Source of the DNA: an uncultured virus (IMG/VR IMGVR_UViG_2061766007_000422)
Lineage: Duplodnaviria > Heunggongvirae > Uroviricota > Caudoviricetes
Strand: one strand, 5' to 3'
DNA length: 64,000 bases
IMG/VR virus record: IMGVR_UViG_2061766007_000422
The notes under the pieces were generated by a model. That model worked only from the letters and a program-made list of their open reading frames with translations, had not been told where the DNA came from and ran no database searches. The translations under genes were made by a program, and so were the position numbers. Below are positions 1 through 64,000 of the stretch, one piece after another (the stretch's first letter is position 1; each line of letters begins with the position of its first letter).

Positions 1-379
1 CGCGTCCGTCTTTCATCTGCGGATTGACGCCAGGCTCTGCGTTAATGTCTGCGAGATTCGCTGTACGGCAACCCATTGTACTGAAATAAGTGCGTGGGTC
101 ATTGATATCATATCCAGCAGCATTAGTCCAGTCTACGTTAGCATAGTTAGGATAAATACGACGCGCGGTAGATTCAAGAGCCAGCCTAAACATATCATAG
201 TTCGGGTCGCCAGGCTTTCTATTTACACCCTTCATACACTGGAAGATACCACAGGGGAAGATAGGAGTTTTATGATGTTTTCCGACGCCTTTAATTGAAC
301 CATCAAGTAGTGCCTTTATAACCATTCTACCCTCAGGAAGAGTGCAAGTACCATAGTTGATAGAGGTAAAAGGTAATTG
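1..379 (-). CDS. nrdD: Anaerobic ribonucleoside-triphosphate reductase, exon 2 (continues beyond window)
   Basis: Minus-strand translation QLPFTSINYGTCT...TPIFPCGIF...RIYPNY...STMGCRT; joins exon 1 (...LQSRSGN) in frame after intron removal. Confidence 0.93.
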
Positions 380-1626
380 CAATAGTTATTAACTGTAAGT
401 TTTTTATCTTACACTCTAGAAATTTCTTTCATTTTCATCGGTTGGTCATTTCCAACCTAGTTTAGCATACATCTTCACCTTCGCCTTTATGCGTTAAGGG
501 TGGACACTCGTGGGTGGATTATATTTATTCACCACCTATGCGTTACGCTACTAATTAACCTTTCGTAATTTAATTAGTTAGCTCGGTATTGCCTTGAATT
601 TCCAAAAAATTAGAGTATTTTCTTTTTAAATAACAATCATTTTTTTCATCATAAAGATAATTACCTAATTTAACAATATCTTTTATTCCGCTCCACCCTA
701 TTTGCCATAAATGTTCTTCTGGATGAAGTATTTTTACAGGATAAATATCTAAATGAGAAAGTAAATATTCACGAACATGAAGGACCATTTGTTCAGCCCC
801 ACAAAAACCAATTTGATGACCTTTAGAAGAAATCCATCCATCACCATCAAATAGCCCTCTTATTAGGTGTGGCATATATTTTTCTTCTAAAATAGGTAAA
901 TCAGCAATATAAGTTTTTTGTGGTATCATTCCATATTTACTTAAATCATTTTTCCATTGACCACATTTAACAGTTAGTGTTGCTTCAGGTTTGTCTTTAC
1001 GATAATAAATTTGATTTGCATTATTGGTATATTTAGCAAAAGTTTTTAATATTTCATCGTCTTTTGAACTTAATGATAATGCGATAGCATTGGAATTTAA
1101 ACCTACATTGCCATCTGTTAAAAGAAATCCTAAAAAATAGGCTTTATCATAAGAATCAATATTAGCAAAATAATCTATAATTAAGTTAGTATTTTTATAA
1201 CGATTATCGCGTGGTATATTATGTGCTTCTAAAATACTACTAATACTATGAAACGATACATTATAGTTATCTGCGATTTCTTGACAACTTTTGCCTAGTT
1301 GGTATTGTTGTATTATAATATCGTCTGGAAGTTTATAAATTCCACCTTTTGTGCGCTTTGGAATATTATATCTTTCTAATATATTTTTTACGGTAACTGG
1401 ACTTACTTGAAAATATTGTCCTGTCGCCGCCATAGAATTTCCTTTATTATAATACTCTATTATTTGTAATTCTGTTTCTTGAGATATTCTTTTCATAATC
1501 TCACCTCCACAGAATTTGTAATAAGATTATGTGAATACTTTACTATTTTGTTCTGGAAATTTTTAGGGTTCACCGATTTTGCCCAATTTTTTACTATAAA
1601 TTTCTTTATAGGGGAACCAATTGTTA
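380..1626 (-). mobile_element. Group I intron in nrdD carrying a LAGLIDADG endonuclease
   Basis: 5' splice site after U (GGGAAU|UAACAAUUGGUUCCC; P1 GGGAAU/GUUCCC with U-G pair); terminal G at 380 before CAA; P4 AUCGGUGAA/AAUACCGAG; P7 GCAUA/UAUGC in GUAACGCAUA...AAGAUGUAUGC. Confidence 0.93.
570..1496 (-). CDS. Intron-encoded LAGLIDADG homing endonuclease with N-terminal HTH repeats
   Basis: Two motifs YFLGFLLTDG and LIRGLFDGDG; 3' end overlaps the intron P4 3' strand. Confidence 0.9.
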   Translation of the reverse strand: MKRISQETELQIIEYYNKGNSMAATGQYFQVSPVTVKNILERYNIPKRTKGGIYKLPDDIIIQQYQLGKSCQEIADNYNVSFHSISSILEAHNIPRDNRYKNTNLIIDYFANIDSYDKAYFLGFLLTDGNVGLNSNAIALSLSSKDDEILKTFAKYTNNANQIYYRKDKPEATLTVKCGQWKNDLSKYGMIPQKTYIADLPILEEKYMPHLIRGLFDGDGWISSKGHQIGFCGAEQMVLHVREYLLSHLDIYPVKILHPEEHLWQIGWSGIKDIVKLGNYLYDEKNDCYLKRKYSNFLEIQGNTELTN

Positions 1627-2598
1627 ATTCCCTGACCTACTTTGTAGGGTATTAAGGTTGTGATACATACCCTCAACCGCCTGTTTAAGCTCACGCTTGG
1701 TCATATCCATTGCATATTCATATTCGAGAGTAACAGTACCATCTGCATTTTTATAATCTTCAATGGATACGTTTTCTGGCTTATCCTTTAAATGTAGATA
1801 ACGATAACCTTGTTTATCTTCATCAGTTGTAAGATCAAAACCTTGCAGATATTTTAATCCATCACGGTAATGTTTGTAAAAGCTCTTCCTCACATAGGGC
1901 ACCATTGTCCAGTCTAAATGCGTGGCGGCAACACCACCAAATTGCATAAGGGATTGAAGCTGGAATATAACAGCAACAAGCTGGAACGCCGTATTAATAC
2001 TATTGGCCGGCCGCACATCAGTCTGACGCGTATTGAAACCATTCGCTAGTAAATCGTCAAATGGGATAGATAAACAATTATGGTCGCCAAGAGCATAGTG
2101 GTCTAAATCATGAATATAAATTTCATTATTTAAATGATTCGCGCGAGCCATAGGAGAGAGAAGAAAATCAAGTGCATATTGCTTTGTAAGCACGCCAGAT
2201 GCTTCTCCTAATCTACCGCCAAATGAATGCTCATCTACATTTGCGTTTTGATTAGCTACATTTGAGGCATTTAATTTTTCGCTAATAGAACGAATAAATT
2301 CAGTAGAACAAGAGCGCATAACTCCGCGTTTATATCTATATCTTACATATGCTTTTTCTACTAATCTATCTTCATCAGTTAAATAGTCTTCAACTATATC
2401 TTGAATGGCTTCAACATCAAGAAGATTATTTAATTCTGGGTCATTTCCTATTTCTTCAATCATATTAGCAATTTTTTCGGCATAAGAAGGAATTTCATCA
2501 TTGTTATAAACTTCTTTATATGCTTTTGAGATTGCTTGTATAATTCGTATCTTATCAAATGGCACAATTTCGCCATTTCGTTTCCTTACCTGTATCAA
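1627..2598 (-). CDS. nrdD: Anaerobic ribonucleoside-triphosphate reductase, exon 1 (ATP cone)
   Basis: ATP cone VRKRNGEIVPFD; NANVDE, IYIHDLD, HNCL, QFGG, HNLNTLQSRSG motifs. Confidence 0.93.
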
Positions 2599-2599
2599 T

Positions 2600-2821
2600 T
2601 TATTTGCCCTCCTTAAATTTTTTGCCGCAGATAGGGCAAAAAGTTTTTAATTCATAGTTATATTTATCATCTTGATGCGGGCATATTGCCTGTAAAGTTT
2701 TTAATTCATATCTTATTTTAGAGATATTATTTTTTAATTCCATAGTAGCAAGCGCACGTTCTAATTGAGATTCTAATTCTCGCGCCCTAACTTCTATCTC
2801 TTCAATTGTCATACTCTCCAA
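2600..2821 (-). CDS. Small coiled-coil protein with C-terminal Zn-ribbon motif
   Basis: CPH...CPIC; coupled to neighbouring genes. Confidence 0.6.
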   Translation of the reverse strand: MESMTIEEIEVRARELESQLERALATMELKNNISKIRYELKTLQAICPHQDDKYNYELKTFCPICGKKFKEGK

Positions 2822-3888
2822 AACCCCCTAGTTGATAAATCTTCATAATTTTGTTTAAATAAATCTGCGGCGGTAGGATGAAACTTCAGAACGAGTAATT
2901 CTTCATTATATTCTGGCGTGGGCTCTCGTTTAGATTTACGAATAATTTTATCATTTATAGTGCGATGACGACTAGTGCTGTTAGCCCACGATTCTATCGC
3001 GCGAAAAAGATTAGTAATCGCGCAGTTAGTGCCTACTCGCGGCGGTTCATATTTAAGTTTAATTGGAATTTCACGACTCCAAAAACAATAAAGTAAATTT
3101 AATTTATAAATTAAATCCCTATAATATTGAAAATTAGTTTTTAATGTCCCGCCAATTTTCAAATAAACATTTGACGACGGGGTAATATCCGCCAAGAAGA
3201 AATTTTTATATTCTTTAAACAAATAATAAGTTTCTTCTAATGGAATATTTAAGTCTAAAATTATATCGCTAGTTCGCGCGATTTTTTGTAAATTGCGAAT
3301 ACTAGTGTATTCAGTCATTGTATGACATATAATAGGATGGATTGTATTTATAGAACTACACCTCCTATTTATAGCTTCTTGCGCCCAGTCTTTCCAATCA
3401 GGTTGAAAAAAATCAATATCATAAATCCAAAGTCTTTTTCGTGGTTGAATAGGTGGCAATGGTAATTTATTTTTTCCTGCGTATTGTCTAAAATAACTAT
3501 CATCTAAAATATGGCTAATAACTTTGGCTTTTATACCATCTTGGTAGCATCGTTTTAAATATTCTTTATAGATTGTAGGCTTAGCAAGCGTATAATCTAT
3601 TATTGTATTTTCAAATGGAGTATATACGCCATTAGTAAATGCCGTGCCGCCAAAAATAACATTATTCGCACGCAAAAATTGTTGTGGCACTTGTGGCGTC
3701 GTCGCAGCCTCAGAGAAGAAATAAATCTTCTCATAGGCTGTTAGCTCATTTTCTTCTAATGAAACTAAACGACAAAAAAGTTGTTGTTCTAATTTGTAAT
3801 ATGTCGCGAGTTTCATTATTTCTAAATTAGGAGGATGAAGTTTAATAGAAGTAGCAGTTTGTAAGTCCCAATCAATTAAGCCTATCAT
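2809..3888 (-). CDS. Hypothetical protein resembling phage radical-SAM proteins but lacking CxxxCxxC
   Basis: N-terminus IGLIDWD...PNLEIMKLATYYK...IFGGT resembles that family; no Fe-S triad visible. Confidence 0.5.
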   Translation of the reverse strand: MIGLIDWDLQTATSIKLHPPNLEIMKLATYYKLEQQLFCRLVSLEENELTAYEKIYFFSEAATTPQVPQQFLRANNVIFGGTAFTNGVYTPFENTIIDYTLAKPTIYKEYLKRCYQDGIKAKVISHILDDSYFRQYAGKNKLPLPPIQPRKRLWIYDIDFFQPDWKDWAQEAINRRCSSINTIHPIICHTMTEYTSIRNLQKIARTSDIILDLNIPLEETYYLFKEYKNFFLADITPSSNVYLKIGGTLKTNFQYYRDLIYKLNLLYCFWSREIPIKLKYEPPRVGTNCAITNLFRAIESWANSTSRHRTINDKIIRKSKREPTPEYNEELLVLKFHPTAADLFKQNYEDLSTRGFWRV

Positions 3889-4829
3889 TCTTCCACCTCC
3901 TCATCAGATAAATCAACAACATATTTATTACCCATAATGTCTGATAATGAAATGCTATCTCTTTTCCAATATGGAATATACACTAAAGTATATTTATGTT
4001 TTTTACAATATTGTCGTTTTAAAGCATCGTGCTCCCAAGGCGCATCAAACCAGGAGGCATTATAATCTGTTGTATTATAATGTTGTTGTCCTTGATATTC
4101 TATTAATCGCATAAGTTGGTTATTTTCAAAAATAGCAAAATCAAATCTTAATAATCCACCTTTTAAGCCGACTAAATCTTTAAAAGAATATTGTGTTTGA
4201 AAACTTATTTGATGTTCTTGAAGAATTTGCTTTATACGTTTTTCGCCAAAAGAAATAGTGCAACCACAAGAATGTGTTGGTTGATGTTTTAAATTTTTTC
4301 CTAACACAGTAATTTCATTGCCACAAGTGCATCTGCATTTCCAAAAGGCTCCATTTTGGTTGCTGGGTCGTGAAAAATCTCTTTCGATAACTGTAAGTTG
4401 GCCAAAAACTTGCCCAGTTAAATCATCAACCATATTTGTACGACATGCTCCACAAGATGTAGTATGCCCCTTTATTAATGATTGTCCATAAATAATTTTT
4501 TCTTTGCCACAATCACATTTACAAAGCCAATAAGTTCCTGAGGAGCAAAGATTATCGGGACGAGGGACTTTTTTTAATACTAATAATTTTTCAAACCTTC
4601 TATTTGTTAAATCAATATATTTTTCAGAATGACTATCTATATTATAACAACCACATGATTGGGATTTTCCTTGGCGTAACACGTTGCCGCTTACTATTTT
4701 TTCATTACCGCAATCACAACGACAAAGCCAAAATGCGCTAGTGCTATGACTGCCTTCTGGTTTATTTGCACGTCTAAGTACTGTCCATCTGCCAAATTTT
4801 TGTCCTGTTAAATCAATTATTTTCCCCAT
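3885..4829 (-). CDS. Free-standing homing endonuclease (Cys-rich DLTGxxFG repeats plus Vsr/DUF559-like nuclease)
   Basis: Three DLT(G/N)xxF...W.C.C.CG...SCG repeats; C-terminal LRFDFAI...IEYQGQQH. Confidence 0.8.
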   Translation of the reverse strand: MGKIIDLTGQKFGRWTVLRRANKPEGSHSTSAFWLCRCDCGNEKIVSGNVLRQGKSQSCGCYNIDSHSEKYIDLTNRRFEKLLVLKKVPRPDNLCSSGTYWLCKCDCGKEKIIYGQSLIKGHTTSCGACRTNMVDDLTGQVFGQLTVIERDFSRPSNQNGAFWKCRCTCGNEITVLGKNLKHQPTHSCGCTISFGEKRIKQILQEHQISFQTQYSFKDLVGLKGGLLRFDFAIFENNQLMRLIEYQGQQHYNTTDYNASWFDAPWEHDALKRQYCKKHKYTLVYIPYWKRDSISLSDIMGNKYVVDLSDEEVEE

Positions 4830-4840
4830 AGTACCTTACC

Positions 4841-7800
4841 TCACTTAATTATTCTCTCAAGAAATAAGTAAGTGCTCAATAAAGTTTTTATAAGATTTTC
4901 TTNNNNNNNNNNNNNNNNNNNNNNNNNNNNNNATTTTCTTTCGGTTTGAAATTCTAATGAACCATCATCATAGATTTTAATAATTTTTGATATAATTGGA
5001 TAAAAAGAACCCTTTTTTGTTTTGGGTATAAAATCGCCGTCTCGTCGTATTCCTTGTACCATTAACAACGTGCCCCTTTTTAGCCAACTCGCTTCTATAA
5101 CGTGCTTTTTTCCATCTTCACCTTTCGCAGAAATCTGTTTATCATAAATTGAATATTGATTTTTATAAATTTTTACATTAACTACACCTGTTGGAGTAAG
5201 CAATGTTACTGTATTTTTTATTTTATTTTTACCAATAACTGTTCCAATAATTCGGTGTAGTTTATATACATTTATTACTTGGCCGCCACGCGCCTGAAAA
5301 CTATATTCAACTTCTGGCTCTTTGCTCAAATTGAAAAAATCATCATAATCTTTTTGAGCCTCAGCGAGTTCATGCTCATGCGAATAATAATTTACTGATT
5401 CCATTTCCCAGCGACTAATATTGCCTTTACCATATTTATTAGTAATTTCATCATATAAATTACCATTTAATTTTAATAGCATTTCTGTTTGATGCGTTTT
5501 AAGATATTCGCGCATAGGCTCCATTGCTTTACTATATAACTTGTCCCAAGTTTTTTGAACAATATAAGTGCCGCCATCTATAACATCTGCCGTAAAGTTT
5601 TTTGAGATAAATGCCATAGCTGAATCATTTAACTGATAATATTCACCAGTTTTACAAGTTTTTAAAAACTTATTAAACAAAAATAATTTAGCATAAAAAC
5701 TCATTTCATCTGGAATAAGTTCTTTTGTAATTAACATCTGCATATTTTGCAATGTTAATCTTACTTTTTTATCGACAATACTATCTAAATATTTCCACAT
5801 TATATCTTCGCGCGCACAATTTTCAATTTTATCAAAAGCTCCGCATTTAATTAAATTAATCATTTGCGGCTTTTTTACTTTTACTCGCGCCAAGAAATCT
5901 TCCATTGATTGATAAGGTCGATTTATAATAATTGATTTGATAATATCCGTACCAATACCCGTGATGCCGCGAAGCCCATAAAGAATACGATTATCTTCTA
6001 CAACAGGTGTAAAAGTAAATGATGATTCATTTATATCGGGTGGCGCGACGATAATTCCATATTCACGGAATTTACCAATAACGGTCGCGATTTTATCATA
6101 ATCCGCGCTTTTATTTTTTGCCTTTGGCTTTTCTTCATCATCTGCCATTTCTTCGTCATCATCGGAAAGTGATATATCTATATTATCAATATCTTCTTCT
6201 TCGTCTTCGTCTAATTCAAATTGGTCGCCGCCGCTATCAACAATAAGATTGGCTGTATTCCAAAAGATAATTGGATAATAATATGCCAAATTCATTTCTT
6301 GAAGCGCAATAATGGAGTATGAGTAAGTGTGGGATGCATTAAAACCATAGCCTCTACTTAAAGCCACTTCAATATTCCACACATAATTACAAAATTTTCT
6401 ACTTAAGTCTTTTTCTTCTACACGCTCAAAAAACTTTTTCGTTAATGCTTCATATTCTTCTGGTTTCTTTTTTGCGATTGACTTACGAAGTTTATCAGCA
6501 AATTGCAAATCCCAACCGCCACATTCTGGCAATTGAACTAATTGCATAAATTGTTCTTGCGTAATTGACAAACCGTTTGAAATATCCAATTCACGATGAA
6601 GAATTTTTCTTTCCTCTTTGGTTAAACCAAATTGAATCATTTCGTTTTCCCAATCTTGCGCGCGCGACCTAAATCGTGCGTATTTATCAAGTGGAGACTC
6701 TGCACCTTTTTCAGTTGCCATAAGACGAATAACTGAATTTAAAATAGCCAGTTCATCAACATTACGTGGATGTGTAAGTGCAATACCACGAATTCCGCTA
6801 TCTTGTTCCATTTGAAACAATGAGATAACTTTATGCTCTTGCACCATATCCCACATTTTTGGTTCGTCACGTTCAATATTGTATACGCCAATAATTTTTT
6901 CATATGTTTCGCGCAATGTTGGTTCGGGAGTGATGTAATCATGCTCTATTAATAAATTCAAACAAGTATGTATCTTATCTGCGGCTTCAATAGACAGAAG
7001 GTCCATCTTAATCATTGAAACATCTTCAAGGTCATGCAATTCATACTGTGTAATAATTGTTCCATCGGGAGCGCGCATTAATGCACTGGATTCTGTGAAA
7101 TCTTTATCTTGAAAAACTACACCGCCTGCGTGAATGCCGACGCCGCATATCAAACCTTCAATACTCTTCGCGGTTTCCCACCAATTTGGATACTTATTGA
7201 TTTCATTTATAAAAGTTTGATTAGGTTTAATATCTTCTTCTTCATCGCCATAATACATTTGCTTTAATGTATATGCTGCGCCACGCTCTGTTGTAATTAG
7301 TCCAGATACATATTTTGCTTCGTCAACATCAATTCCTAAACCCCTTGCTGCGGTTTGAATTGCTGCTTTTGACTTTTCTGTTCTAAATGTTGCGACATTT
7401 GATACCCTATTTTCGCCATAAACTTTCCTTAAATGTTTTAGCACCTGCTCGCGCTTGCCGCCCTCAATATCAACATCAATATCAAGGACTGATACGCGTG
7501 CAGGATTAAGGAATCTCCAAGGATACATCTTTGTTTTCTCACGCAAGCAGTTAATCTGAATAATGTCTAACACATAAAGAAGAACAAATCCTGCGCCTGA
7601 ACCACGGGCGGGCATTACCAACGAACCCGCATTCCAACACTCATCTATAATCTTTTGAAGATTTAAGAAATATGCTGACCATCGTGCCTTATTTACTTCA
7701 CTTGATTCCCAAGTCATTGCAAGACATTCATTGATTGCGTTATAAGCTTCTTGATTCCATAAATCTTTATGCTTTTCAATACCTTCAATGACTGCTAAAA

Positions 7801-8855
7801 CTAATTGATTGTCTGCACGATATGGAGACTCAATAAATTTTAACAAATCAGGCATTAGTTGTGTATATCTATATTGTTCCGCGCGCGAATGATTTTTAAA
7901 TTTACGCCAAGGAAGTGAAGGAATTTCCAATGGTTTTAATACACTAAAATCTTCACACGTTTCTTTTATATGATGAATATTTTCGTAAGCTGCTTGAAGT
8001 TCTTCTTCTGTAAGATAATCAAAAAAGCCTCTTATTTCTTCATCACTCATCATATAAGTTGTTGCATAAAAACTTTTTACTTCTCTATCACCATTTTGTG
8101 AATTTAAAAACGCTTCATGAACCGCTGCGTTTTCTGGCCGCAAATAATGGCTATCAGTTGTAATAATATATGGAATATCTAATTCTTTACTCAATTTCAA
8201 CAAATATTTATTTACAAATATTTGTTCCTTTCCACTAGAAGGTTGAAGTTCAAGAAAGAAATTGCCCTTTCCAAATATACTTTCAATATATTTACAAAAT
8301 TCTTTTGCATAATTTATATAAGTTTCATCATTTGTGTCCATATATTGAAGAATGAATTTATCTAATTGAGAGCCTAAACATGCGCTACTTGCAATAAGAT
8401 GTCCAGGATTAACTGCAACTACTTCTTCTAAATCTTTATAATAAGTCATTCTACGACGCTGGCGCGCGACTACATACGACCGCGTCCACGCCCTTGTAGA
8501 AAGTTCACAAATTTGATGATATCCTTCAATATCTTTGCACAAAAGAATAAAGTGATAATATTTATCAACCCCTCGCCGGAAATTTTCATTATTAAGTCCA
8601 TTACGTGTTAAATAAATTTCATTTCCACGAATAACTTTAAAATCTGGATGGGTTTCTTTAATTTTATTATAATATTTTTCTGCTTTGATATAACTTGATA
8701 TAGTTTCGTGGTCAGTGATTGCAACACATTCATGACCTAATTCTATTGCTGTATCAATCAATGACTTAACCGTATTGATACTGTCACGCAATGTTTCGTT
8801 ACTATAATCGGTATGGTTCCTAATTATGAAGACTACCAGGGTAAGTCATCTTCAT
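4841..8855 (-). CDS. dnaE: DNA polymerase III alpha subunit (C family); 5' end interrupted by a 7-nt insertion; true stop probably inside the N gap 4903-4932
   Basis: PHP motifs AITDHE, TTDSHY; RGSGAG, DIDVD, HAGG, KMDLL, YGFNASH; RBS GAAAGGTGG plus ATG at 8855 encoding MKMTYPGSLHN. Confidence 0.92.
4863..4899 (-). promoter_or_regulatory. Bipartite AAAAT(A/C)-N22-YYAC-W5 motif (putative phage promoter); other copies at 1513-1549, 15862-15898, 24902-24938, 34891-34927, 44568-44604, 60762-60798
   Basis: Seven copies with identical 22-nt spacing, each just upstream of a HEG or HTH-HEG unit. Confidence 0.7.
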
Positions 8856-8857
8856 AT

Positions 8858-9568
8858 TTACATCACCACCTTTCTTGATTCATTACGAATATTATTTTTA
8901 TAATTATGTAAAAAACGCCAAGTTCTACAACGATTAATATCATGGAGAATATTAACGCTAATATTTAAATCTCGTGCTAATTGAGCTATTGAACGTGAAT
9001 CATATTTTAGTAAATTAATAATTTCTAATGCTTGTTTTTCATTAATTTTATTAGTGCCTAATTCGCCATTATGCGATGAATGGAGTCCTTGTAAACATTC
9101 ATTTCTAATATTATTTTTATAAGTATGCAAATATGTCCAAGTAATACATCTATTAATCAGGTCAATTGTGTTACGGCTTACTTTAAATTGTTCAGCAATT
9201 TCTCTATTATTTAGTTTGCATTCTTCTAAAAGAGTGATAATTTCTTTAACTTGCTGTTCAGTTAATTTGGCCTGTATATTATTTTCGCCACGATAACAAT
9301 TGCCGCCTTTAATCAAATTATATCCCTGGTTAATTGAATCATAATAATCAATCCAATATGATTCTCGTGCGTCTAACTCATCAGGCTGACATTGTTCTAA
9401 AACAGTAAAATAAAATTTATCCGCTCCCTCTTGACGTAAAATATCATCAAATTTAGAAAAGGGCGAGGGATATGTTAAATGTTCCCATTTTCGCTTTGTG
9501 ATATTGATACTTTGACCGATATATTTTTTATGATTTTCTTTATGTTCAAACATATAAATTCCAATCAT
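8858..9568 (-). CDS. Free-standing GIY-YIG homing endonuclease with two C-terminal HTH repeats
   Basis: GIY...YIGQS, RESYWI, GYN; repeated INRC.TW..LH.YKNNIRNE. Confidence 0.85.
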   Translation of the reverse strand: MIGIYMFEHKENHKKYIGQSINITKRKWEHLTYPSPFSKFDDILRQEGADKFYFTVLEQCQPDELDARESYWIDYYDSINQGYNLIKGGNCYRGENNIQAKLTEQQVKEIITLLEECKLNNREIAEQFKVSRNTIDLINRCITWTYLHTYKNNIRNECLQGLHSSHNGELGTNKINEKQALEIINLLKYDSRSIAQLARDLNISVNILHDINRCRTWRFLHNYKNNIRNESRKVVM

Positions 9569-9596
9569 TATTCATTCCCCCTCCTAATCTATATTT

Positions 9597-9625
9597 ATTA
9601 TATCATAAATTTTCAAAAAAGTCAA
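9597..9625 (-). promoter_or_regulatory. sigmaA/sigma70-type promoter TTGACT-N17-TATAAT; similar copies at 14718-14746, 17867-17895, 18380-18408, 20796-20824, 22251-22279, 25042-25070, 27064-27092, 30558-30586, 37302-37330, 44665-44693, 46286-46314, 48281-48309, 48885-48913, 49514-49542, 52538-52566, 53817-53845, 56157-56185, 57793-57821, 62062-62090
   Basis: Near-consensus -35/-10 hexamers, 17-nt spacing, often TG extended -10, located at gene boundaries upstream of RBSs. Confidence 0.85.
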
Positions 9626-11389
9626 AAGTCATATTTATGACTATCATCTTTTAACTCATAGTCCTCAATAATCATTTGAACATTTACGCGCCCCATATAT
9701 TCATTAAGATTGAGTTTTCCGTAGACCGTTAATTTTTTCATACGATTGCTCATAATATCTTCAATAAAATCGGTATTTCTAAATTTGACATAATCCATTC
9801 CATTGTAAATAATTTTTAAACAATCTTTATTTGGGCCCATAACTTGAATATTTTCTAATGAAATATTTTCTACAACCACCCGTATTTCATCTATATGATT
9901 ACCGAAATACTCTGGATGCTCAGCAAGCGTATAAAGTAATTCATAATTATTTTGACGTGCGTCAAGAATGTAATCAACAAGATAAACATTTTCAAAATCC
10001 GCGGCGGAAAGGTGCGTATTTGCATAATCCATAAGAGATTGTATTCTGCTTACGGCCAGACCCCATCCTGCGGCTGCGTCATGTCCCGCAACATATGTAG
10101 TTAAGCCGCTATCTTCAAGAAATTTCTTAAAGCTTGGCAATCCAATAAAGTTAGCATCGCTGCGAATACTACCTTGAATTTCATTTTTATCATTGCGCCG
10201 GCCAATCATACACGGTTTATGATACTTATTAACAACTGACATAGCGACAAGACCGGTTACTTCTTGTGGAATGTTATCACCATCATCAATTTCAACCAAT
10301 ATAATATTATTGCGGTCTAGTTCATTTTTTTGAATCTTAAAATCAATAAGGTCAATTGCCTTTTCTTTTATCTTATCTTGACGCGCCTTCGCATTTTTAC
10401 CTACGCGCGCGGTTTGTTCCGCTGCGGTTTCAGTATCACCTGATTTTGCGCCTCGTTTTGTGCTTTGCACGATGCGGTCTGGTTCTACAAAGCAATAAAA
10501 CATATTTTCTTTTTCTTCAATACTGCCAACGCGTGTAAGCGCATTGATTAGTGGCGCGATATACCAAGCAATGTCAATTGGATTTAGTCCTGTATATGGC
10601 GGTTCGCCATGCGATTTAAGTGAATAAGATTGCGCATTTAATAGCGTTTTAAAGCCTTTATTATTGACATTTTCAAGGCCATGTATCATAATGTAGTTTG
10701 TTTCTGCGTCAGTTCTATCCATTACATCCGCGATTTCACCCAAAGCAGTAAGGTCTAAATAATTTTCGGCTTGTTGTATGCCTAATTCATTATCTAAAAC
10801 TTCACAGAATTTATACACAACGCCTGCGCCACATAGTGTTTTATTTGTATAATTAGGAGAAAGTTGATTATTTACTACAATAGCATATTTTGGGTCTGGA
10901 AGTATGTCATTACCATCGTCATCTTTCGGAATAGTGTGGTGGTCAAGACAAATGCAACCAATACCACGGTCATATAAACGCTTGTGCTCTTTTACATCAA
11001 AACTACCAGCATCGGGAACTATAACCAATCTAAAATCTTGGTTTTCAATCCAATCAATTTTATCTCCTAAACCATGCTGTTTATGCTCGTGCACTGTAAA
11101 GGATAAATCGGCTTNNNNNNNNNNNNNNNNNNNNNNNNNNNNNNNNNNNTGAACTAGTGAACCCGTCGCAATCGGCGTCAATAACCATCAAGATTTTGCT
11201 ATTCATACGTAAATGATTTAAAAGCACTGTGGCGGCTAACTTAATATTTTCTAAATCATATGGATTTAATTCACACTTTTTTGTTGGGTGTAAAAAATTA
11301 TCTAAATCGGTTACTCCACGGTCTAGAAGTATATCGCGCAACGCGAACATTGGTTCTTTTGAATAATTTTTTCTTAATCTATATTTCAT
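9622..11389 (-). CDS. recJ: RecJ-like DHH ssDNA exonuclease (frame broken only by N gap near 11115-11149)
   Basis: DADCDG, HGL, LDHH, ALGEIAD, GSIRS, AGH..AAG motifs across the two ORF fragments. Confidence 0.88.
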
Positions 11390-11453
11390 TTTTATTGTAC
11401 CTCTAAATAAAATAAATCATCTTTATCATTATCATCATATCTACTCATTTTAT

Positions 11454-12578
11454 TTACCTCGCCTTTATTCTATTTTTATATAAATGTTCAAAAACTTCTT
11501 TTCCTTTATCATATGGAGAATCTTTTTTCTCCAAAACGTTATCATAATCCCATATATAGGAAAAACTCGCACGTCCTTTATAGGTGTTACAAATTTTTTC
11601 AAGAGAATCACGATATTTTCGCGCTTCTACTGTATGCCAATCATCATATTCTTTATCAAAGGCTATAATGATTTCATTCACCCCTAAAATATCAGTTAAT
11701 AAACTAATATGATATTTATTTGTATGACTTCCACAAACCGCAATTGCGTTTGACATTTTTCCATAATAAGTATCATCAAGCATCACTGATTTTTCGCCTT
11801 CAACTAAAACTGCTGTTTTTCGCGCCTTTATACCATATTGATGCTCATAAGCCCCATATAATTGAAACATTTCTGGAAACTTATAATTGATATTACCTAC
11901 TGTTATAGGATGATATTTTCCAAATTCTTTTATACGCCAGGGTTCAAATTCACGCTCACGTATTCCTATTAGACGTCCATTTATATCTTTTTGAGGAATG
12001 ACTACAGAAGCATCAGAGATTGAATACATAATGTTAAATTTTTTCATTACTTCAGGCGCGATACCTTCTTGTATCCATTGCGGATGATAATATTGTATAA
12101 AACAATCTAATACATGATTATCATATTCTTGAAGTTCTGGAAGCTGAGCCGTAAATTTATATTTATTAAAATCTATATCGCTTCTTTTTTCACGGTGCTC
12201 GCGCACGATGTTAATGTGTTTTAAACATCGTTTAACATACTCAGTTGCATCTACTTCTGATATAGGATAATAATTTAACTCCATATATTTTCTATACAAA
12301 GTAAATATGCTCATTGCTTCATTACATTCGGTATAGCATCTAAAAATTTTATTATTCTGATACCAATATAACTTCATTGACTCCGCGACATTTACCGGAT
12401 TATGACAAATAGTAGGGCAAATTAAATATCCTTTATCTTCATTAACTTGTATTTGCGTAACACCAAGGCTTTCCAGAAAATTCTTTACATCCTCTAATGT
12501 AATTGAATCAATAATTTCTTTTCTACTAATTTCTAATAGATTTAATTCTTCATCTTGAAATTGTAATGTTTCAAGCAT
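11454..12578 (-). CDS. DNA primase (Zn finger plus TOPRIM)
   Basis: CH...C..C Zn-binding region; VEGEKS and AFDKE TOPRIM motifs; next to helicase. Confidence 0.82.
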   Translation of the reverse strand: MLETLQFQDEELNLLEISRKEIIDSITLEDVKNFLESLGVTQIQVNEDKGYLICPTICHNPVNVAESMKLYWYQNNKIFRCYTECNEAMSIFTLYRKYMELNYYPISEVDATEYVKRCLKHINIVREHREKRSDIDFNKYKFTAQLPELQEYDNHVLDCFIQYYHPQWIQEGIAPEVMKKFNIMYSISDASVVIPQKDINGRLIGIREREFEPWRIKEFGKYHPITVGNINYKFPEMFQLYGAYEHQYGIKARKTAVLVEGEKSVMLDDTYYGKMSNAIAVCGSHTNKYHISLLTDILGVNEIIIAFDKEYDDWHTVEARKYRDSLEKICNTYKGRASFSYIWDYDNVLEKKDSPYDKGKEVFEHLYKNRIKAR

Positions 12579-14199
12579 CTAATTCTCCTTTCCAATCAAA
12601 AGGAACATCTATCGCTGATGTAAATAAATCAAATGACATATCACGAATAGGTTGATTATCTGCTGTCGTTATGAATAAATCTTCTCTGTATCCTGTTCCT
12701 AAATGTAGTCTTGTCCAAATACGAACATTTTTATAGCGTCCGCGCCGCATTTTATATATATCTAAAACGTGTGTTGGCCTTTTATTCTCTACTACATCTG
12801 CATCAATGACACCCATTCTTACTGCCTCGCGCAAACCTGGTTGCATACTATTCCAAAACTTATCTCCAACACGAGTCATAATATATGCCATATCCGCTTT
12901 GTCAGCCACCGCCTTCGCTCCTCTGATACATGTTTCATTCTTAAATTCTCCATCATCACTCATTGCGCCCGCATTAACCTGCGTTGCAGAAAAGATAAAT
13001 ATTTTATAATCTTTTGCTATTTGCTTTAATTGATTAGAGAACATCATAAGAATTGAATCTTCACGCAGATTATTTCGCGCGAATTGGTTCATCATACTTG
13101 CGGTTGTATGAATATAATCAAACCATACATATTTTATATTTTCGGTTACAACATATTTTTTTATCGTCGCTTCAACATTAACGAGATTTGGGTCGCTTAT
13201 TTCTTCAACAATAAAATATCCCGCGTAATCTTTCATAATTTTTGCCGCGTATTTTACTCTTGCTTCTTCCTCGCCAAATCCTTCATATCGTCCTGTCAAT
13301 ATATGGTCTTCGTCTACTCCAGACAAGTAAGCTAACATAATTGTTTGAAGTTCTTCTTTATCCATTTCTGTTACAATGAACAACACTTTTCTGGGTTCTC
13401 TTATAACCCCATTCTTATCTACTTCGTGACAAAACGATTTTAACTCATGCGACCATCTTATAGGATATGCAATATGACAAGCATCAAATATACTTGTTCT
13501 AGTTTTACCCGCAGAAGTGCTAGCGGATTTTAAATAAAAGCAACCCTCTCTTGCTCCTCTACAAGCTGTGCTAAAAATCTTACCTTCCAAACTAGGACCA
13601 ATACTTGGAGATTTTTTTAAATCTTCAATTAATTCTACTATTCCATTAGCCGGGTCGCTTTCTTTGCGGCCGCCACCTAAATATTCATTTCTTATAATTG
13701 AATATTTACTTTCAACCGCATTTAATATATCTTCAATAGATGATTCATCAAAATGTTGTTGTATGCTAGCCTCTTTTAGTGGGTCGTCAACATTTTTATC
13801 ATCAATATAAAATTCACTAATATCATATTTGTCTTTTTGAAGACGTCGCAATAATGAATATTTTTTTAATCGTGTATAATATAATTTAAAATTACTTGTT
13901 TCCGCAAATTCATATGCACTGTTAAGTATATCAATACCATTTCCATTAACATATGCTTGGTGTGCGGCGCCACCACGCTTTTCAATCTCTAAATCTATTT
14001 CAATCGGCGTTAATTTTTGAGCGCCTTCTTCATATAAATTTTTGATAGTAATAAAACAAGCCCTAGCTGCTTTGTCATCAAAGTCTGTAGGGTTAATGTC
14101 GGTATACTCCAAAAAAAGAAGAGGGTTCAACATTAAACACCCAATAATCTGGCGCATTGCCATTTTATCAGATAATGTCAAGTTCATCTCTCCTTTCAT
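12571..14199 (-). CDS. Replicative DnaB-like helicase
   Basis: Walker A STSAGKT, FIVTEM, WFDYI, ATQVN, DKAD, KMRRG. Confidence 0.85.
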   Translation of the reverse strand: MKGEMNLTLSDKMAMRQIIGCLMLNPLLFLEYTDINPTDFDDKAARACFITIKNLYEEGAQKLTPIEIDLEIEKRGGAAHQAYVNGNGIDILNSAYEFAETSNFKLYYTRLKKYSLLRRLQKDKYDISEFYIDDKNVDDPLKEASIQQHFDESSIEDILNAVESKYSIIRNEYLGGGRKESDPANGIVELIEDLKKSPSIGPSLEGKIFSTACRGAREGCFYLKSASTSAGKTRTSIFDACHIAYPIRWSHELKSFCHEVDKNGVIREPRKVLFIVTEMDKEELQTIMLAYLSGVDEDHILTGRYEGFGEEEARVKYAAKIMKDYAGYFIVEEISDPNLVNVEATIKKYVVTENIKYVWFDYIHTTASMMNQFARNNLREDSILMMFSNQLKQIAKDYKIFIFSATQVNAGAMSDDGEFKNETCIRGAKAVADKADMAYIMTRVGDKFWNSMQPGLREAVRMGVIDADVVENKRPTHVLDIYKMRRGRYKNVRIWTRLHLGTGYREDLFITTADNQPIRDMSFDLFTSAIDVPFDWKGELDA

Positions 14200-14207
14200 A
14201 ATAAAAT

Positions 14208-14696
14208 TTAATCGTCAAAATAATCGTCAGGATTTAAAAATTCCTTTTTTCGTTCAGTTGCTTCACGAATGGGAACAACATATTCTGTGTATGTTGCTTC
14301 TTTCATTGCCTGCGCGAGACTATTACTTTCTGCCATTTGAGACCGTTTATATTTCATCATTTTTTCTATCATATCGGGTTTGACAAAATATAAACTTACT
14401 GAAGATTTCTTTAAATTTTCAACATTATATACATATTCCAGACATTCAATAATTGTTTTATCTGTATATCCATATTTTTCTTTTAATTCAAGTCTTTCTT
14501 TATAAATGCGCCCACCAGGGCTTTTTACTCCAAAAATGCGACAAATTTCACTTATAAACCATTCGTTTTCTTGTTTTTCCTGTAAGCATTTTGGACAATA
14601 CCATAAAGCAGTTTTACAATTTATAGATGCGTATTTTACCATTTCTTCGCGTCTGAACGTATCATGACATTTGCTACATACTAGTGTTGGCTTCAT
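14208..14696 (-). CDS. Zn-finger protein in replication operon
   Basis: CSKC...CPKC; own promoter; upstream of helicase. Confidence 0.6.
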   Translation of the reverse strand: MKPTLVCSKCHDTFRREEMVKYASINCKTALWYCPKCLQEKQENEWFISEICRIFGVKSPGGRIYKERLELKEKYGYTDKTIIECLEYVYNVENLKKSSVSLYFVKPDMIEKMMKYKRSQMAESNSLAQAMKEATYTEYVVPIREATERKKEFLNPDDYFDD

Positions 14697-14746
14697 ACTT
14701 TCACCCCTTTCTTACTTAGTATAACATAATTTCAGAAAAAAGTCAA

Positions 14747-14768
14747 ATAAAAAGAGCCTTATGGCTCA
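14747..14768 (-). terminator. Intrinsic terminator
   Basis: GAGCC-ATAA-GGCTC followed by TTTTTATTT. Confidence 0.6.
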
Positions 14769-15832
14769 TTATCATTATGATATTTCCATATAAATTTATA
14801 CGCGGTTTTATTCTTGCCTTTACACACTTTAATAATAGAAGAGGCGCCATTTTCATGCCCTAAAGCAATCGCGGCATCATGGGCACTAGAAAAAGTATTA
14901 AGAAAATTATTATTTAAATCATATTGGTCTATTGCCTTTTTTAAATAATCTTTTTTACTGTTATTTCTTTTTACTTTTTCCATAATATCTCCTTCATCAT
15001 CTTGATATTTCCATAAAAATCCAGAACAATTATGAGATTTATTTGTTAAAGCATTCTCTATTCCAGACCGATGTACATTTAATTCAGTCGCGGCATCAGT
15101 AATAGAATTAAAATTTTTAATAAATTCTCCTGATAAATTATATTGACTTATGGGACGTTTTGTTTTTTCTATATACTGTGTTATATCAATGTGCTCTAAG
15201 ATTATTTCATTTTCTGGATGCCGCCAATAATATCCTTTAGCAGTAACCGCTCTACCATTACAAGCGCTCCTAATCATATTTTCACTTATTTTCGTCGTGA
15301 GAGCTGCGTCTATAACACTATTATATATATTTACTAAATCTCCATTAAGGTCATATTGTAAAGTAATCTTTTTATTGCTACTTAATTTGCTTTGACCGCG
15401 AGAGCGTATTTCAGAAACAGTAATACCATTAACATGTAAATTAGTACTTACTGTTTGAGTCGTGCATCCTAATTTTTTAGCAATTTCAGATACCGCAAAA
15501 CCATCGTTCCATAAAGTTAATATATCGTTAGAATCAAATTTATGGCATCCCTCTCCACCTAAAGTAGAATTATATCCATTTTTATATGTATCATACACGC
15601 TAATATAATATTTTTCTTTTTCTAATAATTCATTATCATTACATTGTTCAATTTCTTGAATAGAAAAATTTTCTATTCCATATTTATGTAATGCTCTAAT
15701 AAAATAAACATTAGGTTTTAAATATTTTGCTTCACATTTATGCTGTGCCCAACGAGTCTTAATATCATATTTCGTTTTTCCAACATATTGTTTACCATTT
15801 ATATTATTAGTAACTAAATAAATATATCCCAT
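14759..15832 (-). CDS. GIY-YIG homing endonuclease with NUMOD1-type repeats
   Basis: GYIY...YVGKT, GYNSTLGG; three QY.L.G/N...F.S..DAA...W repeats. Confidence 0.85.
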   Translation of the reverse strand: MGYIYLVTNNINGKQYVGKTKYDIKTRWAQHKCEAKYLKPNVYFIRALHKYGIENFSIQEIEQCNDNELLEKEKYYISVYDTYKNGYNSTLGGEGCHKFDSNDILTLWNDGFAVSEIAKKLGCTTQTVSTNLHVNGITVSEIRSRGQSKLSSNKKITLQYDLNGDLVNIYNSVIDAALTTKISENMIRSACNGRAVTAKGYYWRHPENEIILEHIDITQYIEKTKRPISQYNLSGEFIKNFNSITDAATELNVHRSGIENALTNKSHNCSGFLWKYQDDEGDIMEKVKRNNSKKDYLKKAIDQYDLNNNFLNTFSSAHDAAIALGHENGASSIIKVCKGKNKTAYKFIWKYHNDNEP

Positions 15833-15908
15833 ATAAGACACCTCTTTTTATTTCCGTATATAATATGTAGTATCTTATATGGGAAATTCTAGTATTTTAT
15901 TTAAATTA

Positions 15909-16919
15909 TTACATTAAATCTTTCATTTCATCAACAAATAATTCTACAAGTGCTTTTTGTTGAGGAATAGCTTGACTTAACTTAAAACTATTGCTTCCAA
16001 ACACTTTAGCTATAACTACTTGCATAGTATTTAGGTGTCTTTCTTTTTCTTCTTCAGTAGAAGCTTGCTCTAAATACTGCGTCCAAATTTGTTTTGCCTG
16101 GTCCATAATTTCCGCAAAACTTAATTCGGGTTTTTCACTAGAATTATTGTTTAATTCTTCTTCCGTGATAAAATTAGTTCCAGTGAGTTTTGCTTCTTCT
16201 TCCATTGCGTCAGCAACGGCTTTTACAAGTCCATCATAACTTAAAGGAATTTTAGGTACAATACTTCTATATCGTGAACCAGCAAAAATTGTAGGTGTTT
16301 CGCGCAAATACAACCAACGACTAGCATTGCGATTTTCATCGTATTCTACACCTAAATATGCTATAATATCAACTAAACCATTAACTGCTTCGGCGCAAGC
16401 GGGTGGAAGATTGGGACAAATCTGTTCAAGACGATTCCCCTCGCTATCCATAACATCGGTGGCTTTAGTTTTAGAGTGCGCAATAAATACTATCGCATAT
16501 CCTTGCTTTGAAAGGTCTCTAAATGTCTTTTCAAATTCTTCCCTTAACGCTTTAAAACCGCGACCCCACGCAATTTCAGAGATTTCCTGAACGCCATGCT
16601 GCTGTTTAACATAATCTTCGCACATACTGTAAGCTATTCCAACAGTATCAATAATTATAGTTTCAAAGCGTTCTTTCATTTCCTGTCGCTTTAACTGCCG
16701 GCAAATATCTTTAAAAGTGGTCCAAGTATCAATATCTGCTGCGTATACATTAGCTAAAGCATGATATCCTACCTCAAAAGCGCACAACAGAGGCTTAGGC
16801 CATAGTACCGCAGTGCTGGTCTTTCCCGCTTTTTCTCGGCCGAAAATCTCCACAAACCTGCCGCGCAAATCTTTACAAAGGCGAGTTGGTTGAAGAGTAC
16901 TAAGGTCTATTTTCGCCAT
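15909..16919 (-). CDS. AAA_24 / Sak4-like ATPase (single-strand annealing)
   Basis: GREKAGKT, IIIDT, FIAHS, AGSR; adjacent to SSB. Confidence 0.75.
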   Translation of the reverse strand: MAKIDLSTLQPTRLCKDLRGRFVEIFGREKAGKTSTAVLWPKPLLCAFEVGYHALANVYAADIDTWTTFKDICRQLKRQEMKERFETIIIDTVGIAYSMCEDYVKQQHGVQEISEIAWGRGFKALREEFEKTFRDLSKQGYAIVFIAHSKTKATDVMDSEGNRLEQICPNLPPACAEAVNGLVDIIAYLGVEYDENRNASRWLYLRETPTIFAGSRYRSIVPKIPLSYDGLVKAVADAMEEEAKLTGTNFITEEELNNNSSEKPELSFAEIMDQAKQIWTQYLEQASTEEEKERHLNTMQVVIAKVFGSNSFKLSQAIPQQKALVELFVDEMKDLM

Positions 16920-16949
16920 ATCCCGCTACCTCCATAGTATAGTTAGGCA

Positions 16950-17840
16950 TTAAGCCCAACTATACTTATTTTCCGCGGGAGTTGCGGCTGCGCTCTTGTT
17001 CTTACTGGTCGCATCAATCCGCATCTGTTCAATGCGCGCCTTATGAGCCTGAAATAGTTTCTTAATATCTTCCGGCGCGTAAGCAAAATCTTCTTCCTTA
17101 CCTTCATCATCACCAGTGGTAATCACTAGTTCGCGCACCGTGCGCACACTTGTCTCAGGAACATCCTCACCCCAAGAAGAACTTGTAGGCTTCTCTTCCT
17201 TAGAAGTTACACGCACACGACCTTTAACAGTTACAGTATCATTTATCTTCCAATTTCTCTGGATAAAATCTACTGCTTCAGGCTGTTCAACTACAAAGTA
17301 TAGCACATCAAGCATACCGCCATACTGAACAACCGCGCCCTTAATTATCAAACGACCAGTTGTATCACCCTCACGATCAAGCTCATCGGTCATATCCATA
17401 ATAAATATGTCCATTATAAATGAAGCAGTAGGAGCCATATTTGTAGTAGCGCCAATAAATGAAGTGTTGATTTGCCAACCTTCAACTAGCTGGCCGCTAC
17501 GACTAACAAAGTTATTCTCTCTAATATTCGCGCCAGAAATCCTTACAGTTGTTGCGTCATCAATTCCTACGCCCTGCGCGGTTTTAAAGTTCTTCATATC
17601 CTGAAACTGCGTCCAACCAGTATTGAGCGCGCCAGTCTTTGTATATTTAGAAACAAACATACTTACAGGAACATCACTAGTTTCTTCGCGACCACCATAA
17701 GTCTGTGTTACTCTCACAGTCATATTAGCGCTCTCATAATCGCGCCCATCAGAAAACTTACCATTTCGGAAGCTTACATCAACTAACTTACCTACAACAT
17801 TTATCTTATTCTGTGCCTGTATATTAATATCCTTACTCAT
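16950..17840 (-). CDS. Putative single-stranded DNA-binding protein (tandem OB folds)
   Basis: NKINVVGKL start, TVTVKGRV, beta-rich, aromatic C-tail; position beside annealing ATPase. Confidence 0.6.
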   Translation of the reverse strand: MSKDINIQAQNKINVVGKLVDVSFRNGKFSDGRDYESANMTVRVTQTYGGREETSDVPVSMFVSKYTKTGALNTGWTQFQDMKNFKTAQGVGIDDATTVRISGANIRENNFVSRSGQLVEGWQINTSFIGATTNMAPTASFIMDIFIMDMTDELDREGDTTGRLIIKGAVVQYGGMLDVLYFVVEQPEAVDFIQRNWKINDTVTVKGRVRVTSKEEKPTSSSWGEDVPETSVRTVRELVITTGDDEGKEEDFAYAPEDIKKLFQAHKARIEQMRIDATSKNKSAAATPAENKYSWA

Positions 17841-17895
17841 ATTTTTTTCTCCTATCTTTTTCTTTTATCATATCATAAATTTTATTTTTTGTCAA

Positions 17896-17925
17896 ATAAA
17901 CAGCGGGCGGGGTCAACCGCCCGCA
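17896..17925 (-). terminator. Intrinsic terminator abutting the next -35 box
   Basis: GCGGGCGG-TTGACC-CCGCCCGC stem then TGTTTATTT. Confidence 0.7.
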
Positions 17926-17957
17926 GGAACTGTTCCTACACCTGGTAGGTCAGATAA

Positions 17958-18293
17958 TTATTCCGCTTCCTTCGCGGCCTTAGCAGCAGCGCGCTCAGCA
18001 GCACGGGCAGCCTTAGCGGCTTCNNNNNNNNNNCCTCAACGGGGTCATAAGTTAGACCGGCCTCAGCGAGAGTGTGATAAAGTACGGTCTTAGTCTTAGC
18101 CTTACGAGTTTCGGTCGCGGCCTCAAGCTCTATAACCTCTTCACGGGTCTTAACAATAAGATTCTTCTTCTGATACGCGTTAATAGCGCCGGTTACGGAA
18201 GCAAGGGGGATGTTGAGTGCTTCAGCGACTTCCTGCTTAGAAAATTCCTTGCCATAGTTGTTCTTAAAATAGTTAAATACTNNNNNNNNNNAT
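17958..18293 (-). CDS. Small winged-helix DNA-binding protein with Ala/Lys-rich tail (absent from ORF track because of N gaps)
   Basis: Promoter, RBS AAAGGAG and ATN start; VFNYFKNNYGKEFSKQEVAEALNIPLASVTGAINAYQKKNLI...EAAKAARAAERAAAKAAKEAE*. Confidence 0.75.
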
Positions 18294-18417
18294 TTTTTTT
18301 CTCCTTTGTTTTTAAAACATTTTATTTTTTATATTAAAGTGGTTTGGAACTTTTCGCCCCTTGCCCTCTTTACAATAATATTATATCACAAAATTTCGTG
18401 AAAGTCAAATAATAAAT

Positions 18418-20769
18418 TTACATAATTTCAATTTTTTCAGCGGTGGTATTAATTAGTTTAATTCCCGCTGTAATTCTATTCTGTATAGGAATAGAATTTG
18501 TTTCAATAATTACTGCTTTTCCTGCGGCCGCCACATATATTTTTTCTTGGTCTTCTGATACCGCATATGCGGCCGCGATAATATTATCTTTAGTATTCAT
18601 AACTTGACGTCCTTTTACTCCGCGTGTGGTAAGACTAAATTCTTCAAAAGGTGTAATTTTACCTTGCCCATTAGAAGCAATGGTAAGTAAGCCACGATAA
18701 GATAAATTTTTCTTTACTATGGTAGCAGAAATAACAGACTCATTATCATCAAGTTTAATTGCCTTTACTCCGCGAGTTGCGCGCCCAGTAGCATTAATGT
18801 TATCAAGAGTGTAGTAGTTATAATTACCACTAGAACTTACAATAAATATCTTATCTTCATCTGAGGAAGAGAGATAAATGCCAGTAAGAATATCATCATC
18901 TTCAAGTTTTACGGCGGCTATACCACNNNNNNNNNNNNNNNNNNNNNNNNNNTAACCTTTTTTACTTATAGTGACTAAATTTTTATAAGCATTAAATGAA
19001 GTTGAATCCATAAGTAAAATTGGCTTTTCATTATCTTGCAATTCAATTAATTCATAAACCGAATAATCTTTTTCATACTCTAAATCGTTAAGAGAAAAAT
19101 GATACATTCTGCCGCGATTTGTCAGTACTGCTACTGTACCCATATTGGTAGTATAAAGTGTATTGATTAAGTTCGCATTTTTCGGCGGCTTAATATTTAC
19201 ACCTTTTCTACCACGTTTTCCGCCTTGTAGATTGTCTTTTTGAATCGCGCGAAGACTATTATTGTCAAAGAGAAGTAATCCTATGTCTTCTTCTTTAATT
19301 TCTGGTTGCTCTTCTTCATCTACAATCATTAAATCTATTATTTTTGTTCTGCGCTCGTCGCCAAACTTACTCGCAACTTCACGCAAGATTTTTATAAGTT
19401 CTTCATCTAAAGCGGCAGAATCATTTAATAGGTGCGTTAATGATTGAATATTCTCTACAAGTTCTTCTGCTTCGGCTTCCAATTTTACTATGTCTAATTT
19501 GGTTAGACTCGACAATTTCATTGCTAAAATTGCTTTTGTCTGTTCTTCATTAAAATCATAGGTTACAATTAGTTTGCGCGAAGCTTCTGCCAGACTTTCT
19601 GAAGCACGAATAAGAGCTACTACTTCATCAATAATTGAATAAGCCTTAATTAAGCCATCTACTATATTTTTTCGTGCGAGTGCTTTATCAAGGTCAAACT
19701 GATAAATATTGCGCTGGCAATCACGAATGTGTGCGATGTAAGCATCACAAGCTTCGCGCCAACCAAACACTTTAGGAAAACGACCTTTATCAAGTAAAAC
19801 CATGTTAATAGAGAACCAATTCTCCAATGAAGTATCTTTATACAATTTACTTATCATTTTCTTAACATTAACACCTTTAGATAAGTAAATACGAATATCC
19901 GCAAATTTTTTAGTATGGTCTACTACTCGTTCAATACCATAAGTGGGGTTATCATTCGTGAGTTCTGCCAACTGGTCAATTATTGTGTTAGTAAAGACAC
20001 CATAAGGGAGTTCAGTTGCTTGTATCATATTCTGGTCCGGGAAATAGGTAAGTTTTGCTTGAAGTCTAACTGATTCGCCCTTGCCGTAACGAAGACTCTC
20101 TTTGACTGCGCGTGCGTTTGTAATGGTTCCGCCGCAAGAAAAATCAGGAGCACAATAAATATTATCAAAATTTATGTCTGGATTTTGTATAATTTTAATA
20201 AGTGCTTCATTGACTTCCTTAAGGTTGAATTGAGGCACGGAAGTAGCTAGTGCAACCGCAATTCCACTACAACCATTTACAATATTCCAATAACCAATAG
20301 AAGGAAAGACAGAAGGAATTTGTTCGGTATCATCATAATTCCAATACCATTCTTTTATTGCGTTTTTTTTTAGTCCTGCGAACAACAAATCTGCTGTTGC
20401 ATTAGACCGCATTTCTACATAACGCATTGCGGATTGACTATCAGGAGAAGTTTGATTACCCGCATTACCCTGTGTTTCTTCAAGAGGATAACGATAGGAC
20501 CAAGGTCTGGCCGCGCGTATGAATGTATCATACATTGCTACATCACCATGCACATAACTCTGCCCCATTGCATCTGAAACAGACTTTGCAGCCTTAGTCA
20601 TCTTATCTTTGGAAGTATGTTTATGAGTGAATTGAGCATACAAACCTTGACGCAGGCCTATTTTAAGCATATCACGCACATCTGGAATTGCACGTTCCTG
20701 TGCTACTGATGCGCCGTATGTGAGGAATGCGTTTTCAATTTGTTTTTGAAAATCAGTTTCATAAATCAT
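18418..20769 (-). CDS. gyrA: Type IIA topoisomerase subunit A (GyrA/ParC-like)
   Basis: RAIPDVRD.LK, HGD, AMRY catalytic Tyr, NGCSGIAV, C-terminal pinwheel repeats (GRATRGV). Confidence 0.9.
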   Translation of the reverse strand: MIYETDFQKQIENAFLTYGASVAQERAIPDVRDMLKIGLRQGLYAQFTHKHTSKDKMTKAAKSVSDAMGQSYVHGDVAMYDTFIRAARPWSYRYPLEETQGNAGNQTSPDSQSAMRYVEMRSNATADLLFAGLKKNAIKEWYWNYDDTEQIPSVFPSIGYWNIVNGCSGIAVALATSVPQFNLKEVNEALIKIIQNPDINFDNIYCAPDFSCGGTITNARAVKESLRYGKGESVRLQAKLTYFPDQNMIQATELPYGVFTNTIIDQLAELTNDNPTYGIERVVDHTKKFADIRIYLSKGVNVKKMISKLYKDTSLENWFSINMVLLDKGRFPKVFGWREACDAYIAHIRDCQRNIYQFDLDKALARKNIVDGLIKAYSIIDEVVALIRASESLAEASRKLIVTYDFNEEQTKAILAMKLSSLTKLDIVKLEAEAEELVENIQSLTHLLNDSAALDEELIKILREVASKFGDERRTKIIDLMIVDEEEQPEIKEEDIGLLLFDNNSLRAIQKDNLQGGKRGRKGVNIKPPKNANLINTLYTTNMGTVAVLTNRGRMYHFSLNDLEYEKDYSVYELIELQDNEKPILLMDSTSFNAYKNLVTISKKGXXXXXXXXXXGIAAVKLEDDDILTGIYLSSSDEDKIFIVSSSGNYNYYTLDNINATGRATRGVKAIKLDDNESVISATIVKKNLSYRGLLTIASNGQGKITPFEEFSLTTRGVKGRQVMNTKDNIIAAAYAVSEDQEKIYVAAAGKAVIIETNSIPIQNRITAGIKLINTTAEKIEIM

Positions 20770-20801
20770 ACTTTATCTCTCCTTTCTACTTTTTTATTAT
20801 A

Positions 20802-21338
20802 TCATAAATTTGAAGAAAAGTCAATTAATAAAANNNNNNNNNNNNNNNNNNNNNNNNNNNNNCTATTTCTTTTACCGATAGCAAGATAATAAATTTTATC
20901 TATATTATGACGACTCATAAAGAAATTGGATGCATTATCTGCAACACCATTTTCTAATGCTACAATCCATCCCTCAAACCTTTCTTGTGTTTTCATTAGG
21001 TTGAAATCGCTATCAGCACGCTGCATATAACATTTATCTACATAAGTTTTACATTCAACACCACAAATTAATTTTTTATTTTTATATACATGCCGATCGA
21101 CCGATTCTTTCATTACATTTTCTCCAAGAATAACAGGTGATTCACTTCCTACGGCAATACTATGTGTAGTATCATTATAATATTTTTTAAACTCATCATA
21201 AATTAAATTTACTAATAATTCTACAGTTTTGCCTGAAAAATCACGAAGCGCGCCACCATCTTGAGGCATATGTCTTTGTTCTTCTAAACGATTTAAAAGA
21301 AACTGATAAGCTTTACTAGCAACATTTTTATAATACGT
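20802..21338 (-). CDS. Putative PD-(D/E)XK restriction endonuclease paired with the methyltransferase; probable start is ACG; 3' end in N gap
   Basis: VDRH...GVECKTY.DK; frame open back to the TAACG overlap with the MTase stop. Confidence 0.5.
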   Translation of the reverse strand, partial: TYYKNVASKAYQFLLNRLEEQRHMPQDGGALRDFSGKTVELLVNLIYDEFKKYYNDTTHSIAVGSESPVILGENVMKESVDRHVYKNKKLICGVECKTYVDKCYMQRADSDFNLMKTQERFEGWIVALENGVADNASNFFMSRHNIDKIYYLAIGKRNXXXXXXXXXXXLLIDFSSNL

Positions 21339-22224
21339 TACTTTACATCCTTTCTTTGTATAAAAACTCTACTGTATTTTCTAATGCCTTTGACAACTCC
21401 GCATCCTCCTCTATCTAATTTAGATGGAGTATATTTTACCGTAAAATTTAAGCCATTTACTTTTGTATTTCCTGCGGCAAGTCCTAAAATTTTAAATTGT
21501 TCTTTATTATGTTTAGTCATATAACTAACAGGAACACCCATAACTCCATAATAATCCATTGGAATATCAATAATTCTATCAATATTAATCGCTTGAAAAT
21601 TATCATATTCTAAATTAATTTCAGGATTATACATTTTAGTTAATGTAAGTGGTTCTATTTCTTTTTCTATTGGTAAATTAGTAAACCAAGTAATGTTTCC
21701 AAAAGTTTTAATATCTCCATTTGGCTGCATAAAAGTTTTAATTTTATTAAAACCTAAATGGAGTTTTTCATCTTTTATCAATGGAAAAATAATAGTAGAA
21801 GCTAAAGTGTTTTCATTTCCAATCAATAAATATAATTTATTATAAGATTCTAATAATTCTATTAATTTACGAAAAAGTGAAAATGGAGGATTAGTAATAA
21901 CAATATCTACTGTNNNNNNNNNNNNNNNNNNNNNNNNNNNCCTGTTAAACTTTTATGCCTAATATTTATCCCGTCAGAAGTATAAAAATAATTTCCATTA
22001 GGCATATTTAATGAAGTTGCGATTAAACTTTTTAGTTGAAATTCATTAAAATGACTATAAAAATATTTCCAAAAAGCGCTAGAAGTATCATCACATGGTA
22101 AAAGAATATTTTTATCTTTAAATAATGAAATATAATGTTGGCATTCATTTTCTACGTCTGCTAAAAAAGTATAATATTCATCATCTTTCTTTTTTAATGC
22201 GACATGTAAATTTTCATTACTCAT
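21338..22224 (-). CDS. Adenine-specific DNA methyltransferase, EcoRI-methylase-like family (split by N gap)
   Basis: KKDDEYYT, LLPCDD, DIVITNPPFS (read just after the gap), GVMGVP. Confidence 0.85.
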
Positions 22225-22275
22225 TTTATATCACTTCCTTTAATAACATTATTATAACATAAATTTTGAAGAATG

Positions 22276-24144
22276 TCAATTATTCAATACACTAAAATCT
22301 ACATTTTCAAACAAAAATTCTTTTCTTGGTTCAACATCTTCACCCATAAGCATCTTAAGACTTTCTGCCGCGGCTTCTACGTCTTTTACAGAAAGTATCT
22401 CTACTCTGCGTTCAGTAGGATGTAACATAGAAACTTCCATATCCGTGTCACAGAACTCTCCCAACCCTTTCATTCTTGTTTGCTCCCAATTCTCTCGTCC
22501 TTTACGAAGTTTAGCTAATTCAACTTCATCATAAGCAAACACTTTTTTATTACCTTTTTCAAGTTTAAAAAGTGGCGCACGAAGCCAACACAATCTATCT
22601 TCATAGATAAATTTAGGCATTAAAACGTAGAACATAGTTGCAATAAGACACATGATATTATAACCATCCGCATCACCATCAACTGCAATCGCAACTTTAC
22701 CATAATTCAATTTCTTTGAATTATATTTGTTCTGGATGCCGCATCCAAGTGCCATGATAATATCAGAAACTTCTTGGTTCTCAAGGCACTCATCAAGTGG
22801 ATGCTTAAGAAGATTTTTCACCTTTCCGCGCACCGCGTAAAGTGCTTCATTCATTACATTTCGCGCCGGAAGTAAACCATTCAACGCTGAATTACCTTCA
22901 CATATAATTAGCATTGAGTCTTGTCCGTGCTTTTCGCAATCCTTAAACTTATCAGAAGAAGTAACTTTCTGAGATTTTTTTTCATCTGCTTTTTTCTCAA
23001 AGTTAAGAACGCCTTGACGCGCACGTTCAGCCGCGGCTTCGGCCTTTTCCATCTTATCTAAATAAGCTACGAGCATATTAAAATCATTTGTGCGATTTTG
23101 TGCGAATTGCTTAATTGTTTCTGTTATAGCGGCAGAAGTTGCTGTTGCCGCTTCTTTATTGGCCAGTGCAGTTTTTGCTTGATTAGAAAATTGCCCAACT
23201 CGAACTTTTACAGAAACATAGCCATCTAGTAAATTACGAATTGCATCACCATCAAATTTTTTATTTGCGGCATTATTAAATGCACGGGTAAGGGAACTTT
23301 TAAATTGACTTATGAAAGCACCACCATCTGGCATATAAAGGCCATTTGCATAACCACGAATTTGTCCTTTTCTCTTTACCCACTGTAAAGCTAATTCTAC
23401 TTCACAATCGGCAATATTTCCAAAATACTGGAACGGTTTACTAATTGCATTAGTTGTATCAAGACCGTCAATTAAACCATTTTTAGAGATAAAAATTTCT
23501 TCATTCCCGTCTACATTAAGAATGATTTTTAATCCGCGCGAAAAATAAGAAAGCTGCTGTAAAGTTTTAGAAAGGACATTTATATCAATACGAGTATCTT
23601 TCCCATAAACTTTTTCTGAAGGAATATAAGTAATTTTGGTGCCAGTTTCTTTCGTCTTTCCTATAATTGTTACCTCATTATCAGGAACCGCCCCTTCGTC
23701 AGTTTCATGAAATGATTGAAAATAAATATTTCCTTCTCTTTTAACCTCTACTTTAAGCCATTTGGCGGTATGACATACAATTTTATTACCTTGGCCATTA
23801 CAACCAACACTAGAGCTATAAGCTGTCTTATCATCATATTTCGCACCAGAATGAGGAATGAGAAATGCGGCCGTAAGAGAGTTTACGCCATCTTCACGGA
23901 TAGAAGCTGGTATACCCCTCATATTATCCTCTGCACAAATTTCATTGGTTTTTGTGTTTATACTTATTTTGATATAAGCGTTTTTTTGATTTGTTGCCGC
24001 ATATTCATCTTGGGCATTATACACCAATTCACGCAGTCCCAAATCCATCGCTTCTTGGAGGTCAGCAGATAAATACATACCAATACGTTCTCTATACGCA
24101 CGGCCTGGCGATAAAGTTTGAATGTCATTTGCTGAATATTCCAT
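22276..24144 (-). CDS. gyrB: Type IIA topoisomerase subunit B (GyrB/ParE-like)
   Basis: GHKL ELVYNAQDE, DNMRGIP; TOPRIM CEGNSA, RGK, DGDADG, KGLGE. Confidence 0.92.
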   Translation of the reverse strand: MEYSANDIQTLSPGRAYRERIGMYLSADLQEAMDLGLRELVYNAQDEYAATNQKNAYIKISINTKTNEICAEDNMRGIPASIREDGVNSLTAAFLIPHSGAKYDDKTAYSSSVGCNGQGNKIVCHTAKWLKVEVKREGNIYFQSFHETDEGAVPDNEVTIIGKTKETGTKITYIPSEKVYGKDTRIDINVLSKTLQQLSYFSRGLKIILNVDGNEEIFISKNGLIDGLDTTNAISKPFQYFGNIADCEVELALQWVKRKGQIRGYANGLYMPDGGAFISQFKSSLTRAFNNAANKKFDGDAIRNLLDGYVSVKVRVGQFSNQAKTALANKEAATATSAAITETIKQFAQNRTNDFNMLVAYLDKMEKAEAAAERARQGVLNFEKKADEKKSQKVTSSDKFKDCEKHGQDSMLIICEGNSALNGLLPARNVMNEALYAVRGKVKNLLKHPLDECLENQEVSDIIMALGCGIQNKYNSKKLNYGKVAIAVDGDADGYNIMCLIATMFYVLMPKFIYEDRLCWLRAPLFKLEKGNKKVFAYDEVELAKLRKGRENWEQTRMKGLGEFCDTDMEVSMLHPTERRVEILSVKDVEAAAESLKMLMGEDVEPRKEFLFENVDFSVLNN

Positions 24145-24871
24145 TTATAATTTCCTCCAATTTTTCTTCTATTACGTCTTTATAAGTAATATACCATAAT
24201 TTTATATTTTTGTCAAGACAATAATTTAATTTTCTTTCATCATATTGTTTTCTTTGTTTAAAAGCTTCTTCAGTATTCCAACCACGTCTTTTTTCGTCAT
24301 AATGAATATCACCTTGATATTCAATTAAACAATTTAAACTATTATCATCATTAAAAATAGCAAAATCAAATCTCAATTGTCGTCCGCCATCACCTAGTAA
24401 ATCTGAAAATACATATTCTGTACTAAATTTAATTCCTTTTAAGGTTAATAATCTATGAATAGTCATATTTCCTTTTGAATTAATACAACCACAAGAAGAA
24501 GTATCTCCAAAATTTAAATATTGATGTTGTACATGACACCGGTTCCCACAATCACATTGGCAGAGCCATAATCTTCTACGTTTTCCATTATTACTAGTTA
24601 CATAGCCATCTTCTTTTAAAACAACTAATTTTCCAAATCTTTTTCCTGTTAAATCACCGCCACGATTTTGATTACTTTCAATCGCGCGTTCTTTTTGGTA
24701 ACAACCACATGATTTAGTATTACCAGAACGAAGATGCTTCCCTAAAACTATAACCTGATTCCCGCATTTACATTGACAAAGCCATTGTGCCCGTCCGTCT
24801 TTATTATTTTCTGCACGTTCAATAACTGTTAAATATCCATATGTATTTCCAATTTCATTTTTAATAGGCAT
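24125..24871 (-). CDS. Free-standing homing endonuclease (Cys-rich repeats plus Vsr/DUF559-like nuclease)
   Basis: WLCQCKCG...SCGC repeats; LRFDFAI...IEYQGDIH. Confidence 0.8.
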   Translation of the reverse strand: MPIKNEIGNTYGYLTVIERAENNKDGRAQWLCQCKCGNQVIVLGKHLRSGNTKSCGCYQKERAIESNQNRGGDLTGKRFGKLVVLKEDGYVTSNNGKRRRLWLCQCDCGNRCHVQHQYLNFGDTSSCGCINSKGNMTIHRLLTLKGIKFSTEYVFSDLLGDGGRQLRFDFAIFNDDNSLNCLIEYQGDIHYDEKRRGWNTEEAFKQRKQYDERKLNYCLDKNIKLWYITYKDVIEEKLEEIINGIFSK

Positions 24872-24929
24872 AAAATCACCTCAATTTTTATTTTTCTATA
24901 AAAATTGTGGATTCACTGGACTGAATTAT

Positions 24930-25013
24930 TTATATTTTATTCAGTCCTGAAAAATTTACACCCTTACGGAATAATAGGCTTTGAATTGAGTTAATATCAT
25001 AATTCTCGGGCAT
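24930..25013 (-). pseudogene. Orphan GyrB-like N-terminal fragment (27 aa)
   Basis: Promoter plus GGAGG RBS; MPENYDINSIQSLLFRKGV matches the GyrB start pattern Y...SIQ.L...GV. Confidence 0.6.
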
Positions 25014-25077
25014 TTTCTCATTCCTCCTTTTTGTTACTTTTATTATAGCATAATTTTAAAAAGAAGTCAAATCTTTA

Positions 25078-25323
25078 TTATTTGCTTTCTTCATATTTAT
25101 AATTATATTTTTTTAGTAATGTATCAATCATAAGTTGCCTATCTCTATTAAATTGATTGGTGTTTAAGCGTTCAATAATATCTTCTTTACTAGCCGGGAT
25201 AAAATCATCATCTAGCATTGCGGCAAGACATCCTCTACCACCAAACCAGCAAATCGCGCATTCTTTGCCTTCAAATCCACACATACTAATAATCTCCTCT
25301 ATTAAGTCAAAATTGTCTCGCAT
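25078..25323 (-). CDS. Hypothetical protein
   Basis: ORF coupled to neighbours; Cys cluster. Confidence 0.5.
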   Translation of the reverse strand: MRDNFDLIEEIISMCGFEGKECAICWFGGRGCLAAMLDDDFIPASKEDIIERLNTNQFNRDRQLMIDTLLKKYNYKYEESK

Positions 25324-25766
25324 TTAATTCCATTCTCATACATATATAAATCATCTTTTTCTAAATGGTCTACTATCCAATCTAAATCCTTTTCTAAATT
25401 ATTTATATCTGTATTTTTAAAATAATCACAACCCCAAAATGTCATTATTGAAGTGGGCGCGTCTGTGGTTTGAAGTACAGCAATAGGTTTATGAAGTCCA
25501 AAGGCGTATCCTTGCTCCCAATTTGTTCCTGCGGTTGAATTTCTGCCCATACTAATTACAAGCATTACGTTACTTTTTTCAATCGCTTCTGTATCTGCGG
25601 CAAAAACTCTCATCGCCCAATCTTCCTGAGAATAATCCCAAGCATTTTCAATTTTAAGTTCCCAAGGACAATAAATTTCAATATTTTTTTCTCGTAGTAT
25701 AGCCGCGATTTTAATCATAATCGCGCGATTATCGTGGTCACAAGGGCCGGCAAGATAAATTTTCAT
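25302..25766 (-). CDS. Nucleoside 2-deoxyribosyltransferase family protein
   Basis: KIYLAGP, YCPW, D.EAI..S, STAGTNWEQGYA. Confidence 0.82.
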   Translation of the reverse strand: MKIYLAGPCDHDNRAIMIKIAAILREKNIEIYCPWELKIENAWDYSQEDWAMRVFAADTEAIEKSNVMLVISMGRNSTAGTNWEQGYAFGLHKPIAVLQTTDAPTSIMTFWGCDYFKNTDINNLEKDLDWIVDHLEKDDLYMYENGIKCETILT

Positions 25767-25782
25767 TTTTCTTTTTCCTTTC

Positions 25783-26004
25783 TTAAAATCCACCCATATA
25801 TTCTTCATTATCGTTAGGTACGACTTCTTCTACAAATTGCTCTATTACTTTAATTGCTTCATCATCTTCAACATAAAATGCGTCACGCCCAAGACTAATG
25901 ACTGTTACATCATCTATTAATTGAAAGAATCGCAAATCTGGAACTTGTTTCCAAGCAGTTGCTAAACGTTGACAAAATTCATCAATTCTTGCCGCATCTC
26001 TCAT
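25783..26004 (-). CDS. Conserved small phage protein
   Basis: MRD..RIDEF...L...W..VPDLRF.QL motif. Confidence 0.6.
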   Translation of the reverse strand: MRDAARIDEFCQRLATAWKQVPDLRFFQLIDDVTVISLGRDAFYVEDDEAIKVIEQFVEEVVPNDNEEYMGGF

Positions 26005-26006
26005 AG

Positions 26007-26387
26007 TTAAATCTCCTTATATCCAAGTTCATTTAATACCGTCCATAAACATTCACCTAGTAAGTGGCATCTAATGGTACAATCAGCAAAGCGTGCGACA
26101 GTATGATTTTCTTTATGCTCTTTTACATGTTCAATCAATTCTGCTTCAAGTTCGCCAAATTCAGATAAAGCTTCAAAAAGTAAATCTAAATTATGACAAA
26201 TATATTCTTCACAATTATGCTCAGAATCATACCAGTCACCGCCATTACCAGTAACATCGCTTATCCAAAGCTGGTCATAGGCATCTTCATATATAGAGTC
26301 AAAGGTATCATCTTCATTAAAATCAAAGTCATTAAACCATTCTCGTATATCTGCTTTTATTACTTCTCTATAATTATACTTTTCCAT
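26007..26387 (-). CDS. Acidic hypothetical protein
   Basis: ORF with RBS, VTGNG motif. Confidence 0.6.
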   Translation of the reverse strand: MEKYNYREVIKADIREWFNDFDFNEDDTFDSIYEDAYDQLWISDVTGNGGDWYDSEHNCEEYICHNLDLLFEALSEFGELEAELIEHVKEHKENHTVARFADCTIRCHLLGECLWTVLNELGYKEI

Positions 26388-26677
26388 TAGTCCTCCAATG
26401 TAGCAGAAAAGCCAACAATGTTCTGATTACTCATACCGAAATAAAACTCTAAAAATTTATCTACATTTTGTATCATTATAGGATGCTGTGAAATTTCTGG
26501 GTCACCGCTCATAATATCATCATAGCTACAAATTGCCACTTCATAAATACCATAACGATTTGCTTTTTCACGAAGTCGTTCTGGATTATTAGAAGCTATA
26601 ACTGCTTTCATATCACGAGCGGCCGCAAGTAGTTCGCGCGCCTTACCGCTATCGCGCTTTCTTACTATTATTTTCAT
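26387..26677 (-). CDS. Small P-loop-like protein
   Basis: IIVRKRDSGKA Walker-A-like start. Confidence 0.5.
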   Translation of the reverse strand: MKIIVRKRDSGKARELLAAARDMKAVIASNNPERLREKANRYGIYEVAICSYDDIMSGDPEISQHPIMIQNVDKFLEFYFGMSNQNIVGFSATLED

Positions 26678-27075
26678 ACTAATGCTCCTGATTTTATATA
26701 TAATTTTAGTCTATCTACATAAGGCCAATCATTAAAGTAGGCATAAATTTTTTCGCGCATATCATTTGGTGCGACAAGAAGAAAATTACCTACTGTAAAG
26801 AATGCCGCATCTACTAAATTTGGTTTAATACCCACTTTATTGAATAAATTCATTTCACACATTCTTTTGAATGTCATTGTGACTGGAATTTCATATTCTT
26901 CATTGTGGTCATCTGGTTTAGTGCGCGTTAGATACTTATTTATTATGTAATAACAAGCATATAAACCTTTAATAGATAGGGTTTTTGTGTGGCGCAAGCG
27001 CCATTTAAAGATTTTAGTTTTAAAATACTTTATCCAATATATTATTTTTCTTTTCATACTTTTATTATACTCCAA
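26674..27075 (-). CDS. Hypothetical protein
   Basis: ORF in operon; start uncertain. Confidence 0.5.
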   Translation of the reverse strand: MEYNKSMKRKIIYWIKYFKTKIFKWRLRHTKTLSIKGLYACYYIINKYLTRTKPDDHNEEYEIPVTMTFKRMCEMNLFNKVGIKPNLVDAAFFTVGNFLLVAPNDMREKIYAYFNDWPYVDRLKLYIKSGALV

Positions 27076-27088
27076 TTTAAATAAAAAG

Positions 27089-27391
27089 TCAAGTTTTATT
27101 TTTACTATTGAAATAAGCGATAAGTGAAGAAGGATTGGTGTGAGTGACTGAAATTATGCGCCCTTCACCATCTAAGGCCACATAATTCATCATTTCACAA
27201 AAATCACAATAATCTTCACGATACTTGGCGCGCGGCCACTTATTTGGAAATTTAATCGGATGCTGCGCTCGCCATTTGTGACATTTTTCTATTGCCTCTT
27301 CTGGACAAAGCATTTCAAAAGTGCATTTATGCTGGTGATAGCGCCCGTCTTCATTTTCTAATTTCATTTTTTTCTCCTTTCTGCGAAGCAT
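27089..27391 (-). CDS. Hypothetical protein
   Basis: AAAGGAG RBS before internal ATG near 27367. Confidence 0.5.
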   Translation of the reverse strand: MLRRKEKKMKLENEDGRYHQHKCTFEMLCPEEAIEKCHKWRAQHPIKFPNKWPRAKYREDYCDFCEMMNYVALDGEGRIISVTHTNPSSLIAYFNSKNKT

Positions 27392-27670
27392 TCATAATTT
27401 TTCTGTGAAGCGCGAAGCGCGTAGCAGAAAAATTATGAACAGGTAGGAAAATCCTACTAGTGCAATATTATTTTTATTGTTTATATTATGTTATATTATT
27501 ATGTTTATATTATGTTATAGGTAGGAAATCCTTACTATACGAAGGTAGGAAAATCCTACTATATGAAATAGGTAAAACTCCACTATATGAAGGTCGGAAA
27601 TCCTTACTATACGAAAAAATTTTATATAGCCTAGTTTTCCTACTTATTAAATAGGTAGGAAAATCCGACT
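27391..27670. repeat. Iteron-like repeat region / putative replication origin
   Basis: 15-bp perfect inverted repeat (27391-27405/27425-27439); four tandem 24-mers resembling GAAGGTAGGAAAATCCTACTATAT (27517-27612) plus copies at 27441, 27651 and an inverted one near 27631-27646; AT-rich TATTATGTT repeats near 27466-27518. Confidence 0.75.
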
Positions 27671-28002
27671 TATTCAAAAGCGTCAAGCCGCACAGTAATT
27701 GAAACATAATCAACAATTTCTAAAATTCCTTTTTCAACTAATTTCTTTCTTCTTTCAAGATATGTATCGTGAGACATACCTGTTCTATCAAGTATCCATC
27801 TTTCAGAAGGATGGAATGGTTTAGTTGGGTCATTTGTTTGTCCAATTAGTAAAATTAAAAGTAATCTATCATTAGCTGTTAGTCCTTTCATTGTGCCTAT
27901 TTTAACTAACAATCTATCTGCAACACTAATACGTTGCTCATTTTGTTCTTTCCATTTTGCGCCTTTAATATATAAAGCAGGCGCGTTTCCTGTATTAGCC
28001 AT
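27670..28002 (-). CDS. Winged-helix protein, replication-initiator-like
   Basis: LTANDRLLL...PSERWILDRTGMS..TY...RKKLVEKGIL pattern; abuts the repeat array. Confidence 0.6.
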   Translation of the reverse strand: MANTGNAPALYIKGAKWKEQNEQRISVADRLLVKIGTMKGLTANDRLLLILLIGQTNDPTKPFHPSERWILDRTGMSHDTYLERRKKLVEKGILEIVDYVSITVRLDAFE

Positions 28003-28029
28003 AACTGAACCTCCTGAACGTCCTGTATT

Positions 28030-28215
28030 TTAGGACTGCTTCGCGCGCTGAACTGCTATTGGAATAGCGGCACGAAATTCTGGTGTATCTTCAAACCAAT
28101 AAACATCATATTGTGGTTTCTTGATATTTGGAGTTACCTTTTTAATTTGAAATCCCATTTCGCGCAATGCTACTGCGACGCGAGGCATAAAAATATTATA
28201 TAATTTATTTTCCAT
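28030..28215 (-). CDS. Small protein, DUF5659-like
   Basis: IF..RVA..L...GF.I....PN...P...VY.FEDT pattern. Confidence 0.55.
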   Translation of the reverse strand: MENKLYNIFMPRVAVALREMGFQIKKVTPNIKKPQYDVYWFEDTPEFRAAIPIAVQRAKQS

Positions 28216-28390
28216 ATTCTTCCATCTTCCTTTCCATACGAAGCAATAATGCTGTGGATGGATCATCTTTCCGATGCAATATTTTATTTAAATGAGAACG
28301 GCTTATTCCTAAATCAGCGGCTGCGGCCGCCTGAGTAGGATAATGGGTTTTTATAAAATTTTTATATTTTTCAATAATCTCTTCAATCAA
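28205..28390 (-). CDS. XRE/Cro-type HTH regulator
   Basis: TQAAAAADLGISRSHLNKIL. Confidence 0.8.
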   Translation of the reverse strand: MIEEIIEKYKNFIKTHYPTQAAAAADLGISRSHLNKILHRKDDPSTALLLRMERKMEEYGK

Positions 28391-28437
28391 TTAAATCACC
28401 TCCATAAAAGTGAGAATACTCCCAACATTGGATTAAA

Positions 28438-28476
28438 AGAAAAGATTACCTTTTCTATCATAGAAAAGGTATTATC
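28438..28476 (-). terminator. Intrinsic terminator
   Basis: ACCTTTTCTA-TGA-TAGAAAAGGT stem then AATCTTTTTCTTTT. Confidence 0.55.
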
Positions 28477-28502
28477 TCTTCTTCAATTCTACTATAAATT
28501 AT

Positions 28503-29693
28503 TTATTCGCTAGCAAAATTATCAAAATATCCCTGAACTAATACAATCGGCGTTCCTTTATCTCCAGAACCACTCGTAAGGTCGCAAAGCGAACCAAGCA
28601 AATCAGTTATACGGCGCGGAGTAGTCCCTTCAGAAGACATATTTCCTACAAGATTTTTATCCTTATTTTGTATAGATTCAACTAATTTTTCGCGCAGTTC
28701 ATCGCCCTTAAATGCGCCAAAATCATTATCTGCGAGATACTTAATCTTCAATTCATTAGGTGTTCCCGCGAGTCCATCGGTATATGCCGGTGAAACTACT
28801 GGGTCGGCAAATTCCCAAATTTCGCCCATTGGGTCTTTGAAGGCACCATCACCATAAATCATGACTTCAATTTTCTTTCCTGTAAGTGCGAACATTTTCT
28901 GCTGAATTTCTTTTACAAAATCCTGTCCATTTATAGGAAACAATTTTACTTTTTCTTCTGTTGCCTTATTAGAACCAAGTAATCCATATTGAGGATTATA
29001 ACCTGAACCATTAACAGAATGATTCATTATTTCATCTATTCCAATAAAGTTTTCAATGCCAACACCTTTAAGCTGATTAATTGTATTTGTGCGAGAATGT
29101 ATATCGCAAACGATAACCATATCCGCGCCAAATAATTTTACATCTGGGCTATTATGAAACACAACTTCACATTCTGTGTTTTCAGACTCTACAATGCTCT
29201 TATAATAAGTTACATAATCAATTCCAGTAAAGGGATGCTTATTTTCACCAAAATAGTTTCTATATTCTCTTAAAGACAAGCGGGTAGTATAGGGATTTAT
29301 ATTATACTTATATAAATCTCTTCTATCAATTAACTGATTACCCACTTCATCTGTTGGATAAGATAGTTGTAATATGATTTTCTTTGTGCCTCGCGCAATT
29401 CCTCTCAAACATACCGCAAATCTATTGCGCGAAAGAATAGGAAATAAAATACCAATAGTGCCGCCGCCCGTTTTTTCACGCACATCAGCCGCGATTTGGT
29501 CTACTGTTGCATAATTGCCTTGCGCCCGTGCAACTACGGATTCAGTAATGGCAATTACATCTTTATCATGAAATTCAAATTCTTCATTTTTCTGTGCATT
29601 TGTAACACTATCAAGCACGATTTGAGTTAAATCATCGCCTTCACAAATAATGGGGCATCTAATGCCCCTTACAGTTGTCCCTACACATCTCAT
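28503..29693 (-). CDS. F420-0:gamma-glutamyl ligase (CofE-like) family protein
   Basis: GIRCPII.EGDDL, AITESVVARAQG, GDGAFKD, LCDLTSGSGDKGTP. Confidence 0.78.
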   Translation of the reverse strand: MRCVGTTVRGIRCPIICEGDDLTQIVLDSVTNAQKNEEFEFHDKDVIAITESVVARAQGNYATVDQIAADVREKTGGGTIGILFPILSRNRFAVCLRGIARGTKKIILQLSYPTDEVGNQLIDRRDLYKYNINPYTTRLSLREYRNYFGENKHPFTGIDYVTYYKSIVESENTECEVVFHNSPDVKLFGADMVIVCDIHSRTNTINQLKGVGIENFIGIDEIMNHSVNGSGYNPQYGLLGSNKATEEKVKLFPINGQDFVKEIQQKMFALTGKKIEVMIYGDGAFKDPMGEIWEFADPVVSPAYTDGLAGTPNELKIKYLADNDFGAFKGDELREKLVESIQNKDKNLVGNMSSEGTTPRRITDLLGSLCDLTSGSGDKGTPIVLVQGYFDNFASE

Positions 29694-29695
29694 AA

Positions 29696-30175
29696 TTAAA
29701 ATTTACCTTCTCTTACAAAATTGCGTAACTGTTCTATGGAAGTGAAAATAGTACCATCATTGTATGATTCTTCATCAAAATGCATTGCTACATCTTCAAC
29801 TGTAACAGTCTTTCCATATTCATCTGGCGCGATAATTGTATCATAAACGCCGTCAAACGCTTCTTCCCAACCAAAATCTTCACTATAAACCATAGGAATA
29901 AAATTATCATAATCATCTACAGTTAAATAGCCGGATACACGATAATAAGAAAATGTCCAGCATTCAAATTTATGGTCGCCCATATAGCGCACAAAATTAA
30001 AATATCCTTCTTGTGGAAGAGTAAAAGGTGGTACAACCCATTCGTCTGCATCTGCTAGCTGCTCGATATTATCACAAATAAAACTGCTTTCACAATCATA
30101 AAATCCTACAAGAGTTTCATGCATAGGATAATTTTCCATTGCTTCTTTAAGCTTCATAATTTTTCTCCTTACCAA
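29696..30175 (-). CDS. Acidic hypothetical protein
   Basis: ORF in operon. Confidence 0.55.
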   Translation of the reverse strand: MVRRKIMKLKEAMENYPMHETLVGFYDCESSFICDNIEQLADADEWVVPPFTLPQEGYFNFVRYMGDHKFECWTFSYYRVSGYLTVDDYDNFIPMVYSEDFGWEEAFDGVYDTIIAPDEYGKTVTVEDVAMHFDEESYNDGTIFTSIEQLRNFVREGKF

Positions 30176-30525
30176 TCACATTCATAAAAAAGTTTCAATC
30201 CTGCATCTTCAAGTTCATCATAATGGTCATAGACTTCGCATAGTGCCGAAACACTTTTAAATTCATCCCAATAATCGCGATGAAAACAGCAAAAGATAAT
30301 TATCTCTTTAAGCATTTCCTTATCTACTTCAATATATTCACCGCATTCATAAGGTTCGGGAAGAGAACTAGAAATGAAATTCTGTAGAGCATAAAACTTG
30401 CGCCAATAGACGAGTTCACCCCCAAGAGTCCATTTATTCTCTTCATCTTCAATTCTATTCCAATAATTATCTGATTGAAGTTCTTTTTTACTATGCGCCG
30501 AGTACAGATATGCATCCATTCCCAT
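30169..30525 (-). CDS. Conserved phage hypothetical protein
   Basis: MGMDAYL...YWRK motif; own promoter. Confidence 0.6.
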   Translation of the reverse strand: MGMDAYLYSAHSKKELQSDNYWNRIEDEENKWTLGGELVYWRKFYALQNFISSSLPEPYECGEYIEVDKEMLKEIIIFCCFHRDYWDEFKSVSALCEVYDHYDELEDAGLKLFYECDW

Positions 30526-30587
30526 AATTTTTTCTTCCTTTCTTTTTTTCTAAAATTATTATACTATAAATTTGGGAAAAAGTCAAA

Positions 30588-30613
30588 TACTAGAGAGGAT
30601 TACTCCTCTCTAG
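30588..30613 (-). terminator. Intrinsic terminator
   Basis: CTAGAGAGGA-GTAA-TCCTCTCTAG then TATTT. Confidence 0.65.
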
Positions 30614-32349
30614 TTTGTAATGGTATAAATTTCAATGTCTCGCCGCGCACAACGCCTTTATCGGTAATTATGACACCCGGTCGTACAGGCAGCGCAAGAA
30701 TTGCTATTGCAAGAAGCATAGGACTAGTGTTATTAGAAGCATAATCTACCCATTTATTCATTTCTTCAATGCTGCGCGCAATTTCTGGCGCGGTTAATTG
30801 TGACATAAGACCCGCGACAGGGAGGGGCAATGAATATTTCACTTCCCCATCTTCTACAAAACACATACCGCCNNNNNNNNNNNNNNNNNNNNNNNNNNNN
30901 NNNNNNNNNATGACGATATGCAATTGTCATATTGTGAGAATCATGAGATATAGTAGAAGCAATACAACCATGATATAGATTAAAATCACTACAAATAACA
31001 GTAGTAATATCACCCGAACCATATCTATTTACAATGCTAATATATTGGTATGTATCTAAATCCGGTATAGCAACTTTTCCTTTATGAATAGGAAAATGTT
31101 TATATACTAATGGCTGATTAGGCATCATACTAGCGCGAGAAGCACTAAAAACTAGCTGCTTCGCATTTTCATCATCACAAAATACACCAAATACATTTGG
31201 CGAAGTAACTTGTGGAATATTTACAGTATTTGTGCGGAATAGCGGCGTCTCCATTACATCTAAAGGCGCAATAATAGGCTGTCCTGCTACAAGAACTACT
31301 TCAGGACGCTTATCAAATTGTAAATCCTTTACAATTTGTATATCGGCCACATAACCAGGCGCTATTATTCCAACATCTTCAAATCGTAGTTCGCGCGCCG
31401 CATTTATAGTGCCAAAACGAATAGCATCTATTGGCTCAATACCGCCTTTAATACATTCATTGACAATGTGATTAATATGTCCAGTAGTAAGTAAATCGGC
31501 CGCATGAACATCATCTGTGCATAGAGATACGAAATCATGAATTGGAATAGATTTTATTCCTTCAATAAATTCTTGTACTGTATCAGAAAGAGAAGAAGAT
31601 TTGATGTTAATGTGCATACCAAGTCTTAATTTCTCTTGTAACTCATCAGCAACTCTGGTTTCATGGTCGCTTACTGGGCCACCGCAAAGATAGGCGCATA
31701 ATTCATCGCCTCTTACATATGGCGCATGGCCCTGCAAGAAGCCATTAGCATTTTCACCTGCTTCAATAATATTAACCATTCTGGTGTCATTGTTCATAAC
31801 GCCAAGATAATCCATTATTTCTGCTACGCCAATTACCTTATCTTCATCAAGTAATTCTTCAATTTCTTTTGCGCCAAAACTTGCGCCCGCACTTTCAACG
31901 CTAGGAACGGCAGGAACACAACTGGGGGCAAGAGTAAATATACGAAGTGGTGAATGCGTGGCGCTTTCAAGCATATATTTTACGCCTTCTATGCCCATTA
32001 CATTAGCAATTTCATGTGGGTCGGTTACTGCGGTAGTAGTACCCCATAATACCGCGGCCTTGCCGAAATTTTCGGGTATCATCATTGTAGACTCAACGTG
32101 CATGTGTGTGTCTATGAAGCCAGGAAGCACATAATTGTTTTTACAATCAAAATGCTGTTTTGCATAAGCTTCTTCACCGTTCATACGAACACGAGTAATT
32201 ATACCATCTGTAATATCTATACCGGCAGGATAAATTTCACCAGTAATAACATTTACTAATTGCGCGTTATCAAGGGCAAGGTCGCACTGGATTTTGCCCA
32301 GTGCGGCCTGCGTAAGATGAGCGCGATGCTTATCTTTAATAATTCTCAT
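30600..32349 (-). CDS. ade: Adenine deaminase (split by N gap near 30873-30909)
   Basis: PGFIDTHMHVES, DPHEIANV, GHAP, SDHE, CTDD, SHDSHN, LPVAGLMS. Confidence 0.92.
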
Positions 32350-32359
32350 TTTTTACTCC

Positions 32360-33697
32360 TTAAACAATAAATTGTAGGCAGCAAAGAATTGTTACAACAA
32401 TAGTGAATAGTGTAGGACACTTTTCACGGCTGTCAGTAAAGAGGTAACGAGCCCAATGCACAAGACAATGAGTTACTAGACCAAGAGCAATACCATTAGC
32501 GATACCGCCAAAGATACTGACAATTAGCATGATACCCACGGGGAACCACTCAACACTCTTGAAATCAACATCTTTAAGTGTTTGCATCATAGAAATACCA
32601 ATGATGATAAGAGCAGGAGCAGTCGCGGCAGTAGGCACCATTAGGAAGAGAGGCGCAAACAGCATTGAGAGGAAGAAGCATATTGCGGTTGTGATGGCAG
32701 AAAAACCGGTGCGACTACCGGCTTCGGCAGCGCTGGCCGATTCTACATATGTGGTAATCGTGGTCAGGCCGCCAAGAGAACCTACAACAGTTGCGCAACT
32801 ATCAACTAAGAATACTTTACCAATAACGGGAAGGTCGCCATTCTCATCAAGTAGTCCTGCTTTACCTGCGACGCCAAGAGCAGTTCCTAAAGTAGAGAAG
32901 AAATCAGACATAAAGAACATCAGCATAAAGGTAAATAAAGCGGGCTTAATCGCGCCAGCAATGTCAAGTTTGAAGGTGACGTCACCAATATCAGATAGAG
33001 CATTTTTGGTAAAGATAGAGCTGGGTAGGTCTACAATGCCCATACATATACCAATTACGGTAATTAGTATGATAGAAACAAGTAATGCGCCACGTAGATG
33101 ATAGGTCTTACCTTTAATTCTAATACGTAGGAAGTATAGAATTAGTGTAATTGCTAAGCCAATCCAAGAGAGAAGAACTGACTTATCAGCAAAATTGAGG
33201 TTAAGACCATAGGAAGAGCCACTTACACTGACCATATTCGCATTAGCGAGAGAAAGACGAATAAGGAAAGCGCCAACAGATGCGCCAACACCAATTTTTA
33301 ACACTTTGGGTATGACCTGAACTACTTTTTCACGAATCTTAAATAGGCTGAGTAGAACAAAGACTGTGCCTGAGATGAATACAATGCCCAATCCTTGCTG
33401 CCAGGTGCATATACCCTGTGCGACTAGTGTATATGCTAGAATCGCATTTGCGCCCATACCAGGAGCGAGGGCGAAAGGCATATTGGTGTAGCAACCCATA
33501 ATAAGGGTGGAGAGGCCAGAAAGGAAAGCGGTCATTAGCATGACACCGGCGCCATTCATTCCTGCGGCAATCATCATATTAGCCTGAACAATCAGGATAT
33601 ATGACATAGTAGCAAAAGCAGTAATACCACCGATTATTTCGGTGCGAATGCTAGAACCACGTTCTTTAATGTGAAAGTGGCGTTCAAGAAAGTTCAT
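32360..33697 (-). CDS. NCS2/AzgA-family purine permease
   Basis: TEIIGGITAFATMSYI, ALAPGMG, YVESA..EAGSRTG; multiple hydrophobic helices. Confidence 0.9.
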   Translation of the reverse strand: MNFLERHFHIKERGSSIRTEIIGGITAFATMSYILIVQANMMIAAGMNGAGVMLMTAFLSGLSTLIMGCYTNMPFALAPGMGANAILAYTLVAQGICTWQQGLGIVFISGTVFVLLSLFKIREKVVQVIPKVLKIGVGASVGAFLIRLSLANANMVSVSGSSYGLNLNFADKSVLLSWIGLAITLILYFLRIRIKGKTYHLRGALLVSIILITVIGICMGIVDLPSSIFTKNALSDIGDVTFKLDIAGAIKPALFTFMLMFFMSDFFSTLGTALGVAGKAGLLDENGDLPVIGKVFLVDSCATVVGSLGGLTTITTYVESASAAEAGSRTGFSAITTAICFFLSMLFAPLFLMVPTAATAPALIIIGISMMQTLKDVDFKSVEWFPVGIMLIVSIFGGIANGIALGLVTHCLVHWARYLFTDSREKCPTLFTIVVTILCCLQFIV

Positions 33698-33721
33698 AAT
33701 ATTATATCTCCTTTTTTATAT

Positions 33722-34672
33722 TTAAGTGACTAAATATTTGTCACTCATTAACATTTCTAATGTAATATTATCGCGTTCTTTGTAAGGAATACGAACTAAG
33801 GGTATGTTATGAGAATGAGCATAATTATTTTTTAAATTATCTGATGCTATTTGTTGTAAAAAGTGTTCTTCACCACTCATATATCCTTTATTAACAATAT
33901 GAAAATGTTGTTCTCCATCAAATTCAATTAAACGATATGGAATATTATTTTGTAATAAAATAAAGTCATAACGCATAATATTACCATTATTATTAATTAA
34001 ATCTTTAAAATATATTTTATCTCTAATATAGTCAATATCATTTTCTTTTAATATTTGCTCAATATTATTTTCTCCAATAGACTTATGNNNNNNNNNNNNN
34101 NNNNNNNNNNNNNNNTTTTGACGAGTGAGATATCTTCCCTCTATTTCACAGATATTACCACAGTCACATTGACATTTGTAGATGGCTCTACCAATTGAAT
34201 TTATTTTTTCTAATACAACTAATTTACCAAAACGTTGTCCAGTGTAGTCTTTTGCGAGTCTTTGCCGACGAATATCTTTAGCTAAACAACCACAGGAACG
34301 AGTTCGTTTTTGCTGTAAATCGGTTCCATATACTTCTACTATATTACCGCATTCACATTTACATAAATATTTTACTCTATTAGTAGTATGTGGTAATATA
34401 GATAGTACTATAAGTTTTTCAAATTGCGTACCAGAGTTTATAAAAGTGCTATTACTTTTTAATTGTAATTCTGTTCTTTTACAACCGCAACTTTTAGTTT
34501 TACCACGCCTAATAGTAGTACCATCTAATTCAATAATATTTCCGCATTCACATTGGCAACGCCAAATAATTTCTCCTCTAGATGTTCGTTTATCTGTTTT
34601 TTCTAAAACAGTAAGAAAGCTATTTGGTACATTATGCTCTTTCATTATCCAATTCGTCATATCAATTGACAT
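33722..34672 (-). CDS. Free-standing homing endonuclease (Cys-rich repeats plus Vsr/DUF559-like nuclease)
   Basis: C.C.CGN...SCGC repeats; RYDF...IEFDGEQH. Confidence 0.8.
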   Translation of the reverse strand: MSIDMTNWIMKEHNVPNSFLTVLEKTDKRTSRGEIIWRCQCECGNIIELDGTTIRRGKTKSCGCKRTELQLKSNSTFINSGTQFEKLIVLSILPHTTNRVKYLCKCECGNIVEVYGTDLQQKRTRSCGCLAKDIRRQRLAKDYTGQRFGKLVVLEKINSIGRAIYKCQCDCGNICEIEGRYLTRQXXXXXXXXXXHKSIGENNIEQILKENDIDYIRDKIYFKDLINNNGNIMRYDFILLQNNIPYRLIEFDGEQHFHIVNKGYMSGEEHFLQQIASDNLKNNYAHSHNIPLVRIPYKERDNITLEMLMSDKYLVT

Positions 34673-34676
34673 ATAA

Positions 34677-34874
34677 TCACTCCCATATTGCTACTAATTT
34701 TTTTAGAAAGATATTTATATGATTTTCAATAGATTCTTCCATACGTTTTGATATATTTGTAGCATTACGCATCCAACCAGCAATAGTAGCGGGTGCACAA
34801 TTACAAATTCTACCTAACTGACCATATGTAAATCCTAATTCAATCATTTGTTGAATTTTATTTTTTAAATTCAT
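34677..34874 (-). CDS. 65-aa HTH protein, paralog 1
   Basis: LGRICNCAPATIAGWMR; paralogous to 44349-44546 and 60548-60745. Confidence 0.7.
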   Translation of the reverse strand: MNLKNKIQQMIELGFTYGQLGRICNCAPATIAGWMRNATNISKRMEESIENHINIFLKKLVAIWE

Positions 34875-34950
34875 TTTAATCCCTCCAATAAATTAGTAGC
34901 AAAGAAGCAAGAAAAGTCCTATATTTTCTTTCATTTTAAAAAAATATTTT

Positions 34951-36246
34951 TCATTTTCTATTCTTAACTTTTAAAATAATATTTAAAATAATTCCTATTA
35001 GCATAGAAAGTGGAATACCGGCTAAATTAAAATTACCATAATTAATAGCAATTCCGCTTATACCCACTGTAAGCATAATAGCAAAAATCATAAGATTTTT
35101 GTTATCATTCCAATCAATATCTGCATGAATTAAATTACGTAAACCTGCATATGCAATTGCGCCATATGCACAAAAACTTGTTCCGGCAAAACAAACATTA
35201 CTAATACTAGATAAAATAACATTAAATGGAGTAAGAAATCCAAATAAGATAAGTGTAAGTGCAGTAGTACAAGTTACAGCGGTACTAGCAACTTTGCTAA
35301 CAGCAATTGTAGAACAATATTCACTATACGTACAATTTGTTGGCCCTGCGATAACAGTTCCTATAGCACTGCCAATTCCATCACCAACTAAAGTTTTATG
35401 TAAAGATTTACCAACGTAATCTTCACCGACGATAGTAGAGGTTGCGGTTATATCACTAACATGTTCGCCTAATCCTGAAATAGCATATAGTGACCATATT
35501 AAAATAATTTGAGGTAAATAACTCCAATCAAAGGTTGTAAAATTTATATGTAAAAAGGCGAAGTCAGGAATAGAAAATAAAGAATGAAAATGTAATGTTT
35601 CAATATTTACAAGACCTTTTACTCCGCAAAGAGTAAGAATGATACATAATACATAACCGCCAAGTAATCCAAGTAAAAATGGCAAACGTTTTATAATACC
35701 TTTACCATAATGAGCAATTGCAGCGGTAAGTAAAGCAACAAAAAATGCAATCCCTATGCCTAGAAGTGAATATTGGCCATTAATTTGTGCATAAGAAACT
35801 GCGAAAAATGAAAGAGTTGCACCAATAATAATGACTAATGTTGAAGAAACAATGGGTGGCATTAAGTTACGTAACCATTGACTTCCCCATTTTTTAATCG
35901 CGATCGCAGCGACGCAATAAGCAATCGCTACTACTATGCCACCAAGTACTACTCCAGCGAAATTTTTTTCTAATGGCCCTGATAATGCTAGTGCAGCAAC
36001 AACTGCAGCAACAGTATTCCCGCTATTTGATAAACAAACAGGAATTTTAAAGCCAGTAACACAAAGAAAAAATATTGTGGAAATTCCTGCTGATACCATT
36101 CCTGCGGCGACATTTGTGCCCGTAATAACTGAAATGAGAATTGTTGCAGTTAGTACAGAAAAAACAAATTGCATTGTATAGCCAATCCATTCTTTTAATG
36201 TTTTTGGCTTATCTTTTGTTCCATAAATTAATTTTACATTTTCCAT
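34951..36246 (-). CDS. NCS2 uracil/xanthine permease (UraA/PyrP-like)
   Basis: EHVSD, LVGDG, PTNCTYSE, YGAIA..G; multiple hydrophobic helices. Confidence 0.85.
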   Translation of the reverse strand: MENVKLIYGTKDKPKTLKEWIGYTMQFVFSVLTATILISVITGTNVAAGMVSAGISTIFFLCVTGFKIPVCLSNSGNTVAAVVAALALSGPLEKNFAGVVLGGIVVAIAYCVAAIAIKKWGSQWLRNLMPPIVSSTLVIIIGATLSFFAVSYAQINGQYSLLGIGIAFFVALLTAAIAHYGKGIIKRLPFLLGLLGGYVLCIILTLCGVKGLVNIETLHFHSLFSIPDFAFLHINFTTFDWSYLPQIILIWSLYAISGLGEHVSDITATSTIVGEDYVGKSLHKTLVGDGIGSAIGTVIAGPTNCTYSEYCSTIAVSKVASTAVTCTTALTLILFGFLTPFNVILSSISNVCFAGTSFCAYGAIAYAGLRNLIHADIDWNDNKNLMIFAIMLTVGISGIAINYGNFNLAGIPLSMLIGIILNIILKVKNRK

Positions 36247-36258
36247 ATTTTTCTCCTT

Positions 36259-36453
36259 TTAATTATAACTAAATCCAACCCATCCACATTCACATTCATA
36301 TTTGTTTTGTGGAGGAAAGGAAGTACATACTATATCTAATCTCTTATAAATATACTGCCCGCAATTTGGGCAAGTAATATCAGTTATTTCACGTTTGGGA
36401 AATTCCCAAACAGCATTTGATTGCTGTTTATTAAATTCATCCCACGTCATCAA
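36259..36453 (-). CDS. Small Zn-ribbon protein
   Basis: CPNC...CECGW. Confidence 0.55.
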   Translation of the reverse strand: MMTWDEFNKQQSNAVWEFPKREITDITCPNCGQYIYKRLDIVCTSFPPQNKYECECGWVGFSYN

Positions 36454-36962
36454 AATTCACTTTCCTTTTCTTTAATAAAAGCGATAGCATCATCTATATT
36501 ACTTACTAAAATACCACTTTGCTTAATTAAACCAGTAACATAAAGATTTTGATAACTATATTGCTGTTCACCGAGTTCTGCGGCACCGCCGGCATTTTTT
36601 GCCTCACTGTGTGTTAAATAGCATTGTCTATTATCGGTACAGATACCAACAATGTATTTATGGTCTCCGCGTCGGATTTTTTCGCGCATTACGCCAATTT
36701 CTGCGCTTGTTCCTGCGGGAATAATGTCGCCATCAATACACGCTACAAGAATATCTGTATTGTCTAAACGCGCATTATCTCCATCAGCAATTAGTTGCGA
36801 ACCGGCGAACTTCTTTTTTCCTTCTGTACCATTTATTTCCGTATTTTCTATTGGGGAGTATAAATCTACATCGGGAATTGCATTTCTAATCTTTTGCGCC
36901 CATTCTGTATTACGAAGAACATCTCCATAATAAAAAATTGAACCTGCTAAATAAATTTTCAT
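36450..36962 (-). CDS. Nucleoside 2-deoxyribosyltransferase family protein
   Basis: KIYLAG, YSP.EN, D...LD.TD, GTSAEIG, NLYV.G. Confidence 0.82.
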   Translation of the reverse strand: MKIYLAGSIFYYGDVLRNTEWAQKIRNAIPDVDLYSPIENTEINGTEGKKKFAGSQLIADGDNARLDNTDILVACIDGDIIPAGTSAEIGVMREKIRRGDHKYIVGICTDNRQCYLTHSEAKNAGGAAELGEQQYSYQNLYVTGLIKQSGILVSNIDDAIAFIKEKESEF

Positions 36963-36986
36963 AAAATTTCTCCTTAATCCATAGTT

Positions 36987-37277
36987 TCAAAATACCATGT
37001 TTTTTTCTTCTTCTGTTCCATTTTTCTCTAACCAATCCCATGCCATATCATTATATTTATAGTATAAATCAGCATAACGGTTAGAAAGATTTTTATTACC
37101 TTTGTCATACCAATACCAACACTTATGATTTAAAACAGTAACAAGTGCGGCAATTGCCACGATGTCTTCGCGCGCATTGGCATATTGTTTTTCTGCAAAA
37201 TCTTCTAGAGTGTCTAGTTCCACAAGATGCGACCATAGCCAAAATCTTTGCTTTAGTATTTCAAATTTTTCGTCCAT
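36987..37277 (-). CDS. Hypothetical protein
   Basis: Own promoter and RBS; C-terminus possibly shifted at an A run. Confidence 0.55.
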   Translation of the reverse strand: MDEKFEILKQRFWLWSHLVELDTLEDFAEKQYANAREDIVAIAALVTVLNHKCWYWYDKGNKNLSNRYADLYYKYNDMAWDWLEKNGTEEEKNMVF

Positions 37278-37331
37278 TTTATTCTCCTATCTTTTTTCTT
37301 TATTATACCATAGATTTGGAGAAAAGTCAAA

Positions 37332-37364
37332 TAAAAAAAAGAGGGAGAATAGAATTCTCCCTTT
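37332..37364 (-). terminator. Intrinsic terminator
   Basis: GGGAGAAT-TCT-ATTCTCCC then TCTTTTTTT. Confidence 0.65.
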
Positions 37365-37431
37365 ATTTTTATGCTTTTATACATAAGACTGCTTTTACGG
37401 ATGCCTGTCGAATGTGCTTTGTTTAGCGTGT

Positions 37432-37869
37432 CTAATATATCTCCTCATGAGACAAGGGCTCAGTTTGAGAATTGGCGGTTAGCGTCTTTATGTTCCTTTC
37501 TAACCAGTCAAACTGTATACGATATGTGTGTATGTCGTCATAATCATTATATTCGTCATACAATTGTTTAACGAGAGAAAAAACATTGTATGAATATTCC
37601 TCTCCATTTTCTTTCCAAGCAGCCTTGACATAACATGGAATTCCTGCATCCCACGCTGCTTTTAACTCTGCCCACGTTTTGTCGAGTGTATATGATTCAC
37701 CATTATCATCTTTTATCACGGTGCAAGTCGCTATCAATTTGTCACTTGTGCTGCCGCCACCGCCGCCACCGCCACTGCCGTCTAATATGCCATTTAAAAG
37801 AGTTAAAGCTTCGTCACTAATACTACAAGTATTAAGTAAAGCTTGTCTTAGTTCATCTTTTGCTGTCAT
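37432..37869 (-). CDS. Hypothetical protein with poly-Gly linker
   Basis: GGAG RBS; GSGGGGGGGS; N-terminus resembles 37884-38069. Confidence 0.6.
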   Translation of the reverse strand: MTAKDELRQALLNTCSISDEALTLLNGILDGSGGGGGGGSTSDKLIATCTVIKDDNGESYTLDKTWAELKAAWDAGIPCYVKAAWKENGEEYSYNVFSLVKQLYDEYNDYDDIHTYRIQFDWLERNIKTLTANSQTEPLSHEEIY

Positions 37870-37883
37870 GTAAATCAACTCCA

Positions 37884-38069
37884 TTAGGTTGCGGAAGAAG
37901 TAGAAGATGCGCCAAACATTGCCTTGTAAGCGGCCCAAGCATCATTATCTTTTCCCGCTACGTTTTCAAATAGCGCTGCGATTTCATTAAAGGCTTCGCC
38001 GCTAACTACGGCTTGATTGAGTAAAGCCTGCATAATTTCAATACGAACATCTTTAGAAACATCAAACAT
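37884..38069 (-). CDS. Hypothetical protein
   Basis: AGGAGG RBS; QALLN...S.EA shared with downstream gene. Confidence 0.6.
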   Translation of the reverse strand: MFDVSKDVRIEIMQALLNQAVVSGEAFNEIAALFENVAGKDNDAWAAYKAMFGASSTSSAT

Positions 38070-38139
38070 AATTTTGTCCTCCTATTAAGCCGTTTTTACG
38101 GCATTATTTATATATATGTAAAAAGATATAAATATCTTA

Positions 38140-40554
38140 TTAAAATTGATTTAATTTTTTTTGTAATTCGTCAAGTATATCTAAAAAACCACCGAGTAAT
38201 TGAATATTGATAGAAACACGAGGATAGTTTTGCTTATACGTTGCATTCCACGCCCAAGTTGATATCATTTTACCCTTTTTTCCTTCAGTTTCTTCTACTA
38301 TATCTGAAGCTGATACATTATTATGTATAAAAGCTCTACTACCTCGCGCAGAACGGTACATTTGTGATGAAGCGTCAGAAAGCGCTAAATACGTTTCATG
38401 TAAGATATAAGATTGTGGAACGAATACTGGGCCAAAACTATATAAACGCATATAATTGGCTTCTGAAAATTCTTCGGCGCGTTGTCGTATTTGCTGTGCC
38501 AATATACCCCCACTACGAAACATTAGCATTGAAGCAACAACTGAAAAATAATCTTCTAAACGAGGGCGTAAACCCGCGCCTAATAAGTGATTGCCGCAGT
38601 TTAAAGTAGCAAAAATTAACCAATCTTTATCAATAGGTGTGATACCACCAGTTTTATATATATCATTTATATTTGCTATCTGCTCATCTATATTTGCACC
38701 AATACTGCCGCCTTTAAAACCAAATCCTTCAAATGAATATTCTGAAAACTTTTGAGATTCATCTATAATAATTAGTTGCTCTAGAGTTTTACGGATTCGT
38801 TGAGCTTCAGTAAGATTATCAGTTTCTGTATCTGCCTTATTATATTTGGATATTTCTTTAGCCAAATCTTCAGATGCTTTTTTTACCGCTTGAGTTTGTG
38901 CTTTAAATGAGAAAGATTTAGCTTGTTTGAATAATTTAGAATCGTAGATTCTTTTTGATATATTTTCTTTATATTTTTGATAACGTCGTGCATAGTTATC
39001 TTCAAAATTGGTTAACATTCCTTCAACTTGCTGTTGAGATAATTGGGGTGGATCAATTCCTAATTTACCTAAAGGTATAATTATACCACTTACGTCTGTT
39101 TTTCCTAAGTCTTTACCTACGACCTTGGCTGCGAGTATTTCAGCACTTTTTTCTTTAAGGACACGTAATGTATTAGTAAGTTTACGGGCGCCTTCATATT
39201 CTGTTTCATCATATACAGTAAATGTAGATGCTTGGGACAAAATTTGATTTACAAAGTCTATATATTCTTTATCTAAAAAACTTTGCCCAATTGCATTATT
39301 TTGCTGTTGAAGCAATGGATCTAATAATTTCTTAAAATCGTTCCAAAAATCTCGTCTTACATTTATGTCTGAAAAGTTCTTTTTTTTATAATTATCAAAT
39401 AATTGATGAAAAACGCCATCTTTTCCATCATCCATTAAAACGCTTAATCGCTCTCTTACTTGTTTAGTTAAACCAGCTGGACCGGAACTTTTATATCTAC
39501 CGGCTCTTACTCTATCTTTAGGAGTTTGTGGAATTGCTTCACCCTGTTCTTCAAGCAAAGCTAAATCTCGTAATAAACGATTTCCTCGTTCTAACATCCT
39601 ATCAAATATCTCTGGCTTTAATGTAGCTTGATTATTGGTATGATCAAACATTATTTTATCAAATTCTTCAAATGATAAATCAACCGGCTGCCCTGCATCG
39701 CGCAACTGTTGGAAAAAATCTTTTAATACCTCTCGTATCATTTCAGAAGTATATCCTCTTTTTTGCATTATATTTAATGCAACGGTATGATTTCCAGATT
39801 GTAATAATTGTTCTATTATTGGTTCCATGCGTTGTTTAATGTGCGTAAATAATTCACTACGAGTAGAACCTAATAAAGCACGATTTAATTGAGGAACTAA
39901 TTTCATACTTCTGGTATAATCAGATAGAACGCGTCGATCAGCAAAATTATTTTTATATGCGGCAGAAATATATCGATTTGGACCAGAAGCGGCCAATTGT
40001 TCTGCGGATGGTGTAACTTCATTATTTATTGCTTTAATTTCATTATTAAATTCATTTATTTCTGCATTAAGTTGATTTAATTGCGTAAGCCATTTATCCC
40101 GATCAATGGCATCATTTTCTATCATATTTATTAAATTTATAAAATTTATGTATTCAATTTCTACTACATCGTCGTTTATTTTAAAGCACGATTTTGCCCA
40201 TTCTTCATATTCAGTATTTTGGAATAATGTCATTATACGTTCATTCCAACATCTATATTCATTCGCTGCTTCTTGTTGATATGCTCGTTGCAAAAATTCT
40301 AATGCAGCTTGAATTGTTTCTTCATCAAAAATATTGTTTCGAGCTTGTTGCGCGCTTTCAGAATGTGAGTATAAAATGTCCATTGCTTTAATATAAACTG
40401 TATTACCATAAGAGCCCTCTGGCTCTGAGGCGAGTGAATCAAAGAAAAAGAAACGTGAGCCTACACTTAGAGTATTAGCGTTTGGATAACCATAATGTTG
40501 CGCTTGAATACGTTCAGCTTTATTAGTATACTTTGCTCTACTTTTTCTTGCCAT
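38140..40554 (-). CDS. Large helical protein of unknown function (804 aa)
   Basis: Long ORF; no recognisable motif. Confidence 0.75.
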   Translation of the reverse strand: MARKSRAKYTNKAERIQAQHYGYPNANTLSVGSRFFFFDSLASEPEGSYGNTVYIKAMDILYSHSESAQQARNNIFDEETIQAALEFLQRAYQQEAANEYRCWNERIMTLFQNTEYEEWAKSCFKINDDVVEIEYINFINLINMIENDAIDRDKWLTQLNQLNAEINEFNNEIKAINNEVTPSAEQLAASGPNRYISAAYKNNFADRRVLSDYTRSMKLVPQLNRALLGSTRSELFTHIKQRMEPIIEQLLQSGNHTVALNIMQKRGYTSEMIREVLKDFFQQLRDAGQPVDLSFEEFDKIMFDHTNNQATLKPEIFDRMLERGNRLLRDLALLEEQGEAIPQTPKDRVRAGRYKSSGPAGLTKQVRERLSVLMDDGKDGVFHQLFDNYKKKNFSDINVRRDFWNDFKKLLDPLLQQQNNAIGQSFLDKEYIDFVNQILSQASTFTVYDETEYEGARKLTNTLRVLKEKSAEILAAKVVGKDLGKTDVSGIIIPLGKLGIDPPQLSQQQVEGMLTNFEDNYARRYQKYKENISKRIYDSKLFKQAKSFSFKAQTQAVKKASEDLAKEISKYNKADTETDNLTEAQRIRKTLEQLIIIDESQKFSEYSFEGFGFKGGSIGANIDEQIANINDIYKTGGITPIDKDWLIFATLNCGNHLLGAGLRPRLEDYFSVVASMLMFRSGGILAQQIRQRAEEFSEANYMRLYSFGPVFVPQSYILHETYLALSDASSQMYRSARGSRAFIHNNVSASDIVEETEGKKGKMISTWAWNATYKQNYPRVSINIQLLGGFLDILDELQKKLNQF

Positions 40555-40567
40555 AATAAATCACATC

Positions 40568-41779
40568 CTAATCCATTAAATCCGCCATCGCCGCAACTTC
40601 ACTACGTTCTGTTTTTATCAATCTAACCATACCAAATAGCGGATGACCTATGAAACTTTGAATCATTTTTGGAATACCACTTTTAGATTCATCGGGGTAA
40701 TCGCATTGTTTAGTATCGGCGCAAAATATAATTTCACTATTTTCCGCCATACGACCTATAAGTAATTGAATATTTGTGGCTAATAAATTTTCTGCTTCAT
40801 CTACAAGCACAATGCAATTTTTTAAATCGCGGCCGCGCAATGTAGATAAATGCGCGGGTTCAATAATTCCAGTATCAAGATATTCTTCAAACTTTTGGAA
40901 TCCTATATGGTCAGCAAGCTGAAGAAGCCAAGGATATTGTTTGGCAGTAGCATCGCCCGGTAGCGTTCCTAGTGTTCCTGCGCCCTTAACTTCCAAATTA
41001 TTTTTTACAAAAATAATTTTTTCAAATCGTCCTTGCTGTATTTCGTGTAACGCATAACTCAATGCTAGATAGGATTTACCTGTTCCAAATTTTGCAATAC
41101 ATAATTTAATAGGTATTGCTTTGTTTTGAAGTAAATCTAAATACATTTTTTGTTCTAAATTGCGCGGACGAATTTGTTCACCAAGAACAGAAGTAAAGTT
41201 TTGATATTTTAAATTACGATAATGCTGTCCATCCCAAAATAAAATATCTTTTAATTTATCTCCTTCATAAATTTCGGCAAATTCATTTATATGACATTTT
41301 AAAATATTAGAAGATAAATTACTATATAAGTTTGACATAGTTGCTTCATCTGGATAATATCGCTCCCAACCACAAATGTTCATTATATTTGTGTTTTCTG
41401 TCTTATAAAAAGATGCTATAATATTTGGGATTTTCTGCGCGAATAAGAACTGACTTCCATCTTTAGTAACAAATTGCACAATATCTTTTTTGGAAAGTAA
41501 ATGTGCTTCACAAAGTAACCTATGGTCATTTATTGGCTCTAAAAATTGGAAGTGTTTTAATAATTTATTTATTTTCTTCCAATTTGGGGTTGTTTTAGTA
41601 ATACTGTTATAATTTAAAATATCTCGCACGGCTTGGCGAGCGAGATATTTAATATGTTCGGGTTTATTACCCGATTTTATATTTTCTAACTCCTGTAATA
41701 CAATCGCGCTGATATAAACATTTTGATATTTAAGATATGCGCCTTCAAGCACCGCAGAAGTGTCAAGAAAATTTATCAT
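40568..41779 (-). CDS. PIN-PhoH family ATPase
   Basis: PIN FLDTS, NDHRLL, VTKD; GTGKS, RGR, VDEAEN, RSEVA. Confidence 0.85.
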   Translation of the reverse strand: MINFLDTSAVLEGAYLKYQNVYISAIVLQELENIKSGNKPEHIKYLARQAVRDILNYNSITKTTPNWKKINKLLKHFQFLEPINDHRLLCEAHLLSKKDIVQFVTKDGSQFLFAQKIPNIIASFYKTENTNIMNICGWERYYPDEATMSNLYSNLSSNILKCHINEFAEIYEGDKLKDILFWDGQHYRNLKYQNFTSVLGEQIRPRNLEQKMYLDLLQNKAIPIKLCIAKFGTGKSYLALSYALHEIQQGRFEKIIFVKNNLEVKGAGTLGTLPGDATAKQYPWLLQLADHIGFQKFEEYLDTGIIEPAHLSTLRGRDLKNCIVLVDEAENLLATNIQLLIGRMAENSEIIFCADTKQCDYPDESKSGIPKMIQSFIGHPLFGMVRLIKTERSEVAAMADLMD

Positions 41780-42378
41780 TTTGGATCAACTCCAATAATT
41801 TCATCAATTAGATTATATTTTAGCATTTCTTCTGCGTTTAAAAACCATTGCTGGCGTGCTTTAGAATCATATAATTCAGCAGTAATAGCGGTATTATTTA
41901 TCATAAATTGACGAATATCACTATCTACTTTCTTGTTAAATTCCATAATATCATCAGCAGTTCTTGCCTCAGTAGCAGATAGTGCTATATATCCATCGTG
42001 AATAAGACAGTAGGTGCTAGGATAGCAAGTGCGCACAATATTATCATTTTTTCCACCACCCGCAAGTATGACGGCCGCCATAGAAGCAGCATAGCCGCAA
42101 ACAAGAATATTTAGCTTCTTTTTATATTGAGTCAGATAGTATGCTAAAAAGAATCCATCAGATACGCTTCCGCCAGGAGAATTAAGTATTAATGTAACTG
42201 GGGCAGAGCTATCATCTTCTTCAAAATTTTTTAAAGGTAGAAAAACTTTTTCAATTATATTTTCTTCAACTTCTTCATTAAATATAACTGTTCTATGATT
42301 CAATAACTGATTGATATATTGATAATCTTCAATAGTAAGAGTCATTGATTCAAATAGGTCAGAAAAATCAAATTCCAT
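41776..42378 (-). CDS. ClpP-like S14 peptidase
   Basis: LNSPGGSV, AASMA, LIHD, A.EML.YNLID. Confidence 0.82.
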   Translation of the reverse strand: MEFDFSDLFESMTLTIEDYQYINQLLNHRTVIFNEEVEENIIEKVFLPLKNFEEDDSSAPVTLILNSPGGSVSDGFFLAYYLTQYKKKLNILVCGYAASMAAVILAGGGKNDNIVRTCYPSTYCLIHDGYIALSATEARTADDIMEFNKKVDSDIRQFMINNTAITAELYDSKARQQWFLNAEEMLKYNLIDEIIGVDPK

Positions 42379-42388
42379 AAGTTCCTCC

Positions 42389-43520
42389 TTAAGTTTCCTG
42401 CGCGAGAATTTTAGAAAGAGTACAATCTGAAGGGTTAAGGTCATCGCGTCGTATTGATTTTAAATATGGATGCCGTATTGAAATACCAATTCCATCAGCA
42501 TTCGCGCCCGCGGTTGATACCATCATACCGCCAATTGTGACAGGGCATAAATACCAATTTTCAAAATTATCGCGCAAATCTATTTTAAACTCGTCTGTTA
42601 GGCCAGCAACCGCGCAGAGAGGAATAAGATTATTATTTTTATCATAAACACTAACTTGTATTGCGCCACAATATCCATTAAAATAATTACGGCTAACAGG
42701 AATATAAGGCTCACCATTTTGATAGGCGNNNNNNNNNNNNNNNTTTGCCTGTGCGGGAGTTTTCCCATAACTCCCAATGCCCTATGTCCTTACCATTATA
42801 CATTTTCTCGCAAGGAACAAGGCCAGTGATTACAGCATCTATATCGTTTGATATTTCTTGCTTCACTTTACAAGACTCCCAAGCGTGTGGACCGCGCTTG
42901 CCTGGCTCGTACTTGGCGCTTTTTTTATAAACTACAGAACCTTCATGGCCTTGTGCAAACAAGTCATTCATTTTATCAAAAAATGTTCCATCCATTTCAT
43001 AATATGTTGCACCTTCAATTAAAGGAGAATTAATACGTTCTATAACTTTAGGAATGTATTTAATACGTTCGATCACTCCTTTATCAATTAGTTCTTCTCC
43101 ATCATAGCAAAGTACATCAAAAATATAAAAATGTAATGGATTATTTTTTTGACGTTCTAATGCCTTTTCTGGCAAACAACGTAAAACTGAGCCTATTCCG
43201 CGGTCAATATCGCCATCACGGAATACTTCCCCAAGAAAAACACAAGTTGTTCCATTAAATGCTTTTATGATGTCATTCCAAAACATTACCTTATCTTGAA
43301 TTTCACCATATGTTTTAGTTTTTACACTAATACCTCTAGTTTGAAGAGCATTTCGCTCTGGAGTAATAATTGCACGTGACCAATTTCCATCTCGCTTAAT
43401 TGACCATATGTATTGATTAGAAGATATCATTTGTTCTAATTTTTCGTGAAAAGCTTCTTTGGTCATTGAAGATGAAGGGGCATAATATTTCATAGGTTCT
43501 GCATTAAAAAAATCTGTCAT
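42389..43520 (-). CDS. ATP-dependent DNA ligase (split by N gap near 42729-42743)
   Basis: KRDG, LGEV, YIFD, EGSV.K, KVK; C-terminal RHP.L..IRRDD. Confidence 0.82.
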
Positions 43521-43540
43521 TTTTTACTCCTCAATATCTT

Positions 43541-44344
43541 TTAAAATAATATTTTTATATTTAATTGAACNNNNNNNNNNNNNNNNNNNNNNNNNNNNNN
43601 NNNNNTTTGATTATCAATATGTAATTTTTCTACAGCCTCTTTCATGGAATGAAAAATATTTAAAATTTCACCGTCTGCAGAATATTGTATAATTTTACGA
43701 GTTTTTCGATATATTTTAGAAAGCTTTTTCCCTCGTTCTATAATTTCTTCTTTTGATATATTATTTTTCTTTAAAAAATTTGAAATTACTTTTTTATCAT
43801 GATTTGTAATATTACTAATTTCGTTGATTCCTTTCCCAGAATACCATAAAGATAAAATTGTTTCATATTCTTCTGGTGATAATTTATTCGCAGCGGTTTC
43901 ATCGTGCCGTTTGGCTCTTTCTTCATTAGAGATAAGAGCACAAATTCGTTTATTTAAAGAAGTTCTATCACAAGACAATTTTTCACTTATTTGTCTTTGA
44001 TTTAATCCTTCATTCCATAATTTTAAAATAATATCATCAGAATATTTTTGAGTCCCTCCACCACCCAAAGTGCTATTATATCCATTTGTATATGTATCAT
44101 AATAATTTATCCAATATTGCTCTCTATCATTTAAATGTTCATTATCACAAATTTCTAAGATTTTGATAGAAAAATTATTATGTCCATATTTACGAATTGC
44201 TTTATTTAATTTTGAATTATAATTACAATGCTTAGGGTTTGAAGCTTCATAGCAATGTTCTTTCCACCTATCTTCTTCAGACTTATTAGTTTGTCCTATG
44301 TAAGATTTTCCGCTAGGACTAGTTCTCATATAAATTAAACCCAT
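43541..44344 (-). CDS. GIY-YIG homing endonuclease (3' end in N gap)
   Basis: GLIY...YIGQT, REQYWI, GYNSTLGG. Confidence 0.85.
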   Translation of the reverse strand: MGLIYMRTSPSGKSYIGQTNKSEEDRWKEHCYEASNPKHCNYNSKLNKAIRKYGHNNFSIKILEICDNEHLNDREQYWINYYDTYTNGYNSTLGGGGTQKYSDDIILKLWNEGLNQRQISEKLSCDRTSLNKRICALISNEERAKRHDETAANKLSPEEYETILSLWYSGKGINEISNITNHDKKVISNFLKKNNISKEEIIERGKKLSKIYRKTRKIIQYSADGEILNIFHSMKEAVEKLHIDNQXXXXXXXXXXXXVQLNIKILF

Positions 44345-44348
44345 ATTT

Positions 44349-44546
44349 TCACTTCCTAATTATATCTAATTCAGAAAGAAAAATATCTATGGCAGTATCT
44401 AAATCTCGTTCTAAACGCGGTGATAAATTAGTTTCATTTCTTAGCCATCTTCCTAGAGTGGTTTTATTGCAACTTACTCTTCGCGCGAACTCAGTTAATG
44501 GTACTCCGTGTTCATACAATATTTTTAATCGTTCTTTTACTGTCAT
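44349..44546 (-). CDS. 65-aa HTH protein, paralog 2
   Basis: FARRVSCNKTTLGRWLR. Confidence 0.7.
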   Translation of the reverse strand: MTVKERLKILYEHGVPLTEFARRVSCNKTTLGRWLRNETNLSPRLERDLDTAIDIFLSELDIIRK

Positions 44547-44678
44547 ATTTCCTCCTTTCTGGCATAATTAATGTAGAAAGCTTATATAAGAATTATAATA
44601 TTTTATTCAAAAGAGTAAAAATTATTCTAATAAATATTTATTCTCCTAATCTTTTAATATAATTATTATAGCATAATT

Positions 44679-45233
44679 TCAATTATTTGTCAAATCTTTA
44701 ATTAAACTATCCGCAGTATCAGAAAGAATTTCTAATCCAAAACAATTTTCTACTATATAATCAAAAGCATAATGGTCAAGTGCGATTTCGCCCTCATTTT
44801 GTTTTTGTTCATCTGTAAGATTTGGATTATTCCATTCTTGCGGCCCATCAGAACGTATGATGCGTATAGTAATTACATCACTATTATAATCTTTCATTAC
44901 ATCTATTTCATTAGGATAACGTGTGTCAGCTACAATGGCATAGGTAAATCCAAAATAATCGCCCATAATTTTTATAAGTTCCGCTGTAATGCGTGCCCAA
45001 TAGTCTGGGTCAAATTGACGAAATGAATTATTACCTATGTCTTGTAACATTTGGCGGCCGGCTATATCTTTTTCACCGTTCCAACCCAAGTATTGCTTTG
45101 CGTAGAATTTTACAAGGTCTGCAAAATGCGGGCAAAGCACTTTTTCGCCGCGCAATTCTAATTTATCTTTTAACAATTGCGCTAATGTATCTTTTCCGTG
45201 TCCGGCTTTGCCGCTAATTAGCAATACTTTCAT
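44679..45233 (-). CDS. Deoxynucleoside monophosphate kinase-like P-loop kinase
   Basis: ISGKAGHGKDT, HFAD..K, R..LQ..G, DTRYPNE. Confidence 0.78.
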   Translation of the reverse strand: MKVLLISGKAGHGKDTLAQLLKDKLELRGEKVLCPHFADLVKFYAKQYLGWNGEKDIAGRQMLQDIGNNSFRQFDPDYWARITAELIKIMGDYFGFTYAIVADTRYPNEIDVMKDYNSDVITIRIIRSDGPQEWNNPNLTDEQKQNEGEIALDHYAFDYIVENCFGLEILSDTADSLIKDLTNN

Positions 45234-45426
45234 GTATATTATGCTCCTCCATCCAAGCGTGAAAAGCAAAATCCATATATTCTTGTTCGCGCGCGTTTAG
45301 TGTATTTCTAAACGATTCTAAAATCTTAATGCCTTTTAATAGATCTTCTGCGCGCGCGACTATGGAAAAAATTGCTGCGCAATCTTTTCTAGTCCTTTCA
45401 GATATATCTTCAAACAGTTCTTGCAT
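45214..45426 (-). CDS. Hypothetical protein
   Basis: ORF with RBS, coupled. Confidence 0.55.
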   Translation of the reverse strand: MQELFEDISERTRKDCAAIFSIVARAEDLLKGIKILESFRNTLNAREQEYMDFAFHAWMEEHNIHESIAN

Positions 45427-45763
45427 TGTTTTTCTCCTTCATCGCCTCAGTTAATAGTTTAAAAAACTCATGAGTTTCTTCATCAGTTAGTTCTACTTTT
45501 AAATGAGGTTTTGGCGCGATACGTTCATCATTATCAGGCATTTCGTATACATAATAAATAGTAGTGCCATCATTATTAAGTAAAGTAGCGCACAACTTTT
45601 TCTTTGTTTTTATGCTGTATACTTCTGTCCAAGTGCTTGTATCACCTATATTATTAGTATGTTCTATCATTTTTGGATTTATTTGTTCAATAAATCCAAT
45701 ATACTCATCTTGAGTTACTTCAAATATACTATTATCAATCATGTTTTTCTCCACGCCATTCAA
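45410..45763 (-). CDS. Hypothetical protein
   Basis: ORF with RBS, coupled. Confidence 0.55.
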   Translation of the reverse strand: MNGVEKNMIDNSIFEVTQDEYIGFIEQINPKMIEHTNNIGDTSTWTEVYSIKTKKKLCATLLNNDGTTIYYVYEMPDNDERIAPKPHLKVELTDEETHEFFKLLTEAMKEKNNARTV

Positions 45764-46295
45764 ATTTCATTCGTTCCGCTACTTCCTGAACCATTTTATC
45801 GCACTTCTCATTCCAAAAAATATTTGAGTGCGCGGGCACCTTACTAAAAGTATACCAAAAATTATCAAAATAAGGTATAATTTTTTGCCATTGGTCACGA
45901 TTAGCTACATTTTCTTTTTTAGAATTAACCCATCCATTTTCTTGCCATTTTACATACCATTCCTGCAAATAGCAATTAATAGCATAAGCTGAGTCACTAT
46001 ATATCATTATTCGTTCATTGGGGCGTCGGATAGTGATAATATAATTGAGCGCTTGCACTATTGCTTCTAATTCCATACGTTGATTCGTAGTATTGTATTC
46101 ACTACCCGATGCCTCATAAATTTCTTTGCCATCTTGAACTACTATAAAGCCCCAGGCGCCAAATGTCATTTGTGCGCCCATTTTCTTGAGAGAACCATCG
46201 GTATAAATTTCTAAATCAATGATTTTTTCTTTACTACGACGCTGCACGTCATTCATTATACTATCCTCCGCATTTTCTTGATAATAGTATAACAT
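45735..46295 (-). CDS. rnhA: Ribonuclease HI (start probably near 46256)
   Basis: IYTDGS, TNQRMEL, SDSAY, VANRD.W, KV.AH, NEKCD. Confidence 0.9.
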   Translation of the reverse strand: MLYYYQENAEDSIMNDVQRRSKEKIIDLEIYTDGSLKKMGAQMTFGAWGFIVVQDGKEIYEASGSEYNTTNQRMELEAIVQALNYIITIRRPNERIMIYSDSAYAINCYLQEWYVKWQENGWVNSKKENVANRDQWQKIIPYFDNFWYTFSKVPAHSNIFWNEKCDKMVQEVAERMKFEWRGEKHD

Positions 46296-46318
46296 AATTC
46301 TGATAAAAAGTCAAATAA

Positions 46319-46516
46319 TTATTCTTCTACTTCAGGTAAACCAGCAATACTGGTTAAAATACTAAGTAAGCCAGCAACTAAAGCTGAAGAAACAACTATA
46401 CGCCAATCAATTTCAGTAATAATAGCTGTTGTACCAATAGTGGCAATAGCGGCTTGAGCCACGGTTTTAAGGGCACGAATCGCGGCGGCCTTTAACCATT
46501 TTTGAAAATGTGTCAT
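46319..46516 (-). CDS. Holin, r1t-type
   Basis: W.KAA.IRALKTVAQ...LLSILTSIAGLPE. Confidence 0.85.
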   Translation of the reverse strand: MTHFQKWLKAAAIRALKTVAQAAIATIGTTAIITEIDWRIVVSSALVAGLLSILTSIAGLPEVEE

Positions 46517-46528
46517 TGTTTTTACCTC

Positions 46529-46885
46529 CTAAGAATCAAGAAAAGTATTGTTATCAAGTAGGTGTTTATATAAATTGTGTATATATTCATACTCAATTTC
46601 AAACACACCATTTTTATCATTAGTCGCCTCTAATAAGAGTTTATACTTATCATTAAGCGTCATTATATGGACGAATTCGTCTTTAGTATGTTTACGTCCA
46701 TTGCGGCATGAGTTCGCAAAGTCAAGAATTTCCCAACGAATGCGGTCTTTTTCATTTTCATCAATTTTACGATTTTGTTTTCGGACTTCTTCTTTTAAGT
46801 CCTTTAGTTCTTTTTGTAGGTCGATTGTTATGGATTCCATAGCTTTATTAATAAGCTTGCTAATCCAATTTGCTATCTTACCCAT
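46529..46885 (-). CDS. Coiled-coil protein upstream of holin
   Basis: GGAGG RBS; RWEILDFANSCR...HT.DEF pattern. Confidence 0.55.
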   Translation of the reverse strand: MGKIANWISKLINKAMESITIDLQKELKDLKEEVRKQNRKIDENEKDRIRWEILDFANSCRNGRKHTKDEFVHIMTLNDKYKLLLEATNDKNGVFEIEYEYIHNLYKHLLDNNTFLDS

Positions 46886-47100
46886 AGGGCATTCCTCCAT
46901 TTTATGCCATATAGATGCATTATTTAAAATAGTAGGATTATATGACACCAAAAATTCTAAATAAATAAAAAAATAAGCTTGCTCGCGCAAGCCATAATTG
47001 AGANNNNNNNNNNNNNNNNNNNNAATAAACCATAAAGCAGATTGACTTTCCTTCTTATATCATTCTCCTACGTTTAAGTGGAAAAACAACAGAAAAACTA

Positions 47101-47973
47101 TTATATTATTTTATATGAATTAAGATTTTTTATTAGCCCATTAGTTTCCATTTTAAAACCATATACTTTCATTGCTAAACAATCTAATACAAATGCTTGG
47201 TCACTCCACCATGCGCAAGTATCCATATCAATTTTCCAACCGCCACGTTTATTCATACCACCCATTTTGTCTTGCCAAGCGCAAGGATGTACATGTTTTA
47301 AACTTTGGTCACGTCCATAGATACCTTTGGGTAAAGTTATAGTGGGGGTATGCCCAAATAGGCATACGCGACCAGTTTTCCAACCAAGAGGTAGCATTGT
47401 ACGATTCCATAATATATTTTGAATATCTTGTTCTGGAATAGGTTCTTTATGATATTCTTTATCTGCTACGTCACTAAAAATCTTATAAGTCGTTCCTGCA
47501 TGGCAAAAATCAGTATTTTCATAAGAAAAAGTAAGCGGTAAATGCTCAATTTTATCTATAAAATCTTCATTCGCGCCATCTACTATCCAATCTATTATAG
47601 TGCGCTCGCCGTCATTATAAAGATGAAGATAAAGATTAGGCATAGTATATCTATCGCACATCGTAAGCACTTGTTTAGCATAAATGCTATTTTTTGATTT
47701 TAATTTAGTATAAGTTTCATCTGAACCTGCGTGAAAACCTATAATTTCGCGTGCGGCCTTAACAAACATATCTTCGTGATTGCCTTTAAGATAAATTACT
47801 TGTGGATTATCAAGTAATTCGCGCATAATACGATAACCATAAGGCCCTCTATCACAACCGTCGCCGCCATATATAATTGTGCATTCAGGGTCTTTTGCGC
47901 GACACCAATTAATTATTGCACTATAAAGGTCATAATGACCATGTATATCTGTAAAATAAAATATATCGTGCAT
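47101..47973 (-). CDS. Ser/Thr phosphatase-like metallophosphoesterase
   Basis: DIHG, GD..DRG, GNHE, HAG, GHTP. Confidence 0.87.
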   Translation of the reverse strand: MHDIFYFTDIHGHYDLYSAIINWCRAKDPECTIIYGGDGCDRGPYGYRIMRELLDNPQVIYLKGNHEDMFVKAAREIIGFHAGSDETYTKLKSKNSIYAKQVLTMCDRYTMPNLYLHLYNDGERTIIDWIVDGANEDFIDKIEHLPLTFSYENTDFCHAGTTYKIFSDVADKEYHKEPIPEQDIQNILWNRTMLPLGWKTGRVCLFGHTPTITLPKGIYGRDQSLKHVHPCAWQDKMGGMNKRGGWKIDMDTCAWWSDQAFVLDCLAMKVYGFKMETNGLIKNLNSYKII

Positions 47974-47988
47974 AGTTATCGTCCTTTT

Positions 47989-48256
47989 TTACCACAAATC
48001 TTCACTAAATAATTCTTGGCATTTGGTATTCTTATCTACAACCATAAGTTGATGGTCATACATTGCTTCTAAGTAAGCGCAATGTCTATCAAGAAAATTA
48101 TCATCTTCATCTAAAAAGCCTTCTTGAATTGTATAATAATCTATATTTTTCTTATATCCAAAATTATATAAAATNNNNNNNNNNNNNATGACAAGGAACA
48201 ATTATTTCTTTATTTTGCCTAATATCAAAAATTTTAACCGCGGCTTTAGTAATCAT
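47989..48256 (-). CDS. Conserved phage hypothetical protein (N gap inside)
   Basis: MITKAAVK...EGFLD...FLDR...LFSEDLW. Confidence 0.55.
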
Positions 48257-48322
48257 ATTCTTTCCTTCACTTTTAAAAATACTATAGTATAAATTTTATT
48301 ATAAATCAAATAATTGCAATAT

Positions 48323-48703
48323 TTATATTCGTTCAAATTTATCATACATCTGCTGATATTGTTTAATGTGTGTATGAAAAACTTTACCCATCAATGTTTC
48401 TTTGTCATCTTCTTCAAGAATGTAAATGCGAGCTACATCAGATGTAATAGATTCGCGTCCATGCGGACGAGTAAAGTTTTTCGCGCAATCCTCAATAAAC
48501 TTAATATCAATCGTATTAAGTTCCACACGCCCTTCAGAACTTACAATAATAAAAACAGGAAGTTCATTTTTAAGATATGGCTTTACATCTTTAATTTTTC
48601 CGCACCATTTAACAAAATACTCTTCATGTACGCCAGTACAAATCAAATGAGTTTTAAGTGCTACTTCTTGCATTTTCAATTCCTTTCTTAAAAAAGCATT
48701 CAA
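48323..48703 (-). CDS. Hypothetical protein
   Basis: ORF in operon. Confidence 0.5.
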   Translation of the reverse strand: MNAFLRKELKMQEVALKTHLICTGVHEEYFVKWCGKIKDVKPYLKNELPVFIIVSSEGRVELNTIDIKFIEDCAKNFTRPHGRESITSDVARIYILEEDDKETLMGKVFHTHIKQYQQMYDKFERI

Positions 48704-48854
48704 TTTGCGGGTCTATTTCACGTGTAACAGTAATAGTGCGAGGCGCGTGCTTAGCAGAATGGCCTGCGTACTGTTTTCGCCAACATCCAAGCGCATGTTT
48801 TACTACAAGGTCTTCTTTACTAAATTCTTTATTACATACAGGGCATAAATACAT
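48654..48854 (-). CDS. C2H/C Zn-finger protein
   Basis: CPVC.KEF......VKH...C. Confidence 0.55.
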   Translation of the reverse strand: MYLCPVCNKEFSKEDLVVKHALGCWRKQYAGHSAKHAPRTITVTREIDPQIECFFKKGIENARSST

Positions 48855-48909
48855 AGCTTTACTTCCTTTCCCCTTTATATAATAATTATATCATAAATTT
48901 ATATTGAAA

Positions 48910-49245
48910 TCAATGAAAAAATTCTCTTATATTAAACCATTTATCTTTTAAAATGTTGCCAATTTCATCAATGGTGTCGCCCCAATCGCCTACTTTACAA
49001 CGAATATACTTGCCTTTTAGGTCTTCCCATTTCTCTACTCCAACAGTATCCATAATACGCATCATAGCTTCAAGACCTTTTCCATAACCAGAAAATTCAT
49101 CCGCGCCTAGATAGCCACTTCCAATTGAGTATCCACCGAAGCAACAACCCCAACCACCGCCATCAAGACTAAGCTGAAAAGTTAAACAGCCGTGGTCTGC
49201 CATTGATATACTTACATTAGTAATACGAGCATTTCTAATTTCCAT
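48910..49245 (-). CDS. Conserved phage hypothetical protein
   Basis: NARI...DHG.LT...GV.KWEDLKGK.IR. Confidence 0.6.
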   Translation of the reverse strand: MEIRNARITNVSISMADHGCLTFQLSLDGGGWGCCFGGYSIGSGYLGADEFSGYGKGLEAMMRIMDTVGVEKWEDLKGKYIRCKVGDWGDTIDEIGNILKDKWFNIREFFH

Positions 49246-49459
49246 TTCTTTCATTCCACCTTTCAATTGCTTTACTTCGCGCCAATTCTTCTGATTGATA
49301 AACACTATTAAATTTTCCATTTGGCGCAATCGCGCCACAATTTAAGCACTTAACATAATATTCATAACATCCATAATAGCCATGAGAACCATTCCACAAC
49401 GGTTCTTGTATTAAAATAGGAGAACTATGACACCAAGGACATTTTTTAAATTTTATCAT
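49235..49459 (-). CDS. Lar-like Zn-ribbon protein
   Basis: KCPWC...C.NCGA...AIERWN. Confidence 0.6.
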   Translation of the reverse strand: MIKFKKCPWCHSSPILIQEPLWNGSHGYYGCYEYYVKCLNCGAIAPNGKFNSVYQSEELARSKAIERWNERNGN

Positions 49460-49544
49460 TTAGGCACCTCTTACATGAAGTCATTTTTCTTCTCTTTTTC
49501 TCCTTGTAAAATAATTATAACATAAATTTAGAAAATAGTCAAAT

Positions 49545-49570
49545 AAAAAGAAGCCGATTACTCGGCTTCT
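49545..49570 (-). terminator. Intrinsic terminator
   Basis: AGAAGCCGA-GTAA-TCGGCTTCT then TTTT. Confidence 0.7.
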
Positions 49571-49680
49571 AGTCTCCGTATCTGTCTATTTATCTTATTT
49601 ACGACATTTCTATTATCACGATTACGAGATAAAAGTAAATTTTTGCGCGCATAAAGTTTAAGAAGAATTGAATTAGTCAT
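49558..49680 (-). CDS. Small basic protein (40 aa, below ORF track cutoff)
   Basis: GAAGGAG RBS; MTNSILLKLYARKNLLLSRNRDNRNVVNKINRQIRRLEAE. Confidence 0.5.
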   Translation of the reverse strand: MTNSILLKLYARKNLLLSRNRDNRNVVNKINRQIRRLEAE

Positions 49681-50659
49681 TTTTTATTACTCCTTCTAAA
49701 TTTAGAATAGGCATCATATCATCAGATGCAACAACTGGTACCTTACCATCCCACTGCTGCACCCAGTAGTAGTAAAGTAGGTCTGGAGTAAGCCATTCAG
49801 AAATGGCCTTATTCTTTGCGGCTTCTTTCTGTCCTGCATATTCCGCGGCATCTGCTTGAATTTTAGTTACTTCAAGGTCGGCTTCGGCCGCGATTTTGGC
49901 TTTCTCGGCTTCGGCATTGGCATTAATAACATCGCGCTTTGCTTTTGCTTCGGCTTCCATAGTTAGACGTTCCTGCTCAGTCTGCGCGCGAAGTTTCTCC
50001 TGCGTAGCAACCTGCTTGGCCTCTACTGCCTGTGTAAAAGCGTCTGTAAAGTCAATATCTTCAATGGAGATAGAAATTACATTAATACCAGACTTTAATA
50101 GGTCAGTACTTAGCACGGCGCCAATATTCTCAGATAGAATGGAACGATTTTCAATTAGTCCTTCGGCAGTATAGTCGCCAAACGTGCTTTTTACGGCTTC
50201 TTGTGTACGGGGTACAATAAGAATGTTCTCGTAGTTCATACCCACGGTTTTATACAGAGTCATTGCTTTGGTGTTATCAATACAATAGTTTACACTGCCC
50301 TTGACCTGCACTTCCTGCAAATCTGCGCTGAAAGCAAGTAATTCAAAATGATAGCGCTGCTCACGATTGTCCATTTTTACTACGTTAATAAACGGTGAGT
50401 GCCAATTAAGCCCGCTGTCCATTGTATAATTTTGTACCTGGCCAAACTTTACAGGAATACCAGTGCGTCCAGTCTGTACTGTCGTAAAGCAACTTAATCC
50501 CATAACTACTATGGCAAGTATAATGCCTGCAATACGAATTGCAGAACGTATGTTTTTATATGAGTCTACTGAGCCATCTCGATATTTATGGTCTTTAATC
50601 ATAGGTGGAACTACAAATGCGATAATTAAAAGAATAATACTAAAAATAATACCAACCAT
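49673..50659 (-). CDS. SPFH/prohibitin (band 7) membrane protein
   Basis: Two N-terminal hydrophobic helices, SADLQEV, AVEAKQVA coiled coil, WDGKVP. Confidence 0.88.
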   Translation of the reverse strand: MVGIIFSIILLIIAFVVPPMIKDHKYRDGSVDSYKNIRSAIRIAGIILAIVVMGLSCFTTVQTGRTGIPVKFGQVQNYTMDSGLNWHSPFINVVKMDNREQRYHFELLAFSADLQEVQVKGSVNYCIDNTKAMTLYKTVGMNYENILIVPRTQEAVKSTFGDYTAEGLIENRSILSENIGAVLSTDLLKSGINVISISIEDIDFTDAFTQAVEAKQVATQEKLRAQTEQERLTMEAEAKAKRDVINANAEAEKAKIAAEADLEVTKIQADAAEYAGQKEAAKNKAISEWLTPDLLYYYWVQQWDGKVPVVASDDMMPILNLEGVIKND

Positions 50660-50671
50660 TTTATTTCTCCT

Positions 50672-51082
50672 TTATTTTAATAAACTATCTAAATCTTCAA
50701 TTTTTTGCCAATCTTCACTTGTAATACCGCCACGTAACCATTTTTCTTTTAAATTATAATAGCATATTTCCCAATATGTATTATTCATTTCTTCTGGATA
50801 AATATCTGATAGCGGCAAAAGTTGCCAATTAGGTTTTAATGCGACAATTTTATTCCATACGCTATCCATAGTGCGATAGCCACGTTTTTTCATTTCCTCG
50901 CGCACATAATAAACATAAGAAATAAAATGGTCAAAATCGTGGTCAAGAACATAATTTACAAGAATATGATTAGGTGTTCCGTTCTTTTGTATAGCACCCG
51001 CGATACTACTGCATTCGCGCCACTGCGACACAAGTTGTTCACGCGGCAAAACGGGGAGAAGAAATTTATGCCAAAGTCTCAT
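50672..51082 (-). CDS. Pyrimidine dimer DNA glycosylase (DenV-like) family
   Basis: MRLWH..L..LPREQL..QWRE, EMKKRGY, NLKEK. Confidence 0.75.
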   Translation of the reverse strand: MRLWHKFLLPVLPREQLVSQWRECSSIAGAIQKNGTPNHILVNYVLDHDFDHFISYVYYVREEMKKRGYRTMDSVWNKIVALKPNWQLLPLSDIYPEEMNNTYWEICYYNLKEKWLRGGITSEDWQKIEDLDSLLK

Positions 51083-51291
51083 TTATAAAATCCTTCATTA
51101 ACATCAAGATTTACATTAGCAAGTTTTTCAAGTGAGGTAGCAATACGTGCGAGAGATTCACTATTTACTGTATCAACAACAGTCTGAAATCCAAATGCAA
51201 GGCGCTCCTGTTCTTCATCAGTAGCTGCATTTTCTATTTTGTCAGTATACCGTTCATAAAGTTCGTGAACTATAGTTGCCCATCTTTTCAT
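51079..51291 (-). CDS. Hypothetical protein
   Basis: ORF with RBS. Confidence 0.5.
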   Translation of the reverse strand: MKRWATIVHELYERYTDKIENAATDEEQERLAFGFQTVVDTVNSESLARIATSLEKLANVNLDVNEGFYK

Positions 51292-51407
51292 AATTTTCTC
51301 TCCTTTAATAAAATAATTTTAGTGAAAAAAATCTCCAATGTTAAACCAAGTGACTTTTAAAACGTTAATACACAACGCACATATTTTTTAGCCCTCCTAA
51401 TAATTAA

Positions 51408-52517
51408 TTATTTTTTTTCAAATTCTTCAACTATTTTATTAGTTGAAAAATTCTTTAAAAATTCTATTGCATTATTAGTTTTTTCGTCTTTTCGCGCGAA
51501 CAAGTAACCAGAAATTAGCCCTTTATTTTTTAAGGCTTCGGCCGCAAATAGTTTTCTATCATCTATATTTTTAATTAAGCCATACGAATTATTCATTTTT
51601 TCTACTAACTTATGAAGTTTAGCAGAAAAATTATCTATATAACTTTGATATTCAGGGCAAAGCGCGATAAAGTCATCAAGAGTATCGGTTTGCCACATTT
51701 CAACTACTCGTCGCATAGTTAAAGGCCCATTGCCGCGAATATGATGTAGTGATAAATATACATCTCCTTTAACTTTTATACGCAAATAGCTACCATTTTC
51801 TTTTATAGAAGAAACGCAAACATATCCTTCCTCATTTTCGCCCATCTTATGTGCGGCTTCAACGCATTCTTCAAGAGAGTGGTGAGTAAAAAATTGCGGC
51901 GTCCATAACCATTCCGCGGGCTTAGGCACGGTTAATTCTTCCATAGTAAACATATCGCGGCAACCAAGATAATAAATTCGGTCTTCGGGATATTTTACTA
52001 CAATATGATTATGAGTGGGAGATACCAATTCAAACCAATAGGTACGACATACGTGCAAAGAACTAAAAAATTCATGCACATTAGGTATAAGTGATAAAAA
52101 TAAGTCTCCAAAATTAGTATTGCCGCACTCTGCTTCAAAAGCAGAAATAGTACTATTGGTGCTAATATGCCAATCGCCTTTATCAAACCATACTTTTATA
52201 AGCGAACCATCTATTTTTTCTTGTACATCAACGCCTTTAGACCAATCTATTTGGTTGGTGGCGGCGTAAGGTTCAGAAAAATTGGCAAACTTATCCATCG
52301 CGCGACAAACACATATCCATTTCTTATCCCGTAAACGAAATATAGGCCCGCGCGCTTCAAGAACTACGGGTATAGTAAAATCAGAAAGGAATTGATTATA
52401 TTTTAAAAGTACGTATTCATTATAGTGCTTAATTTCTAATGAATAAGGCGGTTCGGATAATATTTGTTCCCAATTTTTATGGCGGTTCATAAAATCAAGT
52501 AAATACATTTTATTCAT
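51408..52517 (-). CDS. Rnl1-type RNA ligase
   Basis: LKY, EARG, KFANF.E, EKIDGS, FELVSP, EGYV, KVK. Confidence 0.87.
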   Translation of the reverse strand: MNKMYLLDFMNRHKNWEQILSEPPYSLEIKHYNEYVLLKYNQFLSDFTIPVVLEARGPIFRLRDKKWICVCRAMDKFANFSEPYAATNQIDWSKGVDVQEKIDGSLIKVWFDKGDWHISTNSTISAFEAECGNTNFGDLFLSLIPNVHEFFSSLHVCRTYWFELVSPTHNHIVVKYPEDRIYYLGCRDMFTMEELTVPKPAEWLWTPQFFTHHSLEECVEAAHKMGENEEGYVCVSSIKENGSYLRIKVKGDVYLSLHHIRGNGPLTMRRVVEMWQTDTLDDFIALCPEYQSYIDNFSAKLHKLVEKMNNSYGLIKNIDDRKLFAAEALKNKGLISGYLFARKDEKTNNAIEFLKNFSTNKIVEEFEKK

Positions 52518-52562
52518 TCCTTTCCGTTGATAATAATATTATACTATAATTTTGAATTAAAG

Positions 52563-53168
52563 TCAAACAACTAGTTGATATTTATAATAAGCGCGTTTAA
52601 TTAAACCAGATTTAATCATTTCTTCTGGACTTTTTATAACGCTATCATTTTGGTCTATAATCTTTGGGTTTTCTGCAATTTCAAGCATTTGAAAAATGTA
52701 ATCAAGCATTTTCTTGTTGGCTGGATGCATGCCCTTATTACCTTTTTCCTTATCTTCAAGCCACCATTTATATTCTTTGCTATAAGTAAATTCTTTTTCA
52801 TAAGCGTGAGCCGCGCCCAAAAAATCACAAACCATTTCAGTAAAATCTTTTAGCGGCATTAGATGAGTAACTAATCCCTCACTGTAATTATCAGTCCAGT
52901 ATGCCCAATGATGCGTATTGCGGCCCTTATGATGCTGCCAAGCAAGAGATATACCATTCTCTTTTTTAGCTTCAGTAACAGGCGAACTATGCCCAGTCCA
53001 ATATTTCACAGATTCGCGCAATTCTGTAAGTGAATACTTGCTTAGATCATGTGTTAATCCGCGCCAAGGTATGCCCGCGAGAAAGCAATAATGTCGTACC
53101 CATTTACGATGAGTATGTATAGTTTTAAGATGATGCAATAATTTCATTTTAATTCCTCTATATTCCAA
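52563..53168 (-). CDS. DUF5662-like HD-related protein
   Basis: HDLSK, HHKGRN.HH, EMVCD. Confidence 0.7.
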   Translation of the reverse strand: MEYRGIKMKLLHHLKTIHTHRKWVRHYCFLAGIPWRGLTHDLSKYSLTELRESVKYWTGHSSPVTEAKKENGISLAWQHHKGRNTHHWAYWTDNYSEGLVTHLMPLKDFTEMVCDFLGAAHAYEKEFTYSKEYKWWLEDKEKGNKGMHPANKKMLDYIFQMLEIAENPKIIDQNDSVIKSPEEMIKSGLIKRAYYKYQLVV

Positions 53169-53353
53169 TTATCAAAAGATACATAAAATAATCGCGGTTT
53201 CCAAAACATTATATTAGTATCATGAGCGCCAAAATATGCGCCATTTGTATTACTTGGACCATAATAATCTATTTTTAAGTCGGGATATTTTGCTATCAAG
53301 TTATCTACGGCCTTATCTACTAACCAATCATAAAATTCATTACTCATGACCAT
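53144..53353 (-). CDS. Hypothetical protein
   Basis: Coupled small ORF. Confidence 0.45.
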   Translation of the reverse strand: MVMSNEFYDWLVDKAVDNLIAKYPDLKIDYYGPSNTNGAYFGAHDTNIMFWKPRLFYVSFDNWNIEELK

Positions 53354-53559
53354 CTAGACCTTAATTCTGCTCTTAATTCTGCATTGGTATCTCGAAGCAC
53401 CTCAATTGTGTGCTGTAAATTTAAAATAATTCGTTCTGCGGCTTGCTGCGCCGCGAGATATCCTTCTTGATAACCAATATTATGGCCTTGCTCATACCCA
53501 ACATTATATCCTTTTGTGAATATTTCACTATTTTCTAAATTAAAATCTTTTGGTGGCAT
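53344..53559 (-). CDS. Hypothetical protein with GY..G repeats
   Basis: GYNVGYEQGHNIGYQEGY. Confidence 0.5.
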   Translation of the reverse strand: MPPKDFNLENSEIFTKGYNVGYEQGHNIGYQEGYLAAQQAAERIILNLQHTIEVLRDTNAELRAELRSRWS

Positions 53560-53561
53560 TT

Positions 53562-53792
53562 TTACCTCTTTAATATAAAAAATTCACTATGTGATCCAAC
53601 ATCGTAAACAATTTCATTGTATTCATTTTCCCAACTGCGGCAATAATAGCTTTTAAAAGGGTTCACACCTGCGGGTTTTTTCGCATTACATTCGGCAATA
53701 AAGTTATTGATGACCGAACCTACTTCGTTTTCATTTTGAATTTCCGCGATTACACGACGCTCACCCTGGCTATTTTCAAAATATACTTTCAT
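53562..53792 (-). CDS. Conserved phage hypothetical protein
   Basis: FENS.G..R...YDVGSHSEFF; own promoter. Confidence 0.6.
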   Translation of the reverse strand: MKVYFENSQGERRVIAEIQNENEVGSVINNFIAECNAKKPAGVNPFKSYYCRSWENEYNEIVYDVGSHSEFFILKR

Positions 53793-53876
53793 TTCCTTAT
53801 CCTTTCTTTTTATTTTATTATATCATAAAATTTAAGGAAAGTCAAATAGTAGAGAACAGACCGACGTCGGTTTGTT

Positions 53877-54337
53877 TCAGTCTTCAAAACCTGCGCCGAA
53901 TTCGTAATCATATAGTCCAAGCCAAACAGTTCCGTCTGGTTCTGTCATTGTCATTTGATATGGCTTGCCAGATTCAAAGTCAANNNNNNNNNNNNNNNNN
54001 NNNNNATCGGGCCATAATCATACCAGTCCGTAGACTCATCACAATATTCAATCTCTACCGGACCATTTTCAGTCATCTCATAAATTTGAGGACGGCCTTG
54101 TTTATGACACATTACCCTAATCAGGCCGTCGCCCATCACGCCGTGATGAATAGAATTCAACCAACTGTATTCGCCATTTCGATGTAACAATGATGCCCAA
54201 ATTCGTGCACCGCTCGGAATATTCGCGCTGTCAGTCCCAAAGGTTTCTTCGTCCGTTGCGAACACTGCAACATCTTCCTTATCGCGTCTGCGTTTACCAT
54301 TCTTGTAGATAAACGCACCATAATCACTATATGCCAT
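53877..54337 (-). CDS. Hypothetical protein (N gap inside)
   Basis: MAYSDYGAF...; continues after gap as DFESGKPY...YEFGAGFED*. Confidence 0.6.
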
Positions 54338-54554
54338 TCTCATCTTCCTCCTTTGGTTTGTCTTTCCACGCATTGCCGCACCCTTTATTTTTACAATGCC
54401 ACCACATGGTTAGGTCATAATTGAAGGAGTATTCCAGGTCTTTACTGCCACATACGGGACAACGCACGTACATTTCATACTTGCTTTTTTCATTCATTCC
54501 CACTTTACCGCCTTTCGCTGTTCGTTTGTCGGTCGTGCGCTCCAACAACGCCAA
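54327..54554 (-). CDS. Small Zn-ribbon protein (start probably near 54497)
   Basis: CPVCGS...C...CG. Confidence 0.5.
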   Translation of the reverse strand: MALLERTTDKRTAKGGKVGMNEKSKYEMYVRCPVCGSKDLEYSFNYDLTMWWHCKNKGCGNAWKDKPKEEDENGI

Positions 54555-54922
54555 GTTTTGCCATAATCATTATTACATGGTTTCCACTCAACTTCATTAC
54601 CAAATTGAAAAATCTCTACAAAGCTAGAAAGGTAGGATATGGTTATTTCTCCGTATCCATCATAACAGTCTTCATCACCGTTGTTCTCCACCCACACAAA
54701 ATGTTCTGTCCCGTCTAACTGCCGCAATTCTTCTAACGTTAGCACCCTTGGCTTATGAATTTCTCGCTGTTCGCAGATAAGAGCGAGGGCATCTTTCATT
54801 AGTTCGTCTGTACAACAATATTCATCGGGCAAACTTTTATACGGACAGTTTCCTTCTTGGCACGTTTTGTGCCAATCAAGACACTCCTCCATTCCCTTCA
54901 CTACTTTTTCAAAGTCAGTCAT
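54494..54922 (-). CDS. Hypothetical phage protein
   Basis: EKV.KG.E.C...CPY; YGKTWRCWSARPT. Confidence 0.6.
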   Translation of the reverse strand: MTDFEKVVKGMEECLDWHKTCQEGNCPYKSLPDEYCCTDELMKDALALICEQREIHKPRVLTLEELRQLDGTEHFVWVENNGDEDCYDGYGEITISYLSSFVEIFQFGNEVEWKPCNNDYGKTWRCWSARPTNEQRKAVKWE

Positions 54923-54934
54923 TAACTTTTTCTC

Positions 54935-55333
54935 CTACTTATTATACCAAGCAACATAGTCAAATGGTTGCTTTCTTATCCAATTAGCATTAAGCCGTGG
55001 AATAGAATAATATACATATTTGCCATCTGATACAAATGCTTCACCATCAGAATCTTTCAAATTTTCATTTTCAATATCGTCTATGAATTGCTCTTTTGGT
55101 ATCAAGACACCTTCATATGGGTCTGTTTCCCAATCTGTAAGTTCGCGCGCATTAAAGAAAATATTTTTAATTTTTATAGCGCATTCAATATTACCATTTT
55201 CACCATCAATAACATTAAAGTTAAGCCCATCATCATTAAGATGGACGCCATCGCGCACTAAATATCCCGCTCGCCAACCCTGCTCTTTACTCTTATAAAG
55301 GATACGCTGTCCTGCATAAGCATTAAATTCCAT
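54935..55333 (-). CDS. Hypothetical protein
   Basis: ORF with RBS. Confidence 0.55.
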   Translation of the reverse strand: MEFNAYAGQRILYKSKEQGWRAGYLVRDGVHLNDDGLNFNVIDGENGNIECAIKIKNIFFNARELTDWETDPYEGVLIPKEQFIDDIENENLKDSDGEAFVSDGKYVYYSIPRLNANWIRKQPFDYVAWYNK

Positions 55334-55335
55334 AT

Positions 55336-56127
55336 TTACTCCTTATAAATAAAATTATTTTGTGCTAAATATATTTTAGTAATTTCAAATTGAAGACGGT
55401 TAATAGTATGATTTGCAATATATTCAAGACTTTTTTGTTCAGTAGAAGTTTCAAATCGATTTGCTTCTTCTTTAAGAAAAGCCGCGATTCTTTCAATTTG
55501 CTCCTGATAATATGCAACTTCTTCCTCACTAGGATGCTCATTAGTTTTTGCGGCATACGCTAAATCGCGGGCGCCTTTAAACCTAAAACCCAATATATTT
55601 GTGCGTTCATTATCAAGAAACTGTGCGTAAAGATCATTTAGCCGCAAAGCATGAGAAAAACGCTTACCTTCCGTCATATTGCGACCATGAAGTTGATGAA
55701 TCATACCCGCGATAGCATTAAGCATATGTTTATGATTAGCGTGAATAAGATAATATAACATATCAGGATTGAAAAAAGTTTTTTGTAATATCTCATATTC
55801 TGGTTCAAAAATCATATATTTTGAAGCAAATACTTCAATACTATTGGGTGAAGTTTTACGCAATAAATTCATCATAAGACGTAAATCTTTTACTATAATC
55901 TTACCATCATCTACTTCTTTTTCAAAACTAATAAGATTAGCATTAGAAATAAAATCAATATATCGCGGCAAAATTATAGTAAAAGTATCGCAATCACTAG
56001 TAGGACTGTCAAGACCATAGTTCTGGCTTCCTACGGCGGCAGTGAATATAACCTGAAAGTCATTGTGTTCTTCGCCTATATTTTTAACTAATGCGTGATG
56101 ATATGCTACTTTCTGTAAGAAGTCCAT
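55336..56127 (-). CDS. Pol-beta superfamily nucleotidyltransferase (YcgL/RlaP-like)
   Basis: GSQNYGLD..TSD.D, KDLR, PN.IE. Confidence 0.8.
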   Translation of the reverse strand: MDFLQKVAYHHALVKNIGEEHNDFQVIFTAAVGSQNYGLDSPTSDCDTFTIILPRYIDFISNANLISFEKEVDDGKIIVKDLRLMMNLLRKTSPNSIEVFASKYMIFEPEYEILQKTFFNPDMLYYLIHANHKHMLNAIAGMIHQLHGRNMTEGKRFSHALRLNDLYAQFLDNERTNILGFRFKGARDLAYAAKTNEHPSEEEVAYYQEQIERIAAFLKEEANRFETSTEQKSLEYIANHTINRLQFEITKIYLAQNNFIYKE

Positions 56128-56185
56128 ACTTTTCTCCTTTTTCTTTTTATAAATATATTATATCACAAATTTTGAAAAAAGTCAA

Positions 56186-56217
56186 AAAAAAAGAATGGCG
56201 CTTTTCGCGCCATACTT
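56186..56217 (-). terminator. Intrinsic terminator merging with next -35 box
   Basis: ATGGCGC-GAAAA-GCGCCAT then T-rich tail. Confidence 0.7.
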
Positions 56218-57732
56218 TTAATGAATGTCTTTGTAACGGTCAGAATTTAATTTTTCAAACATAAGTTGTTCGCCATCTTTGCCCGATAGGATGCATTCAA
56301 TCATGTTCATTGAGAAGCCACTTACATAACTAAAACCATTTCCTATGGCTGGGATATTGTTCTGACGGGCATCAAGATTCCAGAAAATTACACGAGGAAT
56401 GGTGTATCCGTGGAATGCCCATTTCGCGGCCTGAGTCTCAATGACGGTGTTAATTGCATTTTCAGTAGTGCAAGCATGAGCATATGGATTGTATCGCCAC
56501 ATACGATTGTCTCTGTGTTCAACAGGACCACTAATTACACAGGAATTAAATTCCATATCTGAAAAAATATAAAGTGTTTTAGGCATATCTTTATCGGACA
56601 TATTATATTTAATTGCAGTATTAAGTAGAAGGTTAAAAACGGCTTCAATGTTAGTAGAACCACCCCAATTGGCATTGCTAGCGCGTCTAAACTTATCATA
56701 TAAATCTATGCCTTTAAATTCTACCAATTCAGGTTCATCTGAAAAGGTAATAAAATGATTCTGAAATGGTCCCTTACCACGTTCAGCAATATATGCACCC
56801 ATAGATATTGCCGCGTTTATAGGCGTGCCATACATGCTACCACTTACATCTACAATAGCAATACCTGGCTCTTCCTTGCCATTATAATAATCTGGTAAGC
56901 ATGACCAATACTTATCCCAAGCCTGGCGGTCGGTTGCGGAAGGATTACGATGAGTGAAAATTTGCCCCGCAATATCTACTGGATTCAAAACTGCGGCATT
57001 AACCTTAGTCTTTTTATTTGCCATAAATTCAGCATAGCGCGCTGCGGTAATTTCATTATGTGCGAAAACATTTTTATAGATTAGACCGGCACGAGAAGGT
57101 ATTTTATCAAATTCAATTTCATCCCATCTATTCTGTGACATAAGGGTTTCAACAATACGAATTTTTCCACGTAGATATGAAAGCATTTTACGATATTCGC
57201 GCGAAGTAAGTCCAAGTGCAGAAGCAGTCTTTTCACCTAACTTACGACTATCAGGAGAAGAAGTGTTTATAGATTTACACCACTTCGCGCAAAGTGATAC
57301 TGCGCCTTCACACTTCATATCCAAAACAAGCTGTTCGCGCATTAGATTAAAAGCGGCATTTTCGGCGGGAGTGCTAACTAGACTATATAAATCATCCCAT
57401 CTACCCATTTCTGGTATAAATTTAATATTACGGATAACAGCATCAGTATCATAATTAGCTAACCAGTTAATAATTACGCGGAAAAAACGACGTTCTCCGG
57501 TGCCGCCACGCGCATCACGATGATAAAATAGACATTTAAGCGCGTATTCAGGATTTTCTTCATATGCATTTTTAAACATTAGAATAACATCTTCATCAGG
57601 ACGATTGCGCATAGAACCACCCATACCAAACATGTCAAGTAGAGCAGAATTAGTGGTTTTATGGGTAAGGCCGCCATTTTCAGTATAAGTGTAATTGGTT
57701 TCGTTTTTCAAGGCGTTCATAAAAGTATTCAT
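56218..57732 (-). CDS. DUF2828 family helical-repeat plus vWA protein (Ro60/TROVE-like architecture)
   Basis: TENG, RD.RGG.GERR, GRWDDL, AKW, MIDAS DVSGSM, TFS, GST, FSDMEF, FWNL, SGFS. Confidence 0.82.
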   Translation of the reverse strand: MNTFMNALKNETNYTYTENGGLTHKTTNSALLDMFGMGGSMRNRPDEDVILMFKNAYEENPEYALKCLFYHRDARGGTGERRFFRVIINWLANYDTDAVIRNIKFIPEMGRWDDLYSLVSTPAENAAFNLMREQLVLDMKCEGAVSLCAKWCKSINTSSPDSRKLGEKTASALGLTSREYRKMLSYLRGKIRIVETLMSQNRWDEIEFDKIPSRAGLIYKNVFAHNEITAARYAEFMANKKTKVNAAVLNPVDIAGQIFTHRNPSATDRQAWDKYWSCLPDYYNGKEEPGIAIVDVSGSMYGTPINAAISMGAYIAERGKGPFQNHFITFSDEPELVEFKGIDLYDKFRRASNANWGGSTNIEAVFNLLLNTAIKYNMSDKDMPKTLYIFSDMEFNSCVISGPVEHRDNRMWRYNPYAHACTTENAINTVIETQAAKWAFHGYTIPRVIFWNLDARQNNIPAIGNGFSYVSGFSMNMIECILSGKDGEQLMFEKLNSDRYKDIH

Positions 57733-57807
57733 ATTCTCTTCTCCTTTTCTTCTTGGTCTTTATCAAGACTGTAGGTTTTTCTTTGTAAATATATTATATC
57801 ATAAACT

Positions 57808-59517
57808 TCAACAAAAGTCAAAATATAATTCTGGTATAATTTCTGTTGTTTCAAGGTCTTTTAAAAAGCGATTAAAATTTATTCGTTTTACTTTTAATTT
57901 TTGTAACTGCGGAATATATCTACCCATAGCAGCATTAATAATTGTATTGTCAGTTATTTGATATGGTTTAAAAACATTAAAATAATATTTTCTAGCTATA
58001 TCCCATGCCATTTGTCCTTGCTCAGGTTTATTTTTCATAATATTATAAAAATCATAATAAACGCGCACCATAATATGACTGACATCTTCCCAAATAATAT
58101 CTTTTTTTACATGATTATTATGCGCAATTTTAACAGCATGTTCTATATTAGTTGTAATGCCTTTTAATTGTGGAAGATATATAAATTCTCCTTTATTTTT
58201 ATGAGTAATAGATTGTTTATCATAAGTATACATATAAATAGGAGTTTCATATGTCTGATATTTTATACTATCATTATAATGCTGTAATTGTTTTATGATT
58301 AAGTTACAAGTATGATTGAATCCTATATCTTCATTAGCATATGAGGATTCTTTACAAAAAGTAATACCGTGAATTTCTAAAAATTCTCGTTTATAAACTA
58401 CGCCATGTAAAAATCCACTATTATCTTCATTATAAGTATGATTAAACTCATCTAACCAACGCCAGCAATATAAATAAGGAATAGTATTGGATAGAATAGT
58501 TAATATTATTTGTAGTAAAGCATATTTAGATAATATATAATCACCACTATCTACAAATAAAATATAAGGATTATTAGTATTATTCATTCCAGTTTGTCGC
58601 GCCATGCCTGGCCCTTCATTGACTTCCTTAAAAATAAAATTAACTTTAGGGAACTTTTTTTGAATAGCTTGATAATCAATTTGTGAATTATCATCTACAA
58701 CCGTAATTTGTATTGGAAAATTATATGCGTTAGTCAATTTAAACATATAATCATCATATACAGATTTTAATGTTTTTTCTAAAGCTTTTAAATTTTTATA
58801 TGAAGGAATAATAATATCTAGGCCATATTTATCTGGAATATTACGTACTATTGGTATATTACGATATTTTTCTACAATAGCTAATTCACGCCAGATTTTA
58901 GTTGCGGCAAAATGTATAATTTTACGGTGGGCAGGTTTACCTGTATAATAACAAATATTATAGTCTGGTGGCAATTCTAGAATATGTCCTTGACATAATT
59001 CATTAATACAATCTTGTTCATTAAATTCGTAATATTTAGTATTAATAGCATGAATTATTTCATCATCTTTTTTATCTTCTCTTAATTGTTTAAGATTAAG
59101 TAAAGCAACACCCATATTAATATATGTAAAAGTATCTGTAGACAATTGAAGTTCTTTCGCGGCCGCGAGATAATAACCATCAAGATTATAATTCCATATA
59201 TCGTTAATGTTTTCATTTACGATAGTGTCTACATCTAATGACAAAATTGTATCATATTGTGGAAAAACTTTACTTAAAGCCGCGCGAATAAGAACCATAT
59301 AGGTCCATTTACTTTTATAATTTGGACCATTTGGATCAAAATATGTTTGATTGCTAACATTAATACATTCAATTTCTGGCGGCAATTCATATGGAAATTC
59401 GTCGTCTTCAATTAAAAAATATATTTTATCTACGTCTGAATGTATCAGAAGTGATTTTGCGGCGGGCACCATGTCTGAATAGATATTGCGTGTGCCCGCG
59501 TAAACTGCTACTTTCAT
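57808..59517 (-). CDS. Fused GT8 plus GT2 glycosyltransferase
   Basis: GT8 SLDVD, INMGV, EQD..N, IIHFA; GT2 IIIPSY, VVDDNS, GPG.ARQ.G, FVDSGD, NED. Confidence 0.85.
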   Translation of the reverse strand: MKVAVYAGTRNIYSDMVPAAKSLLIHSDVDKIYFLIEDDEFPYELPPEIECINVSNQTYFDPNGPNYKSKWTYMVLIRAALSKVFPQYDTILSLDVDTIVNENINDIWNYNLDGYYLAAAKELQLSTDTFTYINMGVALLNLKQLREDKKDDEIIHAINTKYYEFNEQDCINELCQGHILELPPDYNICYYTGKPAHRKIIHFAATKIWRELAIVEKYRNIPIVRNIPDKYGLDIIIPSYKNLKALEKTLKSVYDDYMFKLTNAYNFPIQITVVDDNSQIDYQAIQKKFPKVNFIFKEVNEGPGMARQTGMNNTNNPYILFVDSGDYILSKYALLQIILTILSNTIPYLYCWRWLDEFNHTYNEDNSGFLHGVVYKREFLEIHGITFCKESSYANEDIGFNHTCNLIIKQLQHYNDSIKYQTYETPIYMYTYDKQSITHKNKGEFIYLPQLKGITTNIEHAVKIAHNNHVKKDIIWEDVSHIMVRVYYDFYNIMKNKPEQGQMAWDIARKYYFNVFKPYQITDNTIINAAMGRYIPQLQKLKVKRINFNRFLKDLETTEIIPELYFDFC

Positions 59518-59544
59518 TTATTTTCCTCCGTAGGATAATTATGT

Positions 59545-60543
59545 TTAAAGATGTGAAAAATTATTAATGTTATTAACATTATATTTATTACTAATAATAT
59601 CTGTATAAGTAAAATTATAACCTTCTGTGTAAGGAATTCGTTTTAGTAAAATATTATGTAATAAGCAATATTCATTTTTTTGTTGATCCCGTGCTTGAAT
59701 TTCTTCTAAAGAATAATTAGTCCAGTTACCAGTTGGCTCTGTATAGTGGCCCTTTCCATCAAATTCAATAAGATATGATAAATTATTATTATTGTCAAAA
59801 ATAGCAAAATCAAAACGCAAAGGAATATTATTTTTACTTCGTAAATCGTCGAAACTATATTGTTGTTTATAATTAATATTATTTATATCTAATAATTTAG
59901 ATATATATGTTTCTCCATAAGAAATTAAGCAACCACAAGATTTTTTACCGCCTTGTAATAAAGTCGTATTTAAAACAGCAATAGGTTTACTCCCACAATC
60001 ACATTGACATAAAGTATATCTACGCATTATTCCATGATATTCTCGCAATCCTAAATCTTGCAAAGCAATTAGTTTTCCAAAGCGTTGCCCTTCGTTTATA
60101 GGCGTACCTCGTTCCATATTAAAGTTAACTAATAATTCATGACGAAGGCAACCACATGATTTACTCATCCCAGTAAGCAAAGTATATTTATCTAAATTTC
60201 GAATTTCACCGCATAAACACTGACAAATCCAAATAGATTTGCCATTTTTATCATTATATGGCTGACGGCCAATTATTTTCCATCGACTATCAGTAACTCC
60301 ATGTTCCCATATCTTCCAACCTATAAGATTTTCTGTATGACATTTACCACAACTTTTGGTATTACCAGAACGAATACGAGTGCCCTTCAAACTCACAATA
60401 TTTCCGCATTCGCAGCGGCATTTCCAATATAATTCACCTTTAGAAGACTTTTTTTCATAATCTTGTTCTATTATTGTTAATTTACTATCTAAAATACCAT
60501 GTTCTTTCATTATCCAACCAGTCATACCTATAAATTTGCTCAT
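59545..60543 (-). CDS. Free-standing homing endonuclease (Cys-rich repeats plus Vsr/DUF559-like nuclease)
   Basis: W.C.C.CG...KSCG repeats; LRFDFAI...IEFDGKGH. Confidence 0.8.
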   Translation of the reverse strand: MSKFIGMTGWIMKEHGILDSKLTIIEQDYEKKSSKGELYWKCRCECGNIVSLKGTRIRSGNTKSCGKCHTENLIGWKIWEHGVTDSRWKIIGRQPYNDKNGKSIWICQCLCGEIRNLDKYTLLTGMSKSCGCLRHELLVNFNMERGTPINEGQRFGKLIALQDLGLREYHGIMRRYTLCQCDCGSKPIAVLNTTLLQGGKKSCGCLISYGETYISKLLDINNINYKQQYSFDDLRSKNNIPLRFDFAIFDNNNNLSYLIEFDGKGHYTEPTGNWTNYSLEEIQARDQQKNEYCLLHNILLKRIPYTEGYNFTYTDIISNKYNVNNINNFSHL

Positions 60544-60547
60544 AAAA

Positions 60548-60745
60548 TCACCTACTAATATTATAAAAATTTTCAGCGATTTCTTGTAAAACATTTTTTA
60601 TTTTTTCTTCATTTTTATGAGTAATTCCTTTTTGCCCTTTAAGCCATTTTGTTAGAGTAGATGGGTCCACTTCTACTCGTTTAGCAATATAACTCATTGA
60701 CATTCCATGAGAAAAAAAATAATTAAGTATTTCTTTAACAGTCAT
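60548..60745 (-). CDS. 65-aa HTH protein, paralog 3
   Basis: IAKRVEVDPSTLTKWLK. Confidence 0.7.
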   Translation of the reverse strand: MTVKEILNYFFSHGMSMSYIAKRVEVDPSTLTKWLKGQKGITHKNEEKIKNVLQEIAENFYNISR

Positions 60746-60796
60746 TTAAATCGCCTCATATAATTAGTAGGTTCATTATCCGAAAATACTGATATT

Positions 60797-61363
60797 TTAT
60801 TCAGATTTTTCAGATTTTATAATATAATTTTTTAAATCTAGTTTTATTTCTTCTATATTAACAGGAAAGTTATTATGAGCGTCAAGTTCTACATGATAAC
60901 AACTATCATTAATATCAGCAAAACGATTTTGGGTATGCGTATGCCCGCATAGACAATAAGTTTTATGATACTTAGTATCGTCATAATTACCTACTTTAGT
61001 AGGATAATGAGAAAGATAAAATGTCCATTTACCATACTTCATTTGATGCGCGTATCCAAGAATAATAGTCATTGGTAATTCTTTAGCAATTAATTCTTGC
61101 CGCGCGAGAGTATCGTGGTTGCCCCAAACAACGCAAAGTTGCCCATTTAATTGCTTTAATAATTTAATTCCTTTTTCATTATCATTAAGAATTAAATCGC
61201 CAAGCAGAAAAACCATATCATCGGGCTTAACAACACTATTCCATCTTTCTACAATAGCCTCATCATGTTCTTCAATTGAAGTAAAGCCGCGAGGTTCATA
61301 AAGAAATGGTTTATTATGCCGCAGATGCAAATCAGACGTTACAAAAATTTCTTTCATCTTCAT
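60797..61363 (-). CDS. Calcineurin-like phosphoesterase (RNA-repair associated)
   Basis: SDLH, LGD, GNHD, SHYP, GHTH. Confidence 0.87.
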   Translation of the reverse strand: MKMKEIFVTSDLHLRHNKPFLYEPRGFTSIEEHDEAIVERWNSVVKPDDMVFLLGDLILNDNEKGIKLLKQLNGQLCVVWGNHDTLARQELIAKELPMTIILGYAHQMKYGKWTFYLSHYPTKVGNYDDTKYHKTYCLCGHTHTQNRFADINDSCYHVELDAHNNFPVNIEEIKLDLKNYIIKSEKSE

Positions 61364-61841
61364 ATCCTTTCATTAGCATTAGTCCAACACATCTATTATC
61401 TTCTATTATTGCTGGCGGCTGAAAGCTATTCCACATTGACTTCATTGTATCATCAGGCACACGAGCGCGACCTTCACGTGAAGCATTGCGGCCACAACAT
61501 ATTTCATAAGGAGTATCAAAATAGACGAATATAATTTGATAGTCTATTTCGCCCAAGTAATCAATTGCGTGAATAAGCTTTTTTCGCGATTTCTTATTTA
61601 AATGAGTCGCGTCCGCGATACAATTTTGATTATTATTAAGCGCAAAACGTATTGCCGCAACGAACTTTACAAAAACCTCTTCTTCGTGCGAAAAGTAATC
61701 ATCATTATCTTCTAGTAAAGAAAATCGTATGTCATCGCGCGAAACATACTTTGCGTCAATAGTATGATACATAAATTTATGTACCCAATATGTTTTCCCG
61801 CATCCGGGGCAACCGCACAAAATATATAAAATCGGATTCAT
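61332..61841 (-). CDS. Polynucleotide kinase-like P-loop kinase
   Basis: GCPGCGKT, SRDDIR, DATHL...R, RN..R...VP. Confidence 0.82.
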   Translation of the reverse strand: MNPILYILCGCPGCGKTYWVHKFMYHTIDAKYVSRDDIRFSLLEDNDDYFSHEEEVFVKFVAAIRFALNNNQNCIADATHLNKKSRKKLIHAIDYLGEIDYQIIFVYFDTPYEICCGRNASREGRARVPDDTMKSMWNSFQPPAIIEDNRCVGLMLMKGYEDERNFCNV

Positions 61842-61842
61842 A

Positions 61843-62055
61843 TTACATTCCTTTCTTTGGCATAGGCACTATTACTTCAACTGGTACACTCCAACGTTCA
61901 CCATTATGAGTCATAAAAACAGCATTATTATTATCATTATATTCGCCAGTAAATAAACCATTTACCATGCGGGCGCCATAAGCATTAGAAGAAGGCCACA
62001 TATAACGTTTTCCCGCGATTAGTTCAATTTTCTTCATTCTTATCTCCCCTTTCAT
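61843..62055 (-). CDS. Hypothetical protein
   Basis: Follows promoter 62062-62090. Confidence 0.5.
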   Translation of the reverse strand: MKGEIRMKKIELIAGKRYMWPSSNAYGARMVNGLFTGEYNDNNNAVFMTHNGERWSVPVEVIVPMPKKGM

Positions 62056-62092
62056 AGATTTATTATATCATAAAATTTAGAAAAAGTCAAAT

Positions 62093-62121
62093 AAAAAAAA
62101 TAGCGGCAAAACCGCTATTTT
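62093..62121 (-). terminator. Intrinsic terminator ending the tRNA/ncRNA transcript
   Basis: AAAATAGCGG-TTTTG-CCGCTATTTTTTTT. Confidence 0.75.
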
Positions 62122-62125
62122 AAAC

Positions 62126-62202
62126 TAGACCAGTTATGGAATTGAACCATTTCATTTTTTATAGCAAAAAAAATCCTAACCATAAAATTGCTGTGCTGGC
62201 CT
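62126..62202 (-). ncRNA. tRNA-like RNA A (acceptor-like stem, CACAGCAA, GCU anticodon-like loop, T-arm, no D-stem)
   Basis: AGGCCAG/CTGGTCT; ATTTTTT-TTGCTAT-AAAAAAT; ATGG-TTCAATT-CCAT. Confidence 0.6.
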
Positions 62203-62228
62203 TAAATTATTATTATAAAAGGATATAC

Positions 62229-62287
62229 TCGACCCATTTAAATTTTCCTAAATAGCAAAGAATAAAAATAATGGCTGTGTGGGTCGA
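62229..62287 (-). ncRNA. tRNA-like RNA B (terminal stem, CACAGCCA, TTGCTAT loop)
   Basis: TCGACCCA/TGGGTCGA 8-bp stem; shares two motifs with RNA A. Confidence 0.55.
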
Positions 62288-62289
62288 AA

Positions 62290-62361
62290 CAGCGGTTGTT
62301 GGGGTCGAACCAACTTAACACGGGTCAAAGCCGTGTGCCCGAACCGTTAGGCGAAACCGCT
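62290..62361 (-). tRNA. tRNA-Gln(UUG)
   Basis: AGCGGTT/AACCGCT acceptor; CACGG-CTTTGAC-CCGTG; GTTGG-TTCGACC-CCAAC; no encoded CCA. Confidence 0.9.
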
Positions 62362-62944
62362 AAATATAATGCCATGTAAAGCCAAAAGCTGTTTTTACTA
62401 TATTTCGTGCGGCTTTAGAAATAGAACTCATTATACCTTTAACGATTGTTGAGCTAGAATAATTATTTTCAATAATCCATCTTGCTGCTTCTCCTTGACT
62501 ACCAAAGGTTTTTATCAATGTATCATTTTTATAGCAACTTATTGGTTTACCTTGAGTTTCATAAGCAATGCTTTCAGACGATTTAATTGGTATTTTAGCA
62601 TTATGAAGAATATGGCATACAGAATCACGACAAGCTCCTGTTATACGTGCAGTTTCTTTAATATTATGAACTTGTTCATATGTAGCAATAATTAAATCAT
62701 AATCTAAATAAGGCTTTCCATCACCACCTATAGTGGCATTATAGCCATATTTGAAACTTCGATAAAATTCAATCCAATAAGTTTCTCTATCACATAACAG
62801 TGAAGTATCTTGTACTTCTTCTACTTGTTCAATATGAAAGTGTTCAATTCCATATTTATTCATTGCACGATAAAGAGGTCTACTTTTTGTATGTAATTTT
62901 TGATAATCTTGTTTATGTTCTCTCCATCGTTCTTCTATAGTTAA
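62360..62944 (-). CDS. GIY-YIG/NUMOD homing endonuclease in tRNA cluster (5' end lost in N gap)
   Basis: RWREH, LYRAMNKYG, RETYWI, GYNATIGGDG; stop overlaps tRNA-Gln 5' end. Confidence 0.8.
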   Translation of the reverse strand, partial: LTIEERWREHKQDYQKLHTKSRPLYRAMNKYGIEHFHIEQVEEVQDTSLLCDRETYWIEFYRSFKYGYNATIGGDGKPYLDYDLIIATYEQVHNIKETARITGACRDSVCHILHNAKIPIKSSESIAYETQGKPISCYKNDTLIKTFGSQGEAARWIIENNYSSSTIVKGIMSSISKAARNIVKTAFGFTWHYI

Positions 62945-63068
62945 NNNNNNNNNNCTTCTCGCAGTTTGCGTAGCCAGTCAAGTATGCTCATATGTCCTCC
63001 TGTTCAATGCGTTGGATTGCGTTGCAAGTTAGTTGCAAGTAGGTTGCAACTTAAAGTGCCTTTAAGTT

Positions 63069-63216
63069 GTCTGCGGGTGAGGATTTGCACCTCACATGAT
63101 AGCCTTTTCGCCGATGTAGGGTCGCATGACTTTCGTCCTTCTTTTCGGGTGGTAACGTTACCTCCACCCTCGTGACTATCTCCCTCTAACCCGTCTACCT
63201 ATTCCGTCACCGCATA
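63069..63216 (-). ncRNA. tRNA-like RNA with D- and T-arms and a large structured domain in place of the anticodon arm
   Basis: TGCGG/CCGCA; D-loop ACGGAATAGGTAGACG; T-arm GTGAGG-TGCAAAT-CCTCAC; inner GATAGTC/GGCTATC and GGGTGG/CCACCC stems. Confidence 0.6.
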
Positions 63217-63220
63217 AAAT

Positions 63221-63342
63221 ATCTAGCCGGAGTATTACTATTGCACCTGCGCGCGCCAGAGTTGCACTGGCAGCACTAGCTGACTCGAACAACACCGCAT
63301 AATACTATTCTACTCCTTTTCTGTGTTTGCACCCGTCTAGAT
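63221..63342 (-). ncRNA. Structured RNA with terminal stem and two T-loop-like hairpins
   Basis: ATCTAG/CTAGAT, GGAGTA/TACTCC, GTTG-TTCGAGT-CAGC, GCCAG-TGCAACT-CTGGC. Confidence 0.5.
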
Positions 63343-63440
63343 AATTGGTTTGGAGTGCCTTTACCATCATTTTTGCAATATCTGTTTCACTACTAATGCC
63401 GTAGCACGTGATACTAACATTTGAGCTTAATGGCTCCAAG

Positions 63441-63512
63441 TGCGCCTGGCGAGGATCGAACTCGCGTTCATAGATTAAAAGTCATGTGCTCTACCGACTG
63501 AGCTACGGGCAC
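63441..63512 (-). tRNA. tRNA-Lys(UUU), imperfect anticodon and acceptor stems
   Basis: GCTCAGTCGGTAGAGC D-arm; CTTTTAA loop; GCGAG-TTCGATC-CTCGC. Confidence 0.82.
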
Positions 63513-63516
63513 AAAA

Positions 63517-63601
63517 CGGAAGATGAAGGAGTCGAACCTTCGAGCCCTCTCGGGCCGACGCGTTAGCAGTGCGTTGCCTTAAGCCACTCGGCCAATCTTC
63601 C
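63517..63601 (-). tRNA. tRNA-Ser(GCU)
   Basis: GGAAGAT/ATCTTCC plus G discriminator; CTGCTAA loop; long variable arm GGCCC-GAGA-GGGCT; GAAGG-TTCGACT-CCTTC. Confidence 0.93.
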
Positions 63602-63606
63602 ATAAA

Positions 63607-63663
63607 CGCGGCAGTAAAAATAAGAATTTACAGTCCTTGTAATATTATTGCTATTTCTGCCGC
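63607..63663 (-). ncRNA. tRNA-like RNA C (acceptor-like stem, AATAGCAA, Tyr GUA anticodon arm, no D/T arms)
   Basis: GCGGCAG/CTGCCGC plus G; AAGGA-CTGTAAA-TTCTT. Confidence 0.6.
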
Positions 63664-63718
63664 AAATAAGTCTCCTAGTGGTGCGCATTATGAAGAGGCG
63701 TAAGGAGAACGTAATTAT

Positions 63719-64000
63719 TTATACTATATATTTCCAATGAAGTTTTTCTTTAGTTTCTGGATGTTTTCCTGCAGATTTATAGCTACCTCTACCGGCTAAA
63801 TAATCCTTAATAGGGCTGCTACTTTTTAAACCACACCAATTTGCTGCTTCACGCACGGAAGGAAAAATTTGTTGTGTTTCAATACATTGAACCATTTTTC
63901 CTAAATGCTGGGGAACTGCTGGCAATTTATCCAATTTTTCTTTTGACCACTGGTAGCCATATGCTAAATTTTGATTATTATCTTTATGTAATGCACGACT
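63719..64000 (-). CDS. C-terminal NUMOD-type domains of a probable homing endonuclease (begins beyond window)
   Basis: AYGYQW; VQCIETQQIFPSVREAA...SAGKHP...LHW. Confidence 0.65.
   Translation of the reverse strand, partial: SRALHKDNNQNLAYGYQWSKEKLDKLPAVPQHLGKMVQCIETQQIFPSVREAANWCGLKSSSPIKDYLAGRGSYKSAGKHPETKEKLHWKYIV

Follow-up and report, generated by a model that had tools for sequence, protein, structure and literature searches.

The dnaE gene on the minus strand of the window (the whole analysed stretch of 64,000 nt, from an uncultured phage of the cattle gut with the record IMGVR_UViG_2061766007_000422) is broken after 11 codons by 7 nt, which are probably read as a short programmed stop-hop of tRNA-Asn within a homing-endonuclease cassette and would thus form a miniature analogue of T4 gene 60 and MobA. 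The anatomy of this break, its conservation, its mobility and its independence of the reading frame, as well as the need for dnaE, are established here. The region comprises the following features:

9597..9625, minus strand: promoter-like site TTGACT-17-TATAAT with TG, 11 of 12 matches, upstream of the nuclease gene
8858..9568, minus strand: free-standing GIY-YIG homing-endonuclease gene, 236 aa, its stop 2 nt upstream of the dnaE ATG
8863..8870, minus strand: Shine-Dalgarno sequence GGTGGTGA of the dnaE mini-ORF, within the last codons of the nuclease gene
8825..8856, minus strand: start-codon hairpin with a 9-bp stem, UAUGAAGAU (8856-8848) pairing with GUCUUCAUA (8833-8825)
8823..8855, minus strand: dnaE part 1, the mini-ORF MKMTYPGSLHN of 11 codons, start ATG at 8855-8853
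8825-8823, minus strand: take-off codon AAT, the last sense codon of the mini-ORF
8819..8822, minus strand: predicted untranslated gap TAG-G (TAG 8822-8820, G 8819), the stop directly 3′ of the take-off codon
8816..8818, minus strand: predicted landing codon AAC, then CAT 8815-8813 for the second HxH histidine
4841..8818, minus strand: dnaE part 2, 1325 codons, with the rest of PHP, the polymerase core, the fingers and the HhH domain

The sequence confirmed the arrangement described in an earlier sequence-only reading of this DNA, namely a start at ATG 8855 with a good ribosome-binding site, the peptide MKMTYPGSLHN, TAG-G and the return of the dnaE frame from AAC 8818. The mini-ORF supplies the initial strand of the PHP domain together with the first HxH histidine, and the long ORF 4841-8818 gives Pfam matches for PHP, DNA_pol3_alpha, the finger domain and HHH_6. 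The Pfam PHP profile, when matched to an uninterrupted relative, begins at the L in SLHNH (profile position 2) and spans the junction; judging from these matches, the sequences on either side of the gap code for parts of one protein. The main frame of dnaE cannot be reached from upstream because of stops at 8860-58, 8854-52 and 8848-46. Read-through from the nuclease ORF was rejected, as this ORF lies in the same frame as dnaE but the three stops intervene. A TAG read as a sense codon was rejected as well: the zero frame closes at a TAA after 7 more codons, so that recoding of TAG would not rescue dnaE. The promoter-like site at 9597..9625 probably drives the nuclease gene and dnaE together, and no terminator-like site was found within 8600-9800. 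Relatives without the nuclease gene have the same promoter element immediately 5′ of the mini-ORF, and the stretch 9588-9626 is matched by many other contigs from the sequencing runs; the promoter is therefore a repeated element.

The break is present in independent sequencing runs. A single contig from run X1, which is possibly the source of the window, covers 8300-9700 with 0 differences. In run X3, from a different study, a contig covers 8300-8894 with 10 substitutions in an ungapped alignment and has AGC as landing codon. Run X4 contains an 8-nt variant of the gap with one additional G. The 7-nt break is thus no assembly artefact. Contigs from X4 and X5 that are about 97.5% identical in dnaE have 47 letters in place of 8813-9586 (774 nt) and represent the empty site. 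A megablast search with 8300-9700 against 50,697 phage records gave no match.

Such gap-free alleles occur in the same habitats, and the gene might be read from a gap-free DNA subpopulation, or the RNA might lose the gap through a micro-intron, RNA repair or editing. We give this group of explanations only a slim chance. The gap-free contigs differ from the window by 13 further substitutions in 513 nt and hence belong to other strains. Removal from RNA would fit with the large nuclease-bearing inserts of intron-like appearance in the dnaE of some relatives (L019, L023, L052 and L031), but these four gave no Rfam match at gathering score, and 4-11 nt make a ribozyme core impossible. The earlier suggestion of a group I intron relic is likewise not supported, given the same size of the inserts and the lack of any Rfam match at E<=1 in 8000-10000. 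We know of no enzyme that would excise such a segment.

Among the IMG/VR loci that are related and reach the 5′ end of dnaE, 10 of 76 have the same break and 66 are gap-less. It was confirmed in 38 of 40 pattern matches in IMG/VR, so that the cassette is found at the same site in 38 IMG/VR contigs, from 28 metagenome ids, plus the window. This recurrence at one site is far above chance expectation. Ordinarily, a gene that is stopped and shifted out of frame after 11 codons would be taken for a pseudogene. However, the frames downstream of the break are intact: in all gap alleles that reach that far, dnaE stays open for about 1300 codons, although the alleles are about 30% divergent. In three complete relatives dnaE is the only family A, B or C polymerase found; the gap-bearing genomes G001 and G003, both complete records with direct terminal repeats, contain PF07733 once and PF00476 and PF00136 not at all. 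As far as these genomes and frames tell, dnaE is needed and must function. A dead or dying gene, or an assembly artefact, is the least credible of the explanations and already very unlikely on present data, given the number of contigs and metagenomes, the intact downstream frames of a sole polymerase and the presence of the gap in independent runs.

Alleles were scored in a set of 38, consisting of the window and 37 loci, with the cut locus L120 (+9) counted apart. Hop distances would be +4 in 11 alleles, +5 in two, +7 in eight, +8 in nine, +9 in two (plus L120), +10 in three and +11 in three. All three frames are thereby represented, and an ordinary +1 frameshift is inadequate because three frame classes must be served. 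Every scored allele has a take-off codon AAY with TAG, TGA or TAA directly 3′ of it (38/38), as the sequence-only reading had it for the window, and dnaE alleles with this arm and a gap led by a non-stop triplet beginning with A, G or T were not found. In all 38 the codon at which the dnaE frame resumes is the first A[A/G]Y triplet downstream of take-off, just before CAY. The landing codon is AAC in 28, AGC in 8 and AAT in 2 of the 38, and the AGC alleles are spread across four gap classes. The matched Asn codons noted earlier therefore hold for the 30 alleles with AAY to AAY; strict matching fails in the remaining 8, where AAY to AGC would require a central G-U pair with the Asn anticodon. 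The equivalent codon in the 66 gap-less loci is AAT in 51 and AAC in 11, and by these counts the landing site of gap alleles prefers AAC. Y or F precedes PGSLHN in 38/38 scored gap alleles; the remaining peptide varies, as does the length of the mini-ORF (11-15 codons). Altogether the family includes 17 combinations of hop distance, take-off codon, stop and landing codon. One locus, L097, has ACG where the start codon is expected.

The same codons could be used in a different way, with the ribosome sliding past the stop and the spacer and a new aminoacyl-tRNA reading AAC or AGC afresh in the A site, which would add a residue (H-N-N-H or H-N-S-H). The AGC landing codon of 8/38 alleles would then simply place Asn or Ser at the inserted position, and the +4 alleles (AAT-T-AAC) would be a plain +1 slip. 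For these +4 alleles, a one-base slip with the landing codon decoded anew is indeed indistinguishable from a hop by sequence alone. We nevertheless consider fresh reading unlikely. The spacing of HxH is invariant in all 66 of 66 gap-less loci, and the P-site tRNA-Asn would have to sit unpaired on unrelated triplets such as AUU, AGG or GGG. Moreover, an inserted residue should vary more freely, whereas only A[A/G]Y, which can pair with GUU, is seen at this position in 38/38.

It is also conceivable that no recoding takes place and that the mini-ORF ends at its stop. Translation of DnaE would then begin internally, at a start that may be non-canonical, and the protein would be without its initial PHP strand and initial His. 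Some DnaE proteins can do without the PHP exonuclease site, and the window does contain an in-frame TTG at 8791. The doubts raised earlier about this TTG were justified, as other gap alleles have TTA, CTG, CTT or CTA instead. In the 8-nt alleles a main-frame stop lies just 5′ of the landing codon, and no ATG, GTG or TTG occurs between the last main-frame stop and the landing codon. An internal start would furthermore leave Y/F-PGSLHN, which is kept in every cassette despite the variable rest of the mini-ORF, as well as the codons 3′ of the landing site, which are conserved as protein, at odds with it. It therefore appears clearly improbable.

The start-codon hairpin pairs the start codon and AAGA with UCUUCAU, and its stem extends as far as the first base of the take-off codon. 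Its predicted free energy is -11.1 to -11.9 kcal/mol in the window. Each of the 10 distinct first-set gap alleles has it, and its free energy lies between -8.4 and -14.3 kcal/mol among mini-ORFs that are 11-15 codons long and differ in peptide, compared with a mean of -4.4 kcal/mol in 58 distinct gap-less alleles, of which 0/58 show the 7/7 pairing. A start of the form RTGAAGA is present in 36/39 alleles. RNAalifold on the 10 gap alleles gave 0 pairs changed on both sides; covariation does not prove the stem, because both arms are coding and nearly invariant. The hairpin also sequesters the start codon and so might just as well control initiation or act at the DNA level, and its 3′ arm is still within the ribosome at take-off, which counts against a role in driving the hop. 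A different hairpin had been proposed earlier to enclose the site (UGGU-AG-UCUU/AGGA-ACCA). This one has to be dropped: it reaches only -2.4 kcal/mol, is not conserved, is impossible in the +4 and +5 alleles, which have no AGGA, and competes with the conserved and far stronger start-codon hairpin (-11.1 kcal/mol). On the whole, the comparative data strongly support the core of the sequence-only reading, a hop defined by take-off codon, stop and landing codon next to a GIY-YIG gene, but neither its hairpin nor strict codon matching.

The nuclease matches Pfam PF01541 (GIY-YIG, E=3.4e-8, residues 2-84) as well as HTH families, with two HTH-like modules in its C-terminal half. Among related contigs, 12 encode full-length homologues (54-69% identity) at the corresponding position; the match in a thirteenth is weaker and partial (28% across residues 1-119). 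In the first set the nuclease gene is adjacent in 6 of the 10 gap loci, with remnants in three more (L019, L020 and L015), and not one of the 66 gap-less loci has it next to the start of dnaE. In L019 the nuclease gene is deleted, whereas the gap and the 3′ end of the nuclease gene, with the Shine-Dalgarno sequence, are kept. Comparison of the relatives' dnaE 5′ ends, as proposed earlier, thus linked the gap to the nuclease gene and showed that it is retained after loss of the latter. On a quick DnaE tree of 76 rows the 11 gap rows are scattered and need at least 9 changes. Judging from the patchy distribution at one site, the empty sites in close relatives and the intact nuclease ORF, the cassette is mobile.

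The proposed cassette would have five parts: the GIY-YIG gene, a replacement dnaE 5′ end with a start of the form RUG-AAG-A and later ..YPGSLHN, a stop codon, a spacer of 0-5 bases and a landing codon that is Asn-like. Ribosomes would initiate at ATG 8855, read 11 codons and stall when UAG enters the A site, while peptidyl-tRNA-Asn is paired with AAU in the P site. This tRNA would then release AAU, the mRNA would slide by 7 nt and the anticodon GUU would re-pair at the first A[A/G]Y triplet, AAC 8818-8816. Decoding would restart at CAU and yield ...SLHN-HTDYS... with a normal HxH PHP motif. The start-codon hairpin probably aids the slide; its stem of 8-10 bp compares with hops of 4-11 nt, and as its 3′ arm ends at the take-off codon it could re-form while this arm exits the ribosome. 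We infer both the hop itself and this role of the hairpin from the nucleotide sequences. Pairing of exiting mRNA has been proposed as a force for forward bypassing in the available part of a preprint (10.1101/2024.12.09.627546). By analogy with MobA only, the extra bases would probably disrupt the nuclease target in the HxH-coding DNA and make gap alleles immune, and under such an immunity the gap would outlive the nuclease gene.

A broader proposal, for and against which we see about equal chances, is that of a natural family of minimal stop-hops (4-11 nt) in the sole polymerase gene of large cattle-gut phages, which would work without drive from a nascent peptide or a gap stem-loop. The start-codon hairpin would refold behind the ribosome and pull the mRNA by about its stem length until tRNA-Asn meets the first A[A/G]Y, and the gap bases would provide immunity against the GIY-YIG enzyme. 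In TAG-recoded relatives the arrangement may even switch polymerase synthesis off once the amber suppressor tRNA appears. At least one relative is TAG-recoded, namely G003 (the genome to which L015 belongs), which has a tRNA(CUA); its gap UAG would sometimes be sense and compete with the hop.

Several known systems resemble the cassette. In laboratory stop-hops the P-site tRNA likewise leaves its codon before a stop and re-pairs a few nucleotides downstream at a matching codon. These are, however, low-efficiency constructs, whereas the dnaE arrangement is natural, conserved, situated in an essential gene and equipped with a dedicated hairpin; natural in-frame stop-hops are said to be unknown in a review. 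The prfB +1 frameshift shares the A-site stop codon that prompts a change of frame, but its mechanism depends on an overlapping slippery codon together with a Shine-Dalgarno sequence upstream and moves by exactly +1. A frameshift of this type was rejected, as AAU cannot re-pair at +1 and the distances of +4 to +11 fall in three frames. The 'byp' elements in mitochondria of Magnusiomyces capitatus, at 27-55 nt, are longer than the dnaE gaps. According to the available parts of PMC5009743 and 10.1101/2022.08.31.505936, byps are likewise many short mobile inserts that are bypassed by translation, but unlike the dnaE cassette they are mitochondrial, occur many per genome and have no link to a homing endonuclease.

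The closest likeness is to T4 gene 60. As described in the available part of 10.1101/2022.08.31.505936, gene 60 has matched or wobble take-off and landing codons with UAG or UGA after take-off, and its cassette is kept after loss of MobA and protects against MobA (10.1101/2022.08.31.505936; Bonocora 2011, cited there and in PMC5009743). To the extent that these sources cover it, both systems have a non-coding gap that interrupts a conserved metal-binding motif in a gene essential for replication, a stop right after take-off and a 5′ hairpin; a landing codon that the same tRNA reads is shared with the 30 of 38 dnaE alleles that go from AAY to AAY, and would need the central G-U pair in the 8 with AGC. 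In both, the gap goes together with a free-standing homing-endonuclease gene, is kept after nuclease loss and was inserted repeatedly at one site. The differences are considerable as well. The gap measures 4-11 nt in the dnaE cassette and 50 nt in gene 60, and with only 1-8 free bases across the alleles it is, unlike that of gene 60, too small to contain a take-off stem-loop. At 11-15 residues, compared with 46 in gene 60, the nascent peptide is too short to provide the exit-tunnel signal on which gene 60 depends. The nuclease is of the GIY-YIG type instead of HNH (MobA), dnaE is not split into two genes, and the hop is predicted here from sequence. No sequence homology to gene 60 or MobA was found, the host gene being dnaE, the nuclease GIY-YIG and a near match being absent among the phage records.

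Efficient programmed bypassing at the bench is attributed to one phage cassette, T4 gene 60, which is termed unique in the available part of 10.1101/2022.08.31.505936. A description of the dnaE cassette was not found in literature on translational bypassing, stop hops and GIY-YIG/DNA polymerase III recoding. If true, the cassette would be the second natural case of programmed bypassing, a very rare way of reading a gene. Its 17 natural combinations would amount to a mutant series with which minimal hop signals, the tolerance of P-site mismatches (AGC) and a drive by mRNA refolding could be tested. Polymerase genes of this kind would be labelled as truncated or as pseudogenes in annotation. For the phages themselves, the cassette would represent a route by which a selfish nuclease, with no need of an intron or intein, settles in an essential gene at its most conserved motif.

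The break in dnaE was found to be exactly as the sequence-only reading had described it. The gene starts with a mini-ORF of 11 codons that ends at a TAG directly behind its last Asn codon, the take-off codon AAT (8825-8823), and continues in a long frame, which three stops close on its upstream side. The features of the locus are as follows.

9622-11181, minus strand: RecJ-like gene, upstream of the GIY-YIG gene
9625-9597, minus strand: promoter-like site TTGACT-17-TATAAT, preceding the GIY-YIG gene
8858-9568, minus strand: GIY-YIG nuclease gene, 236 codons, Pfam PF01541 plus HTH families
8870-8863, minus strand: strong Shine-Dalgarno sequence GGTGGTGA, within the last codons of the GIY-YIG gene
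8855, minus strand: ATG of the dnaE mini-ORF, two bases past the GIY-YIG stop
ATG 8855 to TAG 8822-8820, minus strand: mini-ORF MKMTYPGSLHN, 11 codons
8818-8816 and 8815-8813, minus strand: landing codon AAC and CAT, one base after the TAG, in the long dnaE frame
4841-8818, minus strand: long dnaE ORF, 1325 codons, matching PHP, DNA_pol3_alpha, finger and HHH_6

A large number of separate contigs match the promoter region of the GIY-YIG gene (9588-9626) in each of the four public runs used here (X1, X3, X4, X5), with a depth of up to 244 vs about 11 alongside; the region is a promoter element repeated in these phages. Two similar HTH-like modules (about residues 100-158 and 170-236) lie in the C-terminal half of the GIY-YIG protein (8858-9270, minus strand); both end in ...W..LH.YKNNIRNE, which makes them an internal duplication. 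Far from this locus, at 63440-63512 (minus strand), ARAGORN predicts a tRNA whose anticodon loop has eight bases, with the anticodon 'ttta' (Lys or stop); an alternative drawing is tRNA-Lys(UUU) with a bulged anticodon stem. This tRNA lies between tRNA-Gln(UUG) and tRNA-Ser(GCU), at the margin of a tRNA array leaving the window.

Contigs from the four runs were compared with positions 8300-9700. A single contig of X1, possibly the run from which the window derives, spans the entire interval with 0 differences. X3, which comes from a different study, covers 8300-8894 with 10 substitutions in an ungapped alignment and thus holds the 7 nt as well, so that the insert is borne out as real DNA. One of the X3 substitutions (T>C at 8817, plus strand) turns the landing codon AAC into AGC. 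A small X4 contig has one additional base after 8818, giving an 8-nt gap. X4 and X5 also contain one contig each with 13 substitutions over 8300-8812, in which 47 letters stand for 8813-9586 (774 nt comprising the nuclease gene, the mini-ORF and the gap); these represent the empty site in close relatives. None of the runs listed for the stretch is recorded as RNA.

For a sample unbiased for the gap, related loci (numbered L) were chosen from IMG/VR by DnaE similarity alone, the query being long-frame residues 1-406. This yielded 78 loci of 51-81% identity, 76 of them usable after exclusion of L026 and L029, which are without the 5′ end. At the dnaE 5′ end, 66 loci show an uninterrupted M/V-x-x-YPGSLH-x-H..., and the remaining ten have a stop-led break at precisely the position of the break in the window.

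Stop-led gaps in the first set
cat aat TAG g AAC: L010, L011, L020, L032, L038
cat aat TAG g AGC (AGC landing): L015
aat TAG gg AAC: L019
aat TAG ag AAT: L007
aac TGA gg AAC: L062, L072

The long frame sits in different registers in the 7-nt and 8-nt forms, and for either form to yield ...SLHN|H..., the Asn codon in front of the stop has to be connected to the codon that follows the second one. A start of the protein at TTG 8791 is not tenable, since other gap alleles have TTA, CTG, CTT or CTA in its place.

These phages need dnaE. Four genome records of relatives were examined (G001 with L019, G002 with L011, G003 with L015, G004 with L003); three are complete, with direct terminal repeats and a CheckV completeness of 100%, namely G001 and G003, which have the gap, and G004, which does not. 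PF07733 matches nothing but dnaE in each of the four records, and PF00476 and PF00136 have no match. The dnaE frame remains open for ~1300 codons in gap alleles that diverge by about 30% among themselves. The match of the uninterrupted L003 to the PHP profile starts with the L of SLHNH (profile position 2), and that of the window's long frame alone at position 5; the mini-ORF thus supplies the first His of the paired-His (HxH) motif and the long frame the second.

A second set was collected by the cassette sequence itself, using the IMG/VR pattern CCNGGNAGTCTTCATAAYTRR, which fixes the 3′ arm of a hairpin discussed below and leaves the 5′ arm free. Of 40 matching stretches, 38 are dnaE gap alleles, ten of their contigs already belonging to the first set; L091 and L116 are unrelated. 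Relaxing the last three pattern letters to 'not C' added only eight matches, all unrelated, and no dnaE allele with this arm in IMG/VR has a non-stop triplet starting with A, G or T at the head of the gap. TGA-led and TAA-led gaps also occur. Distances were scored for the window and 37 loci.

Distance from take-off to resumption codon
+4: 11 alleles, AAT-T-AAC with TAA (8) and AAT-T-AGC with TAG (3)
+5: 2 alleles
+7: 8 alleles
+8: 9 alleles
+9: 2 alleles, in frame, plus L120, which is cut 21 nt past the pattern match
+10: 3 alleles
+11: 3 alleles

As the family uses all three frames, ordinary frameshifting cannot explain it. In every allele (38/38) the landing codon is the earliest A[A/G]Y triplet past the take-off codon, whatever its frame, and a putative hop, in which the P-site tRNA-Asn seeks the next pairing triplet, explains every case. 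Matched Asn codons, as proposed, are seen with AAC (28/38) and AAT (2/38) landings; strict matching does not extend to AGC (8/38), which would pair with the anticodon GUU via a central G-U. At the landing position, gap-less loci have AAT in 51 and AAC in 11 of 66 cases; the frequent AAC landings fit selection favouring a stronger landing pair, or else co-conversion together with the cassette.

The stem suggested earlier, UGGU-AG-UCUU/AGGA-ACCA, reaches only -2.4 kcal/mol and requires AGGA, which the +4 and +5 alleles lack. Another stem is conserved, in which the start codon and the four bases behind it (RUGAAGA, in many cases lengthened by U or C) pair with (R)UCUUCAU, the Ser-Leu-His codons immediately 5′ of the take-off. 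It comprises 9 bp in the window (8856-8848 with 8833-8825; -11.1 to -11.9 kcal/mol), folds in all ten distinct gap alleles of the first set and ranges from -8.4 to -14.3 kcal/mol in the second, where mini-ORFs of 11-15 codons encode unrelated peptides between the arms. None of 58 distinct gap-less alleles pairs at 7/7 (16 at 6/7), their corresponding region having a mean free energy of -4.4. The start is ATGAAGA or GTGAAGA in 36/39 alleles, the exceptions being TTGAAGA (L100, L122) and ACGAAGA without a canonical start (L097). In L097 the ACG lies about 45 nt before the pattern match, where all other gap alleles have ATG, GTG or TTG before AAGAC; a sequencing error, a defective copy of the gene or weak initiation at a non-canonical codon may lie behind it. 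RNAalifold found no base pair with changes on both sides; as both arms are coding, covariation is not to be expected, and the stem is unproven by it.

The suspected link of the gap to the adjacent nuclease gene was confirmed by tblastn with the window protein: a homologue lies directly 5′ of the mini-ORF in six of ten first-set gap loci (L010, L011, L032, L038, L072 and L007, the last cut by the contig end) vs 0/66 gap-less loci, whose homologues sit within recJ, within large dnaE inserts or upstream of recJ. Three further gap loci retain deletion remnants, namely the last nuclease codons with the Shine-Dalgarno sequence (L019), about 15 C-terminal codons (L020) or the start fused to the tail (L015); L062 has neither gene nor remnant. 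In the second set, a search restricted to the GIY-YIG family of the window found a homologue within 1 kb upstream in 13/37 loci. In a quick maximum-likelihood phylogeny built from DnaE residues 13-412 (76 rows; L061 dropped as too short), the 11 gap rows require at least nine gains or losses. The tree changes, the remnants and the patchy linkage show that the cassette moves between lineages and that the gap outlives the nuclease gene. In L060 (972-1902) and L063 (1105-2070) a GIY-YIG gene splits the RecJ-like gene upstream of dnaE in two.

G003 (entire record: L079-L088) encodes a tRNA with anticodon CUA (165546-165630) alongside 24 further tRNAs. With TAG taken as sense, its ORFs of 150 codons or more add up to 51,590 codons instead of 29,450, and TAG replaces a conserved Gln codon of relatives' dnaE at L015:5005 and L024:3451. 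Together these features show that at least some of these phages are TAG-recoded; there, the UAG of the gap will sometimes be read, so that translation yields a short, dead-end peptide. Within long genes of the window itself, no clear in-frame TAG is seen.

Other inserts occur in dnaE. Six codons further in, L053 and L069 (both 3016-3024) carry a 6-nt insert, TCT TAG TCT or TCA where relatives have DFSNF, whose TAG is the sole stop in 1321 and 1133 codons; either a +6 Ser stop-hop or sense decoding of the TAG could account for it. Three or more further sites are occupied by inserts of about 0.9-1.2 kb, with flanking exons in different frames: one shared by L019 (4309-5242), L026, L037 and L047, others after residue 561 (L023, L026, L039) and residue 783 (L052), with another insert in L031. 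They resemble group I introns that harbour homing genes, with an internal GIY-YIG ORF in L019, L026, L037 and L047 and a weaker partial match in L039; no Rfam match at gathering score was found in L019, L023, L052 or L031.

Ribosomes would initiate at ATG 8855, melting the hairpin, and pause when the P site is occupied by AAU and the A site by UAG. The anticodon would then release AAU, the mRNA would slide forward, and the anticodon would re-pair at AAC, CAU being decoded next. The hairpin probably aids the slide, as its 3′ arm runs up to the take-off codon and is able to pair again on leaving the ribosome. The extra bases would break the nuclease target in the DNA, by analogy with MobA and the gene 60 insert (Manning and Atkins, preprint, 10.1101/2022.08.31.505936). 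This T4 gene 60/MobA cassette, called unique by its students in a passage of the same preprint, is the closest known system; the dnaE cassette is not of its family, being without homology, gap stem-loop or long nascent peptide. A passage of one review (PMC5009743) describes synthetic stop-hops and calls natural in-frame ones unknown, and our literature search found no paper describing this dnaE cassette. The comparison across loci points to the dnaE cassette of these phages as a candidate programmed bypass within a homing-endonuclease cassette.
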